The notes under the pieces are model-generated. The model saw only the letters and a program-made list of their open reading frames with translations, ran no database searches and was not told the origin of the DNA. A stretch of DNA of 64,000 nucleotides from an uncultured archaeon (GTDB lineage Archaea; Thermoproteota; Bathyarchaeia; Bathyarchaeales; Bathycorpusculaceae), in NCBI GenBank assembly GCA_963782915.1, contig CAWALK010000025.1, positions 75,704 to 139,703 on the forward strand. The letters are read 5' to 3'. How positions within the stretch are numbered: the stretch's first letter is position 1; each line of letters opens with the position of its first letter. Shown one piece after another: positions 1-64,000 of the stretch. A program made the position numbers and the translations under genes.

Positions 1-8
1 ATTAGAGA

Positions 9-365
9 TTAATATCGTGTTTGGTGGCGTTCTCTTTCAGTTTCAGGGATAAATGTTTCTGGTCTATTAGTTTCTGTTCTGGGTTCCTCGGGCGATCTTA
101 TTTCTGGTCTAATTGCTTCTCGTCTATAGTTTCCTTCGGCTCTTTGTATGTCTTCATCTAGCCTTCTTAGCTCTAAATCTACTTGTTCGTTTACTTGTTC
201 AGTAGTCCATCGGTCCTCTACTCTATCTTCAACGCGTTCAGCTACTTCTACGGCTACTCGTTCTGGGAGACCTGCCGCTTTTAATGTGTCTTCGATGTCT
301 TTGCTATCAAACTTTATTTCCTCGCCTGAGCGGGTAATTATTTTTGGTGAACCTATCTTTACCAA
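9..365 (-). CDS. Stand-alone ATP-cone domain protein
   Basis: N-terminus KIITRSGEEIKFDSKDIEDTLKAAG...AVEVAERVE matches the ATP-cone pattern; SD GGAGGTGA upstream. Confidence 0.7.
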   Translation of the reverse strand: MVKIGSPKIITRSGEEIKFDSKDIEDTLKAAGLPERVAVEVAERVEDRVEDRWTTEQVNEQVDLELRRLDEDIQRAEGNYRREAIRPEIRSPEEPRTETNRPETFIPETERERHQTRY

Positions 366-400
366 AAAATCACCTCCTTACCTGTCTATAAATTGCTGCT

Positions 401-523
401 CTACCAATGCCAGCCGTGTTTCTCTTCTTTCTTACTTTTAGCAAAAAGGCTTAATCCGATTGCAGCCGCAGCGGCTCCAATGCTTGCGATGGCTATATAC
501 TTCTTATAGTGATGCAAAATCAT
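401..523 (-). CDS. Small single-TM protein (40 aa, not in ORF track)
   Basis: Manual translation MILHHYKKYIAIASIGAAAAAIGLSLFAKSKKEEKHGWHW; AGGAG SD just before ATG. Confidence 0.5.
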   Translation of the reverse strand: MILHHYKKYIAIASIGAAAAAIGLSLFAKSKKEEKHGWHW

Positions 524-925
524 TTCTCCTAAGGTAGCCATGGAAAAAAAATTAATAAAGTTGTGTTGTTACCAGATTGAAATACAAAAGCAGCAGACAT
601 CATTAGTTAGTGTGTGTCCCAGTTGATGTAGCGGTAAAAATTGAACCAACCGTTTGCTAAACTGATGCGGTTCAGTATTGTATAGCGGCAGTTTATTGTT
701 AAACTATTCCCGATATTCGCTGACTATCCTGAAGCGAATAAAGTTAGGTATCTATGACTTATCAAATTAGTCGTCGCCAGTTTGAGTTGCACTAAGGATT
801 AGTTGCAGCATCTATAGTGGGTGTGTTCGGTTGCTTTTCTAATGGGGAATGATGGTTTGAAACGCAACAGCGTTTTTTTGGCTACGAATAGAGGCTGGTC
901 TGAATTTAAAAATTAATAGAGAAGT

Positions 926-1049
926 AGGCTGCCAGCTTTCCCAGGTTCACGTGGCCTAAGACCACACTACAGCTGGGAACGGAACACGGTTTAACTTCTG
1001 AGTTCGGTATGGGATCAGGTGGAACCCGTGCCCTTTGACCGGCAAACCC
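926..1049 (-). rRNA. rrf: 5S rRNA (unlinked from 16S/23S)
   Basis: Reverse complement contains CCTGATCCCATACCGAACTCAGAAGTTAAACC and pairing termini GGTTTGCCGG/CTGGCAGCC; TATA-like CTTATAAG about 24 nt upstream. Confidence 0.95.
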
Positions 1050-1122
1050 ACCTCTACGTATCATCTTCTCCTTATAAGTGTTGTTTTTTTGTTTATACTT
1101 TCCCAATTGATCTCTTGTTTGC

Positions 1123-1340
1123 CAAAATTGCTTATAGGCGGCGGCTGGGGCTGGTTGCTGTTGACTGGCCGACTATTCCTGTATGGTTCAGGCTAGCGCC
1201 CGACTGTATTGTGCTGTTCAATGCTGCTCGTTGTTTGCAGTCAGTCTTTATATAAGGGAGGGGGAGGGTCTTCTGAGGTAGGTAGGTCTAGTCTTTTTGT
1301 GCTTTTAATAGGGGTAGGGGGTCGTTGGCAAAGCAGCAAA
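1123..1340. repeat. Composite dispersed intergenic repeat (module X 1123-1230 plus CCCCTCCCTTATATAAAG modules on minus strand 1243-1340)
   Basis: Aligns by eye with 35147-35250, and as reverse complement with 5160-5256 and 52460-52557. Confidence 0.8.
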
Positions 1341-1461
1341 CCCTCCAACACCAAAACATGCCCTTCCCTGTTGCATTTCAAACCCTTCAACGTATATACC
1401 TGCATGTTAGCAACAAATAAAAGCGCATGATGCTGTATCGGCTACTAAGAGGATATTAACT

Positions 1462-2112
1462 ATGTCTGAACGATTTGCTAAGAAATGGGAAGCTAAAAAA
1501 GAAGGAGAGTCACTTTCAACATCAATCAAAAACAGCGTTAAAGCTCCTCCACCGCTAAAACCTGCCTTGGATGCAGCTACTCGCAAACTTGATATGCAAA
1601 TCAGCAAACTCGATCAAGCTAATGAGCGTTTTACACAAAAAGACAAAGCCCTATTCGCCAAACTCGTTGACTCATATACCAAGCATGACCAAGCACACGC
1701 AAACATTTACGCAACAGAATTAGCTGAACTGCGTAAAATGAGCAAACTCATCATGAACGCACGGCTCGCACTCGACCAAGTCGCACTCAGAATAAGAACC
1801 GTATCAGAATTAGGCGACGTTGTCTCAGCATTAGGTCCATGCATCGGCGTACTGCGCAGCGTATCCAGCGGACTAGGCGGCGTACTCCCAGAAGCAGAAG
1901 GCGAACTCGGCGACATCGGCAACATGCTAAGCGGCTTAATGTTCGAAGCAGGCAGCTCAAGCGGTATGTCACTAAACTTCGACAACGTAAACGAAGACGC
2001 ATCAAAAATCTTAGCCGAAGCAGCCACCGTTGCAGAACAGAAAGTCAGCGCCAACTTCCCAGACCTTCCACCCGGAATGCCTGGAACAGCAAAAGCTAAA
2101 AGCCAACAATAG
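1462..2112 (+). CDS. cdvB: CdvB / ESCRT-III (Snf7 family) protein
   Basis: Snf7 helical core (AHANIYATELAELRKM...LDQVALRIRTVSELGDVVSAL) and C-terminal FPDLP MIM2-like motif; resembles thaumarchaeal CdvB paralogs. Confidence 0.85.
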   Translation: MSERFAKKWEAKKEGESLSTSIKNSVKAPPPLKPALDAATRKLDMQISKLDQANERFTQKDKALFAKLVDSYTKHDQAHANIYATELAELRKMSKLIMNARLALDQVALRIRTVSELGDVVSALGPCIGVLRSVSSGLGGVLPEAEGELGDIGNMLSGLMFEAGSSSGMSLNFDNVNEDASKILAEAATVAEQKVSANFPDLPPGMPGTAKAKSQQ

Positions 2113-2201
2113 AATAAACTTCCCAACCTTTCCTTTTTTGTTTTCTTTTTTTGCAGCAACACATATATCCCTAAAACATCGCTAACAATTCTGGTGTAAA
2201 C

Positions 2202-2333
2202 TTGGATTCACCTCATCTGTGCCCAGAATGCTATGTGGAAATGAAACCAAAATGCGACAGCACTGGCCGACTGATTTATCATCAATGCCCCAAATGTGGT
2301 ATGCTAATTTTATTCACCCACTCCGGACACTAA
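2202..2333 (+). CDS. Small zinc-ribbon microprotein (43 aa, not in ORF track)
   Basis: TTG start, MDSPHLCPECYVEMKPKCDSTGRLIYHQCPKCGMLILFTHSGH with CPxC...CPxCG; GGTG SD upstream. Confidence 0.6.
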   Translation: MDSPHLCPECYVEMKPKCDSTGRLIYHQCPKCGMLILFTHSGH

Positions 2334-2363
2334 AACCTGTTTTGCTATGGTTGTATCCTGCCG

Positions 2364-2376
2364 GAACAGGCTGTTC
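2364..2376. promoter_or_regulatory. Palindromic operator GAACAG-G-CTGTTC (variant at 2886-2898)
   Basis: Perfect palindrome upstream of the HTH gene; GTACAGCATGTTC upstream of the next gene. Confidence 0.45.
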
Positions 2377-2432
2377 TAAAGCTTGGACTTATATGTAGCT
2401 GCCCATGATACTTCGGGGAGGGCATCAACCGG

Positions 2433-2879
2433 TTGAACACCAACAGCGAAACGGAGTTAGAATACGCTCTACGCGGCAAAGCTTGGAAAGTATATTGGTT
2501 TCTGCTAAAAAACGGTGCCCCAGCAGGCGTGCGCGAAGTTCAACGTGCCCTACATTTCAGTAGCCCAAGCATCGCCTTTCACCACCTCGAACAACTCAGG
2601 GAGTTGGGGTTGGTTGAGAAGCAAGAAGTCGGCGGACATTACGTTTTGGTTGGCCAAGTTAAAATCGGTGTACTCAAACATTACGTGAAACTTGGCAAAC
2701 TACTCTTTCCGCGTTACTTCTTCTATGCGCTGTTCTCAACGCTATTCTACGGTTTGTATTTGGCGTTGATGGTTCACAGTTTCACCCGCGACAACCTCTT
2801 CATCATCACTTTTGGCGCGATTGTCTGCGGAATCTTTTGGTATGAAGCTTACCGCATTTGGGGTATGAGGCCATTCTAA
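2433..2879 (+). CDS. Membrane-anchored winged-HTH transcriptional regulator
   Basis: GVREVQRALHFSSPSIAFHHLEQLRELGLV HTH followed by two TM helices. Confidence 0.8.
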   Translation: MNTNSETELEYALRGKAWKVYWFLLKNGAPAGVREVQRALHFSSPSIAFHHLEQLRELGLVEKQEVGGHYVLVGQVKIGVLKHYVKLGKLLFPRYFFYALFSTLFYGLYLALMVHSFTRDNLFIITFGAIVCGIFWYEAYRIWGMRPF

Positions 2880-2954
2880 TTAGTAGTACAGCATGTTCGT
2901 GGGCTTAGCATCAAATAAAAACATGCCTAATGATGAAAGTGGAGAAAAAGGTAT

Positions 2955-4945
2955 ATGGTTCAAAAAGAAGTCAAAAAGAAAACTGGCATTTACGCATTAG
3001 TAGCTGTGCTTTCGGCTGTTGTTTTAGTTTCTATGGTTTATTCATTGGGTTCTTACCCGGCGCTTTCGCCCGTCGCTCAATTGCCTGCGGTTTCGGGCAT
3101 GAAAACTTTTTCGTCAGTGGATGAAATAAAAAATTATTTGAATTCAAACTCGCTTAATTCGCCTTTAGTATCTTCACCTAACGAATATTGGGCGCGACCC
3201 GATGCGGCATTTACTTCGGGCTCAACCGATAAGGGTACCTACGGAGTAACTACTGATTACTCAACCACAAACATACAGGTTGCAGGAGTAGATGAGGCAG
3301 ACACCGTAAAAACAGACGGCCAATACATCTACACCCTATCCAGCAAACAATCTATCAGTCCATACTACTCATACGATTCCTTTTCTCAGGCAAGCAACAA
3401 CATCTACATAGTAAGCGCTAACCCACAAAACCCCTGATGTTATATCCAAAATTGTCTTAGACAAACAATCTACTCCAATGGGGATTGTTTCTAAGCTCCG
3501 ATAGCAAAAAACTGGTTGTATTCGAAAGCAAATACCAAAGTTCCCCCTATGGTTCAAGAGAAATAACGATTATGCCCTACTACAGCAGCCAATTCACCGC
3601 CATCTACGTCTATGATATCTCAAACAAAGCATACCCCACTTTAGCTCGCAACTTAACTGTGACTGGAAACTATTTCAATTCACGTATGATCGGCAACTAT
3701 GTTTACGCGGTAACAAGCCAAAGCGCCTACATCTATGACGATGTTGTGCCGGTTCCAGCCCTCTACAACGGCGGTACCGTTTCTGCCTCTTCCCCTTCAA
3801 GTATCTACTACGCAGACATGAACCAATCCAGTAGTTACTCCTTCACAAGCTTCTACGGATTAGACCTATCAAACGATTTGGAGCAACCCGCCAAAATGAC
3901 CGTGCTCATGAGCGGCGCCAGTACAATGTATGTTTCCCCAGATAACATCTATGTCGCTTACCCCAACTGGGTAAACGGCTCCGGCGTAACCGCCATTTAC
4001 AGAGTAAAAATCGACGGTTTACAGTTAACCCTTCAAGCACAAGGCAATGTTCCCGGCTACACGATTAATCAGTATGCCATTGACGAATACAGCGGTAACC
4101 TGCGAATAGCCACTAATCTCTGGCAGTACACTGCTCAAAGCGATGTTTTCGGTGGACAGCAGGGTGCACAAATCAACAACGTCTATGTCCTCGACCAGAA
4201 TCTCACCATTATCGGTAGACTTGAGGGTTTAGCAGTCGGCGAAAACCTCCATTCCGTTCGATTCATGGGTGAACGGGGCTATTTGGTCACGTTTAAAACG
4301 ACTGATCCTCTCTTTGTCATCGACTTAAGTCAACCCAGTAACCCAACGGTGCTAGGCGAACTCGTAATCCCAGGCTACTCGGATTATCTGCACCCATATG
4401 ACGCGACACATTTGATCGGTGTGGGAAAAGAAGCTGTTGACTCAGGCCATGACTTCGCTTATTACCAAGGCGTCAAGTTAGCGCTCTTTGACGTTAGCAA
4501 CGTAAACAATCCAATTCAGGTAGCGAACTATGTCATCGGCGACAGAGGCACCGACTCAGCGGTTCTAAATGACCCCAAAGCTTTCCTCTTCGACAAAACC
4601 AAAGACCTGCTTGTAATGCCCATTAGTTTGGCGTTGGTAAGTGAAGAAAATCGGCAGCAACAAGGCAGCGCTGCTTATGGCCAAACCGTTTGGCAAGGCG
4701 CATACGTCTTTAGCGTTTCAGCAAACGGCAACTTTACACTAAAAGGCACCGTAACACACCTAGACGCTTCATTGCTAAACAGCACAGGATACCTAAACGA
4801 CAGCAACAACTACTACACAACCCAAAACCAGTGGATAACACGCTCACTCTACATCGACAACACACTCTACACCATCTCAAACTCCGAAGTCAAACTCAAC
4901 AGCCTAACCAACCTCTCAGAAATCGCCACAGTGCACCTATCATAA
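2955..4945 (+). CDS. Secreted beta-propeller domain protein (Beta_propel family), frameshifted near 3435
   Basis: YSTTNIQVAGVDEADTVKTDG, GENLHSVRFMG, LVTFKTTDPLFVIDL and PGYSDYLHP motifs across two frames. Confidence 0.85.
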
Positions 4946-4988
4946 AACATCTTAATTCTTCCTTTTTTTCTTGTCAGAGCTCAACTGC

Positions 4989-5256
4989 ATTTTTTTCTCT
5001 ATCCCCCTTATTTATAGGCTCAACAAGTGTAGGCTCAAAGTCAAATGGGCAATGCATCCATTAGGGAAAGTATTGCGTTCAGCAGGCGTTTGTTGGTTAA
5101 CCACTGATTATTTGATGCATTTGCAATTTAAGCCTGCTCAGCTTGCGGTGCCCGAGCTTTTGTTGCTCTGCCAAGACCGCCCTATCCCCTACAAAAAGCA
5201 TCAAAAGAAGGGACCTACCTACCTCAGAAGACCTCCCCCTCCCTTATATAAAGACT
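4989..5256 (+). repeat. Dispersed ~270-bp intergenic repeat, long copy
   Basis: Highly similar over its full length to 52290-52557. Confidence 0.9.
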
Positions 5257-5359
5257 CAATATCTGTTGGCTAAGCTGATGCCTGCATGCACATGCGTTAA
5301 GATGTTCCATATTCTGTTGGGCGACTGTGGGGTTAGGCTGGTTTTCTGTGAGCGTTTGC

Positions 5360-5478
5360 CGCAGTCCTGCAAGCGCAAAGGGCAAACAGTCGCCGATAAA
5401 GCATCCACCGCAAGTCGCAGGGTAGCCCGATTAGCCGAATGCCACAAATACAGAAGGCGGGTTACAACCAATACACCA
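5360..5478 (+). ncRNA. rnpB: 3' portion of archaeal RNase P RNA (partial/degenerate; 5' half not found)
   Basis: GCAAAGGGCAAA...GGGTAGCCC (P15-like pairing), TAGCCGAATG and ACAGAAGGCGGGTTAC (conserved 3' P4 strand); no GAGGAA.. 5' signature seen upstream. Confidence 0.65.
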
Positions 5479-5635
5479 CCCAATTAACTGCCGCAGAAAC
5501 AATTAATTTCCGCTTCGCTCCTTTATAGCGAGTAGCTCTGCTTCTGCGCTTTCTTTGGGAAAAAAAGTTGCAAAATCTTCTATGCCTTCCGCTGATCAAA
5601 TATTGATCTATTTTTTACGAAAAGAACTGCGTTTT

Positions 5636-5908
5636 CTAAAGCATATTTACTGCTTCTTGTCGGGGTATCGCTACAAGTGTTTCGGTTGTTACCCATTTGG
5701 AAATGCCCATTGCAGTTTTTAGAGCTTCCTTTTCGTTTGCTGCCTCAAAAATAAATACAACATCATATTGTCCCAGTGTCCAATACCAATTTAGCACTTT
5801 TATTCCCTTTTTCTTGTACTCCTCAATTAGTTGTGTGGCGTCTCCTGCTGTTTCTTTTGTGGGGGTTATTATGAATTTGTTTAGGCTTACAAAAATCAAA
5901 TCATTCAC
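5636..5908 (-). CDS. GYD domain protein
   Basis: YWTLGQYDVVFIFEA and terminal TETLVAIP motifs. Confidence 0.8.
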   Translation of the reverse strand: MNDLIFVSLNKFIITPTKETAGDATQLIEEYKKKGIKVLNWYWTLGQYDVVFIFEAANEKEALKTAMGISKWVTTETLVAIPRQEAVNML

Positions 5909-6199
5909 CTCCGGCCCATAGAAAACTCCAAGAAAAATTCATTTGAATCTAATTAAATAACGTTATTTCAAGCCTTTCTTTGAATCTGCCTGAACCAATC
6001 AGGCTCAATCCTCAAATTCAACCCCCAGTTTCTTCCATGTATAGAGCTAAACCTCTAAGGTGGGTTACAACCAATACCCGACCCAATTAGTTAACCTCCA
6101 TGCAAGTAGGAATCCGTTTTTCGTTGACAGGCAATTATAAAACACGAAATAAAAGAAAGAGAGATTTCGTTGACGATTTACCGCATAAAACTTGCGTTA

Positions 6200-6835
6200 T
6201 ACCATCGGTTAAACGCATGGGCTAATTTTTTAGCCACTGCTCTCAACACCAGTCTCAATCGTCTCGGTCTCTTCGGGTGAAGCTGTACGCATTTGTTTTT
6301 TGCTTTTTATCTTTTGCTCCTTTGCCCTTTACTTCTTCTTCTGTTAATGTGGTTTCTATCGGTACTTTTTCCTTCGAAGCCCCGACATAATGCATCTGCT
6401 ACTTCTAGGAGTTTTAGTATGGCTTGCTCGGAAAACATTCCACTAGTCCTGATAATCCTGCAATTACAACCACATTTAATGCCATAACTGCTGCGCCAAT
6501 CGTTAATAACCCTCCTCGAATTAAAAGATAGAAAATAAAGGCTACCCCCGCTCCGAGAAGTGGTCGAACAGCATACCATGATCTGTACCGCACATAATCA
6601 AAATCGTTCTCTCTACCTAAATGGTGAGACGCTGCCCAGAGGAAAAAAGGCATGCACTCTATGGCGCCTGAAACCATCATAACAACAACAAGCAGAGTTT
6701 CATGCGACCCACAAACGATAGAACCGAACGTGTGAAAAGGAAATTATCCGATTGTAGTGTTAATATCGTTAATTTGATTAAAAGCAGGTAAGTTGTATGA
6801 TTGAATGTGCTTGTAGCATTGAGATCCGGAATCTT
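6200..6835 (-). pseudogene. Fragmented membrane protein
   Basis: Overlapping hydrophobic fragments (WYAVRPLLGAGVAFIFYLLIRGGLL; GMFSEQAILKLLEVADAL) in different frames; ends approximate. Confidence 0.5.
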
Positions 6836-7113
6836 CTGTGGCAGCAGGCCAAGCACCTATCATACAAATATGCCGGATAACGAGAAGTATTACGAGTTGA
6901 ATATATTATCAGATAGACGTGCTCCCTTTCGGTCAGAATCATCTGTTTGATGTACCATAAATTTAACCTATAATTCAATTAACAGGTCTAAGTATTTAAG
7001 ACTTAATAAAATGACCATATATAGCTTGCAATAATGAACATATGGCGATGGATTGGTTATAGAAAATTACTGATCCTTAAGGCGGGTTACAACCAATACA
7101 CCACACCACTTCT

Positions 7114-7959
7114 TTACCTTTTTAGCGTATCTTCCAGAAAGCAAGGGCTCTGTTCTTGCAATACGATATTAGTTCTAAGATAATTTGAATAATTGAGAAT
7201 AGTAAAAGAGGCGTAACTGGCAACTAACTGGCTTTGCAATTTTTCGTCTGCTAAGGTCCTATAGCCCTTATTTATAGTACTGAAGTTAGGATGATGACCA
7301 AAGCTAAGATAAAGAGCGCTAAAGCAGCGTAGTATAGGCCATATTTTAGTTTCTTTGCGAAGGACGGGGCTCTCCTCAACCCATAAACCGATGCTGAACA
7401 TTAGGATTACGGCTATTATCCATGACAAGTAGAGTGCTGTTTGGATGTAGAGCCCAAACAATCCTAGGATTATCGGCACCAATATTACAAATGCTGCCCC
7501 ACCATTCAAACCCATATCAGCCAAAATTATCGTGGCGCTTTCTTTGTAGGGTGGATGTTTCTCTTGCTCACTTTGGGCAAGGTTAGCGACCACATTATCA
7601 ATGATTTTCTTCTTGTCCTCATCATTTACTACATTGAAGACTGAATCCTCAAGGTCTTCCTCCACCATGCCACGGCTTAGTCTTCGCTTTTCCTCTGACT
7701 TCGCATAATCGATCATAGCGTTCTTCCTCTTGGCAGTGTGGTAGTTTTCGAATACGTAAAAGATTCCATCAGCAAAACCCCAAATGAGGCAATAGCCCAT
7801 AGAAGAAGCGATTACGTAGATGACTGCGATGTCAGTTATAATTGGGCTTCCCCATATTACGGGGTTTCTAAGAGTAGCGGTCAGGGCTAATGTCATTATG
7901 ACTCCAAAGATGGGTTCAGACGAGAACCAGAACCGTCCGAAATAATCCGATAGCCCCAA
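7114..7959 (-). CDS. VIT1/CCC1-like multi-pass membrane protein (C-terminus probably frameshifted)
   Basis: SEPIFGVIMTL...LIWGFADGIFYV pattern and several TM segments. Confidence 0.6.
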   Translation of the reverse strand: MGLSDYFGRFWFSSEPIFGVIMTLALTATLRNPVIWGSPIITDIAVIYVIASSMGYCLIWGFADGIFYVFENYHTAKRKNAMIDYAKSEEKRRLSRGMVEEDLEDSVFNVVNDEDKKKIIDNVVANLAQSEQEKHPPYKESATIILADMGLNGGAAFVILVPIILGLFGLYIQTALYLSWIIAVILMFSIGLWVEESPVLRKETKIWPILRCFSALYLSFGHHPNFSTINKGYRTLADEKLQSQLVASYASFTILNYSNYLRTNIVLQEQSPCFLEDTLKR

Positions 7960-8253
7960 AAACAGTTCCTCATGATGTTAAGCAAAATAGGGCACTTAAC
8001 AATTTGTGGCTTCATAACAATGCCAACAGACATCTAAAGGCTTATAACTAGAGCGTAACGAAGGATGATCAGTGTTTAAAATTGAGTGAAGATAATAAGA
8101 AATTACTAAGCCCAAAGGCGGATTACAACCAGCAAACCTGTCGGTCATCTGGACAGAACCTGCCGCCAATAGTAACCTGAAAAACTCATAATTCAGACTA
8201 CTTTTTAGAAAGACTTGAGTACCCAAAAGTGCACTGTTTGAGTAGTGACCTTT

Positions 8254-8835
8254 ATGGCAGACAAAATTTCTTTGGGCGCTAATTCTTTTGCCCCAGTAAC
8301 CCCCGTTTGGGTAGTCGGCACATATGACCATGCTGGAAAACCGAATGCTATGACGGCTGCATGGGCAGGGGTTTGCTGCTCTAAACCTCCATGCGTTTAT
8401 GTTTCACTAAGAAAAGCTACCTACACATACGGCAACCTCATGGAGCGTAAGGCGTTTACTGTTAGTTTTCCCTCGGAGGCTTATGTTAAAGAAGCTGACT
8501 ATTTTGGGATGGCTTCGGGGAGAGATTCTGACAAGTTCGCAGTTACTAAGCTTACGCCTGTGAAAAGTGATCTTGTGGATGCACCGTACGTGGGGGAATT
8601 TCCAGTAATCTTGGAGTGCAAGGTAATCAATATAGTTGAAATCGGGTTGCATACGATGTTTATCGGCGAAGTCCTCGATGTTAAAGCCGACAAGAGCGTG
8701 CTAGGTGAGAATGGGATGCCTGATGTTGAGAAAGTGAAGCCGCTGATCTGGAGTATGGCAAACATGTCCTATCGCAAGGTCGGAGGGCACGTGGGGAAAT
8801 CGTTCTCGGTTGGCAAGGATGTAAGCAAATCTTAG
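8254..8835 (+). CDS. Flavin reductase family protein (flavoredoxin-like)
   Basis: PNAMTAAWAG, ADYFGMASGRDSDKF, ECKV...GLHTMFIGEV. Confidence 0.9.
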   Translation: MADKISLGANSFAPVTPVWVVGTYDHAGKPNAMTAAWAGVCCSKPPCVYVSLRKATYTYGNLMERKAFTVSFPSEAYVKEADYFGMASGRDSDKFAVTKLTPVKSDLVDAPYVGEFPVILECKVINIVEIGLHTMFIGEVLDVKADKSVLGENGMPDVEKVKPLIWSMANMSYRKVGGHVGKSFSVGKDVSKS

Positions 8836-8883
8836 TTATCAAATAGTTCACCTTGCAAAAGCTACTGCTTCATTCCTAATTTT

Positions 8884-8929
8884 GACCCCTAAACTCCTCT
8901 TCCCTATCTTAAGGCATATAAGGAGACTT
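8884..8929 (+). repeat. Repeat family B (GACCCCTAAA...TTCCCTA...GACTT), copy 1
   Basis: Aligns with 32499-32542(-), 44054-44098 and 45779-45823. Confidence 0.8.
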
Positions 8930-9030
8930 GACAGCAAAAATTCAGCAAGCCAGCATACGGTTGATAAGCGTACAAGATACGGATAATGTATTTATTAATC
9001 GTGAAACAGATTGATACTTAGGTGTTTTAA

Positions 9031-9318
9031 GTGATAAGTTTTGAAAATTTAATTGGTTATAAAGTGTTAACTTCTGAAGCTTTTTCTTTGGGCGTTGTTA
9101 AAGGAGCGTTAGTTGACACTGAGAAATGGACCATAACATATTTGCATGTAAAAATAAACGATGAAGCAGCAACAAGGCTTGGATTCAAGAAGCGGTTTAG
9201 AAGTTCTACCATATGCCTGCCCGTCAGTATGGTTAAGGCTATTGGAGATTACGTTACAATTGGCAGATCCTTAGACGAGTTAAGCGAATCTCAAGAGATT
9301 ACTGAGTGCAACGAATAA
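9031..9318 (+). CDS. PRC-barrel domain protein
   Basis: LIGYKVLTSEAFSLGVV...VDTEKWTITYL; paralog of 55727-56056. Confidence 0.8.
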   Translation: MISFENLIGYKVLTSEAFSLGVVKGALVDTEKWTITYLHVKINDEAATRLGFKKRFRSSTICLPVSMVKAIGDYVTIGRSLDELSESQEITECNE

Positions 9319-9380
9319 GCAGGCAAAAGTGCTATAGTTCTCGAGAATATGGGTAAAGAGACGTTAAAAAAAGGGTTTAG

Positions 9381-9545
9381 TTAGAGTTTTCTTTTGGCTT
9401 TGCCGACGTCTTCTTGGATTTTTCCTTGTACTTTTTCTGCTTCGCCCTTGATTATTTGACCAGTGTTGCCAGTAGCTTTGCCCGTGCCTACGCGGATTTT
9501 GCCTTCTTCCTGTTTGAGTTTACCTTTAACTTCGTCTTTGCTCAT
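9381..9545 (-). CDS. CsbD-like general stress protein (54 aa, not in ORF track)
   Basis: MSKDEVKGKLKQEEGKIRVGTGKATGNTGQIIKGEAEKVQGKIQEDVGKAKRKL. Confidence 0.8.
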   Translation of the reverse strand: MSKDEVKGKLKQEEGKIRVGTGKATGNTGQIIKGEAEKVQGKIQEDVGKAKRKL

Positions 9546-9830
9546 AAAATTTCACTAACAGACTGGTGTCTCCACGATTGTATAAGCATATGTGACTGCT
9601 AACAGGCACTAACAAGCAACAAGCCATCGCAAATTCTTTTTTGTTGTTAAAGGATCTATTTAGAGATTGGGGTGAGATGGTTTCTTGAAAACCGTTTGAT
9701 TGGTCGAATGCAGTCACGAGAGCACGTTGTTTCTTGTTTTTCTTCGTCTTTCTTGCCGAATTTCGTTTTTTGTTAGTTCCCGTAAATAATATACGCATGA
9801 AATAATCTCAAACCTTCTTTACGCCAATTA

Positions 9831-10208
9831 TTAGTAACTTTTCTCCACAGATAGGGCATGTTTGCTTAGGAGAATACGAAGCCAATGACAAAACCCACGA
9901 CTAGTCCTAAACCAAGTGGCAGAATGCCCATGAGAAGTACCCCATATTGAACTACAATAGGGACCATAAGTGTCTGCAATGCTTTGCAAGGCACCAAGAC
10001 TTAAGCCGAAAAACCCAAAATAGGCGACCACGACCAATATAATGGCAGCTATAATCGCAATTTTTAGTACCTTGTGGAATAGGTAGCCGACGATAAGGCC
10101 AATGACAAATGGAATAATCATCAAAACTAATGGTGGAATACCCCCTATGCTTCCAGAAGTGATAAAATTAATGACTTGGTCTATGGCACTCAAAATAAGC
10201 GACTCCAA
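9831..10208 (-). CDS. Small membrane protein (FUN14-like), 3' end probably frameshifted
   Basis: PFVIGLIVGYLFHKVLKIAIIAAIIL hydrophobic pattern. Confidence 0.55.
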   Translation of the reverse strand: MESLILSAIDQVINFITSGSIGGIPPLVLMIIPFVIGLIVGYLFHKVLKIAIIAAIILVVVAYFGFFGLSLGALQSIADTYGPYCSSIWGTSHGHSATWFRTSRGFCHWLRILLSKHALSVEKSY

Positions 10209-10427
10209 ACAAGTAAGGGGGTGATTACAGAGGCTATTAAACGCACGTTGTTGCAGTCACGCAGTCACAAGGTTTGGATATCCCTAAAGGGCATTCTCCC
10301 AGCAAGCAATGGCTCTGTCTTGCAACAATAATCCGATAATCTGAAATTCATTAAAAAATGTAAAGAGCGCATAGTAAAAGTCCTTATTCTGGCAAAACAG
10401 AGAATAAACCAATCTTAGGTGTTTTGA

Positions 10428-10658
10428 ATGAGCGAAAAACAACAAGGCAAACTTTTTGACAAAATGTGGGAACTACTTGGCTCTAAAATGATTGATTCAG
10501 GAAAACAAAACGTAGCAGAAGTGGAGAAACTTTTCAAAACGGTACTATACGAGGCAAAAACAGATTTCCCCAGAATAACCGAATACGGTAGCTTCTTTTA
10601 CGCTGACGGCGAGAAAGAAGCCATCATATGGTATAAAAAATGGTTTGGCGCTCCCTAA
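10428..10658 (+). CDS. Hypothetical protein
   Basis: ATG with AGGTG SD; protein-like composition. Confidence 0.6.
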   Translation: MSEKQQGKLFDKMWELLGSKMIDSGKQNVAEVEKLFKTVLYEAKTDFPRITEYGSFFYADGEKEAIIWYKKWFGAP

Positions 10659-10914
10659 CACCGAGTTAGCCGTCAATACATCTTCTGTCAATTTCAGAAA
10701 ATGGGGTCGTTCCCCACTCTCAATTGTAAGAACCCCTCCGCTTTGCTGTGCTACCGGTACAACAACACATCTTTTTTAAAGAATTACATCTTCCCTCTTA
10801 GCGGATGTCACATTTTGAATAAGGCAGAAGCCACAAATCTGCTCAGACAAATAATTTCATTTTGAAGGATTAAGCGCAGAAACAGAAATTTTTTTTCTTT
10901 GAGCACCAAATAAG

Positions 10915-11295
10915 TTGAAGCTTCTAGGTGATTTTTTGGATAAAAATCAAGCACTTAAATTGTTAGAGGAGATAAAACTGAACTGTCCACGGATTGACGA
11001 AAAAACGGTGTCTTTGAATGAATCAAATGCTTTGGATGTAGCTTCAAGAGGTTTTCAGATATTTGTCGGTGGAATAGACAAAGATGATCGTACATGTATC
11101 AGAAAAGCAATAGGCCAATACGATTATCTCATCAAGGAAGGTCCCGACCGTATGATCATCTATGACCCTGCAGAGTTGAAGTGTCCCGAATGCGGCAAAA
11201 TATTTGAAACAACAAGGGAACTAAAGACACACATAACAGGGGTACATTATAGCAAGGAATTTGAACAAACCGAGATGCCAACCGGCGAAATGTAA
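10915..11295 (+). CDS. Hypothetical protein with C2H2-type zinc finger
   Basis: CPECGKIFETTRELKTHITGVH. Confidence 0.7.
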   Translation: MKLLGDFLDKNQALKLLEEIKLNCPRIDEKTVSLNESNALDVASRGFQIFVGGIDKDDRTCIRKAIGQYDYLIKEGPDRMIIYDPAELKCPECGKIFETTRELKTHITGVHYSKEFEQTEMPTGEM

Positions 11296-11789
11296 CTCTC
11301 GGATTCCTTACTGCCGGTGATTACCCAGTAATGCAATCTTGCCTTTGAGCAACCATAGGCAACAAGCGTATGAAAAACAATCTCGACTAAACACATGGAT
11401 ATTGAGGAGCCCTTATGCTTAAGGGGCAAACTATTATGGCATCCATAACATTGTTATTGCTTAACAATGGGTGGATGGCAAAGACTTGTGTACTTTTGCC
11501 CAATCGTGCACACTTCCCCTCCCTTCCACCCATTGCGGTTTACCCCTAAAGCAGCAAAGCTCTGCTCCGAAACCGTTCGAGGGGCCTGCAAAAAGAGCCG
11601 TTTTTTGGTATTTTGGGCAGCCGTAGAGGGAAATGCAAAATGTATCCTGAAGTATGAATTGAAGTTACAAATTGTATTCTCACTCTGTTGCTAACGGATG
11701 TTAAATACTACTTGCACTCACAGGCAAATTAAGCGAACACACGAAAGCTAGTGTTTTCGCTAAAAAATTATTTAGAGGAAAAACAGCGA

Positions 11790-14470
11790 ATGAAAATACA
11801 AAATAAAAGAATAACAACAATGTTTTCATTGATATTGATACTTTCAATCGCAGCCTCAATGGCACTATCACCAACAATAAAGGGACAAGTCTATCCCCCC
11901 TCAGGCACACACATACCAACTTATTCTTTCATCAACGTCTACCCTAACCCCGCAGGAATCGGCCAAACAGTCACGGTGAACTTCTTCCTTTCCACGCCTC
12001 CAGAAAACGGAGCCCAAGGCGGAGTACCCACAAACATGTCGGTGCTCGTCACCTATCCGGACGGCTCAGTTAAATCTCTGGGAAACGGCAACTTTACAGG
12101 AGACCAAACAGGCGGAACATTCACAACCTTCACCCCAACCGCAACCGGCAACTATTCATTCAAATTCGTTTACGGCGGCCAAACACTCGGCGGCGTACGC
12201 TCAGCAACCAACTATGCAAACCTAATCCTTGACCCAAGCGAAAGCAAACCCGTCATACTCAGTGTACAAGAAGAACCCGTCATGGAAACCTCTTGGCCAG
12301 TAACACCGCTTCCAACAGAATATTGGCAAACACCGGTATCCGCACAGAACGTCCAAGAATGGTACAAAATCATGGGACCCTGGCTTGGACTGGGCGCAAA
12401 CACATTTGCACAAACAGGCGCTTACAACTCCACAAGCTACACTAACCCCTACACTACATCAGTAAACAGCGGCCACGTAATGTGGACCAAAGTTTGGGCA
12501 GCAGGCGGTATAGCAGGCGGAGACTTAGGCGGAAACGAAATCGACAGCAGCTACTGGGCAACCAGACAATACCAACCACAATATGCACCGGTCGTCATCA
12601 ACGGCATCATGTACTCAACACAGTTCCCCGATGACATGGGCACAAACATGGCATACGGCCTCCTCGCAACTGATTTGTACACTGGAAAAACGATGTGGAC
12701 ACTCAACACAACCAACCCACTACGGTGCGGTATGGTCATGAGTTATAAACACATTAACCAGTACGGCGCTATCGGACCATTCCTATGGACCACAGGCACC
12801 CTACCGGCATCTGACACAGGCGGCAGCTTAATCCCAAACAGCGGCACCCAATGGAACATGTACGACGCCTTAACAGGCATGTACGTCTTAAGCATAACCA
12901 ACGGCACAACCATGACACTGCGCACCGACGAAAGCGGCGGCCTAATCGGCTACTACGTCAACAACACAGTCGGAGCATGGAGCGAAATGACACATCCAAC
13001 ACCTGGCCAAAACGTAATAGCAAACGGCACAGGCCCACACTTAACATGCGTAAACATGACTATGGCTATTGGACAAACAGGCGGCTCATGGCAAGTAGGT
13101 AAAAACACAGTACGTGCAATGAACACCGGCGAAATGTGGTCAGTACAATTACCGTCAAACATTTCAGGTGCTCAAATCAGCCCCGCCCTATCACTCAGCG
13201 GCATAACCGGCGACGCAGTCGTCTTGAACTCAGGATGGGTTCACGGCGCAGGAACCGGCGGCGAAATGGCAGGCTGGTTAGTCATGGTAAGCATAGACCA
13301 AAACGACGGACACCTACTCTACTCAGCAAACTTAACCTACGCCCAAGGATACAAAACCCTACTCCCATACACTAGAACCAACAGTGCATTCGGCGACGGC
13401 AAACTCTTCATAGAAAACGAAGCAAGCTACGGAGTCGAAGCCATCGACGTACGCACAGGCGCACTAGTCTGGTCTAAAACATTCACAGGCGACAACGGCG
13501 CAGCACCAAACATTTACGACAACTTCGGCTTAAAACACTACATCTCAAACGGCAAACTCATCACCGAAGGCTTAGGAGGCGACGTATGGTGCCAAAGCAC
13601 AGCCACAGGCGAATTCCTATGGTACACCAACACAACCAAACTCATTGGTTCACCGGGAATCGAAACACCCTATGGCATCTGGCCACTCTGGGTCTTCAAC
13701 TGTGCAGCATTCACAAACGACGTAGCATACCTCCCAGTCGGACACGAATATAACCCACCACTATTCCACGGCGCACAAATGATCGCAGTCAACCTAACCG
13801 ACGGCAGCTTAGTCTGGAGCGAACTCGGCATGTACATCCGATCCACAGAAGTCAGCTACGGCATCATGCTATCACTAAACGCATACGACAACCAAATCTA
13901 CGCATACGGTAAAGGACCAACCCAAACAACCATCGCAGCCCCAAACATGGGAGTAACCACTGCAACCCCAATCACCATCACAGGCTCAGTAACCGACATC
14001 TCAGCAGGCACACAACAAAACGAAATCGCCCTAAGATTCCCCAACGGAGTACCAGCAGTCTCTGATGCAAGCCAAAGCAGATACATGGAATACATCTACC
14101 AGAAACAAGCCGCACCCAGCGACGTACAAGGCGTACCAGTCACATTAAACGTAGTTGATGCAAACGGCAACACAAGAACCATCGGCATGACCACAACAAA
14201 CTCTATGGGCACATTCGGCTTCAACTGGACCCCCGACATTGCAGGCGCATACACCATAACAGCAAGCTTCGGCGGCTCCGAATCATACTATAAATCACAA
14301 GCCTCAACAGTGCTCTATGCAGCTGAATCAGCAACCACAGCACCAACCACCACAACACAAACAGGTTAGCAACAACAGCTGATTTAATGCTCTACATGGC
14401 AGTCGGCGTAGTTGCAATCATCATTGCAATTGCAATCCTTGGTCTGCTCATCCTAAGAAAACACGCATAA
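11790..14470 (+). CDS. Large secreted PQQ-like beta-propeller surface protein with C-terminal TM anchor (frameshift near 14365)
   Basis: Signal peptide, repeated D..TG..W propeller motifs, GHEYNPPLFHG, LNAYDNQIYAYGKGP; TM tail LMLYMAVGVVAIIIAIAILGLLILRKHA in an alternate frame. Confidence 0.85.
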
Positions 14471-14527
14471 ACAACCAATCAAACTCTTTCCCTTTTCCTT
14501 TTTTTGAAGCTTAGTTTTTAGTTAGTA

Positions 14528-14566
14528 GTTGTTGCCAAAAACCCCCTATACACAACCACAACCAAT
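14528..14566 (+). repeat. Dispersed repeat module GTTGTTGCCAAAAACCCCCTATACACAAC
   Basis: Matches 61656-61694 and the reverse complement of 48381-48420. Confidence 0.7.
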
Positions 14567-14652
14567 AGCATCTGAGAACGTTTTTGTGAGTTGCGTTTGA
14601 TTAAAAAGTTTAAAGGCTGTTCTGTTCTTAGTTTTATTTGGCGATTGTTCCA

Positions 14653-17029
14653 GTGAAACTTGTTTTTTGGCTGCTTGACATTAACCCAAAAGTGGACGGT
14701 GACAAAGTGGAGTTGTGGCTCTGGGGCATCGACCAAACGGGCAACCGAGTGCTTTTTGTTGAGCGCAACTTTACCGCCTACTTCTATGCGGTGCTGCATG
14801 GGGGCGCTGACGGAGCGGCAGTATCAGAAACAATCCTGCTCAATTGCGCTTCCACCGTAGCCAAAGCCGAAGTTGTTCCCCGACGCTTCTTCGGCAAACC
14901 CGTAACCGCCATCAAAGTCAGCCTTAAAGATGCCACCCAAACCAGCAAAGTAGCCCGCCAAATACGCAAAATCGACGGAGTCTCCGACTGCTACGAAGAC
15001 GACATACGCGCCGCCATGCGCTACCTAATAGACAACGGCGTCGTGCCCTGTAGTTGGCATGAAGTAGACGCTATCAGAAACAGAAAACACACAAGCGGTG
15101 AGGGCAGCTAAGGTTTACTTGATTACTTCCCCGCCTAAACCCCTCGAGACCACTCTGGTAGCGCCGCCTTTGCGGCTTCTTGCTTTTTCGATGATATGCT
15201 ACAGCCGCGAAGGCTCCCCTAAACCCGACAGAAACCCCATCATCCTACTCTCAACAGTAGCAAGCAATGGCGAAGAAAAACAGTTCACCGCCGGTGAGGA
15301 TAAAGATGACAAACCAATCATCAAAGCCTTCATGGAATACATCCGCAGCTTCGACCCCGACGTCATCGTAAGCTACGGCGCAAACACAACCGACTGGAAT
15401 TATCTACTGCAAAGAAGCCACCAATACGGTTTACTTCTGGATTTTGATAGAGCCGCCTTTGAACCTCATACCAGCGTGTATGGGCATGTTTCAGCCACCG
15501 GCATCGTCAACGTCGATTTAGCAGATTTCACCAGTATGTTTCCAGAAGTTAAGGTAAAGACGCTCTCCAACTTTGCTGACCATTTAGGTTTAGCTGGCGA
15601 AGCTGGGGCTGTGGTTGAGGCTGTGCTGTTTGCCCAGTACTGGGATAATCCAGAAAAACGCGGCGAATTGCAAAAGTTTGCCTTAGATAGTGCCCATAGA
15701 GTGCTGGGGGTGGCGGGTTTGCTACTGGATTTTGCCATTCAACTCTCAAGCTTAACCAGCCTGCCACTGGACCACGTTATGGCGGCTGCAACTGGTTTCC
15801 GTGTAGAGTGGTACCTGATTAAGCAGGCGCAGAGAATCGGTGAAATCGTTCCCCGACGAGTCGAGCAACCCTACATACCCTACACAGGCGGCTTGGTGCT
15901 GTCTCCGCAGCCCGGTTTGCACGAAAACATCGCCGTTTTAGACTTCAAATCCATGTACCCCAACATCATGATAACCTACAACCTCTCCCCCGACACCTAC
16001 ATACAAACAGGCGACCCTGAACCATCCGAAGGCGTTTACATAGCGCCGGAGGTTAAGCATCGTTTCCGTAAGCAGCCGCCGGGATTCTACAAAGAAGCCC
16101 TCACATACCTAATTGAAGTAAGGGCTACAGTTCGCAAACAAATGAAGCTGCTGAAGCCTAAAACGGTTGAGTACCAAGTTTTGGATGCCCGTCAGAAAGC
16201 CGTAAAAATCCTCACCAACGCCGCTTATGGCTACGCAGGCTGGGTAGGCGCAAGATGGTACATTAAACCCGTCGCCGAAGCCGCCTCCGCATGGGGACGA
16301 CACATCATTTTGACTGCTTCACAGATGGCACAAAAAGCTGGCATCGAAGTAATTTATGGGGACACAGACAGCCTATTCATCAAATACGACGCAGCCAAAG
16401 CAGAGCAGCTACAGCAAGACATCCAAGCGGAATTCAAGTTAGACGTGGAAATCGGCGAAGTCTATGTGCGCATCTTTTTTACTGAAGCCAAAAAACGCTA
16501 TGCAGGCTTACGCAAAGACGGCAGCTTGGATATTGTGGGCTTAGAAGTTATTCGCGGCGACTGGGCAGAAGTAGCTAAAAAAGTGCAGGAGCATGTCCTC
16601 GAAATTATCCTCAAGGAACAGTCACCCAAAAAAGCCGTCGAATACGTGCGCTCAACGGTTTCTGATTTGCGCCATAAACGGTTGCCCTTGACTGATTTGA
16701 TTATTTGGAAGACACTCACTAAGCCGCCGGAGCAGTATGCAATTAGGGCTCCCCATGTGGAAGCAGCAAAAATGCTCCTTGCGAGGGGTTGGCGTTTAAG
16801 TGGCGGCGACAAAGTTGGCTATGTTGTTTTAGCTGGCAAGGGCGCTCTGTATTTGCGTGTGATGCCCTATGTCTTCGCTAAAACTGAAGATGTGGACGTT
16901 GATTATTATGTTACAAATCAAGTGTTGCCAGCGGCAGCGCGTATACTGAGCTTTTTTAATGTAACACAAAAAGAGCTTGAATTAATTACAAAAGAAGAAA
17001 AAACTAAGAGCCTAACTGATTATTTTTAG
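14653..17029 (+). CDS. polB: Family B DNA polymerase (PolB3-type), frameshift near 15090; exonuclease motifs degenerate
   Basis: DFKSMYP, KILTNAAYGY, YGDTDS, KKRYAG and C-terminal PIP-like KSLTDYF; N-terminal FWLLD...YFY domain in the upstream frame. Confidence 0.92.
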
Positions 17030-18240
17030 GCTTGGTCTTTGGGGATGACGGTTTGGAACGTCATCAATTCAACGTTGAGTGCTGGCTTCACTGCTTCAGA
17101 TACGCGTGAGGCAACGATGCGTTTGATGCTTTTGGTTGCTGCGATGTCAACGATGCGTTGTGTAATGATGCCGTCAAAGACTACTGTGTCGACGTCTGCC
17201 ATTTGTGAAAGCTTCTCTGCGAGTTGGCTGACTGGTAGGCGTTCGATTAATTCGAGTTTGTCGTTTAATAGGACTGCTTCGAGTGTGCCGATGAGTGCTT
17301 TTGCTGCTTGAACGATTGTCTCTGGAACTTCGACTTTAACGCGTTCAGGAATCACTAGTGCGGGTGCTGCTGGTGCTTGGGGCATTGGCTTCTTTATTGG
17401 TGGTGTTGGTTTGCCCATGAGTTCGCTGACTGGTATACGGCCTTCGATGGCTTCTGCGATTTCTTTGCAGTTGCATTCCTCGATTTCTTTGCCTCTTGGT
17501 GCGCGGCCGACGTATTTGACGTTGGTTACTTGGAGGAGTTCTTTTTGGATTAAGTCTCCGCCTCTGTCGCCGTCGAGTAGTGCTGTTGCGTTGCGTTCTT
17601 TGGTGATTTTCTTGATTGAATCGGGAACTTTTGCGCCTTCGAGTGCAACGGTGTTAAAGATTCCGCATCGCATCAAATTGATTACGTCTGCTCTGCCTTC
17701 GACTACATAGATGTCTTTGCTGCCTTCTAAGCCGGGGCCTGCTGGTAGGTCTTCGGGACCGTACTTTTCGACTTTGCCGACTTTCATGGTGTCGCTGATT
17801 TCTTTGTATACTTCGTCTACGCTTGGCATTGATTCGATGTTCCATTTGTGCAGGATTTCTTTGGCGCGGTCGATGATGATCTTTCGGCGTGCTTCACGGA
17901 TGTCTTCTATGCGTTCAAGGAAAACTTTTGCGCTGCATGGTCCGACGCGGTTTATGCTCTCAACGCTTGCTGCGATGAGTGCAGTGGAAACGCGGTCGAG
18001 GCTGGTAGGTATGGTTATTGAGCCTGTTGTGCGGTCGTTTTTAGAATGTAAGTCGATTTCTATTCTGCCGATGCGCCCGGTTTTTTGCAGTTCTCTTAAA
18101 TCGAGTTCGGGACCGAAAAGTCCTTCTGTTTGCCCGAAAACTGCGCCGATGACATCGGGTTTTTCAACGACTCCTTCAATTTCAAATCTAGCGTGTACAA
18201 CGTACTTTATCGTAAAGGTTTGGGATGTTCCCGTAAATAT
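17026..18240 (-). CDS. dnaG: Archaeal DnaG-type primase / exosome-associated protein
   Basis: Frame stays open upstream of the track start: KYVVHARFEIEGVVEKPDVIGAVFGQTEGLFG...LRELQKTGRIGRI; TOPRIM VVEGRADV and DGDRGG. Confidence 0.92.
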   Translation of the reverse strand: MFTGTSQTFTIKYVVHARFEIEGVVEKPDVIGAVFGQTEGLFGPELDLRELQKTGRIGRIEIDLHSKNDRTTGSITIPTSLDRVSTALIAASVESINRVGPCSAKVFLERIEDIREARRKIIIDRAKEILHKWNIESMPSVDEVYKEISDTMKVGKVEKYGPEDLPAGPGLEGSKDIYVVEGRADVINLMRCGIFNTVALEGAKVPDSIKKITKERNATALLDGDRGGDLIQKELLQVTNVKYVGRAPRGKEIEECNCKEIAEAIEGRIPVSELMGKPTPPIKKPMPQAPAAPALVIPERVKVEVPETIVQAAKALIGTLEAVLLNDKLELIERLPVSQLAEKLSQMADVDTVVFDGIITQRIVDIAATKSIKRIVASRVSEAVKPALNVELMTFQTVIPKDQA

Positions 18241-18486
18241 GCAACTCCTGTAAAGATTTTATTATATTATGTGTTAATCGCACTATGCAAGTTATTCTCG
18301 CATTGATGAGATTTTGATCTACTGATTAAGAATTTAGGTGCAAGCCGTCTAATAATACTTGTGGTGTCATGATTCAGTCGTCTAATTAGCTAAAAAGCCC
18401 AAGTCTGGGGCTAATCCACACCAAAACAGCGACCTTTACCCTTCAACTTAAATAATCATAACTACAAAAGAGAATACGATACCCAA

Positions 18487-19282
18487 ATGAGCCTGCACCT
18501 TAACCCAGAATACGACAGCCTCCTGCCCCGAATGTCAGAGGAAGAATTCGCTGAACTAAAAAAATCCATACAAAGCGAAGGCCAACACTACCCCATTATA
18601 GTTAACGAAAACCTCGAAGTCCTCGACGGACACCACCGCTTCCGCGCCTGCACTAGAACTCGGCTTAGACCCAGACTTCGAAGTCAAACAATTCGACGAC
18701 AAACTGCTTGAAAAAAAATTCGTCATAGAAGCTAACCTACGGCGACGGCACCTAAACAACTTCCAACTCGTCGAATTGGCCGTGCCACTGCTCGAAATCG
18801 AAAGGGCTCTGGCTAAGCAGAGGCAATCTAAGGGCGGAAAAAACGGTCGCGACTTCCAATTAGGCTTAAACACAGATGGGTTAGCGCCTGAAGACGCAGA
18901 GCCTACTCCGGAGGCTGCGGGAAAAGCCACGGAAGTAGTTGCTAAAAGAGCAGGCGTTTCAACCCGAACCCTTGAGCGGGGCAAAAGAATCCTCGAAGAA
19001 GCCAGCGAAGACGATAAGCAGAAACTTAGGGAAGGCAAAACAAGCATCTCTAAGGTTTATCAGGAAATAGTCGGCGAAAGCAAACCTCAGCCTGCGCCAG
19101 AGCCAGTGAAAATGGATTCCGAACGTGACTTACACAACAAAGAGGAGCTCTTAGCCATTTTGGAGCGGTTCATAGATGAGGAACTGTATTGTCCTTCCTG
19201 CGGAAACACTATGTTTGAATGCAGCAAATGCCACCGAACACTCAGAGAGTTACTCGCCAAGTACAAAGCAGACAAACTCTAA
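18487..19282 (+). CDS. ParB/Srx N-terminal domain protein with HTH and C-terminal Zn ribbon (frameshift near 18650)
   Basis: LKKSIQSEGQHYPIIV...LDGHHRFRAC, NLRRRHLN, VAKRAGVSTRTLER, CPSC..CSKC. Confidence 0.8.
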
Positions 19283-19356
19283 TCTCACTTTATTTAGGGT
19301 TTTTTGTAGTCAACCGCCGGAAAACTTGAATAGAACCTCCCTACCTTGAGCACTCA

Positions 19357-19548
19357 ATGAAAGCTCTCATAGACCCAAACAAGTGCAGCCACTGCGAAAA
19401 ATGCGCTGTCGCCAAAGAATGTCCCATTAAAGCTGTTTTTCGCATAAGCGATGACGAATCAGCAGTGGTAGACATGGGTATTTGTCATGGTTGCGGGTTG
19501 TGTGTGGCTAAGTGCCCTGCACATGCCGTCCTTATGCGAGAAGGCTAA
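19357..19548 (+). CDS. 4Fe-4S ferredoxin
   Basis: CSHCEKC...CP and CHGCGLCVAKCP. Confidence 0.9.
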   Translation: MKALIDPNKCSHCEKCAVAKECPIKAVFRISDDESAVVDMGICHGCGLCVAKCPAHAVLMREG

Positions 19549-19550
19549 GT

Positions 19551-20213
19551 TTACTGGACTCTGTTTTCGATTATTTGCTTAATCAGCCGCTGCTCCGCTT
19601 TACGCAGGTGCTCCACAACAGTAGAATCCACAAGCTTGAGTTTCTTACCCAACTCTTCGGAAGTGATTTTTCTCGGAATATCATAATAGCCCAGCTTGTA
19701 TGCCATGAGCAAAACTTCCTGTTGCTTCTCCGTCAATTGGCTAAGGGGCGAAATGGGCGAAAAGTTTGCATCCGCCAACAGCACCACTCGATAGTGGATT
19801 GCTATTGCGTCCAATTTTTCCATGAAATCCTTGATTTGTGATTCGCTGCCCAAAAAAGAAAACTTTACTTTACCATCCGCAATGCCTAAGGGCGGAAACA
19901 AGTAGCCGGCGTCAATGCCGATATAGTTTAAAACGGATGATAAGCCGGGTGCTCCGCTGCGAGTGAAAAGGATGTAGGCGCCGTTTTTTTCTTTCTCTAT
20001 GATTTGGGCGTCGAAGAGTAAGGTGTTTTTTATTAGGTCTTCGACTTTTGAGGTTGGGTCTTTGAATTCTACGCGGGATATTGCTGCGAATTCTGTGTCG
20101 TCTTGTCGTAGGAAGTATAGGAGTTCGAGTGATTTGATTTTTTTAAGTGGCGGTAGTTCGATGCCTGCTTTGCCTAATTCTTTTTCGTGGACTTCAAGGA
20201 TTAGTCGACGCAT
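19551..20213 (-). CDS. Bat/HTH_10 family transcriptional regulator
   Basis: LTEKQQEVLLMAYKLGYYDIPRKIT...EHLRKAE. Confidence 0.9.
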   Translation of the reverse strand: MRRLILEVHEKELGKAGIELPPLKKIKSLELLYFLRQDDTEFAAISRVEFKDPTSKVEDLIKNTLLFDAQIIEKEKNGAYILFTRSGAPGLSSVLNYIGIDAGYLFPPLGIADGKVKFSFLGSESQIKDFMEKLDAIAIHYRVVLLADANFSPISPLSQLTEKQQEVLLMAYKLGYYDIPRKITSEELGKKLKLVDSTVVEHLRKAEQRLIKQIIENRVQ

Positions 20214-20353
20214 ACCTAAACGTGGGTTATTTACCCTATATGTCTTTTGAAGACCCGAGCCCACTCGGTACAATCTATAAGAGCAGCCGAGCTGTCCATA
20301 AAGAAGTCAAAATTTACATTAAACTGATCAAATTACAGGAAGTAAACTAAGAA

Positions 20354-23300
20354 ATGACTCATGGAAAACTCAACTCCTTCGGAAAGCTCGGCCACTTAAT
20401 TACAAAGCGCAAGTGGAGCATTATCGCTGTTTGGATATTGCTTTTGGCAATAATTGTGCCGGTAGTTATGACTGCAACAGGTGTTACTTCGCTCACTATG
20501 GATTCGTCTTCTGGAGCCGACCTTGAATCCTCCAAAGCAGGCGACATAATCACTGCACAATTCCAAAAATCCGTATCCAACGATTCACTAGCCATAATAA
20601 TATCAACCAGAGATGCCTCGTCAATAGCAACACAGCGCTTCATTGACGAATTAACAAGGCAAATAAACGAAACTTCCAGCATCACCGGACTGGAAAATAT
20701 AACCAGCGTATACTCAATTCTAATCCCCGCCCTCAACCAAACAAACCAGGGCGTCTACCTCGCTTATAACGGCGGCAACTTAACCTACAATTTACTCTAC
20801 AGCGTCCCAACAATCTACTCCAACGTATGGTACAACGCATACAACACCACCAAATACGGCCAATTGGTTCCAGGACTTAACCAAACCGCCCAAGGAGTCT
20901 ACACCGTCCAAGAAAACGCCAACATGACCTACAACCTACTCTACAGTGTACCCGCAATATACCTCAACGTCTGGGGACAAACCTATCAAGCCACACAAAA
21001 CCTAGACCAAGCAAATCAAGCCGCTTACCAGCAAACCGCCGGCATCCTATCCCAAGCAGACCCCGCAGCCTACGCACAATACACTTCACATTTACTCAAC
21101 GCTTTCAACACAACTTGGGTACTGAGCTTCCAAGACCCATCCACCCAAACATTATACACCACAACAACGCGCTTCACTGGCAGCTAACATCACCAACCAA
21201 CAATACATCAATAACTTCTTAGCCTCAAACGCTACAATGCAAGCCTTCGCCACATCCCTAACACAGACATTCTCCCTTGACAACTACTTAACAAACACAC
21301 CCGACCAGAACAATGCACAACTCCAGGATTTCTCAATCAGATACATCGCTAACCAGTCAGGTTCATCTGTTGCTTTCGTTAAAGCCGCCTACGACTTAGG
21401 CAAAACACCCTCAACCACTGCCCTATCCTCCTTAGCGGATAACATAATCTGGAACTCCAAAAACTACGGCATGGACAGCTTCGTCACATTATTCAACAAA
21501 ATCTCCTACGACCAAACCAAAACTATACTAAAAGACATCGACCAAACCGCCTACAACGACTACACTTCACATTTGCTAAATTACTTTAACGCTTCCTGGG
21601 CAACAAGAGTTCCAAGTCAACCTCTTCCAACTGCGTGGATAAATCAAACCGCAGGCATCGCAGCCGACGCAGCCAACGCCCAATTTATCCCTGCTTACCT
21701 AAACGACAGCCAAGGCTTAGCCGAACAAGTTGCCTCCTCTCTTAAACTCCAAGACTACCTCAACGCCAACACCACATCCTCAAACAGCAAACTCAAAACT
21801 CTAACAATAAACTATGTTGCAAACCAATCCAGCCTATCTCCAGAGTTAATCACTGCCATTTACAACATGGGCGAAAACGCAACCAACACTGCACTAGAAA
21901 CGCTCGCCTCAAACATCGTTTCCAACCCAGATGCCTACAACGTCGGCGAACAATTCAACTCATTAATCACTTCGTTTGTTTCGCCCTCCAAAGATGTAAC
22001 GCTCATCTCAATCACCTTTGACAAATCAGATGACGCTAACCTCTTAGCAATAAGAAACATCATCGCCCAAAAATTAGCTCAACATCCCGCCGACATCAAT
22101 TCAGCCGAAGTAACAGGCAACGATGCTTTAAACTACGATTTCGGGCAATCAACCAACAAAGACCTAGAACTTATCTTACCAATCACTATAGCTCTGCTAG
22201 TTATAGCCACAGCATTGTTCTTCCGATCCATCGTTACCCCAATAATCACTTTGGGCACGATAGGAGTGGGGCTTGGTGTTTCACAGATATTCCCCTACTT
22301 GATAGGCACCTACATCAACCCAGTGGACTACACCGTATCAACAGTGCTCTTAACAGTGCTAATTGGCGTAGGCACAGACTACAGCATCTTTATAATTGCT
22401 CGTCACCGAGAAGAAAGAATCCACAACCTGCCCGTGTTTGAAGCCATCAAACAATCCATCACTTGGGCAGGCGAAAGCATCGTAACCAGCGGCGCCACAG
22501 TCATCATATCCTTCCTTGCGCTTGTCAGCAACTTCGATGGTTATGCTTCAAACCATGGGCTTAGTCGTCGGTTTAGGCGTCATCGTTACCTTGCTGGCTT
22601 CTTTGACGTTTGCACCTGCGTTAACAGCGATTTTAGGCGACAGAATCTTCTGGCCTAACTCAGGAAAACGATTCGAACGATACTCACAAGGTATTATTGA
22701 GAAAAACAAACGCAGAGGCGGCTACTTCGCAAAAAGCGGCGCATTCTCAGTAAAACATGGCAAAGTAATCATCCTCATCGCTGTCTTAGTTACCTTGCCT
22801 ACCTTCTACATCTATGCAACAACAACACCCACCTACAACATGATAAGCGGCGCGTCGAACAGTATTGAATCAATCTCTGCATCCAATACCCTCACGGATT
22901 CCTTTGGCGGCGGCAGATTGATGCCCTCATACGTTGTAGTAACGTTTTCGCAGCCCCTCGTGGATAGTAATGGCACCTTTAACAAGGGTGAAATGGCGAC
23001 ACTGCAAAGCATGTCTTCCATGATTGCCAATCATGAAGGCGTACAAAAAATAACAGGACCCACAATGCCCTATGGCGAAGCAGTAGATTACCAAACAATC
23101 ACCAACGATTCCGACGCAACCGCCTACAGCGGCATGCTCAGCGCCATCGGAGCAGACAACCAATCAGCCCTAATAACCGTACAATTCCACGTAGACCCAT
23201 ACTCTACTGAAGCCATCAACTACGCTCAAGACATACGAACCACTCTACACCAAAACTATGACAGCGCCGCTAACGTAACAGGCATCTATTTAGGCGGAAC

Positions 23301-23925
23301 CACAGGCGGCACATTGGATACTAAAACAGTCTTTGAAGGCCAATTCACCGCGATTCTTCCAATCGTCGCATTAGGCGTCGGCATAGTATTATTCATCGTC
23401 TTGGGTTCACTGATACTGCCAGTATTCGCCATCCTATCAGTGCTCATGAGTATTGTGTGGACTTTGGCAGTTACAGTGCTAGTCTTCCAATCGGCTTTCA
23501 GCTACGGATTGCTATTCATAACACCGCTGATTCTCTTCGTGCTGCTGCTGGGCTTAGGCATGGACTACAACATATTCATCCTCACCCGCATACGTGAAGA
23601 AGCAGCCAAAGGACAACACCTAAACGACGCAATCATACATGCCATTCAACAAACAGGCGGAATCATCACTGCTGCAGCCATAATCTTGGCAGGTTCACTT
23701 GGGGCACTGGTCCTCTCAAGTAACATGATGCTAAAAGAAATGGGCTTCGCCTTTGCCTTTAGCATCCTAATCGATGCATTGGTTGTGCGAACCTACATAG
23801 TGCCTGCAGTGATGTCAACGTTTGGCAAATGGAACTGGTACAACCCAATCAAACGCCTACAACGAATCAAAGACATAGACGACACCAAAGAAGACCAAAC
23901 CAACGCCGAACAGAAAACAGAATAA
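20354..23925 (+). CDS. MMPL/RND family transporter with large repetitive extracellular loop (two frameshifts)
   Basis: GVGTDYSIFIIARHREE and GLGMDYNIFILTRIREE motifs in successive frames. Confidence 0.88.
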
Positions 23926-24016
23926 ACCCATTTGGGAACCAACGTGTTCCCCAACAATCTTTTTATAACTCATTTTACCCATTCCGTAAAACTTTGTTAA
24001 ATAATTTGTGTAGCTG

Positions 24017-25690
24017 ATGACGTTCATGGTACAGTATAAATGGGTTGCATTATCCAACACTACTCTTGGCACTTTGATGGCATCAATCGACATGACCATC
24101 GTTTTAATTGCTTTGCCCTCGATTTTTAGAGGCATACAAATCGACCCCTTCACGAGTTTCCAGTATCTGCTCTGGGTGATGTTTGGCTACAGCATCGTAA
24201 CCGCTGTCCTTCTTGTCACTTTTGGCAGATTATCAGACATCTACGGTCGAGTTAAACTCTACAACTTGGGCTTTCTGATATTCACTATAGGCTCAATTCT
24301 GCTGTTTCTAACGCCTAATACGGGCGACGCTGGAGCCATAGAACTGATAGTTTTCCGCATAGTCCAAGGTGTCGGCGCTGCTTTCCTCTTCTCTAACAGT
24401 GCAGCAATCATAACAGATGCCTTCCCAGAAAACGAACGCGGCAAAGCACTAGGCATAAACGGCTTAGCTTTCCTTGCTGGTTCACTGATTGGTTTGGTTT
24501 TAGGCGGCGTCTTAGCCGTTTACGACTGGCGATTGGTCTTCTTAGTGAGTGTTCCAGTCGGCATAATGGGCACGGCATGGTCATACTGGAAACTCAAAGA
24601 GCAACATATCATTAGGAAAAAAGCGAAAATCGACATTTTCGGCAACCTTTCCTTCGGCGGAGGCTTAATTCTGCTTCTGGTATCCATAACTTATGGTTTA
24701 ACACCTTACGGGTCTTCGCCGATGGGTTGGGGTAACCCTTGGGTGATAGCTTCCCTTGTCGGCGGTGCAGCATTGCTTATTGCGTTTCCATTCATAGAAC
24801 GCAAAGTAGCTGACCCAATGTTTGACTTGAACCTATTCAAGAACCGAAGTTTCGCTGCTGGAAGCATCGCTACTTTCCTAAGCTCCATGGCCCGAGGCGG
24901 AGTCATGATAATGCTCGTAGTGCTACTGCAGGGCATTTGGCTTCCACTCAATGGATACAGTTTTGAGGATGCACCGTTTTGGGCAGGAATCTACATGATT
25001 CCAATGTCAATCGGAGTAGCCATCACGGGTCCGCTGAGCGGTTGGTTATCTGACAAACATGGCGCACGTTTACTAGCAACTGCAGGCATGATAATAACTG
25101 GCATCGCATTCTTAGCGTTCACGTTTTTAGGCGCAAACTTTGCGTATTTGCCATTCGCACTGATACTGTTGGTTATGGGCATCGGAAACGGCATCTTCAA
25201 CTCTCCCAACATGGCTTCAGTCATGAACTCTTGCCCCGCCGAAAACCGAGGCGCAGCATCAGGCATGCGCTCAACACTACAAAACTGCGGCCAAACCATC
25301 AGCCAAGCAATATTCTTCACCATAATCATAATCTCCCTAAACGCCACCTTACCCGTAGCACTTTCAACTGCAGTCTCCAACGCAGGCGCATCAACACAAG
25401 TTGCCTCAGCATTCAGCCAAGTTCCAGCTGCAGGCGCACTCTTCGCTGCTTTCCTAGGATACAACCCAATCGGCACATTACTGCACTCAATGGGTCCCAT
25501 CGCTGCAAGCTTACCACAAGCAACACTAACCACCTTACAGGGCACAACATTTTTCCCCAACACCATAGCCACACCATTCATGACTGCATTAACACAAGCC
25601 TTCATCATCGGCGCAATTCTCTGCTTCATAGCAGCCATATGCTCAGCACTAAGAGGCTCCAAAAAAGCCCAAGCTTGCACAAGCAAATAA
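24017..25690 (+). CDS. MFS transporter (DHA2-like)
   Basis: GRLSDIYGR and GWLSDKHGAR motif A; many TM segments. Confidence 0.92.
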   Translation: MTFMVQYKWVALSNTTLGTLMASIDMTIVLIALPSIFRGIQIDPFTSFQYLLWVMFGYSIVTAVLLVTFGRLSDIYGRVKLYNLGFLIFTIGSILLFLTPNTGDAGAIELIVFRIVQGVGAAFLFSNSAAIITDAFPENERGKALGINGLAFLAGSLIGLVLGGVLAVYDWRLVFLVSVPVGIMGTAWSYWKLKEQHIIRKKAKIDIFGNLSFGGGLILLLVSITYGLTPYGSSPMGWGNPWVIASLVGGAALLIAFPFIERKVADPMFDLNLFKNRSFAAGSIATFLSSMARGGVMIMLVVLLQGIWLPLNGYSFEDAPFWAGIYMIPMSIGVAITGPLSGWLSDKHGARLLATAGMIITGIAFLAFTFLGANFAYLPFALILLVMGIGNGIFNSPNMASVMNSCPAENRGAASGMRSTLQNCGQTISQAIFFTIIIISLNATLPVALSTAVSNAGASTQVASAFSQVPAAGALFAAFLGYNPIGTLLHSMGPIAASLPQATLTTLQGTTFFPNTIATPFMTALTQAFIIGAILCFIAAICSALRGSKKAQACTSK

Positions 25691-25707
25691 ACCTAAATTT
25701 TCCTTTT

Positions 25708-27544
25708 TTATTTTTGTTTTCTTTTAACAAATAAAACCAAGATTGCTGCACAGAAAATCGCTGCGAACATAGAGATTTCTGGTCCTTCAGGTACTGGGTT
25801 AGGGATTGCATAGAATGTTAAATCGAAACTGAAATCGCATGTGCCATCATTGATTGTGACGGTGTGGGTTTCAGTAATTGAAGCTGAAGCCGTAATAGTT
25901 GCCGTAAATCTGCCTGTTGCATCTATTGTTGTGGTACCCAAGTTTTCTGTGTTATCCCACGTCATTGTTGCTGTGCCAGGTTTGAACCATTTACCTGTAA
26001 TTGTGAATGTTTGCTCGTCTACACCTGAAATAATTGTGGATAAGTCGCTGTTTGGTCCAAATATTCCCGTTGCTGCTGCAGTAGCCTACTTGAGTTAATC
26101 CTCGTCGCCATTCCTTGTAGGGAACAGCTGTGGTGACGGTTCGGCTGTTACTGTTATCGGTTGCTCTGTACACAATATTGTCATAGAGCGCGGAGTGGTC
26201 GCCTGCAGCGTTGTTTTGTTGTAAGGTCAGGTGCAGTTGTCGTATAAGTAAAGTCTTCAGGTTGCGATTGGTAAGTTGTTAACTACTGAAACCCATGTGG
26301 AGCTCTGGGGGTTTAAGTATTCAATTTTTACTGTGCTGCCTGCTGTGAAGTCTGTTCCGCTTATTGTAATAGCGCCGTTTCCTGTGCCTTGGCTTGGGGA
26401 AACGTGAGTGCGAAATCAAAGTTAGTGTTATTGGGCTGCCGAATCCAGTGACATAATCATAGCCTGTGCCTGCGCTATAGCCGTTGTTAGCCAGTAGTTA
26501 TGTCCCGAAAAGACGAAGTCATAAGCAGTTTTTGCGCTCTGGTAGATGTTACCCAGCGTTGCAGATTGTCTAGTGCATGGATTGCTGCCCACTGTGGTGC
26601 ACCGTTGCTTGTACCTCTGATTCAGTCCATCCATTGTTACTGTAAACTGGAAGGTGGCTTGCAGAATATGAGACGTCTGGAACGATACGTTTGGTGCCTG
26701 GTAACCCATAGTTTGACTGGTAAGCAGGCATATCCTCGTAAGCGCTTACTCCTCCGCCGCTTTTACCCCATGCATTTTCCGAATTTACAGTGCCGTCAGC
26801 GTTTAGATCAAGTAGTGTTCCTCCGACAGCTATTACATAAGGTGAACAGGCGGGCCATAAAGCACCATTGTGCGCCGCTATCTCCAGAAGATGCAAAATA
26901 TGCAATTCCCGGTATTGTGAAAATCGAATCATAATATGTAAACCATGAACCAACTGGCCCTCTTCAAATCCTGCGCTTATTGAGACTGCTACTACATCTG
27001 ATCGACTTGTAGCGTAATCGATGGCTTGCTCGAATTGGCTTAAGCGGCTATCAACTGCTTCAACTAACAATATTTTTGCTTGTGGCGCAATTGCATGAGC
27101 CCATTCAACGTCTAAACATGCTTCCGATGACCATTTCCCAGTGGGGTCAACGATGGTAAGCTGGTTATCATTTTGTGGACTTCAAAATTGCTGGCGTCTG
27201 GTAGAGGTAAAGAGAATTCTGTGGCAAAACACATTCAAGGTAAGTCTCTATATTGGGCGTGTCATAGGCAACTATTATTGCTATCGTGGCTCCGCTGCCT
27301 CCTGAAGATGGCAGATTGTACGCTGTTTTCATCTGGCTTGGTGTATAACCATAACCCGCTGAACCGCCACCTAAAGGTTCCATAGTGGACAAAGGTTCTA
27401 GGGTCAATTGCTCAACTTGCTCAAACGAAAGAGTTGGTGGCGTTTGTACTATTATGGGCGGTTGATAGTACGCAGTAATTAGAAATGAACAGGTTAGTAG
27501 CACCGCTAGAATCTTCGATAGCCAAGTATGCTTCGTTTGTTCAT
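25708..27544 (-). pseudogene. S53 (sedolisin-like) peptidase with C-terminal VPE + TM anchor, multiply frameshifted
   Basis: YTPSQMKTAYNL, EACLDVEWAHAIAP, SGGGVSAYE, R.VPDVS; C-terminal PVPE..TM..KRK; start approximate. Confidence 0.75.
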
Positions 27545-27650
27545 CTCCTTTCTTAGTATGTACTGACTAATCGAGTTACGCAGTGAATTGCTTATTATGC
27601 TTTATGCCCAATAGCAAAATACAAGAATGTGTTTTCCTCTAACCAAAAAT

Positions 27651-30138
27651 TCAAGAGCGATTAATGATTATTATAGTTTTTTTCTTCAAAAATAGTGCTA
27701 TCAACATAACCGTTGAAGCAGCAAGCAAAAGCAGAACCATACCCATCTGCTGTTCAGGTACTATGGGTGTGGGTGAAGGTTGATTTGTCGGCGTAGTTTG
27801 AGTCGGCGCTGCAGTTGCCGTCGGTGTAGGCTCAGTAGATGAGAGCGGAGTCGGAGCAGTCTGCGGCGTTTGAAGCGTCACTACACAAGTGTATGTTGAC
27901 ACTAACCCCGCGTTGTCCCGGAATTGGACAAAAACGGTTTTTGCGCCGTCATACCCATGCAGCGTCCACGCTTTCGTGGCTGCATAGGTTTCCCAGCTGG
28001 TCCAGTCGCCGTTCTGGTGGGCAAAATGCATCTCGGAGACCCCTGAAGTGTCATTATTTGCGTTAAGATAGAGGGTGATGTCTGGGGTTTGGGTGAGGCT
28101 GTTTGACATGATTGAGCCTAAAGGAGCGGTTTTATCGAGTTTGATTCCACCTGCGATTCTATGGGGTGTTTCTATGAGTGTTGATCCGTCGGGGCTCCAT
28201 GTGCTCCAGTACTCGACTGTATTGTTAGCGGCTTCCGCAGTTGATTAGGGGTTGACCGTTTGCCGTAACATTCTGTATTTCGCCGCCGTTTATTCGATAG
28301 AAAGTCTCGTTTACAGGGTAGTCAGGCACCAAATTTACAGTATAATCAGCTGTATACCAGCCGTCGGTGTAATCGGTAGCTACTGAAGGATAACGTGAGA
28401 TGTTAACGCAGAAATTGGTCGCTGAATCCCGGATGGTTAGTGTATGTTGCCCAACAGAGGAGGCTGGTACAATTATGCTTGTGTTGAATTGCCCTGCTCC
28501 ATCGATTGTTGTGGTGCTTATGTTTGTGTTATCCCAGAGCAGGGTTGCTGTGCCGGGGCTAAACCATCTGCCTCCAATAGTGAGGGCATCGCCGTTTTGG
28601 ATGAAAACTGTGTTTGCCAAATTAGTGTTATTGCCATATAGCCCTTGGGCGGTTGAGTTGCCAACCTGGGTTAAGCCTCGGCGATATTGTTGTAAGGGAA
28701 CTGTTGAGGTGTTGTATGAGCGGCCGTTGCTGTTGTCGGCTGCACTAAAAACTATGCTGTCAAAGCTCTGCGGGTTGTCGCCTGCTGGGTTGGTTTGCAT
28801 AAGATCGGGTGCAGTAGTCGGCAGTGAGAAGCTTCCGGAGGTCCGTGGCTGTGTTGTTGCTCACGAAACCCATATAGTTGTTTAGAGGGTTGAGGTAAGA
28901 AATATTTGACTGAACCGCCCGCTAAGCCGATACCGCTCAACGTTAATGTGTTTCCCGCTGCTCCCGAAATCAGGTGAAACGGCCAGTTGAAGCGCCGAAG
29001 TTGAAGGTTAATGGGCTGCCTAACCCTGTCACGTAATCATAACCGATCCGAGCATTGTAACCTCCGTTCGACCCGGAAATAATATCCCGGAAATAGCTGC
29101 TATAGTCTAATTTTGCTTTTTGGTAGATGTTAATGTTTGATGCTGAGGCGACTAAAGCGTGTATTGCTGCCCACTGCGGCGCACCTGCGCTGGTGCCGCC
29201 GAATTTATACCAGTTGCCATTATAGTAGACGGGTACGCCTGTTGAAGGGTTTCCGTTATAGGAGACATCTGGAACACACCGTTTTGACCCAGTAAGGCCA
29301 TAGTTTGCTTGATAAGTGGGCATTTTTTCGTATGAGGCAAATTCCTCCTCCGCTTCCGCTCCAGGCAGTCTCCGAAATGACTGTGCCGTCAGCATTCAAA
29401 TTAAGTGTGGTTCCTCCAACACCGACTACGTTAACGGAGACTTGCAGGCCAACATATGTCTGAGCACCATCATCTCCTGAAGATGCAAAAAAACGGCGCC
29501 ATAACTGCTCGTCAGTTTATTTGTCGAAGTATTGGTTGGGTTGAGTGGTTCATTGCCGCCCCAACTCATGGAAACAGCAACAACATCTGGGCGGCTTTTG
29601 GCGTATTCGATTGCATCGAGCAAAGTGGTTTGGCTGTTGAAACACCTTGCTTCAACAAGTAAGTATCTTTGCTTCTGGGGCGATGGCGTGTGCCCACTCA
29701 ACATCTAAGGCTGGTTTCTTGTGCCCAACCACTGTCAGTAGTGATGAGTATCTGCCATTTTGTGGATTTCAAAGTTGCTCTGTTGGCGCTGGGCAGGTTG
29801 AATTGGCTGCAGAAAACCGTGAAATCGGCTAATAATTGTTGGGGCATCGAAGGCGTCTATTATGGCTATTGTGGTTCCGTTTCCGCCGGATGAGGGTAGG
29901 TTGTATGCGGTTTTTATTTGGGTTGGAGTATACCCTGAAGTGTACTGCAAAGGGTTCGATTTGTTGAGCGATATGCATGGGTTCCACATCCCACTGAGTT
30001 CTTGTCTGTGCAGAAATCGTTTGCTGCTGGAAAAGCGAAAGCTGCAATTAACAGTAAACAAGTGGCGAATAACACAGTTTACGATGGCTCTTTAACTGTT
30101 GGCTATTTTGGTAATTGCGGGTACCCACGTCTAGACAA
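27651..30138 (-). pseudogene. Second S53 peptidase paralog with C-terminal VPE + TM anchor, multiply frameshifted
   Basis: YTPTQIKTAYNL, VSMSWGG, RCVPDVS, GGTSAGAPQWA, GYDYVTGLGSP; shared RRGLTQVG module; start approximate. Confidence 0.75.
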
Positions 30139-30292
30139 CTTGTCTAGTTCGACCCCTGTTTTTTTGTTTGCCCTAACCCTTCCCCTAACTGCCTAACCAT
30201 CAACTATGTTAGCGCCCGCATTTTTTTAGGTTACGCCGCAACCGCAACCAATATAGCACCATACACAGCAACATTAAGCACAGTGAAAAGTT

Positions 30293-31516
30293 ATGCAGCG
30301 GTCCTACTCACGATTACTCGGTGTAGTCGGAAAACCAAACACCGGCAAATCCACCTTCTTTAGCGCCGCAACCTTAGCTGCGGCTGAAATCGCAAATTAC
30401 CCATTCACAACCATCAAACCCAACCGTGGCGTCGGCTACGTCCAAAGCCCCTGCGTCCACGTGGACTTTAAAGTCCAAGATAACCCCAAAAACAGCGTCT
30501 GCCAAAACGGCACCCGCTTTGTCCCCGTCGAATTAGTCGACATAGCGGGCATCGTGCCGGGCGCTTGGGAAGGCAAGGGTTTGGGCAACCAGTTTCTCGA
30601 CGAAATCCGCCGAGCCGATGCGCTGATACACGTTGTTGACGCTTCGGGCGGAACCGACTGCGAAGGTAAAAGCTGCAAACCCGGCGAACACGACCCGCTT
30701 GAGGACGTGGCGTTTCTGGAAAAAGAAATCAACATGTGGATGTTAACTATCCTCAAGAAAGACTGGTCAAAAATTTCAAGAACGGTAGAAACGGACAAAA
30801 AAGGCCTCGCCTTCCATTTGGAAGACCGTTTAGCAGGTTTAAGCATTAAACGCCAATTTGTCGCTGAGGCAGTTCGAAGATCCAACTTAAACCTTGACCG
30901 TCCTGTCTCTTGGTCGGATGATGATTTTTACCGTTTCATAGACAATTTAAGGCGAATAGCTAAGCCGATGCTTATTGTTGCAAACAAGGTTGATTTGCCA
31001 ACCGCCAAAGCTAACATAGAGCGCCTCAAAAAACTGGATTACATCGTTATCCCAGTCAGCGCAGAAGCAGAGCTGGTGCTACGGCGTGCGGCTGAGAAAG
31101 GCTTGATCGACTATAAACCCGGCGACAAAGACTTTAAAATCATTGCCCCCGAAAAGTTGTCGGCTGGGCAAATCAGGGCGCTTGAGCAGGTGAAAGAAAA
31201 AATCTTGCAAACCAACGGCTCCACCGGCGTCCAAGACGCACTCAACACAGCCTACTTCAAACTCTTAGACATGATAACCGTTTACCCAGTAGAAGACATG
31301 GAGCACCTCACAGACCACGACGGGCGTGTCTTACCCGACGCATACCTCGTACCCAAAGGCACAACCGCCCACCTATTCGCCTACGTTATCCACAGTGAAC
31401 TAGGAGAAAACTTCCTCTACGCTATAAACGCCCGCGATAAACGCAGAATCGGCGAAGACGCCATCCTAAAAGACCGCGACGTCATTAGCATAGTGAGCGC
31501 TAAAAGCCGGGCTTAG
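30293..31516 (+). CDS. ychF: Redox-regulated ATPase/GTPase YchF (archaeal)
   Basis: GKPNTGKS, YPFTTI, DIAG, NKVD and C-terminal TGS domain. Confidence 0.92.
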   Translation: MQRSYSRLLGVVGKPNTGKSTFFSAATLAAAEIANYPFTTIKPNRGVGYVQSPCVHVDFKVQDNPKNSVCQNGTRFVPVELVDIAGIVPGAWEGKGLGNQFLDEIRRADALIHVVDASGGTDCEGKSCKPGEHDPLEDVAFLEKEINMWMLTILKKDWSKISRTVETDKKGLAFHLEDRLAGLSIKRQFVAEAVRRSNLNLDRPVSWSDDDFYRFIDNLRRIAKPMLIVANKVDLPTAKANIERLKKLDYIVIPVSAEAELVLRRAAEKGLIDYKPGDKDFKIIAPEKLSAGQIRALEQVKEKILQTNGSTGVQDALNTAYFKLLDMITVYPVEDMEHLTDHDGRVLPDAYLVPKGTTAHLFAYVIHSELGENFLYAINARDKRRIGEDAILKDRDVISIVSAKSRA

Positions 31517-31583
31517 CCACCCATCTTTTCTTTTAGGCTTGAACCTGACAGAATTCAGATGATACTGGATACCGCTTAAGTGC

Positions 31584-31619
31584 AGGGATGATGTCGCCGT
31601 TCCAGCCTTAGGGCAAAGT
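31584..31619 (-). repeat. Repeat family D (ACTTTGCCCTAAGGCTGG..GGCGACATCATCCCT), copy 1
   Basis: 34/36 identical to 47397-47432(+). Confidence 0.85.
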
Positions 31620-31657
31620 TAGGACTAAATTACTGAAACGGTCTTCTTTTCTTCTAG

Positions 31658-32449
31658 TTATAAGTCTTTACACATTTTTCTCTTCTTAACAATAAAAAAG
31701 GCAATCAAAGGGATTACTGCAAACAAAGGCAATATGGATAGTAAAGAGAATTCTGGAACTGAAGGAGATGGGTTTGGAGAGGCAGTGACTGAACCATCAG
31801 TTAAGTTTAGTGTTTGGGTGTTGCTCCAATCGCTTGTTTGTCCAGTAAATATCCATCCGCCCCCAGGAATTGCGCTAACTTCTCTGTGAACGAACCCTAT
31901 CATTGCTTGAACTTGGAAATCAAGTTGAGAATTAGGAGGGAAGGTTCTATACATTCCCTGAGTAGCCATCTTTAGTCCCTCTGTTGATGAGTATTCGCCT
32001 TGGGGCGCAAATACTGTTTCAGGACTCCCTGAATCGCTACCAAAATAACCATCAGAAGCTCCAAAGAGGTTATGCCACTCAGTCTCAAAGTGCCCTTTCC
32101 AACGAATGTCATAACTAAGTCCTGCCGTCCAATTAGAAGTACCTAATTTAACCTCAAAAGGCGTAACCGCTTCATTTTTTATTCGTATTTCGATAGTTCT
32201 CGCTTCGATATGCTCGCTTGGTTGCGTTATTGTCTGTCCCGTATATGGGTCTATAGAGGTAGATGCTGGAATATCATAGGACGAATCTATTAGACTAACA
32301 GTAAATTGAGGTACAGCAGGTTTAGGTATTTCAGGGTAAGGTGTAGGATAAGGTGTCGTTTGAGCATCAGAGAGTTTCACCATCCACAGGCTAGATGCTA
32401 ATAAGATTACGACTAAGCTTAACGAGAGGTACTTACCCAATCTATCCAT
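31658..32449 (-). CDS. Secreted surface protein with PEF-like C-terminal sorting signal
   Basis: Signal peptide; PAVPQFTV..SYD.P....DPYTG family motif shared with 34118-34993; VPEF+TM+KKRK. Confidence 0.8.
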   Translation of the reverse strand: MDRLGKYLSLSLVVILLASSLWMVKLSDAQTTPYPTPYPEIPKPAVPQFTVSLIDSSYDIPASTSIDPYTGQTITQPSEHIEARTIEIRIKNEAVTPFEVKLGTSNWTAGLSYDIRWKGHFETEWHNLFGASDGYFGSDSGSPETVFAPQGEYSSTEGLKMATQGMYRTFPPNSQLDFQVQAMIGFVHREVSAIPGGGWIFTGQTSDWSNTQTLNLTDGSVTASPNPSPSVPEFSLLSILPLFAVIPLIAFFIVKKRKMCKDL

Positions 32450-32498
32450 AATGGGACTTAATGCTTGTTTGGTTATATAATTTACTTATTAGACATAT

Positions 32499-32542
32499 AG
32501 TCCGCTGTGTTCCTAAGATAGGGAAAAGATGATTTAGGGGTC
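32499..32542 (-). repeat. Repeat family B, copy 2 (immediately after the stop codon of the NosD-like gene)
   Basis: Reverse complement GACCCCTAAATCATCTTTTCCCTATCTTAGGAACACAGCGGACT. Confidence 0.8.
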
Positions 32543-32548
32543 AAATTC

Positions 32549-33760
32549 TTAATGCTGCCGTTTTTTGAATACAAAAAAGGCAACTATAACTGTGGCTCCA
32601 ACTAAAACAACTGCAATTGTGATAATAATTGGCACAGGCACCGAAGTTACGGTGTTCGGTGTTGGGGCAGGTAGAGCCGTATCAATTGGTTGGGTAACTG
32701 GGTGATTATCCCTATTGTTTTGGTCAATAACGTACGCTCCATAGCCGTTGAAATCGCTCCAGTAATTCCCCGCAGCACCATTATCCCAAACAACAATGTC
32801 TGTGCCGTTTCCAGTATCACCCTCCACAGCATTAGCCGCAAAAACTCCTCCATAGCTAACAAACACTGAAACCGTATTGTTTTCTATATTGTTCCAGTTG
32901 ACCTGATTGTTTGCTCCAGCAGACTTTATCCCCGAAGGGTTAAAAATATAGTTGGAAAGGTAGAACCCAAAGTGGTTACCCCCAATACTGTTGCCAGTTA
33001 CGTCTGCGTTGTTGGTGCCTTCACCGAATTCTACTCCAAACCCCAAATTGTTACTGATAGTGTTGCCTTTAACGGTGAATGGGCCATTCCACTTTAAAAT
33101 TAAGCCCCCAGTAAAATTTTGGTAAATAGCATTGCCGTTGTTAAAAATTTTGTTTTGGCTTATCGTTACGTTTTCGCAGGAATCCACGATTATGCCTGCA
33201 TATTTGTTGTTGCTTAAGCTGTTGTTGGAGATGATGCTGTTGTTTGCAGTCATGTATATGCCAAAAACCTGGTTGTTATCAAAGTTGTTTCTTGAAATAA
33301 CCTGGTTAGCTCCGCCGATGTCTAAGCCGTTGTTGATGCCGTTTACGATGTTGTTGTCTGTGATTTTGCAGTTTGAACCGCTCACTTTAATGTTGGTAAC
33401 GCTTCCAGAAATTTTAAATCCTGAAATAGTTACGCCATCTGCTAAAGCCTTTATCCCTGCATCGCTGCCCCTGTAAAGGTGCTGAGTGAGAACTGTGTTT
33501 TCTTTATTTTCCCCTACAAGCGATATTGACTTGTTGATTGTTAATCCATCGGGGTAGTCTTCCAGAGTATAATGTCCCGATTTTACGAATATGGTGTCTC
33601 CATCGTTTGCGTTGTCAATGGCATCTTGTATGTTCCTGTATTGGTTAGGTACTGTGATTGTTTTGTTTTGGGCGAATACTGTCGACGGTTGAAAGAGAAA
33701 TAGAGCGATAAGAAAAATAACGATTGATAGTATGGCTACGGTTCTGCTGGTTTTTCGCAT
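32549..33760 (-). CDS. NosD/CASH parallel beta-helix surface protein
   Basis: ITVP..Y.NIQDAID.A..GDTIFV.SG.Y, N-rich beta-helix repeats, GNYWSDF, C-terminal TM. Confidence 0.88.
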   Translation of the reverse strand: MRKTSRTVAILSIVIFLIALFLFQPSTVFAQNKTITVPNQYRNIQDAIDNANDGDTIFVKSGHYTLEDYPDGLTINKSISLVGENKENTVLTQHLYRGSDAGIKALADGVTISGFKISGSVTNIKVSGSNCKITDNNIVNGINNGLDIGGANQVISRNNFDNNQVFGIYMTANNSIISNNSLSNNKYAGIIVDSCENVTISQNKIFNNGNAIYQNFTGGLILKWNGPFTVKGNTISNNLGFGVEFGEGTNNADVTGNSIGGNHFGFYLSNYIFNPSGIKSAGANNQVNWNNIENNTVSVFVSYGGVFAANAVEGDTGNGTDIVVWDNGAAGNYWSDFNGYGAYVIDQNNRDNHPVTQPIDTALPAPTPNTVTSVPVPIIITIAVVLVGATVIVAFFVFKKRQH

Positions 33761-33783
33761 AACCTCTCTTGCTATTTTGGGCG

Positions 33784-33840
33784 TTAAAAGCGTTCTTGTA
33801 AAGAAACGTTGACTAACGCTTGTCGATATTTCTGGACTAA
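33784..33840 (-). promoter_or_regulatory. Conserved operator array plus BRE/TATA for the NosD-like gene
   Basis: Reverse complement AGTCCA-N6-TCGACA-N6-AGTCAA-N6-TTTACA-AGAACGC-TTTTAA. Confidence 0.7.
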
Positions 33841-34028
33841 ATCTATCAGTTTGCAGTGATAAGGAAATCGATGTCAGGCTCTTGCGGAACGTTCGACAAG
33901 GGTCAAGCGGAGCGACGTTCCTTCCAACTTTCGTATTGATTGGTTTAGTAGGGCTTTTTTTTGGTAATTGTTTGTGGGGTTTTTTGGTGTAGGGTTGGTT
34001 TGGTGGTTGGGTGGGGGTAGGATGGTTG

Positions 34029-34083
34029 GGTCAAGGAACGTTGACTGGGCTTAGTCAAGAAACCTATACAAGAAGCCTTTAAA
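34029..34083 (+). promoter_or_regulatory. Conserved operator array plus BRE/TATA
   Basis: GGTCAA-N6-TTGACT-N6-AGTCAA-N6-TATACA-AGAAGCC-TTTAAA. Confidence 0.75.
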
Positions 34084-34117
34084 GGCAAACCCAAGCACAG
34101 GTTCAGTGGTAGCAGAC

Positions 34118-34993
34118 ATGAACAGAATAATCATCATAACACTCATAGCGATTCTCGCAGCCCCAAGCTTAACTGTCATCCAATTAGCATCAGCCGCTTC
34201 AACACCATCCGTACCTCAATTTACAGTAAAACAGGTCGATCGTTCATACGATGTTCCAGCAACATATGACATTGACCCCTATACTGGAAAAACAGTTATG
34301 ACACAAGAGGGGTACCATGTCCAGAACAATTCGGTTGAAGTTATTATTAAAAATCAACCCTATACATCCTACCGCAACGAAAATGGCTCCCTTGTTTGGC
34401 TATACTATCGCATCGTCTTTAAAGGGCATTTTGAAAGTTGGGACATCGAAAGATGGGATAGCGGTGCCATAAGCATGAAAATCTATGATTCATACCCTAC
34501 TGGCTACTGTGTTCCCAGTTCTCAATCAGGAAATACGGTTGTAGCGTACGGTATAGCTGGTGATAACGCTACCTATCCTTACTTCAACCATACAATAGAT
34601 AACATAACAGTTGGCGGTCAAATTGACTTTAAAATGCAAGCAATAATCGGCTACTCCACACGTATCAATGAAACAGATTTTTGGGGCGTTCCATTTGGTG
34701 AACCTGGTGAAACTCCACATTACTACATCTTCAGCGGACAAATCAGCGACTGGAGTGACACCAAAACAGTAACTATTGGCAGCCCCGAAGTCACAACAAC
34801 AGAACCACAATCGTCAACGCCGACTCCAATGATAGCAACCTCGCCTACACAGTCCCCGCAAGGTTCACAGCCCCCTCAGACAAGTTTTCTAAGCTTTGAT
34901 TGGGAGAAAGTAGCGATTGTTGGGTTGGTGGTGGCGGTCGCTGTTTTGGGAGTCGCTGTGGCGGTGCTTTGGCGCAGGAAGGCTCTAAAGTAG
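34118..34993 (+). CDS. Secreted surface protein (paralog of 31658-32449) with C-terminal TM
   Basis: PSVPQFTV..DRSYDVP..IDPYTG, KGHFE, QIDFKMQAIIG, SDWSDT. Confidence 0.8.
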   Translation: MNRIIIITLIAILAAPSLTVIQLASAASTPSVPQFTVKQVDRSYDVPATYDIDPYTGKTVMTQEGYHVQNNSVEVIIKNQPYTSYRNENGSLVWLYYRIVFKGHFESWDIERWDSGAISMKIYDSYPTGYCVPSSQSGNTVVAYGIAGDNATYPYFNHTIDNITVGGQIDFKMQAIIGYSTRINETDFWGVPFGEPGETPHYYIFSGQISDWSDTKTVTIGSPEVTTTEPQSSTPTPMIATSPTQSPQGSQPPQTSFLSFDWEKVAIVGLVVAVAVLGVAVAVLWRRKALK

Positions 34994-35000
34994 TTTTTGC

Positions 35001-35250
35001 CTTTTTATAGGGGGAGGGGGGTCTGTGCAGAGCAGCTAACGCGGCTTCTATGTTGCTATTTATAGAGGGGGGTCTAGTCGCAAGAGCAAGCGCTTGAGGC
35101 TGTTCTCCTGTTTGATTATGCTTTTTCTTTACTGCTTTTTATGGCACAAAATTGCTTATAGGCAGCGGCTGGGTTGGGTGCACTGGGCGGTTAAGTCCGA
35201 ATGGGCCATGCCGGTTACCCGACATACATTGCCCTGTCCATTGCTGTCTT
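35001..35250. repeat. Composite dispersed repeat (two CCCC-TATA modules on minus strand, module X 35147-35250)
   Basis: Aligns with 1123-1340 modules in a different order. Confidence 0.75.
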
Positions 35251-35445
35251 GAGAATTCAAAAGAAGACTCAACATACTTCCACAACCACAAACAACCAAA
35301 CCAACATAGTTGTGACAAAAAAACCTCGATCCCCACAACCCAACAGGCTCAAAAAAACAAGCTGAATACAAAACAGAGCCGCCTCCTCAAACAGACCTCT
35401 GGAAAATTTAAAACCGCCACAACCACACAAAGAAAAAAAAGCTCT

Positions 35446-36243
35446 TTAGGTTCCGAAGCGGCGTTTACGGCGCTGAAAAACCCTGATGGCTCTTAGTAAG
35501 TCGATGCGGCGGAAATCTGGCCAGTAAACATCCAAGAAGAACAGTTCACTGTACGCGGCTTGCCAAATGAGAAATCCGCTGAGCCTCTCCTCGCCTGAAG
35601 TGCGTATGATCATGTCGGGGTCTTGTTTAATCATGTGCGAAGTGTAGAGGTATTTTTCGAATGTGCCTTCAGTGATGTCGTCGATTTGCAGTTGGTTATC
35701 CTGCACTTTTTTAGCAATTCTTTTGGTTGCATCCACGATTTCTGCTCTGCCGCCGTAGGCAAAAGCGAAATTCCAAAAGTAACAATCATAATCCACCGTG
35801 GCTTGTTCAAGCTCGGTGATTATCGCTTGCAAACTGTCGGGCAACATGTTAATTCTGCCAAGAACCTTCACATGAACCTTATCTCGATGAACCCTCTCAT
35901 CAGTCAAAAGTTTACGGAATCTTTCCTCAGCAATCCGCATAATCTGATTAACTTCATCAGAATGCCGACCGAAATTTTCCGTAGAAAACGTGTAGAGCGT
36001 AACGTTTCTCACGCCGATTGAGTGGCACCAATCCAGAAGCTGCTCCACCGTATCTGCCCCTTCTCCGTGACCCCACTTATCTTTACGCAGCAACGGATGA
36101 ATTTCCTGCTCATTTGCCCACCGACGGTTTCCATCCAAAATAATCGCAATGTGCTCAGGCTGAACGCCGTTTTTAACTTGCTGCCACAGCCACTTTTCAT
36201 AGATCCTATAAATTCCAAGGACAGATAGAACTCTTTTAAGCAC
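35446..36243 (-). CDS. uppS: Polyprenyl diphosphate synthase (cis-prenyltransferase)
   Basis: HIAIILDGNRRWA, FSTENF, YGGRAEI, IRTSGEERLSGFL.WQ. Confidence 0.95.
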   Translation of the reverse strand: MLKRVLSVLGIYRIYEKWLWQQVKNGVQPEHIAIILDGNRRWANEQEIHPLLRKDKWGHGEGADTVEQLLDWCHSIGVRNVTLYTFSTENFGRHSDEVNQIMRIAEERFRKLLTDERVHRDKVHVKVLGRINMLPDSLQAIITELEQATVDYDCYFWNFAFAYGGRAEIVDATKRIAKKVQDNQLQIDDITEGTFEKYLYTSHMIKQDPDMIIRTSGEERLSGFLIWQAAYSELFFLDVYWPDFRRIDLLRAIRVFQRRKRRFGT

Positions 36244-36355
36244 TCATAGATCCTCTTGTAGTCAATTATTGGGCGTAATCTTAACGGTCTACAGGTTAAT
36301 CCCCGACTGTTTCAATTAAACATTACTCAAATCAGCCAAAACAAAGCCCTGAAAT

Positions 36356-37582
36356 TTAGAGCTCTTCAGGTTTTTCTTCTTTCTTAAAGAAGCCTTTCGC
36401 TGACCTATTCACGATGTATATTAGCAGCACTGAGGCGACACCGATAAGGATACCCACAATTATCGTGAAGAGGAATCCCGCGAAAATTTCGTTGCCAATA
36501 TTAACTTGAGTTGAATCTCCACGCGCATATGAGAGTATAAGTCCTCCGGTACTGTAGAGGATTCTGTTAAACCATGCAACCGTAACAATCAACGCTACGT
36601 TTCTTAGCAGTTTTGAATCACGTTCAAGATATAATCGTATGCTGCGTCCTAAGAGAACGATGCATATGCCCACTATCATTAGGTCTGCTACGCCTAACAC
36701 GAAGTAAGCCGCTATTATTGGGATCGCACCCAACCAGGCAGTTAACTCTGTTGGAAATGGCTGTGCACTGATGTTAACGTTTGTGATTCCTAAGTAAACG
36801 CTAACAGCAATACATAGAATGCCCGCGATAACGGTGTAATTTGAAATTTGAATCGGCAACGCCGGGGGCTCATAGGTTCTAGCCCAATTATAAAAGTCCT
36901 TAGTGGCCCTATCAACGCCAAAGCCTTTAAGCAGCAAGAAACCGCCTACAACGATGACTATGGCTATGCCGTACATGTAGATGGCACCTGGAATAAAATA
37001 GTTAATCCCCCAAAGAATACCAAAAATCAGTACAAGTATTCCCGGTAAACCCAGTGCTATACGTGAATATCGGGGGTTATCAACGAGTAATCGGACATAT
37101 TTTGTGAAGACTGCCGCTGTTTCTTCGATGGATTCACTGTGCTTTATAACTATGCGTCGAACGGAAGAAACTGGCACTCTGGATTGCACCAGCGGCAGAA
37201 CTGCTTCGTCGGAGAAACCATCTGAAACCAGTATAACCTCGTTAGCGTTGAAGGATTCCTGTAGACTGTTGAGTTCCCCGACTAATTTGCGGTCAGCGTT
37301 AACGCTGCCTAAGTCGGTTCCGGAGATGGTTGCAACTTCGAAGACTTCGTCGGGTTGCCTCTCACTGTATAATCGGTCATATAACCTGACGGCTTCAAAC
37401 ATTGCGTTGGCATCGGGTTCCTCAGGATCCTTAAGGGCAAGCGCAACTGCACCGTCAAGATTGGCGGGTCTGCCCAAAAGCGGGGTTTTAATACCTGCTT
37501 TAGTTTCAAGATCGCCATCTCTATCGACACATAAAATGAGGATACGCTTTTGCGTCTGCTGATGCGTTTCCCGCTTAGCCAT
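36356..37582 (-). CDS. DUF373 family membrane protein
   Basis: LILCVDRDGDL...DPEEPDAN; typical neighbour of uppS. Confidence 0.85.
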   Translation of the reverse strand: MAKRETHQQTQKRILILCVDRDGDLETKAGIKTPLLGRPANLDGAVALALKDPEEPDANAMFEAVRLYDRLYSERQPDEVFEVATISGTDLGSVNADRKLVGELNSLQESFNANEVILVSDGFSDEAVLPLVQSRVPVSSVRRIVIKHSESIEETAAVFTKYVRLLVDNPRYSRIALGLPGILVLIFGILWGINYFIPGAIYMYGIAIVIVVGGFLLLKGFGVDRATKDFYNWARTYEPPALPIQISNYTVIAGILCIAVSVYLGITNVNISAQPFPTELTAWLGAIPIIAAYFVLGVADLMIVGICIVLLGRSIRLYLERDSKLLRNVALIVTVAWFNRILYSTGGLILSYARGDSTQVNIGNEIFAGFLFTIIVGILIGVASVLLIYIVNRSAKGFFKKEEKPEEL

Positions 37583-37618
37583 CGAAATCTCTATCTCTTT
37601 TAATACAGGTACTTAACT

Positions 37619-38566
37619 TTAAGCTTGCGTTTCAGCCTCGTCATCTTCGTCATCGCCGGCCATCATTGCAAAGTCTTCCCAGTTGACTTTTTCGCCGCGG
37701 CTTAATTTTTCTCGGGCTTCGCCGCCGATTTTTTCTTTGATTTCTTTCTCTTTAAGCGCGCGTTCGGCTTGTTCCTGTTTGCGTCGTTCTTCTTGGTCTT
37801 TGCGTCTGACATCTTCATCTTTTCTTCTAGTCTGGTATTGTTCACGCATTGTAGTTCTAAGGCCAGTGCCTTGGCTGATTAATAGGCGAATCTGTTCATA
37901 GACAAGGTTGTTTTGGTCCTTGGCTTTGAGGAATGATTGATGTAGACTGTCTGCTTCTTCGCGATCTCTTTTCATGGCGTTGACTTTTTCCATTAAGACA
38001 GCATGCAAGTCTTGGCTTTTCTTAGCTAACTCTGTTAATTCTTTATGGTAAACATCTGCTTGAGCATCAAAGGTTTTGCGGTGTTCAAGGAGTTCCTTGA
38101 TTTTCTTGTGTTGGTTATCAATTTTTTTGTAGCCGCTGAGTTGAATTTCAAGTTCTTTGACTTGCTCGATGAGTCTTTTCTCTTCTTGTATGTCCACCGT
38201 AGTTGTGGCGATTTTGAATTCGAGTTCCTCAAGATCCTTCTTTGTTTCTCTATAGTTAATGTTAGGGAGATTCTTTTTGAGGGTGTCGATTTTTTCGTTT
38301 AAAGCGTTAACTTCCGCCATTATGGGTGCTACGTTAACCCTGACGGCGTCGCGTTGCTGTTTTAGCTGCTTAACCTTCTCGTTTAAGGCGTCCCGCTCAG
38401 CTTTCATTGCATTTACTTCTTCACGGGTCTTGCGGACCTTCTCGTGAAGCATGTCCCGTTTTTCGATGAACTTTTTAATTTGAGCGTTTGTATCCTGAGT
38501 TTGCTCTTTTAGTCTATCGATCTGGACGTTGATGTTTGATATTTGGCTCGGGTTTTTCTCGGTCAA
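37619..38566 (-). CDS. Archaeal long coiled-coil protein
   Basis: Continuous heptads, LEELEFKIATT..EEKRLIEQVKEL, terminal GEKVNWEDF. Confidence 0.8.
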   Translation of the reverse strand: MTEKNPSQISNINVQIDRLKEQTQDTNAQIKKFIEKRDMLHEKVRKTREEVNAMKAERDALNEKVKQLKQQRDAVRVNVAPIMAEVNALNEKIDTLKKNLPNINYRETKKDLEELEFKIATTTVDIQEEKRLIEQVKELEIQLSGYKKIDNQHKKIKELLEHRKTFDAQADVYHKELTELAKKSQDLHAVLMEKVNAMKRDREEADSLHQSFLKAKDQNNLVYEQIRLLISQGTGLRTTMREQYQTRRKDEDVRRKDQEERRKQEQAERALKEKEIKEKIGGEAREKLSRGEKVNWEDFAMMAGDDEDDEAETQA

Positions 38567-38733
38567 ACGTTAGCCTTCTGAAGTGAGTAGTAGTTACCTA
38601 CGATGTACCTTTCCAATTTATAATTGTTACTTAAAATCAACCATTAAAACCCATCGGAAAGCCCGTTTCTAGCATTATTTCTATTATAATTCTTAAATAT
38701 GTGCTTGGACCATCTTTGGTGTGAAGTGTAAAC

Positions 38734-39144
38734 ATGACCTTCAATTACGATGATCTGCTTAAACGTGCGTCAGAACAAATGCCAGAAGTTCAAGCTAAAA
38801 AGGAACGCTTAGAACTACCCAGAATCCAGATTCAAACAGTTGGCATGCGCACAACAATCGCAAACTTCAAAGAAATCGCTGACGCCCTCGACCGTGACCC
38901 CCAGCACGTCATAAAATTCTTAACTCGCGAAATGGCAACCGCCGCCACATTCCATGATTCACGCGCTATCTTCCAAGGAAAATTCCGATCAGACAGCTTC
39001 GAGCGACTAATAACGAGATACCTTGACGCCTATGTTGTATGTCCAGTATGCAAAAGGCCCGATACAAAAATCGTTAAAGAAAAACGCTTAGCCTTCCTAG
39101 TTTGCAATGCATGCGGTGCAAAATCATCGATTAAACAATTATAG
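38734..39144 (+). CDS. eif2b: Translation initiation factor aIF-2 beta
   Basis: NFKEIADALDRDPQH, CPVCKRPDT..CNACGA. Confidence 0.95.
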   Translation: MTFNYDDLLKRASEQMPEVQAKKERLELPRIQIQTVGMRTTIANFKEIADALDRDPQHVIKFLTREMATAATFHDSRAIFQGKFRSDSFERLITRYLDAYVVCPVCKRPDTKIVKEKRLAFLVCNACGAKSSIKQL

Positions 39145-39145
39145 G

Positions 39146-39454
39146 ATGAAACCGAGTTTGGATGTTTACCTAAACGTTAAAAAAGTTGGACAAAACGTGG
39201 TCTTAGCAGTCTGTGACTGTGACCTCTTAGGTAAAACGCTTAGGGAAGGAAAAATCGTTTTCCACATCAAAAACGAATTCTACAACGGTAGAAAAGCCTC
39301 CCTTGACGAAGCAGTGGGCTTAATCGGGCACTCTACAATCGTGAATTTGGTGGGCAAGAACTGCGTGGAGGAAGCTATCTCACAGGGTTATGTTCATCCT
39401 GAAGCGGTTATAAGGATTGAAGGCGTTCCCCACGCCCAAATCATGAAGTTCTAA
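39146..39454 (+). CDS. DUF424 family protein
   Basis: VLAVCDCDLLGKT..FYNG..IVNLVG..PHAQ. Confidence 0.88.
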   Translation: MKPSLDVYLNVKKVGQNVVLAVCDCDLLGKTLREGKIVFHIKNEFYNGRKASLDEAVGLIGHSTIVNLVGKNCVEEAISQGYVHPEAVIRIEGVPHAQIMKF

Positions 39455-40203
39455 ACTGCTTCTGCTTCTTGAACAATTAAGGGCTTAATAACGCCTGTTT
39501 CAACGGACTTTTTTGTTTCAATTATGCCCCCTTTTAGGAGTATATCTTTAGCTTTGGGGCCTTCGTTGAAGAGCAAATCAATAATTGACATGTTAGGTTC
39601 AAAGCCGCTGAAACATTGATTGTACGTTGGGTGTTCATAACTGTGCCATTGCACGTTAATGTTGGCTTCGGTGAATTGGTTCTCTTTGACATAGTTTTTG
39701 CCTCCTGAACCAGAGAGGTAGGAGTCTGCACCGAGGAATTTGCACATGGAAACTAATTTCTCGTTTTTCTCTGTACCCGCATAGGGGAACTCGGAGGAGC
39801 GCATCATCTGAACTTTTATATCTAAGAATTCAGCGATTGCTTTAATGAAATGCAGGTTTAACCCGATTAATAGTTCATGGTTAGAGTTTATTGCATCTTT
39901 TATGAGCGGATAGTATTCTTTGAAGTAGGGGGTTTTTTGGTAGTGGAACTGGATGCTGTTTAGTTGTTTGTTTTTCCACTGCTCACCCGCGATTTTTACG
40001 TCTTTGATTGTTTGGGGGTGACCATGGGTGATGGGGATAGTGAGCCATTCCCAGCCTCTGGCGGTTCGGATGCGGTTTCTGTTATGGAATCCGCCATGCT
40101 GGTATTGGGCATCATCGTAGATGACATATGTATCGCATCTGGCTAGCTTGTCGAAGAAGCCCAGCCATGGTATGTATTCGGGTTGGTGGACAAAAACTAT
40201 CAT
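39451..40203 (-). CDS. WbqC family protein
   Basis: HQPEYIPWLGFFDK..YDDAQY..NRNRI..SIIDLLFN. Confidence 0.9.
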   Translation of the reverse strand: MIVFVHQPEYIPWLGFFDKLARCDTYVIYDDAQYQHGGFHNRNRIRTARGWEWLTIPITHGHPQTIKDVKIAGEQWKNKQLNSIQFHYQKTPYFKEYYPLIKDAINSNHELLIGLNLHFIKAIAEFLDIKVQMMRSSEFPYAGTEKNEKLVSMCKFLGADSYLSGSGGKNYVKENQFTEANINVQWHSYEHPTYNQCFSGFEPNMSIIDLLFNEGPKAKDILLKGGIIETKKSVETGVIKPLIVQEAEAV

Positions 40204-40435
40204 TGCTACTCCTCAAATGGGGAAGCTGCAATGTCTTTTACAAGGGAAACTGCCTCAGAGCAATATTGTTGGCATGCAAGGGATTTGATAGGGATAGCTC
40301 AAAAGGTGTTTGTTTATGCGACATTTTTGATTGCTTTTGAAATTGTCTTCAAAAACAAAACAGCCTCTGCTATAATTGATCAAAATCGTTTTTATAAGGA
40401 CTAGTTGTACCCATCTGATATCACAATGGTCACTG

Positions 40436-41584
40436 CTACTGTAGGCTAGCGGCGGCTTCTGCTAGCAGTTTACGTACTGGCAGATGTTGGGGGCAAATGT
40501 TTTCGCATTGGCCGCAGTGGATGCAGTTGTTTGCTCTGCGCTCAAAGGGTACGGCTTGTGCGTATTGCTGTTTTATTCGTTCTTGTTCTGATGGTTCTCG
40601 GCGTTTGGTTGCGTACTCGTTTAGGAAGGCCAGTGTTACTGGTATGTCGATGCTTTGTGGGCATTTGCTGCAGTAGTGGCATTTGCTGCATCCGATGTAG
40701 CCGCATTTCTGGAAGAGTTCCCGCGATTTCGATAAGGCGTCGATTTCTATTTGGGTGAGTGTGTTTGGTCCCGAATTGTTTGCGCTCTTAAGGTTCTGCT
40801 CGACTTGTGCCATCGAGTTCATGCCGCTCAAAGCCAATGCGACTTCAGGCTGGTTCCAGACCCATTGCAACCCCCAATCGGCAGGCGCCCGTTTTATGCC
40901 TGTTTTGTCCCATTCCTGCTGAATTTCCTCCGGAGGCTTAACTGCCAATAATCCGCCTGCAAGAGGCTCCATAACTATGACGGCTAAACCTTTTTGAGCT
41001 GCATACTTCAAGCCGGCTACTCCCGCTTGATAGTGCTCGTCAAGATAGTTGTATTGGATTTGGCAAAACGTCCAATCCTTGTAGCCATCCAGTATCTCTT
41101 TGAATACGTCGTATTCGTCGTGGAAGCTAAAGCCCAAATAGCCAATTTTGCCTTCAGCTATTTGATGTTCGGCCCAATCGATGATGTCGAGTTCTTTTAC
41201 TTTGTCCCATGTAGGCTTCATCAACGCGTGTAGCAGGTAGAAGTCAATGCAGTCGGTTTTTAGCCGCTTGAGTTGAGTTTCAAAAATTCCGTCAAGGTCT
41301 TCCTTGTTTTGAACGGAGAAAACCGGCATTTTAGTGGCGATTTTAACTTTGCTGCGGTACCCGTCTTCTAAGGCTTTGCCGAGAACTACTTCGCTGTTGC
41401 CTTCATGGTAAACGTAGGCTGAATCGACATAGTTTACGCCTGCGTCGATGGCGTAGCGTATGAGTTTGATGGCTTCAGGTTCGTTTATGGCTGATTGGTC
41501 TGTGCCATTGATTGGGAGGCGCATGGTTCCGAAGCCTAATGCGGAGGCTTTCCAGTCGAGTTTGCCGAAGGGACGATATTGCAA
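40436..41584 (-). CDS. Aldo/keto reductase with C-terminal 4Fe-4S domain
   Basis: LGFGTMRLP, GVNYVDSAYVY, GFSFH, MEPL.GG, CIHCGQCENICPQHL. Confidence 0.92.
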   Translation of the reverse strand: MQYRPFGKLDWKASALGFGTMRLPINGTDQSAINEPEAIKLIRYAIDAGVNYVDSAYVYHEGNSEVVLGKALEDGYRSKVKIATKMPVFSVQNKEDLDGIFETQLKRLKTDCIDFYLLHALMKPTWDKVKELDIIDWAEHQIAEGKIGYLGFSFHDEYDVFKEILDGYKDWTFCQIQYNYLDEHYQAGVAGLKYAAQKGLAVIVMEPLAGGLLAVKPPEEIQQEWDKTGIKRAPADWGLQWVWNQPEVALALSGMNSMAQVEQNLKSANNSGPNTLTQIEIDALSKSRELFQKCGYIGCSKCHYCSKCPQSIDIPVTLAFLNEYATKRREPSEQERIKQQYAQAVPFERRANNCIHCGQCENICPQHLPVRKLLAEAAASLQ

Positions 41585-42011
41585 TAAAACACCATTTGAA
41601 CTACGGGTTATATGTGATTAATAGGTTTGGTGTTGTCAAGTGGCAACTATGAAATGCGTTTTTGTTGCTTTTATTTTCGGTCTTTAATGTAATTTATCCA
41701 TTGTTTATGTCTTTGTGCGGTTATTTTTACCTGTTTTCATAACTTTTATGAACAAATCTTAACTACCTTTAAATTTGCTGCATAACCATTCAAACCAAAG
41801 CTCAGTCAGAATAAAAGGCGAAACAACAATGGCCCAAAAAGTAATTCAAACAGGAAAATATTCGAGATTCAAATCAGCGCCCGGAACCAAACATACCCAT
41901 AGGTTTCGCAATCGGAAAAAATAAAATACTTCAATTACCTAAGAAGGCTATTGAGTTGTCCACCTAATCAACCATTTTCATTATCATTGAGCATCACTTG
42001 AGGTTTAAATC

Positions 42012-43686
42012 ATGTGTGGAATCGTAGGAATAACAAACATCACAGAGCCAATTCCCCAGGCAAGAAGCAAAGCCCTGAAAATGGCTACCAAACTACGGCA
42101 TCGCGGACCCGACTGGAGCGGCATATTCAGCGACGAGAAAGCAATCCTTGCCCATGAGCGGCTCTCAATCGTCGACGTGGAACATGGCGCACAACCATTG
42201 TTTGATAAGCAAAACGGCAACGTCTTGGCCGTTAACGGTGAAATCTATAACCATATTGCCCTTCGCAGCCAACTGAGAAAAGAGCATCTGTGGCAGACAA
42301 AATCTGACTGCGAAGTAATCCTCTACCTCTACGACGAATACGGCCCAGAATTCCTAAACATGCTAAACGGCATGTTCGCATTCATACTCTACGACAAAAG
42401 CAGAGGCGTATTCTTCGTTGCCAGAGACCACATAGGCATCATACCACTCTACATCGGTTGGGATGACAACGGAACCTTCTATGTAGCCAGCGAAATGAAA
42501 GCCCTAAACGATTACTGCACAACCGTCAAAGAGTTCCCGCCTGGGCATTACCTGATGGGTACCGGCGGGGAAGACTTTGTTAAATGGTACAAACCCCAAT
42601 GGGCTGAGACGATACCGACAAAAAAGCTTGACCTCTCAGAGTTGCGGGATGCCTTGGAGAAATCCGTGAAAGGCCAAATGATGTCCGATGTGCCCTATGG
42701 CGTTCTAATCTCAGGCGGCTTAGACTCGTCGCTCATAGCGGCTATTGCTTCAAAGTACCGCAAGAAACGGGTTGAATCAGGCGACCAAGAAGAAGCATGG
42801 TGGCCAAGGCTGCACTCATTCTCAGTGGGCTTAGCAGATTCCCCTGACATGAAATATGCAAGGAAAGTCGCCCAATACATCGGAACCGTACACCACGAAA
42901 TCGTCTTCACAATCCAGGAAGGCTTCGATGCCATACGAGACGTAATCTATCATTTAGAAACCTTCGATGTAACAACCATCCGAGCTGCAACACCGATGTA
43001 TCTTATGGCCCGAAAAATCAAATCCATGGGCATAAAAATGGTCCTATCCGGCGAAGGCGCAGACGAAGTCTTCGGAGGTTACCTCTACTTCCACAAAGCC
43101 CCCAACAAACAGGAATTCTACGAAGAAACAGTCCGCAAACTCCAGATGCTAAGCAAATACGATTGCCTGCGTGCCAACAAAGCTACTGCCGCTTGGGGCG
43201 TTGAAACCCGAGTGCCCTTTTTGGATAAGGAGTTTCTGGATTTTGCTATGAGCTTTGACCCTGAAGAAAAAATGTGCTGCGACAAAATCGAGAAGTATGT
43301 ACTACGAAAAGCCTTTGAGGGCTATATTCCTGAGGAGATACTGTGGCGCCAAAAAGAGCAGTTCAGCGACGGCGTCGGCTACGGCTGGATAGACTACCTC
43401 AAAGCTCATGCCGAGGGCTGCAGTGACTGATGAAATGATGGCGAGAGCAAAAACCCGTTTCCCCATACAGACACCGAACTCTAAAGAAGAATATTATTAC
43501 CGCCAAATCTTCGACAGCTATTTCACTTGCCCAACAGCGGCGTTAACGGTGCCAGTGGGGCCGACGATTGCATGTTCGACTCCGACGGCGTTTAGGTGGA
43601 GCAAGGAATTCGCCAAACATGCGGACCCTTCGGGACGCTCGATTAAGGCGCATGAGCACACGGTAGACAAGGTAGCGTCGAAATAG
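42012..43686 (+). CDS. asnB: Asparagine synthetase B (frameshift near 43415)
   Basis: MCGI, HRGPDWSG, NGEIYNH, SGGLDSS, SGEGADE, WRQKEQFSDGVG, DPSGR. Confidence 0.95.
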
Positions 43687-43728
43687 CTTTTATCTTTTTT
43701 CTTTTTTTATTACCTGTTTGGAGCTTTT

Positions 43729-43920
43729 TTAGGGCCCTGAAAATATATCAGAATACCCTTCGAGGAATCCGAATGCGATTCCAAGAATATACGCAGCAAA
43801 CAAAAATAGCACACCAAAAATCGCAAGACCAGGACCACTGCCTTCGCCAAATCCGTAAATTGAAAATATGACGCCAAGAACAAGTAAAATCGCACCGACA
43901 ACGGCAAAACCCACAACCAA
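43729..43920 (-). CDS. Small two-TM membrane protein
   Basis: Hydrophobic ORF; start uncertain. Confidence 0.45.
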   Translation of the reverse strand: MVVGFAVVGAILLVLGVIFSIYGFGEGSGPGLAIFGVLFLFAAYILGIAFGFLEGYSDIFSGP

Positions 43921-44053
43921 AAAAGGTTTAAGCGAACGGTATTAACATTGGGTTTCCCAAAAAATGTATCTTCGGGCATTATTGTTTCTGCAGCACTATA
44001 AGTATTTAGCATTTGCTAAACATGCAATATTTACAATGGATTATCGCACATTC

Positions 44054-44098
44054 GACCCCTAAATCTCCTTTTCCCCTGTAGTAGATAATAGGTGACTT
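44054..44098 (+). repeat. Repeat family B, copy 3
   Basis: GACCCCTAAATCTCCTTTTCCCC...GACTT. Confidence 0.75.
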
Positions 44099-44109
44099 GA
44101 GGTCGATTT

Positions 44110-44166
44110 AGTCAAGAAACTTTAACTTGTGTTAGTCAAGAGATGTGTACAAGAAACCTTTTATTT
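44110..44166 (+). promoter_or_regulatory. Conserved operator array plus BRE/TATA
   Basis: AGTCAA-N6-TTAACT-N6-AGTCAA-N6-TGTACA-AGAAACC-TTTTATTT. Confidence 0.7.
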
Positions 44167-44196
44167 GTAACATTTAAGCAAGAGTATGATGGAACG

Positions 44197-45291
44197 ATGA
44201 AAAGAAAAACTATTTCATTGGCGCTAATCGCGTTGCTTTCCTTCTGGACTTTAGCGTCTTTAACGCTTGATTGCCTAAGTACAGCTAATCCCTATATCCA
44301 ATCGTTACCTCAAGCGCTCGCAACGGAACACGCCTACATAAGGGCTAATGGCACAATAGAACCCTCTACTCTACCTATTCAGCGGGAAGGTAACTTCTAC
44401 AAGTTAACTGATAACATCCTAAACTACACTTTTGATGTACAACGGGACAACATAGTGATTGATGGAAACAACTTTACCTTATCACTGCCTTCCTACGGAG
44501 AAATAGACGGTAACCATAATGTAAAAATTCCTTCAGCGATCTTCTCAATCTTCAACGGAACTAACATAGTTCTAGTAAATCTTAATCTATCAATGTATTC
44601 CTATGCAGTCGAAATCCAGAACTCCTCAAACATCTTAATCCTTCGAAACAATATCATAAACGGCAACAATGGCATTTACATGCAAAACAGCGCCAACTGT
44701 AGCATAGTAGCCAATCAAATAATCAACAATCCCCTTCACGCATTATTCATTCGAGATTGCTTATCATTCAACGTTTCCTATAATACAATCTCTGGCAGCA
44801 AAGACGCTGGAATAATGGTCGACCGAGTGTTTCAACCAGTGGATGATTCTCAAGTCTCCGTCTTTGTAAGAAACACTTTCTCTGATTACCCCGCCGATAT
44901 TTTCTTTAAAGGTCAACATACGAACAATTTAATCTTTGAAAATAACTTCTTTGGCGGCGGCATCAACTTCTGTGGGGTTGATTGTACAGGCAATTCAGTA
45001 CATGATAATTACTGGAAAGACAACCAAACCAAAATATTGAACTATACCAGTCACGAACAAGACCCTTCGCCACTTGCAAACCCAATTTCAACCGAGTTCA
45101 ACGGTTCACTTTTCAACTTACCCTCTTCTGTGCAGTCTCCTATACCCACTTCAACCGCTGATCCATCTGGTGTATACTTTTTGGTTGTTGGAACCTTCCT
45201 TGTTATTGTGGTAACTTTAATCCCGATTCTGTTTTATAGAGGAAAACCCCAAGCATTAAACGAGTTTAAGTTTGAGACGAATATTTTATAG
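44197..45291 (+). CDS. NosD-like parallel beta-helix surface protein
   Basis: ANP..YIRANGTIEP..PIQREGN.Y.LT..DNIVIDGN, NYW, C-terminal TM. Confidence 0.85.
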   Translation: MKRKTISLALIALLSFWTLASLTLDCLSTANPYIQSLPQALATEHAYIRANGTIEPSTLPIQREGNFYKLTDNILNYTFDVQRDNIVIDGNNFTLSLPSYGEIDGNHNVKIPSAIFSIFNGTNIVLVNLNLSMYSYAVEIQNSSNILILRNNIINGNNGIYMQNSANCSIVANQIINNPLHALFIRDCLSFNVSYNTISGSKDAGIMVDRVFQPVDDSQVSVFVRNTFSDYPADIFFKGQHTNNLIFENNFFGGGINFCGVDCTGNSVHDNYWKDNQTKILNYTSHEQDPSPLANPISTEFNGSLFNLPSSVQSPIPTSTADPSGVYFLVVGTFLVIVVTLIPILFYRGKPQALNEFKFETNIL

Positions 45292-45688
45292 TTAACAGCG
45301 GCTTCCATTCTTCCTCTTTAACGGTTTTCTTTAAGCGAGCTATATTTTCCTCTATTTTTGCTATAATTTCTCTTCTTAGCGCTTCATCCGAAAAATAGGG
45401 TTTGATTAACCCTATGTCTTCTGCTAATTCAGAATCGCACAATAATGTTCTCATCCATCTCTGAAAGTCTCCGCGCTCAAAATGGAACCTGACGGAGCCA
45501 AGGTTGATTGAGCCCATTTTTTCGGCAAGGTCTTGGAGGCTCACCGCCGTCACTCCAGTGTAGTCTCCGATTGCTGTGTAAAAATGAAAGCCGCAATCAT
45601 AGTTAACTGTGCTTAGTGCTCGGCGTGCTTTGGCAACTTCGGTTGATTGCGGTTTTTCCACTGAGGCACTTTGGGTCATAATTAACAC
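45266..45688 (-). CDS. DUF5752-like protein
   Basis: FHFYTAIGDYTG.TA.SL..L...SVRFHFERGDFQRW. Confidence 0.75.
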   Translation of the reverse strand: MLIMTQSASVEKPQSTEVAKARRALSTVNYDCGFHFYTAIGDYTGVTAVSLQDLAEKMGSINLGSVRFHFERGDFQRWMRTLLCDSELAEDIGLIKPYFSDEALRREIIAKIEENIARLKKTVKEEEWKPLLTIKYSSQT

Positions 45689-45778
45689 TCGATAAAATCT
45701 TCGTTACTATCTCTATATCCCTTTGTGATTACAGCAGACTGTTACAGAATTAGTTGTGTGCATTAATAGGCGTCCCTC

Positions 45779-45823
45779 GACCCCTAAATTCCCTTTTCCC
45801 TACCTAGAGAACACAGGGGACTT
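45779..45823 (+). repeat. Repeat family B, copy 4
   Basis: GACCCCTAAATTCCCTTTTCCCTACCTAGAGAACACAGGGGACTT. Confidence 0.8.
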
Positions 45824-46186
45824 ACAGAGCCCATAGAACACGTTTGGCACCTTCCTCGCACCTAAGGGTTTTGTTTTTGCACCACATACCAACAGACCAC
45901 CCTCACTTCGCGCGCGTTGTCATCCCTCATGCTCCTCAGGAAAACCAGGGAAAGAAAAGGGTCAGTTGACACTCAAACATACATTGACAGTTTTCGAAAA
46001 TGCAAAATACAGGATAACAGATAAAAAATGCTTAGAAAGCGCTAAAGGATTGTTAGTTAACAGTTGATACAAGCTTTATAATGTTGAATGCTATTCAATT
46101 ATTCAGGTAGTAAATTTAATTTTTGCCCCACATATGTGTAAATTTTTTTTATTCTCAGGATTCCCATAGGGGGTGAACAAGGAAAA

Positions 46187-46714
46187 ATGGTAAAACCTGT
46201 TTATGTATATTCAAATCACGTGACTTTTCCCGCAATATGCCCTAATTGCTTAGAAGGAACTGATTTAACAACTTACAAGCAAAGGGAAGAGAAACACAAG
46301 AGAGGTTCAAAGACTGCCCGTATAGTCGATGAGATTCCCATATGTAAAGCCTGCAAAAGAAAGTTGATGAATTCAGAGAGGAAGAAAAATGCATCAGCTT
46401 TTTTGATATTTGCACCGATATTCTGGGGGTTGTTGTATATTATTGTCGGCGTTCCCGCTATCTCAAATCCCGTTTGGAATACAGTCTTGACGGCAGGTTC
46501 ACAAGGCTATAGTATTTGGTTATTGCTTCTGGTATTTGTTCTATTATTTTTAGCAGCGTTGCCTTTACTCCTTCTCTGGTACACTATAGAACCGTCTAAG
46601 CAAGTTAGTTGGCCAGTAAAACTTGAAGGCACCCATACTCTTTATTTCGTCAACGAAACCTACGCTGATTTATTTAAGACTGCAAATAATGCGCAAGTTA
46701 ACATAGTACGCTAA
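46187..46714 (+). CDS. Membrane protein with N-terminal CxxC...CxxC
   Basis: FPAICPNC...IPICKAC then two TM helices. Confidence 0.7.
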   Translation: MVKPVYVYSNHVTFPAICPNCLEGTDLTTYKQREEKHKRGSKTARIVDEIPICKACKRKLMNSERKKNASAFLIFAPIFWGLLYIIVGVPAISNPVWNTVLTAGSQGYSIWLLLLVFVLLFLAALPLLLLWYTIEPSKQVSWPVKLEGTHTLYFVNETYADLFKTANNAQVNIVR

Positions 46715-46851
46715 TGTAGGTAGGCAATATATCGCACCCTTTTCTTACCCAAAGCTCTGTTTTTTGCAGAGTAGTCCGAACAAAGGTCAATAGTTCACAA
46801 AAAATTTATTTAAAAAAGAATAATTTTCGTATAATTATGTGAGGTGAACAA

Positions 46852-47220
46852 TTGAAGAAAGCAGTAGGTGAAATATTGGTCAAAGGCCTTTCAGTAGATG
46901 TTTCAAAAAATATACAAAATTGCATGTGGTCACATAAGATGGGACACGTTTGTGTCGAAGAAATCACAGACTCGCAAAATAAAATAAGGCTTACTGGACA
47001 ACATGGAATAAGCATGTCCTCATATGGCGAAAACCTCACAGTTGAAATAACTGAAATTGGAGACGGGTATAGTGCAGTTCAATGTGAGTCTAAATCAATT
47101 ATCCTGACCACATTATTTGATTATGGACAAAACAAGAAGAATGTTGAAGTCATATTTCATGAGCTAAATAAGGAATTCAAAGACATCTCGCACATGCAAG
47201 TTGAAGAAAGTCGATTTTGA
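46852..47220 (+). CDS. Hypothetical protein
   Basis: GAGGTGA SD; S.SSYGE.LTV..FDYGQNKKNV motif. Confidence 0.7.
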   Translation: MKKAVGEILVKGLSVDVSKNIQNCMWSHKMGHVCVEEITDSQNKIRLTGQHGISMSSYGENLTVEITEIGDGYSAVQCESKSIILTTLFDYGQNKKNVEVIFHELNKEFKDISHMQVEESRF

Positions 47221-47396
47221 GTCTTGTTAATAGCTGATTCAGTTTCTTTGTTAGCTTTTGATTATTTCTTTCTAGCTATTCTTTTGCTATGTTGCTTATA
47301 ACAACTGATAAGATTCAATGCTAAAAAGGGCAGACTCTAAAAGCTTATGACTAGCCTGTGACAATAGAAATTAGGGATAAATGTCTCCGAAAAATT

Positions 47397-47432
47397 ACTT
47401 TGCCCTAAGGCTGGGAAGGCGACATCATCCCT
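47397..47432 (+). repeat. Repeat family D, copy 2
   Basis: 34/36 identical to the reverse complement of 31584-31619. Confidence 0.85.
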
Positions 47433-47629
47433 CGACAAATAAGCAGTCGCCAAAAAAACACTGGTTACAACAAATTATTCGGAACTCTATCAGTCGCTTA
47501 ACGTTATTTCAACTATTTTCGTTGCTACCGCGGAACCTTTACTCAAATAACACTTATGGGTAGGGGTTGCTTGTTAGTTTTGCTGGGTGATTTGGGCTGC
47601 TGGATGGTGAGGAGTATCGGGCTAAGCTT

Positions 47630-48115
47630 GTGAGGGAGGCGCTCAAAAGAGCCAGCCACGACGAGAAACAGAAGTACATCCAGATTTTGCAGCGGAAATC
47701 GGAAATTTCGCAGAGGCTGCAGGAGATTTGTGCAGCGCAGGAAGCGCTAAATGAAGAGGATAAGCTGAATGTTTTTCCAGAAAAGCCCAGCAGCAGTCGT
47801 GCACCTGATAAGGGCCCAAATAGAACGTTGGGTCGGTCAAGTCGGGATCCGCTGGCTCGCGGTCGGCAAGAAACCGCGGATTATGTTGCCAAACGCAAAC
47901 AGTACACTGATGCGCTTGCAGTCTACCGCACCAAAAACTCTGCTATTCTCTCTGAGCGAATGAAATTGATGCAGGAATTCTTGGAGTTAAAGGCGGAGTC
48001 GGATGCGCTTGGGGAGGCGGAGAAGTGGCTGCTGCTTTCAATGGCGATAAGAAACCAGTCGAGCCTTTTGGGTTTTATGCAAGTCAGTGAAGTCAGTGAT
48101 GAAAAAACAGAGTAA
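47630..48115 (+). CDS. Hypothetical coiled-coil protein
   Basis: Open frame with helical composition; start uncertain. Confidence 0.45.
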   Translation: MREALKRASHDEKQKYIQILQRKSEISQRLQEICAAQEALNEEDKLNVFPEKPSSSRAPDKGPNRTLGRSSRDPLARGRQETADYVAKRKQYTDALAVYRTKNSAILSERMKLMQEFLELKAESDALGEAEKWLLLSMAIRNQSSLLGFMQVSEVSDEKTE

Positions 48116-48250
48116 AAAACGATCTGCTCTGAAAATAGGTAGTGTTTCCTATCTAATTGGGTCCTATTATTCAATGTAGGCAGAAAACCCTAGTTGAGGA
48201 GATAAGGGGCTAATGGCTAAACCGCTTTTAAACCATGTTGACTTTTTACG

Positions 48251-48420
48251 CTTTATATAAGGGAGGGGGTAGGTGCTCTGAGGTAGGTAGGTCCTGTTAA
48301 GTCTGAAACTGTATCTGCTTGCGGGAAACGCTGCAACTAACCTGCAACCCAAACCAAACGCATTGCTCAATAAAGTCCGTTGGTTGTTGTAGTGTATAGG
48401 GGATTTTCGCCAACAACAAC
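48251..48420 (-). repeat. Dispersed modular repeat
   Basis: Reverse complement aligns with 61656-61850 and ends in GGACCTACCTACCTCAGAG..CCCCTCCCTTATATAAAG as in 4989-5256. Confidence 0.8.
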
Positions 48421-48528
48421 TATAGAAAAGCAAAGTGGCACCAACAAATTTCAAGAATCGCATGTTTTCGAAACCACAGCCCTTTAATAGAAAGAACCCC
48501 AACTCCCTAAACACAGGTTGATACCTAA

Positions 48529-48768
48529 ATGAAAGTCGGCGTCTGCGGAATCGCATGCGAAAAATGCCCCAAAATGCAACAAAACACATGCCCAAACGGA
48601 ACCGTCGGCTGCGTAGCACGCGAAAACAAGTTCTGCGCTATCTGCAACTGCGCCCACACCAAAGGCGTCAAACTCTGCTTTGAATGCCCCGAGTTTCCCT
48701 GCGAAACCACCAAGCAAGGCCCCATAAGCTACGGTTACTGCCAGTACCTTGCGGGTAAACAGCAATAG
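48529..48768 (+). CDS. Cys-rich DUF3795-like protein
   Basis: CGIACEKCP..C..C..C.I..CA..KGV..CFEC.EFPC. Confidence 0.75.
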   Translation: MKVGVCGIACEKCPKMQQNTCPNGTVGCVARENKFCAICNCAHTKGVKLCFECPEFPCETTKQGPISYGYCQYLAGKQQ

Positions 48769-48810
48769 TTACTTTTAAGTGGCTCAAGATAAATCTAGAA
48801 TTGAAGACAA

Positions 48811-49738
48811 ATGAGTTCTAGAGAGGTTCTAATCGAAGCAGTAGGCTTGACCAAAAAATATGATGGCTTCACCGCAGTGGACCACATCGATTTCACTAGT
48901 GCATAAGGGGGAATGCGTCGGGTTTTTGGGTCCAAACGGCGCAGGCAAAACCACCACAGTGCGCATGATGTACTGTTTTCTGATACCAACCGAGGGCAAA
49001 CTCACAGTTGCAGGCTTAGATGTGCATACGCAATGCCGCGAAATCAAAGCCTTAGTCGGCGTTGCACCCCAAGAGGACAATTTGGACCCAGACTTCACAG
49101 TCCTCAAAAACCTGACAGTTTACGCACGATACTTTGATATCCCCGCAGAGGAAGCGCTCAAACGGGCAGAGGCGCAACTCAAGTTTTTCCAGCTGGAAGA
49201 GAAACGTGATGTACCCATAATGGCGCTGTCCACGGGCATGAAGCGCAGACTCATTTTTGCAAGGGCACTGCTTAATCAGCCCCAAGTGTTGCTCCTCGAT
49301 GAACCCACAACCGGCTTAGATCCTCAGGCAAGGCATCTTGTGTGGGATGAAGTGCGGCACCTCAAAAAGCAGCAAGTCACCATCATCTTAACCACCCATT
49401 ACATGGATGAAGCCCAAATCCTCTGCGACCGCATCTTAATCGTTGACCACGGCAAAATCATTGAGCAAGGCACCCCAACAGAGCTAATCAAGAAGCATGT
49501 GGGCAGCGAAGTTTTGGAATTGGATAACGACGAAGCCTTGATTCCGGTGCTTAAAAAAGCTTTTCCGGATGCCCGAATCGAGCGATTAGGCGACCGCATG
49601 CAAATCTTCACCGACCAACCCCACGGCGTATTCGAACGCTTCCTTGGCGAACATAAACTCCAAAACGTCACCATCCGCAACGCCAACATCGAAGACGTTT
49701 TCCTAAAATTAACCGGGCGAGGACTGCGTGAAGAATGA
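48811..49738 (+). CDS. ABC transporter ATP-binding protein (NodI-like; frameshift near start)
   Basis: GPNGAGKTT, LSTGMKRR, LLLDEPT. Confidence 0.9.
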
Positions 49739-50586
49739 CCCAACCCAACCTCCGCAAATCCCCCGCACCATTCTCAATCCCCAAATTATCCTATCGGGTA
49801 TGGAAGGTTTGGCGACGAAACTTTGACGTCTTTCTAAAAACTATAAAAGTCAATTTTTTACCTTCACTGTTCGAACCCATACTCTACCTCGCAGCCTTCG
49901 GATTCGCATTAGGCGGCTTCATCCCCAACATCCAAGGGCAACCCTACATCAACTTCATGGCACCCGCATTAGTAGCGATTGCCATCATGAACGGCTCATT
50001 TTTCGAATGCACATTCGCCTCGTTTGTACGCATGTACTTCCAAAAAACCTTCGACGCCATCGTCGCCACACCTGTGAGCGTTGAGGAAGTGGTAGCCGGC
50101 GAACTACTCTGGGGCGCAACCCGCTCAACAATCAACGCCACAATCGTATTAGCTGTTATTATCGGCGCCGGATTCTTCACAGCCACACCGCTGGTTACTT
50201 CGCCGCTGTTTATTTTGGTGCCGCTGATTGCTTTTGTCGGAGGCTTACTGTTCTCCTCAATTGCCATGTGCTTCACAGCTGCCGCGCCAAACATAGATTT
50301 CTTCAATTACCCATCCTTCCTCTTCGTCACGCCCATGCTGTTTCTGTGCGGAACATTCTTCCCCCTGACTTCTTTGCCCATGGCAGCTCAAGGTTTTGCC
50401 CTCATAGCTCTTCCCCTAACGCCCGTTGTAAACGTGACTCGTGGGGTAGTTAGCGGCAGCGTTGAACCCATTTTAGGTTTAGGCACTGAAGCGGTTGTGC
50501 TTATCAGCGTTGGGTTGTTGGCGCTGTTCACAGTTTCATTCTTTATCTTGAGCATTAATTTGATGAAGAAACGCTTAACAGGCTAA
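49735..50586 (+). CDS. ABC-2 type permease (NodJ-like)
   Basis: VWRRN..EP.LYL..G..LG, QKTFDAIVATP. Confidence 0.88.
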   Translation: MTQPNLRKSPAPFSIPKLSYRVWKVWRRNFDVFLKTIKVNFLPSLFEPILYLAAFGFALGGFIPNIQGQPYINFMAPALVAIAIMNGSFFECTFASFVRMYFQKTFDAIVATPVSVEEVVAGELLWGATRSTINATIVLAVIIGAGFFTATPLVTSPLFILVPLIAFVGGLLFSSIAMCFTAAAPNIDFFNYPSFLFVTPMLFLCGTFFPLTSLPMAAQGFALIALPLTPVVNVTRGVVSGSVEPILGLGTEAVVLISVGLLALFTVSFFILSINLMKKRLTG

Positions 50587-51510
50587 ACTGTGACGCCGTT
50601 GGCTTCAGCTGCTAAAAGGTAAAACGCGGCTAAGCCACTCCAACTTCCCCATGCCTCCGCGATTTTTCGGGCTTCAGCTGCTTTAATCGGTTTGCCACCG
50701 CAGTAATAATGCGAGATGACCCTTCTTATGCCGAAGTCGTCGGCGGGTAACACGTCGAGGCGTTGCATGCCCCGAAAGATTGTGAGTTCCGCTGTCCAAA
50801 CGCCGATTCCCTTGATTTCATCCAATTCCTCGATTATTGCTTGCAGGTCTGGGTTATGTTTCATTGCTTCCAAATCCAGTTTGCCCTCGACGATCATTTT
50901 GGCTGCGCCGTAGATGTATTCGGCTTTGCGTTGGCTCAATCCGCAGCTGCGGATGTCGGCTATGCTTGCCTCTGTAAGGTTTTGCGGTGTTGGAAACGCA
51001 TAGTAGGTTGTGCCGTTGAGTTCAAGTTTATCGCCGAATTTTTTGGCTAAGCGTTCTTCGATGGTGCGGGCGACTTTTATGGAGATTTGCTGCTCAACGA
51101 TGGAATCCACGAGTGATTCGAAGGCAGTGGCGGTTGTTGGGTATTTGAATCCGCAGAGTTGGCGGGTTATTTTGTGCATGATGGGGTCGTTTTCCGCTTG
51201 TTTGTAGAAGCGGTTGAGGTCGAAGTTTAGGTTGAAGATGTACTCGATTGTTGCTTGGGCTGCTTTTTTCGTGTCTGGCTGTTATGGGTTGGTTTGAAGC
51301 TAATTCAATACGCAGTTTAGGCTGCTCTACCGTTCCCTCCGAAGCTACCTTTACCAAAACAAGGTTACCTTCGACTCTGAGCACCTGACTAAACATGCCA
51401 TCCGCAAATGTCCGAACCTGCCTGTCAAGCCCCAAAAAAATCTGCGCAGACAAACCCAAACTAAACGGCGCTGACGGTTCAACAGCAAAGGATTCAGTGA
51501 AAGCCATCAT
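50583..51510 (-). CDS. alkA: DNA-3-methyladenine glycosylase AlkA family (frameshift near 51265)
   Basis: FESLVDSIVEQQIS, FPTP, HhH IKGIGVWTAE, PADD. Confidence 0.88.
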
Positions 51511-51603
51511 ATTTCGCCCCAAAGAATACCCTAAACTGCCGCTTGAAGGGTTTAAAGATTTTTAACCCCAAAAACACATAACAAGCCACACAGAGGAAAA
51601 AGC

Positions 51604-52278
51604 ATGCGCATCGTAGTAAGAATCGGCGGAAGCGTCGTAGCCAACCCAATCAACACCGACTTAATGGGCAAATACGCAGACATCATCAAACAAATCAAAG
51701 CAGAAGGACACGAAGTGGCGGTGGTTTTGGGCGGAGGCGCATTGGCGCGGCAGTTTATTGGTTTAGCCAAGGAGCTTGGTTTGGATATGAATGCGCAGGA
51801 TGAAGTAGCCATTTCCTGTTCACGTTTGTTTGCTCAGCTTTTCCTCAAACGCTTGGGCGATGTCGGCTGCGGTAAAGTGGCGGTGTCGCTTGAAGAAGCC
51901 GAAGCTTGCATTGGCGAGGGCAAAATCGCTGTTATGGGCGGGTTGCGTCCTGGAATCACAACCGACACAGTCGCCACCTTGTTAGCTGAAAAGATCCACG
52001 CAGAGTTGCTGCTTAAGGGCAGCGACCAAAACGGCGTCTACAACAAAGACCCAAGAAAATACCCTGACGCAGTCAAATTGGACAAACTATCTTTTGATGA
52101 GTTAGCCAAAGTATTCGAGCACAACGAGCACAAAGCGGGAATTCACCAAATAATTGATCCAGAAGCTGTCAAAGTGCTAAAACGCAACCAAGTTAAAACA
52201 GTTGTTGTCAGCGGGTTTGTACCTGAGAATATGTTGGCGGCGATTCGCGGAGAAAACGTGGGCACAGTCATAAGTTGA
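51604..52278 (+). CDS. pyrH: Uridylate kinase
   Basis: IVVRIGGSV, VLGGGALAR, PGITTD, GVYNKDP, IDPEA. Confidence 0.93.
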   Translation: MRIVVRIGGSVVANPINTDLMGKYADIIKQIKAEGHEVAVVLGGGALARQFIGLAKELGLDMNAQDEVAISCSRLFAQLFLKRLGDVGCGKVAVSLEEAEACIGEGKIAVMGGLRPGITTDTVATLLAEKIHAELLLKGSDQNGVYNKDPRKYPDAVKLDKLSFDELAKVFEHNEHKAGIHQIIDPEAVKVLKRNQVKTVVVSGFVPENMLAAIRGENVGTVIS

Positions 52279-52289
52279 GTTCTGTTGCG

Positions 52290-52557
52290 ATTTTTTTCTC
52301 TATCCCCCTTATTTATAGACTCAACAAGTGCAGGCTCAAAGCCAAATCAGCAATGCATCCATAAGGAGAGAATTGCGTTCAGCAGGCATTTGCTGGTTAA
52401 CCACTGATTATTCGGTACATTTGCAATTTAAGCCTGCTCAGCTTGCGGTGCCCGAGCTTTTGTTGCTCTGCCAAGACCTCCCTATCCCCTATAAAAAGGT
52501 AAAAAGAAGGGACCTACCTACCTACCTCAGAGGTACCTCCCCCTCCCTTATTTAAAG
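52290..52557 (+). repeat. Dispersed ~270-bp intergenic repeat, long copy
   Basis: Highly similar to 4989-5256. Confidence 0.9.
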
Positions 52558-52646
52558 CCCCAAATCCACGTCTAATAGTATCGCAGTAGCAAAAAGCAAC
52601 TTTACTACCCTGTAGCATGAGTTACTGAAAAATCGTTTTTTCGACT

Positions 52647-52952
52647 TTACCGTTTTTTACTCTTCAGCTTCTTTTGCTCATGTTCTAATAAAGTGGAGTC
52701 TGCGGGTCTGTACCAGATATTATCGAAATGAGATCTGAGCGATTGCTGTTGGTTTCTTCGTTTTTTCTCTTTTCTGCTTGCATGTTGATGGCGGTAATTG
52801 GCGTATAATATTGCGATGAGTAGGCTTGTCCATAGTGCTGCAAGGGAAGCTGAAATCCAAAGGACCCCGATGCCCGTTGAAAGGATGACTATGAACGCGA
52901 ATGTGCCGAGTATGAATGTGTTTGCTATGAGTGATTTGGTTTTTGCTTGCAT
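52647..52952 (-). CDS. Small membrane protein
   Basis: Two TM segments and basic tail. Confidence 0.6.
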   Translation of the reverse strand: MQAKTKSLIANTFILGTFAFIVILSTGIGVLWISASLAALWTSLLIAILYANYRHQHASRKEKKRRNQQQSLRSHFDNIWYRPADSTLLEHEQKKLKSKKR

Positions 52953-53042
52953 TTCTTTTCGTTGTTGTTTATGTTTTGGTTGTGTAGTTATGGTTTTGCG
53001 ATTTTTCGGGGGATTTTATGGGTTTGTTTTGGTGTATGTTTA

Positions 53043-53096
53043 AATATCGCATGTGATATCGATGTTGATATCAATAACGATATCAGTAGTGATATG
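53043..53096. promoter_or_regulatory. Tandem GATATC operator array (12-bp period) before the PadR gene
   Basis: AATATC 53043, GATATC 53055/53067/53079, GATATG 53091. Confidence 0.75.
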
Positions 53097-53098
53097 TA

Positions 53099-53710
53099 AT
53101 GGATGATCAAGAAAGAGAAAAAATGAAAGAACTCCGAGAACAAATGCGTGCAGAAAGACACGTCATGTTCCACCGCCACAACTGGCTACGACACAACGCC
53201 ATGGTCCCCAAAGGCTTCCTACGCTACCACGTGCTACAAGCACTCAGCGACAAAGCCATGTCAGGCTCCGAACTCATGGAAGAAATCCAGAAAAGCACAG
53301 GAGGCAACTGGAAACCCAGCCCCGGCTCCATCTACCCCCTCCTAGCATGGCTCCAAGATAACCAGTACATAACAGAGTTACCCCTCGAAAACGGACTCAA
53401 ACGCTATGAATTAACACAAAACGGCAAAGAATTACTCGAAGAACAAACCAAAGCCCGAGAAAAATTCCGCGAAGACACAGGATTCATGACTTCACCATTC
53501 TTTGACAGAAGCCACAGCAACATACCGCAAGAAAAATCAATCCAAATCCGCACAACCATGAAACGACTATTCACCTCATCCGTCAGATTTGGCAAAACAC
53601 TCAGAGAGAACTATTCTGAGAAGGATCTTGACGAAGCACTAAAAATCCTCAACGAAGCAGCCGAAAAAATCGAAGCAATGAACACCAAACTAAAAGGCGA
53701 AAAAGCTTGA
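53099..53710 (+). CDS. PadR family transcriptional regulator
   Basis: PKGFLR..L..L...MSG.E....W.PSPGSIYPLL..L. Confidence 0.92.
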   Translation: MDDQEREKMKELREQMRAERHVMFHRHNWLRHNAMVPKGFLRYHVLQALSDKAMSGSELMEEIQKSTGGNWKPSPGSIYPLLAWLQDNQYITELPLENGLKRYELTQNGKELLEEQTKAREKFREDTGFMTSPFFDRSHSNIPQEKSIQIRTTMKRLFTSSVRFGKTLRENYSEKDLDEALKILNEAAEKIEAMNTKLKGEKA

Positions 53711-54723
53711 CACAGAACCAAACCGACAACGTCATTATCGTTGAAGGCTTGACAAAAGTATTCAACAACAGCCTAGTCGCAGTCGACCACATAAATTTCA
53801 ATGTGAAAAGAGGCGAAATCTTCGGTTTCTTGGGACCCAACGGTGCAGGAAAAACAACCACCATCAAAATGCTCATTACAGTAACAAGACCAACCGACGG
53901 CAAAGCCTCGATTTTAGGCGGCGACATAGCCAAACAAAGCATAGACGTACGAGGTAGCATCGGCGTGGTTCCCCAAGAATACACGGCAGACGAAGACCTA
54001 ACCGGCATGGAGAACATTATGTTATGCGCTGACCTCTATGGGATACCTCGGCAGGTGTCAAAGAAACGAGCTATGGAACTACTCAACCTTGTAGAGTTAA
54101 CTGCTTTCAAGGACAAGCGTGTTCAAACTTTCTCGGGCGGTATGCGTAGACGACTGGAATTAGCCTGCGGTTTAATCAATCGACCCAAAGTCCTCTTCCT
54201 AGATGAGCCTACACTGGGTTTAGACGTACAAACACGCGCTGCAACATGGAATTACGTAAAGATGCTCAAGAAAGAATACGGCATGACACTATTCCTAACA
54301 ACCCACTATCTAGAAGAAGCTGATGCACTTTGCGACCGCATAGCCATCATTGACCACGGCAAAATCGTCGTCGAAGGTACTCCAACTGAGCTAAAAGACA
54401 GCTTAGGCGGAGACATAATAACCCTCTCCATCCAGAACAACCAAGAAGACATCACCGGTTTAATCAGCAAAGTAGAACACGTCAAAACCGTTACTAAAGA
54501 AAACGGCGGGTACACCGTAAAATCATCCAACGGAGAATTAACCGCACCCCTAATCATCGAAGCAATAAGAAAGAACGGCCATATCGTAACCAAACTATCA
54601 CTGACAAAACCAACTCTAAACGAAGTCTACCTGCAATACACTGGTAAATCAATGCGTGATGCCGAGGAATCGCCAGGAACTGTAATGGCACAGAGAATGG
54701 CTCTTGGGAGGGCGCACAGATGA
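53707..54723 (+). CDS. DrrA-like ABC transporter ATP-binding protein
   Basis: GPNGAGKTT, FSGGMRRRLE, LFLDEPTLGLD. Confidence 0.92.
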   Translation: MTQNQTDNVIIVEGLTKVFNNSLVAVDHINFNVKRGEIFGFLGPNGAGKTTTIKMLITVTRPTDGKASILGGDIAKQSIDVRGSIGVVPQEYTADEDLTGMENIMLCADLYGIPRQVSKKRAMELLNLVELTAFKDKRVQTFSGGMRRRLELACGLINRPKVLFLDEPTLGLDVQTRAATWNYVKMLKKEYGMTLFLTTHYLEEADALCDRIAIIDHGKIVVEGTPTELKDSLGGDIITLSIQNNQEDITGLISKVEHVKTVTKENGGYTVKSSNGELTAPLIIEAIRKNGHIVTKLSLTKPTLNEVYLQYTGKSMRDAEESPGTVMAQRMALGRAHR

Positions 54724-55562
54724 GTCAAGATGAGCAGGTTTCAAAGAGCCGATTCCATGGTCTCTGGGCACTAACAAACCGGGAACTCAAGAAATGGTAT
54801 CAGCAACCCTTCGTCTTTGCCATGGGCGTTATCCAACCTATACTCTGGCTTGCCCTGCTAGGCAAAGCAATGAACCTCAGCGCAATGATACCGACTAACA
54901 TTCCAGGAGTGAGCCAAAACGCCGTCATGTTGGCGACCTTTGGCACAACGGATTACTTCAGTTTCATGGCCATGGGTATGGTAGCATTCACCGTCGTATT
55001 CACAACCGCATTCACGGGCATGTCAGTAGTATGGGATAAACGCTTAGGCTTCATGAACAAAGTACTCAGCACACCCGTTTCACGCTCAGCAATCATCCTC
55101 TCCAAAGTGTTCTCTGCAAGCATACGCTCAATATTCCAAGCAGGCATCGTAACAGTCGTCGCATTCGCACTGGGCTTAGTCACAGGCACCAACTTCGCAT
55201 GGTGGAGCATACTGGGAGTCTTTGGTATAGTGTTCCTAATCAGCGTTGGCCTATCATCGTTGTTCACAGCCCTAACATTGCGTGCAACAAGAATGGAAAT
55301 GCCCCAGGCACTCTTCCAACTGATCACATTGCCCTTAATGTTTGCAAGCAGCGCATATTTCCCCATCGACAAAATGCCCGATTGGCTACAGGTCATCGCA
55401 AGCGTAAATCCAATCAGCTACACCATCGACGCAGTTAGACGACTAATGATATTCAGCGATGGTTACTCACAGCTACTGCTAGACTTTGCATTCGTCGGTG
55501 TCTTTGCAATCATAGTCACAGCCATATGCGTGGTTCTCTCATGGAGATACCTAAACAAGTAA
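54720..55562 (+). CDS. DrrB-like ABC-2 permease
   Basis: Six TMs, WDKRLGF, NPISY.IDA.R. Confidence 0.9.
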   Translation: MSQDEQVSKSRFHGLWALTNRELKKWYQQPFVFAMGVIQPILWLALLGKAMNLSAMIPTNIPGVSQNAVMLATFGTTDYFSFMAMGMVAFTVVFTTAFTGMSVVWDKRLGFMNKVLSTPVSRSAIILSKVFSASIRSIFQAGIVTVVAFALGLVTGTNFAWWSILGVFGIVFLISVGLSSLFTALTLRATRMEMPQALFQLITLPLMFASSAYFPIDKMPDWLQVIASVNPISYTIDAVRRLMIFSDGYSQLLLDFAFVGVFAIIVTAICVVLSWRYLNK

Positions 55563-55726
55563 AACAGCAAAACACTGTTTTCCCTTCTTTTCTTCTATAA
55601 ATTACAAAAACAAAAAATGTTTGAGTTGAGCATCTCAGACGCTAAGTAACCCATTTGGGCTTACTGTCAAGCCATGAAGAGCGTACACTTGTCAAAATAA
55701 TTATAACTGACTTTGAGACATAGATA

Positions 55727-56056
55727 TTGGTGATTTTTTTGGTAAGCGCGAATGACCTTGCAGGTAAAAAAGTTGTTAGTACAAACGGTGACGCTATCGG
55801 TGAGGTAAAAGACGTCGAATTCGATATGAAAACTTGGAGAATCAATGAATTATTATTGAAGCTATCTGAGAAAGCCGCTTCTGAACTGGGTTACAAAAAA
55901 ACAACAGGTACTATTGGTGCTCTTAATGTAACCCGTGGACGCAAATCTGTATTCATGCCAGTCGAGCTTATTTCATCAATTAGCGATGTTATAACAATCA
56001 ACAAATCGCTTCTTGAAATAACTGAAGGTCAGCTAGTAAAGAAATACTCTGAGTGA
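55727..56056 (+). CDS. PRC-barrel domain protein
   Basis: DLAGKKVVSTNGDAIGEVKDVEFD. Confidence 0.85.
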   Translation: MVIFLVSANDLAGKKVVSTNGDAIGEVKDVEFDMKTWRINELLLKLSEKAASELGYKKTTGTIGALNVTRGRKSVFMPVELISSISDVITINKSLLEITEGQLVKKYSE

Positions 56057-56263
56057 CTAAACTTCGGATAGTTAAGTGAATAATTCTCTGTTTTCTTTTT
56101 TATTTATTTGGTATGCTTCACAGGGTATGGTATGGCTAAGAATAATATGATTGAATGTCAATAAATATTCTAGGGCCTTTAATTTTTCAAAAAATATTGG
56201 ATTTTTTCTAATAAAAAAGGATTGTTTGGAATTTATTAAATCGCCTCAGAATTCGCTCAAATG

Positions 56264-56581
56264 TTACAGCTTTGAAAGTATTCCAAATATAGCTCCGATT
56301 ATTATTAGCCAAGCAACAAACCATGCTCCTAGTAATGAAGCGCCTATTCCAATAAGTATAAGTAAAATAGCGGTTCCCAAATGATTAACAAATCTAGCTC
56401 CTCCAGCACAAATTAAGCCCATTATACCTATCACAATTCCCCAGAAGAGGGCGGTCAATGCGAAAGCGGGATAGAAGATTAGCCAAAAAATACCCAGTGC
56501 TGCTGCAATGCCAAAGAAAATCAGAATCAAGCCTCCTACTAATGCCATAATCCAGCCTAGAGTGTATAAAATTCGAATCAA
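56264..56581 (-). CDS. Small four-TM membrane protein
   Basis: Hydrophobic Gly-rich ORF, GGAGGTGA SD. Confidence 0.7.
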   Translation of the reverse strand: MIRILYTLGWIMALVGGLILIFFGIAAALGIFWLIFYPAFALTALFWGIVIGIMGLICAGGARFVNHLGTAILLILIGIGASLLGAWFVAWLIIIGAIFGILSKL

Positions 56582-56858
56582 TGACTATTCACCTCCGCTA
56601 TCTACAACGTTTTATTTCTCCTATTTTTTATTCCTAATCAGAAATTGAGTTAACTGCAATAAAAGAAAGTGTGACTGCGCTCTTGCAACTACAGCTCGTA
56701 CTACTGACTATATGTGATTGCCCAGAAAATGCAGCTCACCAACAACCAAACAATGAATTATAGGATAGTTCACCTATGGTGCATAGCATCAAATGCTGCT
56801 AGTCTTTATATGAACGCACTAATTCCATGTTCAATGAACGTTAAAGAAGCGAAAATAA

Positions 56859-57557
56859 ATGTCATCAAAAACTCCAGTCGTCGAAGCAATCGACGTTAAA
56901 AAAACTTACATGTTGGGCAAAGTCCCAGTGGAAGCCTTACGCGGGGTAAACCTGCGTGTTGAAACAGGAGACTTCGTCTCAATTCTTGGGCCAAGCGGCA
57001 GCGGCAAATCAACCATGTTAAACCTCATCGGCGCCTTAGACAAACCCACGTCAGGCACCATGCTAATCGATGGGGAAGACATCGGTAAACTAAACGATAA
57101 CCAACTTGCAGAGATCCGACTAAAAATCGGATTTGTCTTCCAATTCTTCAATTTAATTCCCCGATTAACCGCACATGACAACGTGGAATTGTCCATGTCC
57201 ATAGCTAACATCAGCAAAGGCGAACGCAAAAAACGTGCAAATGAACTCTTAGAAACCGTGGGCTTAAAAGACAGAATCAACCATAAACCCGCCGAACTCA
57301 GCGGCGGCCAACAGCAACGAGTCGCCATCGCACGTGCCCTAGCAAACAACCCTAAATTCCTGTTACTCGACGAACCTACAGGAAACGTAGATTCCAAAAC
57401 CGCAAGCGAAGTTTTAACTCTAATCAAGAAACTCAACAAAGAAAACAACGTTAGCATAATCATGGTTACTCATGACCAGCATCTCGCACGGGAAGCAAGA
57501 AGAACCGTGCAAATGTTTGATGGAGAAATCTCCTCAGATGTGGTGAATGGACAATGA
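56859..57557 (+). CDS. ABC transporter ATP-binding protein (LolD/MacB type)
   Basis: [33 protein letters not shown]. Confidence 0.93.
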
Positions 57558-58864
57558 AAACAATAGATATTTTCGGTTATTCTTTTAGCGCAATAAAGCT
57601 GCGTAAACTAAGAGCAGCCCTAACAACTTTGGGGGTTATCATCGGCATCGCAGCCATCGTGGCGTTGCTCTCGATTACTCAAGGCTTACAAACAACCATA
57701 ACTGGCCAGCTTAACCAGGGCTTATCTGCAAACACGCTGATTGTGACTTCAAGCAGTGGCGGCGGCGGATTAGGCGGCTTTGGCGCAGGCGGCGGAGGCG
57801 GAGGCGGTTTAGGAGGAAGCAGCGAAAGCTCAGGGTTTAGCCTCTACGCCAACTATACCGACGAAATCAACGCTTTGTCGCCCGATATCACGTCGTCAGT
57901 GGCGGTTATCAGCCACAGCGGATACATAACAGCCGATAACCTGAACCGAACAGTATCCATCTACGGCGTTAACTATAACGACTACGCACAAGTCTACGAC
58001 ACAACATTCGTAGCACAAAGCGGCACCATACCCACCAACCCAACGGAAAACGACGCTATCGTGGGCACACGAGTAAACCAGCCAGGACAAAACGGCACCA
58101 TCTTCTTCAACACAGGCGACAGAATCAACATCACATGGACCAACGCCACCACACTGCCGCCAGTCAACGAAACCTACACCGCAAACGTCGTGGGCGTACT
58201 GAACAAAATCGGCGGATTCGGCATAGGCGGACCCTCAGACACAGGCGTCTACATCCCACTCTCCAAAGCTGAAAGCTTCTTTGACACAAAACAAGCAGAC
58301 ATGATAATCGTCACCCTAAACAACAGCGAAAACGCAACAATCAGCAACGTCTCCAAACTCATAACTGACCACTTCAGCAACCAAGTCTCCGTCACCTCAT
58401 CCACCGCAGTGCTAAGTTTACTCTCCAGCGTGTTTGGCACAATACAGCTATTCCTAGGCGGTATCGCAGCAATTTCGCTTCTCGTTGCAGGCATCGGCAT
58501 CATGAACATCATGATTGTATCCTTGATTGAACGCACCCGCGAAATCGGCATACTCAAAGCATTGGGGATGAAAAGCAGAACCGTACTGACCATATTCCTT
58601 GGCGAATCAGTCATCATCGGCTTAATGGGCGCAATCATAGGCATCATTTTAGGCTGGGTACTTGCCAACGTCACAGCAACCGTTTTGGGCAGCGGCGGAT
58701 TCATCGGCGGCGGAAGCGGCGCATTCACCATTACACCACTGTTGACTCCTGAAGTTCTTATCGGAGCGTTAGGCTTTGGCGTGGGTGTAAGCGTAATTTT
58801 TGCGCTCTACCCTGCTTGGCGTGCTTCGAAACTAAAACCAGTCGATGCATTAAGATACGAATAG
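57554..58864 (+). CDS. MacB/FtsX family ABC permease
   Basis: LRAALTTLGVIIG, ERTREIGILKALG, YPAWRASKL.P.DALRYE. Confidence 0.92.
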   Translation: MKTIDIFGYSFSAIKLRKLRAALTTLGVIIGIAAIVALLSITQGLQTTITGQLNQGLSANTLIVTSSSGGGGLGGFGAGGGGGGGLGGSSESSGFSLYANYTDEINALSPDITSSVAVISHSGYITADNLNRTVSIYGVNYNDYAQVYDTTFVAQSGTIPTNPTENDAIVGTRVNQPGQNGTIFFNTGDRINITWTNATTLPPVNETYTANVVGVLNKIGGFGIGGPSDTGVYIPLSKAESFFDTKQADMIIVTLNNSENATISNVSKLITDHFSNQVSVTSSTAVLSLLSSVFGTIQLFLGGIAAISLLVAGIGIMNIMIVSLIERTREIGILKALGMKSRTVLTIFLGESVIIGLMGAIIGIILGWVLANVTATVLGSGGFIGGGSGAFTITPLLTPEVLIGALGFGVGVSVIFALYPAWRASKLKPVDALRYE

Positions 58865-58960
58865 CGGCACAATCAGCCCTTTCTTTTTCTTTTTTTTTTG
58901 AATCGCTAAACCCGTACAAGTTTTAAGATAGAACCTACATTAAACCCGCAGGTGCTCCAA

Positions 58961-59408
58961 TTGAAGCGTCTCTACCCCGACCAACCCATCGTAGGCATCG
59001 GCGTCGTCATAGTCAAAGAAGGCAAACTTGCCCTAATCAAAACGAGGCAACGAACCTGGAAAAGGCAAATGGAGCATACCCGGCGGATTAATTGAACTCG
59101 GTGAACACATCGAACAAACCGTTATTAGAGAAGCAAAAGAGGAAACCTGCCTAGAAGTCACAGACCCCCGTTTAGTTGACGTTGTAGACACTGTAGAAAC
59201 GGATAAAGAAGGCAAAATAAAATATCATTATGTCATCGTCGATTACCTCGTTAGAGTTGTCGGCGGGCAAATCGCTGCGGCAAGCGACGCGGAGGAACTC
59301 AGGTGGGTGCCTTTTGAGGAAGTCGAAAACTATGTTTTAACGTCTTCTTTTAGGCACTTTTTCTGTGACAATAAAGAAAAACTCTCAAAGGCTACCTCAT
59401 ACCCATAA
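58961..59408 (+). CDS. NUDIX hydrolase (frameshift near 59040; not in ORF track)
   Basis: TTG-KRLYPDQPIVGIG; WSIPGGLIELGEHIEQTVIREAKEET Nudix box. Confidence 0.85.
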
Positions 59409-59513
59409 TTAAATTATTTTTCGATGCATCCTTGCCCTGAAAGGTTATTGTATGTAATTTTCTGTATTCACAAGCCATTATCGAAACCCCCCATCATTCT
59501 AAGGTAGATAACG

Positions 59514-60452
59514 ATGATTTCCCTAAACAGATTAGCCAAAACAGTATTAACCACACAAAACTTTTCCACCGCCATCCGATCAAGACAAACGAAAGAAAGA
59601 GTACAAATCAAATTCAGAAACGGCTTATCACTAAAATTAACTTGGGCGCAATTTGTCCATTTAAGAGACAACTATCAATCTATGAGGGGATTCTCAATAA
59701 ACCAGTTAGGCGACGACTTGTTCAGAATAAAAAACGAGAAACTGGACCTAACTTGTCCATCACAAGACGTCAGCTTAATCCTAAAAGTAAACTCAAAATA
59801 CACTATCGAACAACTCGAAGACGGCTTATTCAAAATAGAATGTGAACAATTCGAACTCGTAGGATCGTACGTAGCTTCAGGTCTGATTTTTCTAGTAAAC
59901 GAGTATCTTAACGGCGACTACAAATGCAACTGTAGCGGCAAAGTCGTCCTAGATATCGGCGGCTTTCAAGGTGAAACAGCAGTTTTCTTTTCATTGATGG
60001 GTGCCAAAAAAGTAGTAATCTATGAACCTATAACAGTTCATCAACAATTCATCAGAAGAAATGTAGAGTTGAACGGTGTGGATGCTGAAATCTATGAAGA
60101 AGGTATCGGAGATAAAACAGAGGTTAAAACCATCAGCTATGACGAGATAACGGTAGGTTTTGGATTAGACATGTGTGGTTCCAAGAAGATGACTGTTAAA
60201 ATCAGAGATGCCTCCGAGGTAATAGAAAGAAGCGGCGCTCAAATTGCAAAGTTGGATTGTGAAGGGGGCGAAAGCAGTCTTTTGAAGGTACCGAGCGAGA
60301 TTCTGCGAAAAATCGAGGTCTACATGATTGAAACGCATAGTGCAGCAGTCAAGTCGGCCCTACTAGAAAAATTTGGCTCTTGCGGTTTTAGGGTAACAAA
60401 AAATACCAACGGCGACCCCTGCTCTATAGTGCACTTTGAAAGAATAAATTAA
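59514..60452 (+). CDS. FkbM family methyltransferase
   Basis: VVLDIGGFQGET..GAKKV..YEP, KLDCEGGE. Confidence 0.85.
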   Translation: MISLNRLAKTVLTTQNFSTAIRSRQTKERVQIKFRNGLSLKLTWAQFVHLRDNYQSMRGFSINQLGDDLFRIKNEKLDLTCPSQDVSLILKVNSKYTIEQLEDGLFKIECEQFELVGSYVASGLIFLVNEYLNGDYKCNCSGKVVLDIGGFQGETAVFFSLMGAKKVVIYEPITVHQQFIRRNVELNGVDAEIYEEGIGDKTEVKTISYDEITVGFGLDMCGSKKMTVKIRDASEVIERSGAQIAKLDCEGGESSLLKVPSEILRKIEVYMIETHSAAVKSALLEKFGSCGFRVTKNTNGDPCSIVHFERIN

Positions 60453-60524
60453 CTTCATACTTATACGCAACGGAAAACGGGTAACCAATATGCTGAAAAA
60501 CAGCTGTCGCCTAATGTTTAAGGC

Positions 60525-61607
60525 ATGAGCCGCTTTGCCATAAGAAAACCCGGAGTTTACATAGAAGAAATAAGTATCCAACCCAAATCAATCGAGGGAG
60601 TGAGCACCAGTACGGCAGCGTTTTTAGGGGAAACGCAAATCGGCCCAGACGCGCCTACATTAATCACCGGTTGGTTGCAGTTTCAGTCTGTTTTCGGGGG
60701 CTATTTTGGAGTGGATGAGTTTCTGCCTTTTGCGGTTGAGGGCTTCTTTGCTAACTGCGGTCAACGATGCTATATTTGCAGGGTTTCGAGTGGGGATTAT
60801 GCGTCGGCGTTGGCTAAACTTGAAGCAGTCGAGGAGATTTCGATTATTTATTCGCCTAACGCGCAGGCAGTGGCTGGCCTTGCCGATGCAATCATTGGGC
60901 ATTGTGAGCGACTCAAAAACAGATTCGCCATTTTCGATTCCATAAAAGGGCAAACCCCAACAAACATCACCAAGCCACTTGCTTCCTCCTACGCCGCCCT
61001 CTATTACCCATGGATTGCTGTTAAGCAGAACGGGGCGGGGCAGACATATCTGGTTCCACCAGGAGGGCATATAGTCGGAATTTACGCCCACACAGATGTT
61101 GAGCGGGGTGTTCATAAGGCACCGGCCAACGTGTTAGTCCAAGGCGCAGTCGGCTTAGAATATGCAGTAACCAAAAGCGAGCAGGACAACCTCAACCCAG
61201 AGGGCATCAATTGCATCCGCAACTTCGAAGGCAGAGGCATCCTTGTTTGGGGTGCAAGAACACTCTCAAGCGACCCCGAATACAAGTACATCAGCGTACG
61301 TAGGTTGCTGATTTATCTTGAACAATCCGTAAAGAAGGGGACGGCTTGGGTGGCTTTTGAGCCTAATAACGAGGTTACTTGGGCTAAAGTGAAGGTGCAA
61401 ATCCAAACTTTTCTAACCCAAAGTTGGAAAAACGGCATGTTACTGGGTTCAACGCAGCAGGAAGCTTACTTTGTCCGCTGCGATAAAACAACCATGACTC
61501 AAAACGACCTCGACAACGGCCGATTAAACGTGCTTATCGGTGTGGCAGTGACTAAGCCAGCGGAATATGTGATTTTGCGTGTGAATCAAAAGATAGTTAA
61601 CCCTTAG
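60525..61607 (+). CDS. Contractile phage-tail / eCIS sheath protein (orphan)
   Basis: PGVYIEE, AALYYPW, VPP.GH..G.YA.TD..RGVHKAPAN, LNPEGINCIR.F.GRG..VWGARTL, YISVRRL, FEPN, PAEY. Confidence 0.92.
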   Translation: MSRFAIRKPGVYIEEISIQPKSIEGVSTSTAAFLGETQIGPDAPTLITGWLQFQSVFGGYFGVDEFLPFAVEGFFANCGQRCYICRVSSGDYASALAKLEAVEEISIIYSPNAQAVAGLADAIIGHCERLKNRFAIFDSIKGQTPTNITKPLASSYAALYYPWIAVKQNGAGQTYLVPPGGHIVGIYAHTDVERGVHKAPANVLVQGAVGLEYAVTKSEQDNLNPEGINCIRNFEGRGILVWGARTLSSDPEYKYISVRRLLIYLEQSVKKGTAWVAFEPNNEVTWAKVKVQIQTFLTQSWKNGMLLGSTQQEAYFVRCDKTTMTQNDLDNGRLNVLIGVAVTKPAEYVILRVNQKIVNP

Positions 61608-61655
61608 CTTCTTTTTTGGGAGTTCAGATTTGGGGTTGCCTGTTTTTCTCAGTGT

Positions 61656-61850
61656 GTTGTTGCCAAAAACCACCTATACACAACAACTACCAATGGGCTC
61701 GGCAGGCATCTGGGTTTTGGCGTCTGCGTCTGTGTTGGGTTGCAGGTTGGCTGTGGAGGCTTTTGCAAGCAGCACAGAATTTTTAATTTACCGTGATAGA
61801 CTCAGCGTTTGTTGCTCTGCCGAGGTACCCCCTCCCTCTATAAATAGACT
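61656..61850 (+). repeat. Dispersed modular repeat
   Basis: Shares modules with 14528-14566, 48251-48420(-) and 35001-35100(-). Confidence 0.8.
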
Positions 61851-61959
61851 AAAATTCTTTCCTTCTAACTACAACAACAGAGAGGTAGCAACTCAATCTA
61901 GTGCACCAATGACCTTTTTCCAAGCAATTGGATACCCACCCTATCTCTGTTTACAAACC

Positions 61960-62002
61960 TTGACTATCCGTAGTCAAGAAACCTATACAAGAACGCTTTT
62001 AA
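61960..62002 (+). promoter_or_regulatory. Conserved operator array plus BRE/TATA
   Basis: TTGACT-N6-AGTCAA-N6-TATACA-AGAACGC-TTTTAA. Confidence 0.75.
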
Positions 62003-62020
62003 CTAAAGTTAGCCCAAAGA

Positions 62021-63244
62021 ATGACTATGCGAAAAATAAGTAAGGTCTTAGCTGTACTGATAGCCGTTATAATCCTAAGTTCGATTGTTGCCTTTCAATT
62101 ATCAACCGTAAAGGGGCAGTCTAAGATAATAGTTGTACCAGACGACTATCCAACAATCCAGTCAGCAGTAGGTAATGCAAGTGCAGGAGACACAGTATTT
62201 GTAGAGAAAGGAATCTACAGAGAAAATATAATTATCGATAAGCCGTTGACTTTAACGGGCGAAAGCAATCAAGATACAATAATCGATAGCGTACCTAAGC
62301 GTTTTGAAAATAACCCGACAATCGCGGTTGAAGCTGACGATGTTACGATAAGCGGGTTTACGATATCTAGTGGCTATAACGGTGTCTCCATAGGGAATTT
62401 TAGTGGATGCAGAGTAGTTAGTAACATTATTAGTAATAACCTTGAAAGGGGCGTCCTATTAGGTGGCGAGGACGCTCTTGTTATTGGAAACGATTTCATA
62501 GGAAATACTTTTTGCGGAATACACGTCTACTTCTCAAAGAACAGTCAAGTCTCCAGCAATACAATAGGTGGAAGTTACTTTTCAGAGGTTGGAGTAATCA
62601 TTGACTCCAGCGTTAACATAACAATCACAAATAACACCATATCAAAAAATGGGCTGTCCAACGAACCGGATAGTCACAGGGGCGGAATACGGCTAGGAAG
62701 AAGCGTGTCATGCAATGTATTTGGAAACGCTATCTTTGACAACCATGGTTACGGTGTGATGTTTGCAGAGGACGTGAACTATGCTCAAGTCCATGATAAC
62801 AGCATAGCCCACAATAATGTTGGCGTTGAATTGTTTAACTTCCTAATATTTGGAGAAGACCAGATTGGCGTTCAAAACCAATTGTGGAATAATAATTTGA
62901 GGAATAACATTCAACAAGCGGTAGTGCGCAGTGGGCTATCTGGAGTGCTACCAAACCCGCCTTATACCAATGGCACCGGCATCGTTTCTTGGGATAACGG
63001 TGCAGTTGGCAATTTTTGGAATGACTACAATGGCAATGGCTCATATGTTATCGATGAGAATAACGTTGACCATTATCCTTTGCCACAGCAAGTAAATATT
63101 CCTGTACCAACCCCCAATATGCCGAGTAATAGAAATGCACCCCATTTAAAGTTGACAGATTACCTACTGCCAATCAGCATTATAGTGGCAATCATTATTT
63201 TGGTATCAGTTTTGGCTCTTAGAAGGCATCAAAAAACCCACTAA
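62021..63244 (+). CDS. NosD/CASH parallel beta-helix surface protein
   Basis: IVVPDDYPTIQSAV.NA.AGDTVFV..GIY.E, WDNGAVGNFW, D.YPL, C-terminal TM; paralog of 32549-33760. Confidence 0.88.
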   Translation: MTMRKISKVLAVLIAVIILSSIVAFQLSTVKGQSKIIVVPDDYPTIQSAVGNASAGDTVFVEKGIYRENIIIDKPLTLTGESNQDTIIDSVPKRFENNPTIAVEADDVTISGFTISSGYNGVSIGNFSGCRVVSNIISNNLERGVLLGGEDALVIGNDFIGNTFCGIHVYFSKNSQVSSNTIGGSYFSEVGVIIDSSVNITITNNTISKNGLSNEPDSHRGGIRLGRSVSCNVFGNAIFDNHGYGVMFAEDVNYAQVHDNSIAHNNVGVELFNFLIFGEDQIGVQNQLWNNNLRNNIQQAVVRSGLSGVLPNPPYTNGTGIVSWDNGAVGNFWNDYNGNGSYVIDENNVDHYPLPQQVNIPVPTPNMPSNRNAPHLKLTDYLLPISIIVAIIILVSVLALRRHQKTH

Positions 63245-63376
63245 CTTGAAGCAATGACCTTTTCCCAAGCAAGTGTATACCCTACAGGGGTGTTCTATCT
63301 TATAGACGATGCTTTTTTGACTGTTCTATAGAGTAGCACTAAATACGATGGGCATACGTTAGAAGTAGGTAATTAG

Positions 63377-64000
63377 ATGGGCAATCTACAAACGGCAAAA
63401 TTCCACAAAAAGATGTACGTCGGCTTAGGCTTTCTGGTGATATTTGTTTTACTAACAATAGCAGTAGCACCCATGATACTTGCTTCTATAAACGATACAT
63501 CGAAACAAAATTCAACAGACAATTATGTCGATATGTATTATTTGGCAACCCATCCAGAGGAATTTAAAGGCAAGTCAATCACCACTATAGGAATCGTTAG
63601 GTATCATGCACTCGCGCCTATGTTTGAGGATTTCCAACTTGACTGCCAAAGCGAAGAAAGAATAGGACCAAATAACCGATTCATTCTTGTGGTCACAAGA
63701 CCAGCAGGTTTAACGAACCCCAATTATGGGTCTCTTGTAGAACTTTCTGGAAAATGGGAATCTACAGATTTAGATGGCGGTTATTATTACCTCAACGCTA
63801 CAAAACTTTCTACAATAGAGGCAATGCCGAATTTCAATTTTAGCGAAAAAGATTTTCCGCTGGAAATAGATTTGCCTAAAACCGACTATAATGTGGGTGA
63901 ACAAATCGCTTTTAACGCAACAATATCTAACAAAAGCGGTAAAGACGTCAATATGCTTTCTAACGGATACCAGCCATGGGCAATTTTCCATAATATCAAC
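63377..64000 (+). CDS. Membrane-anchored hypothetical protein, truncated by window end
   Basis: ATG GGC AAT..., N-terminal TM, HPEEFKGKSITTIG; appears open to the window edge. Confidence 0.6.
   Translation, partial: MGNLQTAKFHKKMYVGLGFLVIFVLLTIAVAPMILASINDTSKQNSTDNYVDMYYLATHPEEFKGKSITTIGIVRYHALAPMFEDFQLDCQSEERIGPNNRFILVVTRPAGLTNPNYGSLVELSGKWESTDLDGGYYYLNATKLSTIEAMPNFNFSEKDFPLEIDLPKTDYNVGEQIAFNATISNKSGKDVNMLSNGYQPWAIFHNIN

Follow-up and report, generated by a model that had tools for sequence, protein, structure and literature searches.

A stack of probable integrative-element remnants on a displaced RNase P RNA gene end, and the rnpB 3′ end as a putative attachment site in Bathyarchaeia

Across a group of Bathyarchaeia, genome sequences indicate that rnpB, the gene for RNase P RNA, and not a tRNA gene, is a favourite landing site for integrating elements. 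The locus analysed here lies in a 64,000-nt stretch of DNA from an uncultured member of this class (the window, on contig C25 of genome G000), and it probably consists of three integrative elements, all decayed, stacked on an rnpB 3′ end that is detached from its gene.

We propose that the final ~25 nt of rnpB (AAGGCGGGTTACAACCAAYACACCA) are the crossover core for tyrosine integrases of several lineages, with recombination presumably taking place within these 25 nt. Type A, the commonest of the lineages, and type B have the core inside the integrase gene (int), about 15 codons past its start. Integration would then join most of int to the end of rnpB, forming attL, and would therefore leave the opposite end of the element, attR, with a start-stub of ~15 codons and the core. 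Repeated integration into any copy of the core could build tandem arrays. Applied to the window, copy 1 of the core, which ends a 113-nt rnpB fragment, would be the gene-like left end, copies 3 and 4 would be attR stubs, and all three intervals would have lost the integrase part and kept a piece of cargo.

The displaced rnpB end and its repeats in the window

The Rfam model RNaseP_arch (RF00373) matches window positions 5340–5477 on the plus strand with 33.7 bits (E = 3.3e-7). As the gathering score is 84 and the match lacks 154 of the 288 model positions, it is not full-length and the stretch is a 3′ fragment. By blastn (E = 2e-32), positions 5364–5478 align with the full rnpB of the same genome in 116 columns at 91% identity. 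That gene, the sole full rnpB of G000, is on another contig (C15:218743–219046; 184.5 bits). The first-pass annotation, which had read the stretch as the 3′ half of rnpB and expected an RNase P model to find it, was thus right about the sequence and its match, although what is found is only a 3′ fragment displaced from its resident gene (5361–5478, plus strand; about 113 nt of the gene end), which we call a long, F-type att copy. Two other identities for it were considered and rejected: a shortened but genuine RNase P RNA is ruled out by the missing P4-bearing part and the full gene elsewhere, and an internally deleted rnpB with its own leader by the 100 nt upstream, which are no likelier to be such a leader than shuffled sequence (130 of 500 shuffles score as well).

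The last 25 nt of the fragment (5454–5478) form core copy 1, the presumed recombination core, and recur downstream on the same strand. A 21-nt motif from the rnpB end is found at 5454 (no mismatches), 6057 (one) and 7079 (none), with none expected from 100 shuffles; a further copy at 8115 has 4 of 21 mismatches, yet is detected by a profile of all repeats (E = 4.8e-5). Rfam, blastn, motif and profile searches thereby confirm the positions first given for the rnpB-like stretch and its repeats, including the degenerate one. Copy 2 (6057–6081; motif and profile) is without an integrase start-stub and has a stop four codons upstream in the core frame. Copy 3 (7079–7103) is identical to the rnpB end at 25 of 25 positions and comes after a diverged in-frame start-stub (YRKLLILKA, then GYNQYT at the core; 7034–7103, plus strand, in an ORF at 7034–7183), an attR-type junction. 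The degenerate copy 4 (8115–8139) follows an in-frame stub (TTG-SEDNKKLLSPKA, then DYNQQT; 8082–8139, plus strand), likewise attR-type and of the type A element family. The cores of copies 1–3 carry the rnpB variant of G000 itself. At gathering thresholds, an Rfam scan of the whole window reports 5S rRNA only, and no tRNA genes were found in the window.

A single main minus-strand ORF occupies each interval between repeats, as had been noted from the sequence at the outset. The first encodes a 90-aa GYD-domain protein (5636–5908), a name borne out by PF08734 (E = 4.3e-12), and the second a hydrophobic 88-aa product without a Pfam match at E ≤ 1 (6414–6680). The third is a 281-aa membrane protein ORF (7114–7959) that had been called VIT1-like; no Pfam family, PF01988 included, matches it even at E ≤ 1, and the name does not hold. 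Its orthologues are about 230 aa long, and one, with 89% amino acid identity, occupies the last interval of the rnpB array of G008; others adjoin rnpB in G107 and a different integrase in G064. The ORF adjoining the terminal stub in G001 is unrelated to it. Past the array are a flavin-reductase-like gene (8245–8835, plus strand; PF01613, E = 1.8e-35), the nearest to it, and a PRC-barrel gene (9031–9318, plus strand; PF05239), homologues of which are found 3′ of rnpB in several relatives (G001, G002, G012 and, at 85% nucleotide identity, G072).

Directly 5′ of the fragment is an arm (5230–5360, plus strand) with a promoter-like TTATATA box at ~5244. It does not significantly resemble either the leader or the 5′ end of the true gene, as the same 130 of 500 shuffles score as high. 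The left context of the fragment is a multi-copy intergenic module (4989–5259) with two TATA-like boxes, which is not derived from rnpB; it recurs at 90% identity at window 52290–52563, at 85% at C18:166595 and in ~100 partial copies genome-wide, and scanning the other copies with Rfam and ARAGORN gave nothing relevant. The junction of arm and fragment is common to a second locus of the genome, C12:62646–62884, which matches window 5230–5468 at 79%. The C12 interval has NosD-like cargo that is just 25% identical to that of the G008 element, and the neighbouring ORFs are unrelated.

This second junction weighs against a chimeric join that set an rnpB end beside unrelated sequence, for which one could point to the assembly (a 25-contig MAG with 2.35% estimated contamination) and to the highly repeated module just upstream of the fragment. 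About 10 of the 113 positions differ from the true rnpB, so the fragment is a separate copy; it lies 81 kb inside its contig; and comparable detached fragments occur in G013, G055, G075, G087, G096, G103 and G109. An assembly artefact is, in our view, scarcely credible. The integrase stubs of copies 3 and 4, for their part, largely refute a reading without mobile elements, in which a second rnpB copy decayed and its end was duplicated locally in tandem. We consider this very improbable, as the sequence 5′ of the fragment resembles an rnpB leader or 5′ end no more than shuffles do, the intervals between repeats are mutually unrelated and integrases flank the same repeats in relatives, even though Rfam weakly aligns window 5340–5376 to the first 37 model positions and two or three full rnpB matches are present in G035, G067, G116, G145 and G172. 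The detached end with its stacked, decayed elements accounts for the locus better.

The rnpB end in related genomes

The comparison with relatives covered 101 genomes of the genus, whose records bear Bathy-6 or MCG-6 names. The 25-nt rnpB end, with up to three mismatches, is present at least twice in 48 of the 101, and a control with the reversed pattern gave 0 in 101. Extra copies lie 3′ of rnpB, in its orientation and with spacings of 0.57–8.6 kb. In relatives, elements that contain an integrase run from the rnpB end to a direct repeat of it, which supports the tandem stacking of integrations suggested at first pass. Among the 84 genomes with a full rnpB, 17 have an integrase gene or remnant within 150 nt downstream of its end: 11 of type A (G109, G098, G050, G008, G061, G010, G040, G067, G111, G033 and G031), three of type B (G003, G086 and G076) and three of type C, which is convergent (G092, G081 and G015). 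Membership in PF00589 was confirmed for four integrases, those of G008, G003, G013 and G061.

A search with the type A alignment against one genome per species returned 27 loci, 26 of them from Bathyarchaeia or Thermoproteota. A same-strand core lies within ~120 nt upstream at 21 of these 26 and the rnpB body directly upstream at one more, making 22; at 16 of the 26 the upstream rnpB is full. A full rnpB stands at attL in relatives such as G003, G008, G061, G072 and G068, where the left end in the window is the 113-nt fragment instead. Taken together, these genomes point to the rnpB 3′ end as a genuine attachment site across the genus. The early proposal that rnpB acts as such a site is therefore supported by the apparent use of its end in relatives, although rnpB itself is not at the window locus. 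In the literature searched (subscription journals and supplements lay outside it), we did not find rnpB described as an archaeal integration target.

Detached fragments can also receive elements, since in two of the genomes listed above a fragment is followed by an intact integrase, cargo and a stub, remote from the genome's own rnpB (G013:C1 and G096:C7). At the level of the class, scanning 151 genomes (five of the genus) with RF00373, a search blind to short repeats, revealed no extra sub-threshold fragments besides that of the window and two at contig edges.

The core inside the integrase gene

The 25-nt core lies within an integrase reading frame, in which it encodes K-A-G-Y-N-Q-H-T. At attL, this frame runs open into the integrase, giving ORFs of 415, 388 and 350 aa for type A and of 316 and 310 aa for type B. 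On the other side, an in-frame start lies 8–30 codons upstream in 23 of 41 short repeats, and the two alternative frames have such a start in 8 and 6; counting ATG starts only, the numbers are 17 versus 6 and 2. The stub sequence of window copy 4 recurs in relatives and in 38 metagenome contigs, and 37 of the 38 metagenome contigs with stub and core close the frame 8–57 codons past the core. Metagenome contig L107 is unsplit: its stub and core continue into an integrase N-terminus that is 84% identical over 70 aa (E = 1e-42) to the rnpB-adjacent integrase of G061. Frames, stubs and the unsplit contig all point to an attP within the int ORF, with int(N) and int(C) parted on integration. Because the split falls just ~15 codons into the gene, every recognisable domain stays with int(C). 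In G008, moreover, an in-frame ATG within rnpB restores a start and gives a 422-aa int ORF, so a split int may not be inactivated.

The stubs at window copies 3 and 4, N-terminal codons of a split integrase, mark these copies as candidate right ends (attR) of ordinary integrative elements. Relatives preserve each stage of int decay in place: the gene is interrupted by stops in G050 and G040, split in G010 and G067 and reduced to fragments in G111, G033 and G031, while G072 has a 69-aa stub and in G064 the core is fused to a C-terminal integrase remnant. Three independent deletions are implied for the window, each removing int and sparing the cores, and this decay series is their sole precedent. 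As tblastn (E ≤ 10) detects no integrase or remnant at window 4000–12000 or at the C12 locus, we infer rather than observe that the window intervals formerly held integrases.

The first-pass annotation had seen in the same intervals an integron-like series of single-gene cassettes, with the recombinase supplied in trans. Integrons consist of intI, attI, Pc and attC-bounded cassettes, attC being imperfect palindrome sites. The array is like them in its short, mostly single-gene units between copies of a recombination site and in the involvement of a tyrosine recombinase. It is unlike them in that its sites are copies of a target-gene end, its conserved arm is the first ~15 codons of int and not a cassette site, a platform of integrase, attI and promoter is absent, and the genes run antisense to the array with their own upstream regions. 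The four window repeats show no attC-like hairpin (folding z-scores of 1.05, −0.48, 0.42 and −1.04). Nor did G000 yield a cognate recombinase that could act in trans: type A integrase is absent from the genome, which has only fragments of other integrases.

That 0.6–1 kb core-bounded units, integron-like or cis-mobilisable, have been moved singly by an integrase in trans is, we think, improbable, although several features of the genus would suit it. Short integrase-less intervals are common there (0.57, 0.67, 0.72, 0.74, 0.77, 0.8 and 1.0 kb), unrelated genes adjoin one conserved stub in different genomes, as would also be expected of cassettes, and one VapB/PIN unit of 0.75 kb, conserved and ending in a long att copy, takes differing array positions in G096, G072, G068 and G055; formally, any unit flanked by two cores is a substrate of a compatible integrase. 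However, the decay intermediates of int are present in place in relatives, no free small circle was seen, and the core motif has 0 matches in IMG/VR viral contigs. Array content does differ between species, in this species-level comparison, as it would at any integration hot spot, yet the terminal window unit is common to G008, at 87% nucleotide identity and in the same terminal position, as vertical inheritance predicts. Decayed integrative elements remain our preferred reading of the window locus. The short integrase-less units recall CIMEs, the integrase-less, att-flanked remnants described for streptococcal ICEs, as they are short, att-bounded, devoid of a recombination module and in principle movable by a related adjoining element; host domain, target gene and integrase architecture differ.

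Origin of the array and likeness to known elements

The flanks of both the C15 rnpB and the C25 array are syntenic with rnpB neighbourhoods of relatives. We give about an even chance to the array having been built in place, with the fragment serving as a secondary attB. The array might instead have been assembled at the true rnpB and parted from it later by an inversion or translocation, perhaps mediated by integrase between att copies or by way of the module at 4989–5259, which we regard as possible but doubtful. The genes right of the array (PRC-barrel, 9381–10289 and an 872-aa protein) neighbour rnpB downstream in G001, G012, G014, G010 and G072, which fits such a move, but the flanks of the C15 rnpB are likewise syntenic with relatives on both sides, including G005 and G014. 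Similarly, the cores of copies 1–3 bear the genome's own rnpB variant, as rearrangement would have it, but a breakpoint in the core would leave only ~25 nt, far short of the diverged 113-nt fragment. In G055, one contig bears a long fragment and, inverted and 174 kb away, rnpB, and chromosome-rearranging archaeal integrases have been described (PMC8371274 and PMC5495485, in the parts available). Against this stand the arm-to-fragment junction, which exists twice in G000 (C25 and C12), and the age of the detached site, indicated by a degenerate fragment in G109 that lies 5.7 kb from orthologous HTH and β-propeller genes.

Decayed elements on a detached end also have close counterparts among the islands and proviruses at tRNA and tmRNA 3′ ends (Islander-type; PMC4383910 and PMC8371274, both available in part). 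There, as in the elements we propose, a tyrosine integrase uses the 3′ end of a stable RNA gene and restores it, a displaced copy of that end marks the far boundary, elements stack and integrase loss leaves remnants; tandem integration with loss of integrases has been described for archaeal elements (PMC8371274, same parts). Of the features of such elements, the window locus has the direct repeat of the target end and is without the full target gene and an integrase. The differences are that the target here would be the RNase P RNA gene and that detached fragments would act as extra landing sites. The available text of the archaeal tyrosine recombinase review lists tRNA and protein genes as well as intergenic sites and does not mention 'RNase P' or 'rnpB' (PMC8371274).

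The placement of the site inside int, with its split into int(N) and int(C), is shared with the suicidal integrases of the SSV type (SSV1, pTN3 and pT26-2), which the same portion of the review ties to PF16795 and hyperthermophiles (PMC8371274). In contrast to these, the integrases of G008, G003, G013 and G061 match only PF00589 at E ≤ 0.01, along with weak SAM-like N-terminal domains, and not PF16795; the integrases at rnpB ends derive from MAGs of Bathyarchaeia with record names suggestive of peat, bog and palsa; and int is split only ~15 codons in. An att core in the 5′ end of a PF00589-type int suggests that the split-integrase design is not confined to hyperthermophile PF16795 families, and the case bears on how that design evolved.

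We lean, if slightly, towards a broader reading for Bathy-6 as a whole: small integrative elements of several lineages would land chiefly at rnpB; in two lineages or more, the att core would fall in the first ~25 codons of a PF00589-type int, an independent mesophilic 'suicidal' design with a non-tRNA RNA target; and displaced fragments would be secondary landing pads that seed arrays elsewhere in the chromosome, including that of the window. Mobilisation of the short integrase-less units in trans would be a bolder extension of this reading. An essential ribozyme gene that is a hot spot in about half of the genus would add a new target class beyond tRNA and tmRNA genes. Extra copies of the rnpB end could also serve as a simple marker with which to map the mobile elements of Bathyarchaeia, few of which have been delimited, and for annotation, sub-threshold RNase P matches in these genomes would be read as att fragments and not as degenerate genes. 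Because the integrase-bearing elements carry defence-like cargo (PLD nuclease, AAA_15 and AAA_21 ATPases, VapBC), the rnpB arrays are likely small defence and accessory islands.

A fragment of rnpB and its repeats

The window carries a copy of the 3′ end of rnpB, the RNase P RNA gene, at 5361-5478 (+), where the first-pass annotation had placed one. The Rfam archaeal RNase P model matches the plus strand at 5340-5477 (33.7 bits, E = 3.3e-7), but the match is to a fragment, scoring below the family threshold of 84 bits and lacking 154 of the 288 model positions; the full gene, sole full copy in the 25-contig assembly of the source genome (G000), lies at C15:218743-219046 (184.5 bits) and is 91% identical to the window stretch over 116 columns (E = 2e-32). 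The fragment has diverged over its first half and almost matches the host rnpB over its last ~60 nt, a pattern that fits an arm brought by an element and joined to host sequence. Its last 21 nt recur at 6057 (one mismatch) and 7079 (no mismatches), with a chance expectation of none in 100 shuffles, and a profile of all repeats recovers a degenerate copy at 8115 (E = 4.8e-5), so the proposed series of repeats holds. We refer to the last ~25 nt of rnpB as the core, and to its occurrences in the window as copies 1-4.

The intervals contain, all on the minus strand, a GYD-domain gene recognized by domain match, an 88-aa hydrophobic open reading frame (ORF) without family and a 281-aa membrane protein gene without family; the "VIT1-like" protein named in the first-pass annotation found no support even at E ≤ 1.

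Upstream of the fragment lies a promoter-like module that is present in many copies and has no relation to rnpB. It is intergenic, ~270 nt long and delimited by two TATA-like boxes, with three near-full copies (window 4989-5259 and 52290-52563, and G000:C18:166595-166857; 85-90%) and about 100 partial copies genome-wide, one of them upstream of the 5S rRNA gene (window 1243-1340). It matches no Rfam family; a repeat carrying a promoter and a gene for a small RNA are both possible identities. The ORF at 1462-2112, close to the 5S rRNA gene, scores 25.5 bits with Snf7/ESCRT-III, short of the 27.3-bit cut-off. Two further ORFs, at 2955-3437 and 3485-4945, derive from one split beta-propeller gene (PF09826); since the orthologue in the related genome G109 is a single 684-aa ORF, the window copy is likely a pseudogene or frameshifted.

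rnpB ends and integrases across the genus

We surveyed 101 genomes of the genus, one per species and G000 included, many of them fragmented and, being related, not independent observations; 84 contain a full rnpB. The 25-nt rnpB end (up to 3 mismatches) occurs at least twice in 48 of the 101; a backwards-read control pattern gave 0 of 101. These counts apply to this genus, as a class-level RNase P scan is blind to short repeats, and the two copies counted for G035, one of the 48, are parts of two full rnpB hits. Where the contigs permit it, further copies are seen on the rnpB strand, downstream of the gene and spaced by 0.57 to 8.6 kb, and each genome's repeats carry its own rnpB sequence variant (for example, ACATCC in all three copies of G008).

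The ORF directly after the rnpB end is a tyrosine integrase (PF00589) in G008, G003 and G061, and one likewise directly follows a detached rnpB fragment in G013. Searching the genus with these proteins, we found integrase genes, whole or as remnants, no more than 150 nt from the rnpB end in 17 of the 84 genomes with full rnpB. Type A (11 genomes: G109, G098, G050, G008, G061, G010, G040, G067, G111, G033 and G031) and type B (G003, G086 and G076) lie on the same strand as rnpB; type C, about 30% identical to type B, is convergent to it and adds three genomes (G092, G081 and G015), besides a second copy in G067. A separate scan with a type A alignment, one genome per species, yielded 27 loci; records of Bathyarchaeia or Thermoproteota account for 26, several of them carrying Bathy-6 or MCG-6 names. 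The core lies upstream on the same strand, within ~120 nt, in 21 of these 26; rnpB body takes its place at one more (22 of 26), and full rnpB lies upstream of 16. Decay in place is evident among relatives as stop codons (G050, G040), split genes (G010, G067), short fragments (G111, G033, G031), a 69-aa stub (G072) and, in G064, the C-terminal remnant of an integrase joined without a gap to a core.

On evidence that is comparative throughout, we infer that integration at rnpB is genuine in this genus; the extra cores in 48 of 101 genomes and the integrases at 17 of 84 rnpB ends support the earlier proposal of its 3′ end as an attachment site. In the open-access literature searched, we met no description of rnpB as a target of integration, and a review of archaeal tyrosine recombinases (PMC8371274) contains neither "RNase P" nor "rnpB".

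Integrase-bearing rnpB elements carry PLD-like nucleases, an AAA_15/AAA_21 ATPase and a KAP NTPase with an AbiEi-like domain (loci L051 2481-3668, L017 12158-12997, L019 8973-10379 and L030 7424-8581), cargo that looks defence-related. Some records have two or three full-length rnpB hits (G116, G067 on three contigs, G035 and L073), including a same-strand pair separated by 5 kb (G116:C6:92530-98204) and two inverted copies around an integrase gene (L073); duplication of the whole gene as an att site, inversion or bin contamination may account for them.

A core within the integrase gene

A conserved non-rnpB stretch, …AAATTACTAAGCCCAAAGG, stands before many of the short repeats. Read in the core frame (AAG GCG GGT TAC AAC CAA CAC ACC = K A G Y N Q H T), it is a gene start, M-S-E-E-I-S-x-K-K-L-L-S-P-K-A/G-Y-N-Q-H-T, whose length variants preserve the frame; other arm families are present in relatives. 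An in-frame start 8-30 codons upstream, open to the core, is found in 23 of 41 short repeats (other frames, 8 and 6), or in 17 against 6 and 2 when only ATG is allowed. From the rnpB core, the frame stays open into full-length integrases, for 415 (G008), 388 (G061) and 350 aa (G050) in type A and for 316 (G003) and 310 aa (G096) in type B.

Among metagenome contigs, a search found 38 with stub and core together. In 37 the frame closes 8-57 codons past the core, which is the form of attR, the far element end with the integrase start-stub. In the remaining one, L107 (896-1180), it stays open until the contig ends and encodes the N-terminus of an integrase; over 70 aa this is 84% identical to the integrase beside rnpB in G061 (E = 1e-42). 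L107 is the unsplit attP form. A TATA-like box precedes the unsplit gene, the core lies within its first ~25 codons and the contig ends after 95 codons.

Archaeal "suicidal" SSV-type integrases share this design, with the core inside the integrase gene. The same review (PMC8371274) ties those enzymes to PF16795 and hyperthermophiles; unlike them, the integrases here match only PF00589, the split takes off only about 15 codons, and an in-frame ATG inside rnpB restores a start in G008.

The window array and detached rnpB fragments

Frame analysis identifies copy 4 (8082-8139) as a type A attR junction, TTG-S-E-D-N-K-K-L-L-S-P-K-A/D-Y-N-Q-Q-T, and copy 3 (7034-7103) as an attR junction with a diverged stub, …Y-R-K-L-L-I-L-K-A/G-Y-N-Q-Y-T; copy 2 (6057-6081) has no stub, with a stop four codons upstream, and copy 1 (5361-5478) is the long rnpB fragment itself. 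The terminal unit (membrane protein gene, stub and core) shares 87% nucleotide identity with G008, where it is also terminal. Orthologues of the membrane protein adjoin rnpB in G107 and lie elsewhere in the genome, beside a different integrase, in G064; the gene is accessory cargo. Because of the attR stubs, the series of decaying integrases in relatives and the cargo gene shared with G008, we read the three intervals as probable leftovers of three integrations whose integrase parts would have been deleted. A search of the intervals found no integrase trace.

The first-pass annotation had instead seen an integron-like array of single-gene cassettes served by a recombinase in trans. Integrase-less short intervals are indeed frequent, the same stub is abutted by different genes, and a compatible integrase could formally act on any segment built as core, unit and core; moreover, a conserved 0.75-kb unit of VapB (PF02697) and PIN toxin (PF01850) with a long-fragment end (L032, from G072:C27, 8002-8755) takes differing array positions in four species, G096 (C5), G072, G068 (C52) and G055 (C6). 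We nevertheless consider mobile cassettes improbable: the platform of integrase, attI and promoter is absent, the repeats are copies of the target end without hairpin folding (z-scores 1.05, -0.48, 0.42 and -1.04), the array genes are antisense, and the conserved arm is more simply explained as the integrase start-stub. Nor did G000 yield a supplier in trans: we found no homologue of type A, and the other tyrosine recombinases present are fragments that lie away from both the window array and the C12 locus.

Several genomes harbour long fragments, with 50-115 nt of rnpB sequence plus the core, both at the distal end of rnpB-adjoining arrays (G072, G103, G068, G096, G059) and away from rnpB (G000 twice, G013, G055, G075, G087, G096, G103, G109). 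As detached fragments do receive elements (G013:C1 and G096:C7 combine fragment, intact integrase, cargo and stub), the window array could have arisen where it now lies. An argument against so simple an origin is that the genes to its right are downstream neighbours of rnpB in relatives; however, the rnpB flanks on C15 likewise show synteny with relatives, and synteny therefore favours neither view. The detached site is probably old, given a degenerate fragment in G109, in opposite orientation, 5.7 kb from orthologous HTH and beta-propeller genes.

Misassembly of the fragment junction is unlikely, since the same junction occurs twice in G000, at 79% identity. The second, more decayed locus of the same build, on C12 (G000:C12:62646-65636; L020 4646-7637), has a 40-nt fragment at 62845, preceded by sequence 79% identical to that before the window fragment, and an 18-nt repeat at 65612. 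Its 2.7-kb interval holds a NosD-like surface protein gene and ends in the 18-nt core copy. On G055:C6, a long fragment (60815-60839, -) and full rnpB (234418-234721, +) lie inverted 174 kb apart, a pattern that an att-mediated chromosomal inversion would produce.
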